A DNA stretch of 17,563 bases from Lingula anatina (lineage: Eukaryota; Animalia; Brachiopoda), in NCBI GenBank assembly GCA_051362555.1, contig CM120643.1:30068494-30086056 (forward strand), written 5' to 3'. The notes below the pieces were generated by a model. It was not told the origin of the DNA and did not search any database. It worked only from the letters and a program-made list of their open reading frames with translations. A program made the position numbers and the translations under genes. Positions 1 through 17,563 of the stretch are shown one piece after another. The first letter of the stretch is position 1; each line of letters opens with the position of its first letter.

Positions 1-1323
1 TTAATGTAATACGTGATCTGAGAAACCATACACCAATTTGCCTTGAAAAGATTTATCATATTATATTTTAGAACGTCTGCTTTTAAGGTTGAACGATGAG
101 AATTTTCGCGGTGAGTTATCTTTCAAAATAAAACCGACAACATAAAAGCAGATACAACAACAACGATTTACAATGCCCCCCTCAACTTTGTTATCAATTA
201 TTCAATGTTAAACAATATACAGTATGTTCATAAACAAGCTGACATGTTAGATTCTTAACAGCTAATATATCACTGTAGGATAAGCGATTTGAATACATAG
301 AAACAAGGAGAATAACTGGGGAAGTTTATCTTGAGCGCTTTACAAACTGTAGCACGCTCTCCTCTCTCGTTTTCATCCTCATCCATGCCTTTGTTTGGTT
401 GCACTTCTTAATCTGTCACTCATTTACACCACAGCTTTTCCCGAACTGATCGCAATGATCATATATAGGTGTAGCAAAAGCGTATTGGGCAGAAAATCCA
501 TAAAAGTGCATTTTAATTCTGTTTGAAGAGTCACATTCACTACCACACCAATAAACCTTTTTGCTGCTCTCATTTATCGACATTTCTCCCAATTACTCTA
601 GGGAACATTTTGATTAAGTAGTTGAATAATTTATACATTCAAGAAGGATTATCTATCCATATCATCGGCATTATATTATCAGAATGGATTATCATAGAAA
701 AAGCTGTTGTCGTTTGGAATGTGCGTTGATGCACACCAAGAGAGCGGGTGCATTGAAATTACATGTGCAATTTTGATCCGATGCCACTGCGAATTAACTT
801 TTCCAATTAAGCCATCTCTAAAATTCCAAAATCGCATGTGTGGTTAATGAAATAAGGTAGACAAAAGCATAATTTGAAAATAGTTCACTTGCGTTTCCAT
901 GAAATATTTCATCTTTGGGACATAAATTTGCACACCGCGTCATTAGATTTTTATGCAGAATTTTTCTTATATATGTTGATGAAATAGTTGATGGGTCTTT
1001 CAAGAGCATTGGTTTACCCCAAGCTACTCTTTAAAATATTAATATTTATCATATCTTTTATCTGTTTATTGACGATGGGATTATCACGGTTGTACTATTA
1101 CAATGAGGACTTTTGCATGTACAACACTGAAAAACAATATTAAATTATATAATGTTAATGGTGAGAGTTTGTATCATTTAAAATTCGGTACTTGTCAGAT
1201 AAAAGAAACTTCTGATAATCTGATTAACAAATCAAACTGCCGTCCCAAAAAAAGTCCCTTCCGTAGAAAAAAAATAAAAAATAAAACAAAGCTGATTCCT
1301 TTTGCATTCATATCAGTTTACTA

Positions 1324-1357
1324 TGTGTGTTTGTGTGTGTGTGTGCGTGTGTGCGCG
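1324..1357. repeat. Imperfect (GT)n microsatellite
   Basis: tgtgtgtttgtgtgtgtgtgtgcgtgtgtgcgcg. Confidence 0.85.
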
Positions 1358-2135
1358 TTGGGCGGGGGAGAGTAGGCAAACAACAGGCCGGACATCTTTT
1401 CCAAATATATAATTTGTAACACGAACACAGAGAGGAAATAAAGAGAAACATTTGCTTTATTCCACCAAAAGATGCGTTGAATGAGGTAGTTTTTATACTA
1501 TCCTTTAAAATTTCAGTTTTTATTTCACCTTGATATAGTTCGTTACCTGTATAAAGCATACTGAACGAACTGCTTTTTAGGTGTAGTTTGGTTTTTGAAT
1601 GTTAACCTTTAAATGTGAGTTGTAACTGCGCTTTGAAATCTCGCGTTGGTGTAAAAATGTGCAAATGGTTCATTCGACGTTTCAGCCAGATTACCGTCTT
1701 CGTTTTGCATGCCTGACAAAGGCAGATTTCGTATAGCCAGTATGGTATCAGTATGGTTATAACAGTATCGGTAGGCCAGGGCATAAAATATGTGCATCAC
1801 GTCCTTGGTTCTTGGTGCTATATGACTAATATATCGCTTGCATCTATCTTCATTCAGGAAGTATGTTAAGTCAAGTCTCTTGGGTTGGGTGCTGTGCGGT
1901 ACGTGGGTAAACAAATTTGAATGCAAGGCTTACACATCGCTAACGCATGCACTTATCAGCCACACGTAAACACTTAACAAGACACACATTGAACAAAGAC
2001 CTGCGTATCACTAGTATGTTTCAAATTTTAAGTACTTTTTTTCGATCAGCTCCGCGTCTTCTTGAAAGGCGGAGAGGGACTCCTTTTGTATTCATTCGCA
2101 ATCAACACGTCTGCGCGGCGTGTGAAACGGGTGCT

Positions 2136-2172
2136 TATAAAGCTGCTTGCCGCTACGCCATCTAGATCAGTT
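2136..2172 (+). promoter_or_regulatory. Core promoter (TATA box + initiator) of the double-knot precursor gene
   Basis: TATAAA at 2136-2141 and TCAGTT (metazoan Inr consensus TCAKTY) at 2167-2172, which puts the predicted +1 A at 2169, 33 nt after the TATA start. The region is locally GC/CpG-richer and is followed by a GTAGGT donor at 2207. Confidence 0.7.
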
Positions 2173-2206
2173 GGCACCATTACTGTCAAGCCGAAGCCAC
2201 GCCGTG
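2169..2206 (+). other. Non-coding exon 1 (5' UTR); intron 1 = 2207-2338
   Basis: Runs from the Inr to the GTG|GTAGGT donor. The next strong acceptor is ttttcttgttgcag ending at 2338. There is no ATG in exon 1 or in 2339-2501. Confidence 0.6.
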
Positions 2207-2392
2207 GTAGGTCGATCATTCATACCTAATGCTCATCTGCCGTTTTGAATACGCGAGTGTCAGAACAACATTACAAAATTGTTAACAGGTTGTATCCAAC
2301 ATTATTTTGTCTTTAAAAGTGACTTTTTCTTGTTGCAGAGTTTCAACATATTGGAAAGCCAACGCTGTCGGAAGATTTGAAGAAAAATAAGC

Positions 2393-2411
2393 AAGAAAGA
2401 AAGAAAGAAAG
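2393..2411. repeat. (GAAA)n repeat in the predicted 5' UTR
   Basis: aagaaagaaagaaagaaag. Confidence 0.7.
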
Positions 2412-2501
2412 GAGAAGTTTTTAAAAACTTATTCTACTGAGAAAACCAAGTACCTGTTTCTGCAGTGGTTGTTATAAACAGAAAAGTACGAAGAATACAC
2501 A

Positions 2502-2613
2502 ATGGCAGCTTTCCAAATTCAAAGTTTGCACACTTGGATCCTCGCCTTGACACTTCTAGTTTGTTTGATGATGTGCACGACAAGAATTCTGGCTTCAAAT
2601 CTCGATGGAGCAG
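2502..2613 (+). CDS. Exon 2 coding part: signal peptide MAAFQIQSLHTWILALTLLVCLMMCTTRILA-SNLDGA
   Basis: ATG in strong context (ACAATGG), hydrophobic core WILALTLLVCLMMC, probable cleavage after ILA, donor CAG|GTATGT (phase 1). Confidence 0.85.
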
Positions 2614-5600
2614 GTATGTTATTACATGATTAATCTTAACTGAAAGGGGATAATGCATTTGAATGATAGCAATCATAACAGAAGCCATGTTCAGTGCATT
2701 CTTAAAGGGAATCGCGTTCGTGTTTAGACTGATATTTGTCAACACATATTCCATATTTTGGCAATGTTATATTGTTCGTATATATAAATGCAAATAATTG
2801 CTATAAATATTTTAAAGTGAAATCCTTAACGTTAAGTAGTCAAATACCGTATAGTAGAACCATGGGTCTATTAAACTTCCTCATAAGACTTAAGCGCCGC
2901 GTTTTGGTGTTGTTTAGACTGTATAAAAAATCCAGCCAGGGAGTCAGATAAAAGAATTAATTCCCAAGTCATAACAATATATTGTTATTGCCTAAGCATT
3001 AATTGAGCTTTTGCGTGTGGGATGTTTTGATATATACGTAGTCACCGAAATAGTCGTACTCATCGAAAAAAGCAAAAGGAAAATTGAAGAAACAAAGATA
3101 CATTTTTTGTCAAATAATAGCAAATGAACGATACACAGAGTTATGGTACAAAGAACAACAGTAGACTTATATCCTTATCGGGTAGGGAAAAGTGATTACA
3201 CTGGGGAAAGAGATGTTGGCAAAAAGTGTTGCCTTAATATTAGGATATTTAAATATTAAACAAAACTGGAGCAAAGCTCGGTTGCATCTGTTGGAACCAA
3301 GCCATTAGCTCTGGAGCAACACCACTTATCCGACAGTTCATAATTCACTCCGACCAGCACACATTATAACCCATCACGGCTTATTTAGGAGGCACTAATT
3401 ACGGGTCGTGTGGCAGATAACATTTAGAATGCTTCAGTAAATATACCGTAGTAAATCACACAAATCGAAAAAACATTTTTTTAATGATAAATGAGCATGA
3501 GATTTCAAAACTTTATTAGAAGCACGTCGGATTCATGTCAGAAAGTATCTTTTTAAAGGAACTAGAAATCAGGCAGAATGAACCTGGAAAATATAAGACA
3601 GAAGCAACGTGAGAGTTCGAAGATTGTCGGAAATTACCGTATGCGTTATTAAAAGAACAATTTGCATGTCAATGCCGGGGCAATATGTGCTGAACTGTAA
3701 GAATGTTTCATGCCTGCGTCAATTAAGGACATTGGTAAAGCCGGCGGCCTAAGCTACTGTTTAAAAATTCATAAAGAAAATTGAATGTTTTCGAAGCTTT
3801 TGCACGATAGATTCCCCCAAGCAATAATCAACCACTAATTAGGTTTCGATCCGAATATTTCAATTTCTTGTCAGGAGATATCGCGTAGCCACTGACTAGT
3901 CGATTAGCCCTTCAGTGGGCCCTAGTCATTTACGGGATAGGCTATGTCGGTCTCACCCGTGCAAAATAACACGGTGTCATGCCATCAAGAATATTTACGA
4001 TTGTCATAAAAAAGTATAGTAAAAGAAGTCTGTATCTTTTCATTCATAAATCTCTGTTATAGTTATAACAAATGTATTATTTCTTGCAGTTTCAGTACAA
4101 AGCACAGACCGAAAGTGAAACTGATACTTCATTTTTCTCTATGCTTAATTAAAATATTTGCAATGAAATAAAAAAAAGTTTATAACAGCAGTGACGTCAA
4201 CCCATTCATTAAGATTACGACACAGAACGCTAACATCAGTCGAATGCTGTGCTTGTGATAAGTTAACGAATCTAAAATGCGAAGTTTATCTTACATAATG
4301 GACAATGGGTATTAGAGAGCATGATGTGCGAAGGCAAACTAAAAAGTTGAAGCAAGCAAAACTACATTGGCATGGCTAACGCAGTTCAAACATCCCAACG
4401 TGTACGTGCTCTGATTTGTGAAACAGTTTAGGTTAAACTACCTTCCGATACCATTTTAGTCATATTTGCAGGAAATGTTTTAGATGCACATCTGGCGGTC
4501 GATCTGAAAGGTTTTAAGTATCTGTAATGCTTCCCTTGGCGGCTATTATTGTGATCTCCAGTTCAGTAGGACCGGGAATGCAGTTTAAGGCAGGGGAAAT
4601 GCCTCATTCATCAGAAATGACCCTTAATAGCTCCGTGAAGTGAATAAAGCCATATAATGATATTTTTGTCAATACTGACATTGAGAAAATGTATAAAACT
4701 TGTATTTAAGTCACTTTTCGTTCTGTGTATAAACACTGACAACATGAAAAACAGGGGAGAACGCAAATATATTGGAATAACTTAAAGAGAGCACAGTAGA
4801 GAACTTTCTTTTTTTGGCATTATTTTCTCCTTCTGGTAAATTATGGAAACAATTGTTTGAATGATTAATTTGTTTTTATTGATGCGCACTTGATAAAATT
4901 GGCAAAACAAAATCGCGTAAACACCAGTAGATATGATTGACTTTGATGAGAATATTCACTTATAAAAAGTTTATCACAACGAAAACCCACTACATCAAAA
5001 GTATTATCTGTCCACTGAATCATAAGGGTCATTCCTCCATGGTAAGTAAGCAATATTTGATAAAAAAGCAAAAATTTCTCTACGTTAACGGTGTGCGCCA
5101 ACGATGCCATTCACTCAGATTTTATCCGTTCACTTATTCATCCTTCAAAACCGATTATCTTTCACATGATGCAACTTTTTAGAAATCTTATTGATATAAT
5201 ATCATACATTTATAGGAATAATGAAAGGGAGTAACAAATTTTACCCCATAATATTTATTGATTTTTTTCCTTTTTTCTTTTCTTTTCTTTTCTTTCTTTT
5301 TTTTTTCTTTTTTTTGGGGGGAGGGGGGGTGGTGGTGGAAGCCAACAGCCTAAAACACGTTTTCTGAGAAAATTAAGATTTTTGTCATAACCACTTCTAA
5401 TTCAAACGAGGATTTTGGGGCATTTTTCATACTGTTATACAAGTGATTGCATTGACAAAAGTCTTATTTGTATCTGCCTGATTGCTTTGTTGCAAAATGC
5501 AACATATGTGTAAAGGCAATGTACTTAAATACGAAATGCGAAACGAGAATTGTTTGTAATTGATGCTGCCTATTTGCAAGGTTCATTAAAGGCGGTATAA

Positions 5601-7710
5601 AAAAGAAATATTATAAAATACATGAGTTCTCGACTATACTTTGAAGTAACATACAAAGAGGTGAGTGAGTAGAATGGAGCTGATATGCCACAAGCGTATT
5701 AGATTCGACAGCTGCTGGTCCATAGGGAACACGAAAGGCTCATTTTTACCAATGAACCGTCTTTGAAAAAATCTATAAAATGTGACAAAAACACGATTGT
5801 CTCACCTAAGGTAATAATATTAATTAACTAATTTTTGTGAATATCTCGCGTGGCATTTTTGCCTACAGCGTTATGTCAATTAAAATGCGCAACAGTTTCA
5901 CGCGATCATCTTACAGTTTCAAGTTTGTATCTCGAACACAAATACCAAAAATACAGTGATAAGTTCATAATTTCAGGAAAAAAACAATCGTAATTATCTC
6001 CGCCAAGGAGGTTATGTTTTCACCCCTGTTTGTTTGTTTGTCTGTCTGTCATCAACATAACTCAAAAAGTTATGGACTGATTTTGATGAAATTTTCAGCA
6101 ACTGTCAGAAGTTGGCCAAGGAACAGATGATTAGTTTTTGGTGGTGATCCGGATCAATAATCATTAATAATCAATAATATTCAGAAATTGCTGCCTTGGC
6201 GGAGGTCTGCGCTCTCGGAGTGCTCTTCTAGTTTTGGTAAAATTTTAACGTTAAGGTGTAGCCCAACTCTGTGTGTGAAGCTGCATAGACACGAAACACA
6301 CTGTATACTTATTTGGAGAAGAATGTTTTTTTATTTGTTTGTTTGTTTTGCTGGCTTATTTGAAATTCAACAGTTATAACCAAGAATCTCTTATACAGAA
6401 AAAAAAGCCCAAACAATTTAACCCCAAGTGCTTGGTACTGAAGCATGTGTTTGTACGTGAGTGGCGGGAAAGGTTGCAAGGTAGGCCTAATCTTCTGTTA
6501 TAACTATACATCTTATTGACAAATTTATACTGTGTGACACTTCATCTTATGCACCAGTCTGACAGCAAATTGAACGCATTCTCCAGCGGCGTAGCCTCGG
6601 TGGAACTAAACTCAAATAGACTGTGACAAGATATTTCCATTAGTTCAATGGCTGTCAATTATCAAACTTGGAATTATTTGGATACTGCTATGATATACAC
6701 CTTTTTTAAGTATACACAAATGACTTTACAAGAGGTATATCGCTGTATCGTATAGTGGATTACTCATTTACCATCCAAAATTGATACAATTTAAGCATAA
6801 CAAAGGACCTTAGTTCATTAGATGAGATTAGTGACTAAATTTGGAATCCTTTTTATTGTGAAATATGCAGTCCCATAAAATAATTATGACTCGTCAATGA
6901 TTTATTAGAAAAATCCTACAAGTCAAGTTGTGCTCTCTCCCGTGGCCTTTTCGGTTAAAGGCAAATGGGAAATTCGTGTTAAAACAATCAAATGCAATTA
7001 GTATGCTGTAAATTGGAAAATACATCGCCTTAAAAGCATCTAAATGATGTTAATTAATTTTTGCGCCTGCAAATGGCACAAAAATATACTAATAGAATTT
7101 TAACAGTTAAATGTCACAGGCCAAAGTTAATCTAATACAACTTTAACAGTTAAATTTCACAGGTCAAAGTCAATCTAGTAATCTATTTAACTATAACATG
7201 GGATCGTAACCTATTAAAATCCAATCTGCTCTTGGCAAACTTAAGTTTAGGCACATTGCTACTTTTCTACATGTATCTTTTGTAGTCAATTTACCTAGAA
7301 CAAGAAGCAGTGCAAGGGTAGTTGGATCATAAACTAGTGGTTTTGTGAAGTGTTTTAGACAGTATAGAGTCATGGGATGGGTTCAGTATGTTGTTACTTC
7401 TATTTTCAGACAATGACGACGAAATTCGCCCACTGGAAGATACACAGGAAGAAGAAAAAAGGTAATAAGCGTTTTTACTAATCGATAGGTAGTCTTCGTG
7501 CTTAGTTTTTTTTCTGTATTGTGTTTGTTTGTAAATATTAAGAGAAGAATAGGATGGAGCTTAAAATATTTACTGTCTTGCAGTGTTGTCATTTCATATG
7601 AGTAGGCGATAATATTGAATTCATACTAATTAAAATCTACACATGACGTTATTTTTTATATCAGCCTCGTAGAACATAGTCACAGTGACGTGACACTTCT
7701 TCGTGCTCGA

Positions 7711-7760
<50 letters not shown>

Positions 7761-9585
7761 TCCAATTAACCGGGACACAAGTCATGGCATTTAGATGTGG
7801 AAATGACGTTATTATGTCTCATGGGGTCATGGGCTGGGTCTTAATCCTTCATCTGGTTCACAATCTTCGTGGTATTTGTTGATTTATTTTCCAATAACAC
7901 ATTTTTTGTATATTTTAATATGTTGTTAAATAAATGCGACAGTCTTTCAGAACGGTCAAATTTGTCTGACCTTAAAGGCCCTAGACATACTGCAGTGGCT
8001 TTTCGAAACACATTTGTACATTTAACTATGGAGGCATTTCTCAGGCCACTCAAGGTGACCACATTTGGAACAATGGACAATAACGGATACGATCTCCCCA
8101 AACAATCTCTTTGGCTAACCCCTAGAGTATCGTTACCCAGTTTAATCAAATCTCGCTGACGTAGGCTTAACACGAACGCTTCCGTTTTCGACATTTGGAA
8201 GCGACAAAATATGGGATAAAATAAGTAGAATCTTCGGAGAAACAGAAGAGAAAAAGGGAGGCAGGTGCTGGTTTAGATTTATTCAATTACCTTTCTTCTG
8301 CCAGAATGACCCAGCGAATGTTCACGGTCTCACGGGGAGCGCCATTTCAGTACCAATACCTTGGTTTATTATGAAACCAGATGTTTTGTCTCACGGGCTA
8401 TTTCCAGACTGTTTTTGGCTACAAAATGAATTCAAGGAACAAACCATTAAGGGCAATTCCATGTCCTTATCTTGATAGATTCTCTTTCCTTCAAACACCA
8501 AATACGCGTTGTTAGAATGCGAAATACGGGATTATTTTCTATTCAAATAAAGGGTGGAAAAGTGTCGATTATATAACACCACATTTCTCCAAAGTCAGTA
8601 ATTGCTTAGGGAACTATCAGATAGGAATCTACTGTAAGCCTAAAGTGGAACTGCTGACAAACACCTAGAAGGGCTAAACACAATTGCTTTTCCTTTTAGG
8701 AATTTTTTGTTTCCATGTATTGTAAGCCTGGGGAGCGAAAGGTATTCGGGAATTTTTATTGTTCTGATCCTCTGTTACTAATCAACAGGACAATGATGAA
8801 TACAGCAAGGATGTATGCCCTTTATGTATACTAACTCAAACTACACGCAACCCCAGCTGTGCAAAATTCCCTCACTGTTTTGAGTATCAAGTTTTTGTAT
8901 TTTTAAAACCTTAAACAGTCACATAAACCCCGATGAACTTCAACATTTTCAGTCAAATCTTTTTACTATGTGCATGCTTGGAATTTATGGAAATGGGTGT
9001 TCTGTTTTAACATGCATGTTTCTTGATATTCGGCGATGGTTACATTCAGTCTAGGATAGAAGATAAATGTTGGGTCTTAGCTGCAATAATGTTTTCCATT
9101 CCCGTAACGGGACCCTATTTTCTTGCTGGGAGTGTCCATTATTTGCACTTTTTCTGTTATTGTGTTGACAATGGAGCGAAGCGTAACAGCAGAGCATCGT
9201 TATATACTAGTTCTTACAAAATCAAAAATACAAACATATAGACTAATATGTTCCGCACAACATTCATTTTCAAGAATCTACAAGTGTGTACTAATAAATA
9301 TATTCCCCATCCGTCTCATCCTACTGTTTTTGCCATTATTACTATAGTTATTATTATCATTATTTTTTTTATTATTGTTGTTGTTGTTTACATATTCACC
9401 TTTTCTTCAACTTGGAAATATTTCATAAAAACATTGCTGTTGCTTGTTGGTGTTTAGAATATTTATGATAACTTAGTCCCCCCCTTTTATGTGATTTTAT
9501 TGAGGTGAGGTATTTATGTGAGGTATATTTTTGCTACATTATCTGATGATAACAAAGCGGATTGTTGGCTTTTTGCTGTTGATGT

Positions 9586-9644
<59 letters not shown>

Positions 9645-11363
9645 CTCCCATCACATTGAGTTTGATTAGAATACTAACTTGCAGCTGTTTATTGTTTTTG
9701 TGATATACAAGTGTACTGTGTGTTACAATTTTCCCCTAGGCGAGGGAAGGTTGACACTCTAGAAATAATTTTTCTAACGCGATTTCACACAAAATTGTGG
9801 AATAAATCAATACTGTGGGCAGAGCATGTAAAGTCCACGTATAAGACCATTAGAAAAAGACCAGTATGCAAAATTTATTAAGTTCCATTTAATGCAAGAA
9901 AAAAGTGTTTCACCATACGCGTGGCTGACTCTTATGACCACCGTAATGGAATACATAATGAACCTACAATACTCCATACTCTCCATGCTATTATCGTTGA
10001 ATTATCTGAATATTCCATATCATAAAAAACACAGTTTGACATTAACTTTTTAAAATTATATTACTTACTTATGATTTCTGACCGTATTATTTCACTTGGA
10101 CTGATTCACGTTGGTTTTCTCTCTGATTCATTTTCATTACACAGTATGTCGAATAGATTCATGTTATCATTGCACTCCAAACTTTGCCATGGCTACCTTT
10201 TGTGTCTAGCAGATCAAATAACAAATTGTTTTTGTTAATCACTGACCTAGATATATTGTTTAATAAAATATTTCATATCTTTTTATTAATAGGCAACTCT
10301 ATTATCCGGGTGTGTACGACTACTGGAAGAAATATTGGACCAAAAAGTAAGTGCTGGGAAGGGCGACTTGCTTATAGATTCTGTGAAGATGAGAGCATTC
10401 GAACAGTTGACCTGTGTACAATGTTCTGTATGTGTGTGCATGGTGGAATTTTATGTTGGCATTGGCAGGTGCGCGCTCGAGAGAGAGAGAAAGAATAATA
10501 GCATTGGTATGACACAACAGTTCATATTTCCTGTCTGAAACACAGAGCAAATGCGTCCTCCAACTTGACATACCCAGCCTCATAGACATTCCATTCTCAC
10601 AAAGCATCCGCTTCATGTGTTGGTGAACTAAATAATTGATGCCTGACGAGCCTATTAGATGATATTATGTTTAGAATCTCCCGGTAGACCGTTACAAGGC
10701 AAATAACCTTAGGGTGGATATCTTAAGTAATTACTGTCTGAACATGCGTCCCAAGATTTTATCCTTATATCGGTTCATTTTCCCAGGGTGCTTAAGGGGT
10801 ATTGGAACTTTATAATGTACTTTGTGTCTCCTCATTAACCCAAGCGAAAGTATATTTGGCAAAAATATATTTTTCACATTTCTCTAATGTGATATGCTTA
10901 TCTTAATATATTATTGCAATTAAAAATAAACACTTTTAGACCACAAAGTCCCTTTTCTGATCCTTTATTCACTACCCCACCCTTAAGCACATAGGTTGGC
11001 CAGGCGTTAATCGCCAATTTCGCTGCTGTGTAAATTGGTAAGAGATAGTGATCATTTTCCGATGTAATTCTGTAACTCAGTAAGATATTATCATGATAAT
11101 TGGCATGGTTGACGACTATGGTGTAAACCCCCATTTGCTTTCACAGCGTTTGATTTTATATTCTTTTGTTTAGAAAATTTGAACCCCTAAATGTTGCATT
11201 TAAAAGGCATTATTTCGCCTCTTTTCTGTTTAAATCAAGAGTGATCATCGCAAGATGGTTTCCTGACTCCAATTTGTAGAACAAATAACTATGTTTAAAT
11301 AATCCTTAAAATGGCGAGGGAGATTTGTTTAACACTGATATTATAGTTTTCAACCCCCCCCCC

Positions 11364-11404
<41 letters not shown>

Positions 11405-14400
11405 GCTACTGTAACGTCATCTGCCCGAATAAAGAAATTCATAATATCACCTAATTTTTGATGCAACAGAATTAATCTCTTAACATGTCAATGTTTATTC
11501 CTGTATTATCTAAGCAGAGGAGAAAAAATCTTGACGAACTAATACCGATCCCCCTTAATCTTGAAGAAGAAACCAACAAGACGTCGATCTTTTTTCACAC
11601 GAAACGGGTCACGTTGCACAATTTACCCAAGTAAAAATGAAATGTATAGTTTGTGTGGTCTATAACTGCATGTCACCTACAAGATGTAATGGTGTGGAGT
11701 CTGGCAGTCTACACTTTTTTAAATAATGGCAGTAAGAAAAACAGCAATTGTTCGCTAGTGCCCCTCTTAGGCCTATCGTCGTGACTCAAATGAGTTTGGT
11801 TGATACTTAGAAGCACATGTCTGTACATGAACCCCATTTGTTGATATACATGCATTTATAGTAGTTTCAGTACATTCAGGGTACCTTCAGAAACAGTCGG
11901 GTTTTCAAGGGCGTGGCACAATATCTCAAACATTTGTCCTTCGGCTATAAGGTTCTGCATCATTGACCTACAGCTTTTAAAAAAATCAGATTTAGCACAA
12001 TTAATAAGACTAATGTGATCTTACTTTTTCACGTGAAGCTTATCTTATGTAGTAGTCTGTCTGGATTTACTTACAGGACCCGTTCGCAGAATTTCCCTTT
12101 AAATATAATTTAATGGACCAGTTTCGTTTACACTTGGCTAGTTTCCTTATAAAATCCCTTAGAAATTTAACGCCAAAGTATACCTTTGTACATTTCATCA
12201 CAGTGAAGGGATATAGCATGCCCATGGGGTAAAAGCACAATCTATTTAAGAAGAAAATACAATCTAAACATATCTTTCTGTAGCCGAGCCAAATTCTGAT
12301 ATTTTGAAGAAGAATTTCATCAAATCGAAGTTTTGACCTTTCTCAATGGAGATGCAAATAACATATGAAATCCGTTCCTTATGGCAGGGGCGGATCCAGG
12401 ATAATTTGAAGGGGGGGGGGTCCGCGGATGCAAAGCCGACCCCACCCCACTTGGCGTGGGGTTAGGGGCCTGTTGAAGGGCACCGAAAATTTTTAGTATT
12501 TTAAAGGGCGATCAGTGCCATTTGGTACAGTTTACAACTATGATTCAGCTAGTCAAAATTCTGATTTCAAGAGGGGGGCCAGAAATCGAAAGGGGGGGGG
12601 GTCAGAACCCCCCTGACCCCCCCTAAACCCGCCACTGCTTTTTATAGAATAATTAAAATAAAAATTCTTGTTTATTGAAATAACTAATTAAATAAGGATG
12701 TGTCTTGGCAAATGAAAATGTTAGTTCGTAATGTTTTTGATAAGAAATAGCTAGCTCACCTGCAAGAAGAAATAGCAACTTAATAAAGATGTCTGTATAG
12801 TCGATTTGGTCAAGCACAAGGTAAAGACTGAGAAACGGGTGCGGCAAATGACTGATCTCTGATCATGTGTTGTGGAGGACCTCCCTTTTACTTGAGGGGG
12901 ACCTTCCTTTTACTTGTGGAAGATCTCCCTTTTACTTGTAGGGGACCTCTTTATTATACCCCGACCCCACATAACATATCAGAACTATATCTTTTATAAT
13001 AAAACTCCAGGAAACTATGGGCTCACATCTTTGGATAACGCAATCTGATTACACTTTTTTATACTGTGGTCTCTGACAGTGAGAGAGAGAGCCAATCAAA
13101 TCAGAGGGTCACCACCTGCCAAAGTCAAAGACACGTGAGAAAGAATGAATAAAAGGGAAAAAGTAGGAAAAATAACCAATGAATATATGAGATGGTAATA
13201 ATCTTATACGTACAGCTATAAAGGGGACCGGTATGCCTTTATACCCCATCACACACAGATTTTACAGTGTACGTTTAATTCGAAATTTCCTTTTTGTGAC
13301 TACTAGTATATAAATATATTATAACCATTTAAAACGGCATGCTGAGTTTTTAAAGAGAAAGGTAGATTGATGCCGTTGACAGAAAAGACACAGCAATTAC
13401 TCCATTAATTTTAATACAATTTGAAAGTTTCTTTTGTGTGTGATTTGAAAATTTGATGTTAGCTGTTGCCAGTTATAAGGACGTTTTATGCACTATTACT
13501 AGTGCAAATCGCCACCCAGGCGGCTTTGATACATTGAACACAGACACACGCACACACAACTCATTCGTACTTATAGATATCAGACATAGAAAGGATAGAA
13601 AAAATTCCGAAAATAAAATTTTAATTTCTTATAAACCAGTCTCCCCAATTTAACAAACTTGCACTTTATACACCTTTAAGTTATTTTTGTGGTTAATAAT
13701 AGTTTTAAAAAGATCCTATACGTCCAAATGTGCACTACTGGAAGCTTGAAGAGATGGTTTTCTTGGCTGGTTAGCCCCACATTATCGTGAGACGATGGCT
13801 GTAGGCCCCAGGGGCGGATCCAGGATTATTTTTATATTATTTTTATTCGAAATTTCCTTTTTGTGACTACTAGTATATAAATATATTATAACCATTTAAA
13901 ACGGCATGCTAAGTTTTTAAAGAGAAAGGTAGATTGATGCCGTTGACAGAAAAGCTGACGCAGCACTTCGGAAATATTAATCCATTAATTTTAATACAAT
14001 TTGAAAGGATTTCTTGTGTGTGGTAAGTGAAGGTTTGATTGATTTACCTAGCTTTCACCAGTTTTATCATTTCAAAGAGATGACGTTATGAAAATTTGAT
14101 GTTTGCTGTTGTCAGTTATAAGGACGTTTTATGCACTATTACTAATGGATACGTCCAAATGTGCACTACTGGAAGCTTGAAGAGATGGTTTTTTTGGCTG
14201 ACTAACCCCACATCATCGTGAGACGATGGCCGTAGGCCCCAGGGGCGGATCCAGGATTATTTGAAGGGGGGTTCGCGGGTGCGAAAAGGACCCCACCCCC
14301 ACACCCATTTGGCGTGGGGTTCGGGGCCCGCTGAAGGGCCTCGGAAATTTTTGGTATTTTAAAGGGCGAACGGTGCCATTTGGTACAGTTTAGAACTATG

Positions 14401-15255
14401 ATTTAGCTAGTCAAAATTCTACAAGAAGGGACCAGAAATCAAAGGAGGGGGGGGGGGTCAGGACCCCCTGCCCCCCCTAAATCCGCCACTGCTATGGCGT
14501 GTTGAAATTCGAAACCAAAGGGGGCAATGATCCCAAGGTATATCTATCTGTGGAATTAGCTTGCATAAAGCTGTTCCCTCCCCGCCAGAAAAAATGGACT
14601 AAGATTGTAAATAAATAAACGATTCAGCAAAATAAATTAATTGGCGCATCCGAATGGAAAATATCCTGGCAAATTTTTCGGCTCTTAACAGTATGTTTGC
14701 GTCAATATAATAATTATTTTTTGCTTATCTCATTCCATAAGGTATGTTGCATTTTTCGTAGTTCACGCAAGAAAAAAAAATTGGAAAAAAGGAAAATGAA
14801 AACCATAAAGGTTAGCGACATTGGTGGATTGAGCTAAGAGTGGATTGGCTGAAAAAAGAACTTCGTTGTCAATTAATGTTATCTGTATGTGCTTTCCGGA
14901 GCTCCTAATAATCCGACGGCGAAGAGAGACAGCCACGAAAGTTGTACTAGTAGTAATGTAAATTATGGTAATAACGCCTAATACTACTTGTTAGTGTTTT
15001 TCTGAGAATCTGTCATATTTGTAATCTCTTTACAGGGAAGAGCGCCCATGGGAGAAATTACCAAACACTAGTTGCTACCGTAAGAAATGCCAGTCTACAA
15101 AAGACTGTTGCCAGCGCTACAACATTTGCGACCCATACGTTAAGATCTGCTACGATTGCTGGTACAAGTACCCGTGTAAGACTGACGCCAACTGCTGTCA
15201 GAAGTATCCCAACTGCAAGATAGGAAGGGACGGCAAAGGCCATTGTTATTCGTAA
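2502..15255 (+). CDS. Spliced CDS join(2502..2613,7410..7461,10293..10346,15036..15255): 145-aa secreted prepropeptide with tandem cystine-knot (ICK-like) domains
   Basis: Manual exon assembly gives canonical splice sites, compatible phases (1,2,2) and an uninterrupted reading frame. The architecture is coherent: signal peptide, acidic pro-region, KR, then a 90-aa mature region with 12 Cys. Confidence 0.88.
5262..5338. repeat. (TTTTC)n/poly-T tract abutting G-runs
   Basis: Pyrimidine tract 5262-5315 followed by ggggggagggggggtggtggtgg. Confidence 0.8.
5994..6235 (+). mobile_element. Non-autonomous Helentron/DINE-1-like element (HINE)
   Basis: Subterminal inverted repeats CTCCGCCAAGG (5998-6008) and CCTTGGCGGAG (6194-6204), a GTTT/GTCT microsatellite (about 6027-6050), a 3' hairpin GCGCTC-TCG-GAGTGC (6209-6223) and an end CTAG-TTTT. 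This is the established HINE layout. Confidence 0.8.
7089..7180. repeat. 43-bp tandem repeat, about 2.1 copies
   Basis: ctaata(g/c)aa(t/c)tttaacagttaaat(g/t)tcacagg(c/t)caaagt(t/c)aat repeats at 7089 and 7132. Confidence 0.8.
7410..7461 (+). CDS. Exon 3: acidic propeptide DNDDEIRPLEDTQEEEK(R)
   Basis: Acceptor ttacttctattttcag, donor AAG|GTAATA, 52 nt, phase 1 to 2. The AG|G junction completes the KR dibasic site. Confidence 0.82.
7713..7759. repeat. Poly-T (47 nt)
   Basis: Uninterrupted T run. Confidence 0.95.
9589..9642. repeat. (AT)27 microsatellite
   Basis: Perfect AT dinucleotide run. Confidence 0.95.
10293..10346 (+). CDS. Exon 4: QLYYPGVYDYWKKYWTK(K), aromatic/cationic N-terminal segment of the mature peptide
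   Basis: Acceptor atctttttattaatag, consensus donor GTAAGT at 10347, 54 nt symmetric phase 2-2, in frame with both neighbouring exons. Confidence 0.75.
10796..10982. mobile_element. Possible Kolobok-type MITE with TTAA target duplication
   Basis: TTAA|GGGGTATTG ... CACTACCCCACCC|TTAA. Short imperfect TIRs. The reconstructed empty site is the palindrome GTGCTTAAGCAC. Confidence 0.45.
11354..11403. repeat. C11-A39 compound homopolymer
   Basis: A C run directly followed by an A run. Confidence 0.95.
12385..12637. mobile_element. MITE copy A (253 bp), hAT-like termini
   Basis: Imperfect TIRs CAGGGGCGGATCCAGG ... CCTAAACCCGCCACTG with G/C-run subterminal regions. Homologous over its full length to 14240-14491. 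Confidence 0.8.
12870..12952. repeat. 22-bp minisatellite, about 3.8 copies
   Basis: Units similar to ttgtggaggacctcccttttac start at 12870, 12892, 12914 and 12936. Confidence 0.85.
13278..14262 (+). repeat. Diverged tandem duplication: unit 1 about 13278-13831, unit 2 about 13845-14262
   Basis: Both units start with attcgaaatttcctttttgtgactactag and end with gtaggccccaggggcggatccaggattattt. They differ by reciprocal indels. Confidence 0.9.
13809..13831. mobile_element. Truncated 5' end of the same MITE
   Basis: CAGGGGCGGATCCAGGATTATTT is identical to the start of copy B and has the same upstream flank. Confidence 0.7.
14240..14491. mobile_element. MITE copy B (252 bp), same family and orientation as copy A
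   Basis: TIRs CAGGGGCGGATCCAGG ... CCTAAATCCGCCACTG (13/16 match). Shares internal blocks with copy A, such as gtattttaaagggcga, gtgccatttggtacagttta and agctagtcaaaattct. Confidence 0.8.
15036..15255 (+). CDS. Exon 5 (last coding exon): two tandem C-C-CC-C-C modules, stop TAA
   Basis: Acceptor gtaatctctttacag. Translation is EERPWEKLPNTSCYRKKCQSTKDCCQRYNICDPYVKICYDCWYKYPCKTDANCCQKYPNCKIGRDGKGHCYS*, with 12 Cys in two ICK-type patterns and higher GC than the flanks. Confidence 0.92.
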
Positions 15256-16164
15256 TCGGCAGGAAGCCCCCTCACAAGATGTGTTATAATGAAAAATGGG
15301 TTTTGTCTTAGTTTAACATGTAGTATACATAATTTTCTCTTCACGTTGTACAGTTAAATGAATATTCGTTTTCCTTTACATGGATTTTTTTTTTACTTTA
15401 TACATCCATTATTATGCACGAACACAAGTCTAACTTTGTTTGAAGGCACTATGTTCTTTGGTAGACAATGATTTTATACATATGCAAAGCAATGGCATTT
15501 TGACTAAATCATACAAGCATATGCGCCGGGTTTGCAAGTTTGGTTCTTCTGACAGTTCGGAAAAGTCAACATAACAGTCCTCAAAATGCGTAGATCTATT
15601 GTTAATCTTAATATTGACAGAAATTTTGCCTGAGAACGAGGGGAATAGAAACAAACTGTTTCAGTTGAATATAAATTTATATTATAAATATATTGTTATA
15701 GATTTACCCTGCGTACCGGTACAATAGTATTTACGTTCGTGCATTTGGCTAAGTCGGAAAGTAGGGGATGTTTGAAGTAGCATAGGCTGTTGTACAGTAA
15801 TAATAATCTGCATGTAACGGCAACTCAGCAAGATGTATTTCTACAAGTCATATACATGTGCGGCACATCCAACAGTTTAGTGAACGTATTTCATCAGTGT
15901 CACAGTATTTTTTCTCTTTTAAGGTAAAAGTAGGTTTGTTTTGGGAAAAACGACGGATTGTGTGTCACACGTTTTGTGTATCACCTTTAATTGCTCTCGT
16001 CTCCATACAAGTTGTATTGTCTTACTGAGTTCATGACGTGTTTGGTACATTGAAAATGAAATCCACATAACTTCACCAGCCGTATTACATTTCATTTAGG
16101 TTAAGATATTAACTTTTTTGTTTTTAGAGAAAATTTTAACGATAACTGTTACTGTAAATTGGTC

Positions 16165-16170
16165 AATAAA
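16165..16170 (+). terminator. Probable polyadenylation signal of the double-knot gene (3' UTR about 0.93 kb)
   Basis: First canonical AATAAA I found after the stop codon. It is followed about 17 nt later by CA and a GT-rich ctgtgtttg. Confidence 0.5.
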
Positions 16171-16201
16171 TGGGCAAAAAACTAAGCACTGTGTTTGCCA
16201 G

Positions 16202-16228
16202 GAGAGAGAGAGAGAGTGAGAGAGAGAG
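16202..16228. repeat. (GA)n microsatellite between the two convergent polyA signals
   Basis: gagagagagagagagtgagagagagag. Confidence 0.85.
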
Positions 16229-16385
16229 CAAAAGCAGAAAGTAAAAAGTGTAAAACTTTTGAAACGTTAAATTCGAGATCGGAGTGCTGTTTTATCCAAC
16301 CGAGATAAATGTTCACTTCCCACACCTTAGCATATATAGATAAGAGCGACCACACCACCAGTTTCCTTGCAAAAAAAATGCGACA

Positions 16386-16391
16386 TTTATT
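16386..16391 (-). terminator. Probable polyadenylation signal of the C-type lectin gene
   Basis: TTTATT on + equals AATAAA on -, about 600 nt after the stop. It is followed on the - strand by T-rich and GT-rich (ggtggtgtgg) sequence. Confidence 0.45.
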
Positions 16392-16987
16392 CAAAAATAC
16401 TCAGTAAAGTACCCAGTAAATTGCCATTAGTTACAGAAACAAAAACCTTATATGACATGGTTGAGAACGTCTATGATATTCATTTGTGTCGATCGTGTGT
16501 CTGCTTTGTGAACTACAAACGCTCTTGCTATGTGTTTGAATGAAAAGGAACAACGGTATATCAAATGTCGTTCTATGGGGTCTATCAAAGACACATGACC
16601 TCTGTTATAACTTTTACGAGTAAACTCCATCAGTCTTCTTTTCCGTGACAAAAGTGACACATTCAGATACTCATTCAAACACAAGACAATCACAACTCAA
16701 TATGATTAATAGATCTTGATTCTGTGAACAGCTCTGGATGTGGTTTACCTTGTTGACTGTGGATAAAATGTTGACATTTCCAGAAAAAATGATTGAAGGA
16801 AAATTTTTTGGTATAGTTTTAAATCCCCAGACGAGCAAATGTTTCCATGGGTGACATTTCACTTTGGCCCCATTGTCTAAAACGAGATAGAAAGACTTAA
16901 TTGTCAGTAATCCAACTCTAGTTCAGTAAATCAGAGACAACGCGATCAAAATACACATGTACCTGAATGAAGAATCTGAACGGCTTC

Positions 16988-17244
16988 TCAGCAACTACAG
17001 CCATTGAAGTTTTTATCTATTTCACAGATGGATTGAAGGGTTGTCCAACTGCAAGGCACGTCATACCAAACACCTGAATTAGGTGTGAACGCAACGCAGA
17101 GCTCATTGGCATTATTTGGTTCATTCGTCGACCAGTTGATATAACTTAAAGTCGCGTTGCCTTTACTGGAGTGGACATAATTCTGGTTGTCGCCATCGAA
17201 GTCGTAGGCATCGTGCAGAGTAAATTGATTGGCGTCTCCGCTTT
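16988..17244 (-). CDS. Last coding exon of a C-type lectin domain protein (upstream exons not found in this window)
   Basis: Minus-strand acceptor catttaatgtttag (AG = 17246-17245), phase 1. Translation is SGDANQFTLHDAYDFDGDNQNYVHSSKGNATLSYINWSTNEPNNANELCVAFTPNSGVWYDVPCSWTTLQSICEIDKNFNGCSC*. CTLD hallmarks present: Y-x-N-W, EPNN, E-x-C-V, W-Y-D-x-x-C, I-C-E. Confidence 0.9.
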
Positions 17245-17563
17245 CTAAACATTAAATGATCAGTGACAGTAAAGTCATTAATTAATTAATTGGTCGAATA
17301 GCATATATATACATTTCATTTTGACACCAAGTGGGATATTGGTAAATTATAAATGCTCGAATTTGAAATGAATTGTTACTAAGTAGTTCATGTTTTTAAA
17401 ATAAATATACTCTGCGTAATTCGACTAGGCCCTGAAATGCAGAATCTTGTTGACATCATATCTTGATAAAAGTTTTGCATGTTTGTCATTTGATAAATGA
17501 CAGAAAAATATGCCATATCTCAACAACGAGGACCTCCATGAACGCATCCATGTTTTGTGTTTC

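Follow-up and report, generated by a model that had tools for sequence, protein, structure and literature searches.

A conserved precursor with a predicted double cystine knot in Lingula anatina, a candidate signalling peptide of lophotrochozoans

Results

Gene Structure and Expression

The window, a 17,563-nt stretch of Lingula anatina DNA (contig CM120643.1), contains on its forward strand a gene whose four coding exons, translated separately and with their lengths summed, give 438 nt, corresponding to 145 amino acids and a stop codon. By translation and RNA reads, the first coding exon (2502..2613) comprises the ATG, a predicted signal peptide and the start of the pro-piece, and ends in a phase-1 donor; the second (7410..7461) encodes the acidic pro-piece and ends inside the Arg codon of a KR pair (residues 54–55); the third (10293..10346) encodes an aromatic and basic spacer and ends inside the second Lys codon of a KK pair (residues 72–73); and the last (15036..15255) encodes a PWxxLP leader and two cysteine modules, followed by the stop. 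The intervening introns (2614..7409, 7462..10292 and 10347..15035) are 4796, 2831 and 4689 nt long, all GT..AG, in phases 1, 2 and 2, and both phase-2 introns interrupt a dibasic pair at its second codon. Module 1 (C-x4-C-x5-CC-x5-C-x6-C, 15073..15150) and module 2 (C-x5-C-x5-CC-x5-C-x9-C, 15157..15246), delimited by pattern and family alignment, are separated by a two-residue linker. A six-frame scan of the whole window finds the C-C-CC-C-C pattern at two places, each within the last exon, and the spacings are exactly those proposed in an earlier sequence-only reading.

That reading had described a hidden five-exon gene. The four in-frame coding exons stand, with coordinates, GT–AG introns and a database protein in agreement, but "hidden" was wrong, because RefSeq already lists the gene as XP_013388825.1 (uncharacterized LOC106157656), a 145-residue protein that contains all the exon translations. 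The fifth, non-coding exon lacks read confirmation, with zero reads on 2142–2333. This putative exon 1 (2165..2206, start approximate) follows a putative TATA box (TATAAA, 2136..2141), called from sequence only, and ends at a GTAGGT donor at 2207 that ranks 12th among 794 GT sites; gene model P0004 uses the same donor. That model, a 443-aa methyltransferase fusion, was rejected: it joins a separate upstream ORF via the apparent 5′ UTR and has no read support here. The 5′ UTR part of exon 2 (2339..2501) was placed by acceptor scores (candidates at 2339, 2466 and 2482) and by reads from RNA run X7, eight at 2451 and 23 at 2488. At the other end, the 3′ UTR (15256..16180, end approximate) shows unbroken depth to ~16135 in runs X7, X8 and X9, with an AATAAA signal at 16165.

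The three predicted coding junctions (2613/7410, 7461/10293 and 10346/15036) are all backed by RNA reads, ruling out a chance chain of exons as the source of the ORF. Across the first intron, 49 reads in X7 skip 4796 nt; their mapped joint lies 4 nt to the left (2609/7406), which most likely reflects an allelic difference at 2610, the junction itself being canonical. At the second intron, 51 loose read ends past 7462 carry exon-4 sequence, and 52, 52 and 41 loose ends before 10291 (X7, X8 and X9, respectively) carry exon-3 sequence. The third junction is spanned by 44, 34 and 37 (+9) reads in the same three runs. Expression is restricted, being clear in three of seven RNA runs, all from one study, at modest read depth; the negative runs could represent other tissues or a more divergent population. 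Among the stronger, listed sites where reads and window differ (78 weaker ones are left out of this count), two fall in the 220-nt last coding exon versus 37 in ~830 nt of 3′ UTR, and the first base of the last coding exon shows one further minority allele.

Precursor Layout

The first proposal of a prepropeptide of secreted type, carrying two ICK-like modules in tandem, is supported, the fold being predicted. The first coding exon encodes a hydrophobic core at residues 13–23, and the full-length predicted model has a helix at residues 4–34. An acidic pro-region, a KR site and a basic, aromatic spacer were present in all 12 full precursors examined. In Lingula, the mature region is basic (+9) and aromatic, and the net charge of the pro-piece is −9. 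A C-terminal amidation signal is absent from most of the 14 named members inspected, which counts against a signalling role.

A Conserved Lophotrochozoan Family

The Lingula cysteine domain belongs to a family of 50 representatives at E ≤ 1e-3, 39 of them at ≤1e-10, so the gene is not isolated. Among 21 clusters looked up, all 15 with a named organism were lophotrochozoan, spread over four phyla: brachiopods, one nemertean, molluscs and annelids. Members come from Octopus, Lineus and Helobdella, from bivalves, a chiton and a freshwater snail, and from annelids that feed on deposits or live at vents; Mytilus has its own conserved member. Putative counterparts of the Lingula gene are Capitella CAPTEDRAFT_199259 and CAPTEDRAFT_221754, Crassostrea LOC105328304 and LOC105342155, Octopus LOC106874007 and two Platynereis transcripts.

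All 47 sequences examined have 12 Cys in two C-C-CC-C-C frameworks, and in all 47 the linker between the modules is two residues, Cys to Cys. Seven Cys spacings are invariant; C4–C5 is 5 in 47/47 and C5–C6 is 6 in 46/47, while the last loop, with 6–23 residues, is the sole variable one. The two modules are homologous to each other, their in-register score being reached by 1 of 100,000 column permutations, and no intact single-module member was found among the 47 full matches. Copy number appears low, with one or two loci seen per named species (not a genome census). Resolution of the family tree was poor, with good support at 8 of 44 inner branches, and the tree was dropped as orthology evidence because it rested on too few columns.

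Outside the cysteines, identity to Lingula across C1–C11 is 10–20 of 37 positions in 12 named relatives. The PWxxLP and CxDCW motifs are kept in most members, and W/Y/F positions are conserved. Together with the aromatic, basic spacer and the restricted expression, these positions would also suit a structural or matrix-binding peptide of chitinous chaetae, shell or tube, acting via an aromatic face of the kind with which knottins bind chitin. However, the family occurs in Octopus, Lineus and Helobdella, which are shell-less and chaeta-less animals, and read depth is modest; we consider a matrix role very unlikely.

With Cys left out, 54 distinct loci gave a median dN/dS of 0.37 (902 of their 1431 pairs), and pN exceeded pS in 18 of the 902. 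Selection on the mature domain is purifying, the reverse of what toxin and mussel CRP-I families show. The sequence-only reading had offered a toxin, an antimicrobial or an endogenous modulator; the last fits best, and a toxin is the least likely of the three, since conservation lies in the mature domain. A bivalent toxin that, like DkTx, Hi1a or Xt3a, targets ion channels in prey or predators would have to be reconciled with conservation in largely non-venomous animals (the bivalves, chiton, freshwater snail and annelids named above), as well as with purifying selection, low copy number and the invariant linker. We therefore regard it as highly improbable, even though the cysteine framework is equal, the predicted lobes align to spider ICKs, Pfam Toxin_23 (11 of 44 members, best E 0.025, below cut-off) and omega-atracotoxin-Hv2a (E 0.024 by profile) match weakly, and both lobes lie in a single exon, as in the Hi1a-type genes described in the part of PMC13172734 used here.

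The family appears to be unnamed: literature and database searches found no Pfam family for the domain, no close PDB match and no naming paper, the literature search covering open papers, with subscription journals, ConoServer, KNOTTIN and ScrepYard outside its scope. Accession searches of the literature returned no papers, and motif matches there were irrelevant. Two automatic labels were rejected. "Granulin", attached by UniRef to the Octopus and Helobdella members, implies four CC doublets; the family has two, and 0 of 44 members match the granulin model at E ≤ 1. The SMB label was ruled out by profile search. A near-length word search gave no relatives, its length range excluding full precursors, and an alignment word search gave no new ones, recovering five already-known proteins among 8000 candidates scored. 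Members are present, without a name, in raw candidate lists of lophotrochozoan neuropeptide surveys. Motif searches of the consulted part of the PMC8557429 supplement did not find the family among the named precursors, which counts against a signalling role, and gave no match in the portion of the PMC10501145 supplements covered. The DREP families, with one or two disulfides per peptide in the portion of PMC13311285 seen, were a misfit.

Predicted Fold

AlphaFold predicted two knottin-like lobes (pLDDT 83.5, pTM 0.59), each with a beta-hairpin on Cys V and VI and a short strand near Cys II, and the full-length model agrees. In a true knottin, Cys I–IV, II–V and III–VI pair within each module and form the knot. 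Lobe 1 aligned with EETI-II (rmsd 1.8 over 29 residues) and lobe 2 with Hc3a and PcTx1 (2.4 over 35), at weak Z scores of 2.1–2.5; single lobes aligned with spider ICKs at rmsd 1.9–2.8, and squash protease inhibitors were among the weak fold matches. Searching the PDB by sequence gave no match to the domain, the ESM Atlas gave no feature match ≥0.9 and no structure match at TM ≥ 0.5, and Foldseek gave none at E ≤ 0.001; these blanks are not proof of a new fold.

As a whole, the predicted domain aligned best, and weakly, with Draxin (Z 4.1, rmsd 3.9, 56 residues aligned), which was also the top Foldseek row (E 0.21), followed by Bv8, Dkk4-N, Dkk1-C and colipase (Z 2.1–2.7, weak). These matches point to protein-binding modulators and count against a signalling peptide, raising the alternative of a secreted developmental or axon-guidance modulator that acts on a receptor ectodomain, like Draxin, Dickkopf or prokineticin, and is not a stored neuropeptide. 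However, every Z is below 5, and a common disulfide-directed hairpin core would yield such matches. The acidic pro-piece and KR site better suit a prohormone, and colipase-fold domains have ten conserved Cys (PMC6425005, in the part consulted) against twelve in the Lingula family. We judge this modulator unlikely.

Discussion

The Lingula gene has a defined structure and is expressed, and its family is conserved under purifying selection. That the predicted cystine-knot domain is kept in brachiopods, ribbon worms, molluscs and annelids suggests that it is probably an unnamed signalling peptide, akin to the CCWamide/agatoxin-like neuropeptides, and not a toxin; this function is inferred. We see about an even chance that the gene supplies the animal's own neuropeptide- or hormone-like signalling ligand: the 145-residue precursor is probably secreted, and convertase cleavage would free from it a cystine-knot peptide predicted to have two lobes.

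In such a pathway, the signal peptide would be removed near residue 31, and the acidic pro-piece would offset the charge of the basic mature part during folding and storage. A cut after KR 54–55 would release a 90-residue product, and a further cut at KK 67–68 or 72–73 may give a 72-residue domain and a short aromatic peptide. The two lobes presumably arose by duplication inside one exon and would be fixed by the short linker, with the conserved aromatic surface (PWxxLP, CxDCW and [YF]P) facing a conserved receptor or channel. On the best reading, the product would act as one compact two-lobed ligand and not as a flexibly linked bivalent toxin. The term "bivalent", as first applied in the DkTx/Hi1a sense, is doubtful, the two residues found in 47/47 sequences comparing with 12, 6 and 4 in DkTx, Hi1a and Xt3a (PMC9950431, as far as consulted; linker definitions may differ slightly).

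More broadly, and with somewhat less confidence than an even chance would imply, we suggest that lophotrochozoans as a whole may possess a neuropeptide or hormone that has been overlooked, active as a rigid double cystine knot with a two-residue linker and older than the brachiopod/nemertean/mollusc/annelid split. Such a double knottin would be endogenous, would not belong to a venom and would act on an orphan receptor or channel; it might also be a remnant of the genes from which lophotrochozoan defence and venom knottins, such as CRP-I and the ICK conotoxins, were drawn. If so, this double knottin, built as a prohormone, deeply conserved and present in few copies, would form a family that did not turn up under any name in the portions of lophotrochozoan neuropeptide surveys consulted. 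It would serve as a compact scaffold with two lobes and as a possible ligand with which to approach orphan receptors. Should it turn out to be an ordinary immune or matrix peptide, its value would be that of a new domain annotation.

Comparison with Known Systems

The comparisons below draw on parts of the cited papers. The predicted model, with its two small disulfide-rich lobes, aligns weakly with the Draxin C-domain, the Dickkopf CRDs, prokineticin/Bv8 and colipase; PDB, Pfam and profile searches found no sequence match between these and the Lingula domain. The colipase fold has a ten-Cys pattern (PMC6425005), whereas the Lingula family has twelve Cys with two CC doublets. Prohormone-3 and CP3-r are orphan precursors that are secreted too, and their C-C-CC-C-C module likewise contains C-x5-CC. 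However, prohormone-3 has other spacings and further, different modules, CP3-r has other spacings, one module and a Wamide end, and neither PWxxLP nor CxDCW occurs in the sequences of them that were compared (PMC8557429).

Among venom peptides, DkTx, Hi1a/Hc1a and Xt3a have two homologous tandem ICK-type modules, that of Hi1a being a single-exon duplication; these double-ICKs occupy limited arthropod clades, and some have reverted to single-domain forms (PMC9950431, PMC13172734). In the literature consulted, the characterised double-ICKs are toxins of arthropod venoms; the tandem peptides of mussels evolve fast and are confined to their lineage. The rarity first ascribed to tandem knottins was overstated, given multi-MgCRP-I (PMC4558851), Xt3a and the SCREP set (PMC9950431).

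Defence knottins such as the tachystatins of horseshoe crabs suggest another role, that of an antimicrobial, chitin-binding or protease-inhibiting peptide, consistent with the basic, aromatic Lingula mature region and the squash-inhibitor matches. Domain charge, however, ranges from −4 to +10 across relatives, some of which are acidic, unlike a uniformly cationic antimicrobial. The closest defence parallel is multi-MgCRP-I of Mytilus, which shares the pre-pro-KR plan and has tandem C-C-CC-C-C modules 2–4 residues apart in one last exon; MgCRP-I genes also have phase-1 then phase-2 introns, so this plan is not specific to CCWamide (PMC4558851). In variability, selection, copy number and range, the two are reversed: MgCRP-I is confined to Mytiloida with ~67 loci and joins a conserved pre-pro region to a hypervariable, positively selected mature one (PMC4558851), whereas the Lingula family spans four phyla at low copy with a conserved mature domain. 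The MgCRP-I consensus C(X3-6)C(X1-7)CC(X3-4)C(X3-5)C (PMC4558851) is not matched by C4–C5 = 5 and C5–C6 = 6, the Lingula gene has an extra spacer exon, and Mytilus carries its separate member of the Lingula family. A defence role is rather unlikely.

The signalling interpretation finds its nearest counterpart in the CCWamide/agatoxin-like genes (PMC8557429), whose short precursors likewise run from a signal peptide through a non-conserved stretch and a dibasic site to a C-terminal Cys-rich peptide in the last exon; in some, a Tyr-rich spacer lies between two KR sites. Both groups are kept in non-venomous lophotrochozoans and consist of orphan peptides. The reported signature of these genes, a phase-2 intron in a basic codon of the cleavage site (PMC8557429), is present in the Lingula gene, and a phase-2 acceptor lies 2–3 codons before PW in 50 of 54 loci, the upstream exon end being visible in nine. 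The split codon is frequently a non-basic one in annelid-type loci, so the signature holds only partly. The mature peptides differ: CCWamide/agatoxin-like products have one 8-Cys domain and an amidated aromatic end (PMC8557429), whereas that of Lingula has two 6-Cys modules and is not amidated.

Gene Structure, Transcription and Genomic Setting

The four coding exons claimed in the sequence-only reading, at 2502–2613, 7410–7461, 10293–10346 and 15036–15255 on the plus strand, were borne out, with three GT..AG introns in phases 1, 2 and 2 and a total length of 438 nt, encoding 145 amino acids and a stop codon. By crude scores, the donors ranked 3, 28 and 13 among the 794 GT sites in the window, and the acceptors 13, 22 and 15 among its 351 YAG sites. 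In six-frame translation, the whole window holds just two instances of the claimed C-C-CC-C-C cysteine framework, and the last exon contains both.

All three proposed junctions were also supported by RNA reads. At the first intron, 49 reads of RNA-seq run X7 skipped 4796 nt, with the joint drawn at 2609/7406, a 4-nt displacement from the canonical 2613/7410 junction that an allele at 2610 would explain. At the second (7461/10293), counting a non-coding exon 1, 51 loose X7 ends at 7462 read exon 4, and loose ends at 10291 reading exon 3 numbered 52, 52 and 41 in X7, X8 and X9, respectively. Junction 10346/15036 was joined by 44 (X7), 34 (X8) and 37(+9) (X9) reads. Of the five exons claimed, the four coding ones thus stand; the 5′ UTR exon (TATAAA at 2136, donor at 2207) is plausible, though without reads. 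The 3′ UTR ends at about 16135–16180 on the plus strand, with AATAAA at 16165.

The gene had been described as hidden, which it is not: the database already lists its 145-aa product, from Lingula anatina, as XP_013388825.1 (uncharacterized LOC106157656), annotated without a name. We rejected a 443-residue database model, P0004, which, probably as an annotation artefact, runs a methyltransferase-like ORF across the promoter region and the 5′ UTR (2032–2206, 2482–2501) into the gene.

Nine RNA runs were found by species label, and seven were compared with the window. X1, X5 and X2 gave no reads on the coding exons examined, and in X4 two listed exon positions had a single read each, so that expression is clear in three of seven runs (X7, X8 and X9), all from one study. 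Listed differences between reads and window numbered two in the last coding exon, one of them synonymous, four non-synonymous and one synonymous in the signal and pro exons, and 37 in the 3′ UTR. Across 15256–16100 of the 3′ UTR, reads of study P3 departed from the window at about 4–5% of sites and by indels, mostly in all reads, which points to a cryptic species or a divergent population as their source.

A neighbouring C-type lectin gene converges on the 3′ end of LOC106157656, with an exon at 16988–17251 on the minus strand (Pfam Lectin_C, E 1.2e-4, EPN motif). An intronic interspersed repeat at 5990–6235, which we take to resemble Helitron-associated elements, is transcribed from many other copies, with both reads and loose ends in each of the four runs examined there. 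A GC-rich MITE-like element occurs twice (12380–12630 and 14240–14490; 90% alike over 117 nt), and the last intron holds a recent local duplication (13270–13830 and 13840–14260; block identity 89–98%).

A Conserved Twelve-Cysteine Family

A phmmer search of 1.84 billion representatives returned 50 proteins at E ≤ 1e-3, 39 of them at E ≤ 1e-10. Fifteen of the 21 members looked up carry an organism name: Lingula (two genes), Lineus, Octopus, Crassostrea (two), Ostrea, Pecten, Mytilus, Physella, Capitella (two), Ridgeia, Paralvinella and Helobdella. Since names were looked up for 21 of 50, the range may be wider. One chiton and two Platynereis members appear, unnamed, in raw candidate lists in the accessible supplements of PMC6425005 and PMC3890597.

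For alignment, the fragmentary P0052 and P0053 and a third protein, P0010, were left out, and P0058, a named member of its cluster, stood in for P0007. In 47/47 sequences all 12 cysteines were kept, with spacings of 4, 5, 0, 5 and 6 in module 1 (the 6 in 46/47), a linker of 2, and 5, 5, 0 and 5 in module 2, whose last loop varies from 6 to 23. Little or no variation was seen at P-W, L, D, D-C-W and P. Of 100000 permutations, 1 attained the in-register similarity of the columns of the two modules, which are homologous. All 12 full precursors examined combine an acidic pro-region with KR and a spacer, basic/aromatic and 11–46 residues long; isoform pairs in Octopus, Pecten and Mytilus differ by 8–13 residues within this spacer.

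A second, divergent Lingula paralogue, P0049 (LOC106175766), is without the PW (PWxxLP) and DCW (CxDCW) motifs and has a C5–C6 loop of 4 residues. A second conserved motif, C-x-C-x-C-E-T-[KR], is found in ten long precursors (P0016, P0018, P0021, P0022, P0023, P0027, P0031, P0035, P0039 and P0051; one named, Helobdella). It usually stands directly after a KR, a long way N-terminal to the predicted knottin domain, and could be a second peptide or dimerisation site.

A metagenome scan with a 14-sequence annelid-type alignment gave 110 confirmed loci, of which the best 80 were analysed; C1–C11 were unbroken in 77 of these. A phase-2 YAG lies two or three codons before PW in 50 of 54 distinct cores, any other offset scoring 3 or fewer. 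The upstream WGH motif is contiguous in only 2 of the 54 and ends at a phase-2 GT 0.7–2.3 kb upstream in 9. The last intron is therefore conserved in phase and place. In LOC106157656 each of the two phase-2 introns interrupts a dibasic pair (KR, KK) within its second codon, a feature of CCWamide and agatoxin-like genes according to the accessible text of PMC8557429; among the annelid-type loci a non-basic split codon is frequent.

Median dN/dS, with cysteines left aside and paralogues mixed, was 0.37 over the 902 of 1431 pairs whose pS fell in the range 0.05–0.5. Both in dN/dS and in the read differences by exon, the pattern of toxins and of mussel CRP-I peptides is reversed in this family, and that the product is a toxin is highly improbable.

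Predicted Structure and Proposed Function

In Pfam, the sole match of the Lingula protein was a sub-threshold one to Toxin_23 (E 0.022), likewise sub-threshold in 11/44 family members. A single-protein query of PDB sequences gave no matches, and a family-profile query gave omega-atracotoxin-Hv2a at E 0.024. The AlphaFold2 model (48 sequences; pLDDT 83.5, pTM 0.59) predicts a strand-turn-hairpin pattern alike in both halves; in the full-precursor model this domain recurs, preceded by a signal helix and a pro-region of low confidence. Foldseek returned no match to the predicted domain at E ≤ 0.001. By VIA-align, each modelled half superposed on ICK peptides with rmsd 1.8–2.5 over 29–35 residues (Z just 2.1–2.5), and the whole domain weakly on Draxin (Z 4.1, rmsd 3.9, 56 aligned) and on Bv8, Dkk and colipase; we treat these model-based matches as leads only. 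A Draxin/Dkk-like modulator seems rather unlikely.

For this spliced, conserved gene of restricted expression, we put at about an even chance an endogenous, two-lobed knottin peptide of prohormone type, released by a convertase and acting on a conserved partner of the animal itself. The precursor would be secreted, the charges of its pro-piece (−9) and mature part (+9) presumably balancing each other; a convertase would cut after KR, perhaps also KK, and the compact two-lobed knottin thus freed could bind its partner through the conserved aromatic face. The same secreted product might instead serve in defence, which is unlikely, or in a matrix, which is quite improbable.

Comparison with Known Systems

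LOC106157656 is a real gene, annotated as uncharacterized, and belongs to a deeply conserved, seemingly undescribed family of predicted double-knottin precursors, probably of prohormone type. No family name or description was found in the literature, including the accessible parts of PMC13311285, PMC6425005, PMC13542836 and PMC10138031, or in motif-searched supplements; other supplements or subscription journals could hold one. ScrepYard, an automatic collection of secreted tandem cysteine repeats (PMC9885460, accessible part), may list family proteins without comment.

By the defining features of each, the family falls outside CCWamide, MgCRP-I and the venom double ICKs. As far as the accessible texts describe them, CCWamide has 8 cysteines and an amide (PMC8557429), whereas the LOC106157656 family has 12 cysteines; MgCRP-I is spaced differently, is hypervariable in its mature region and occurs in Mytiloida alone (PMC4558851); and the linkers of DkTx, Hi1a and Xt3a are 12, 6 and 4 residues long (PMC9950431, PMC13172734), compared with 2 here. 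By analogy, the LOC106157656 product may work like a CCWamide-type orphan prohormone, while in architecture it resembles multi-MgCRP-I or the double ICKs of venoms.
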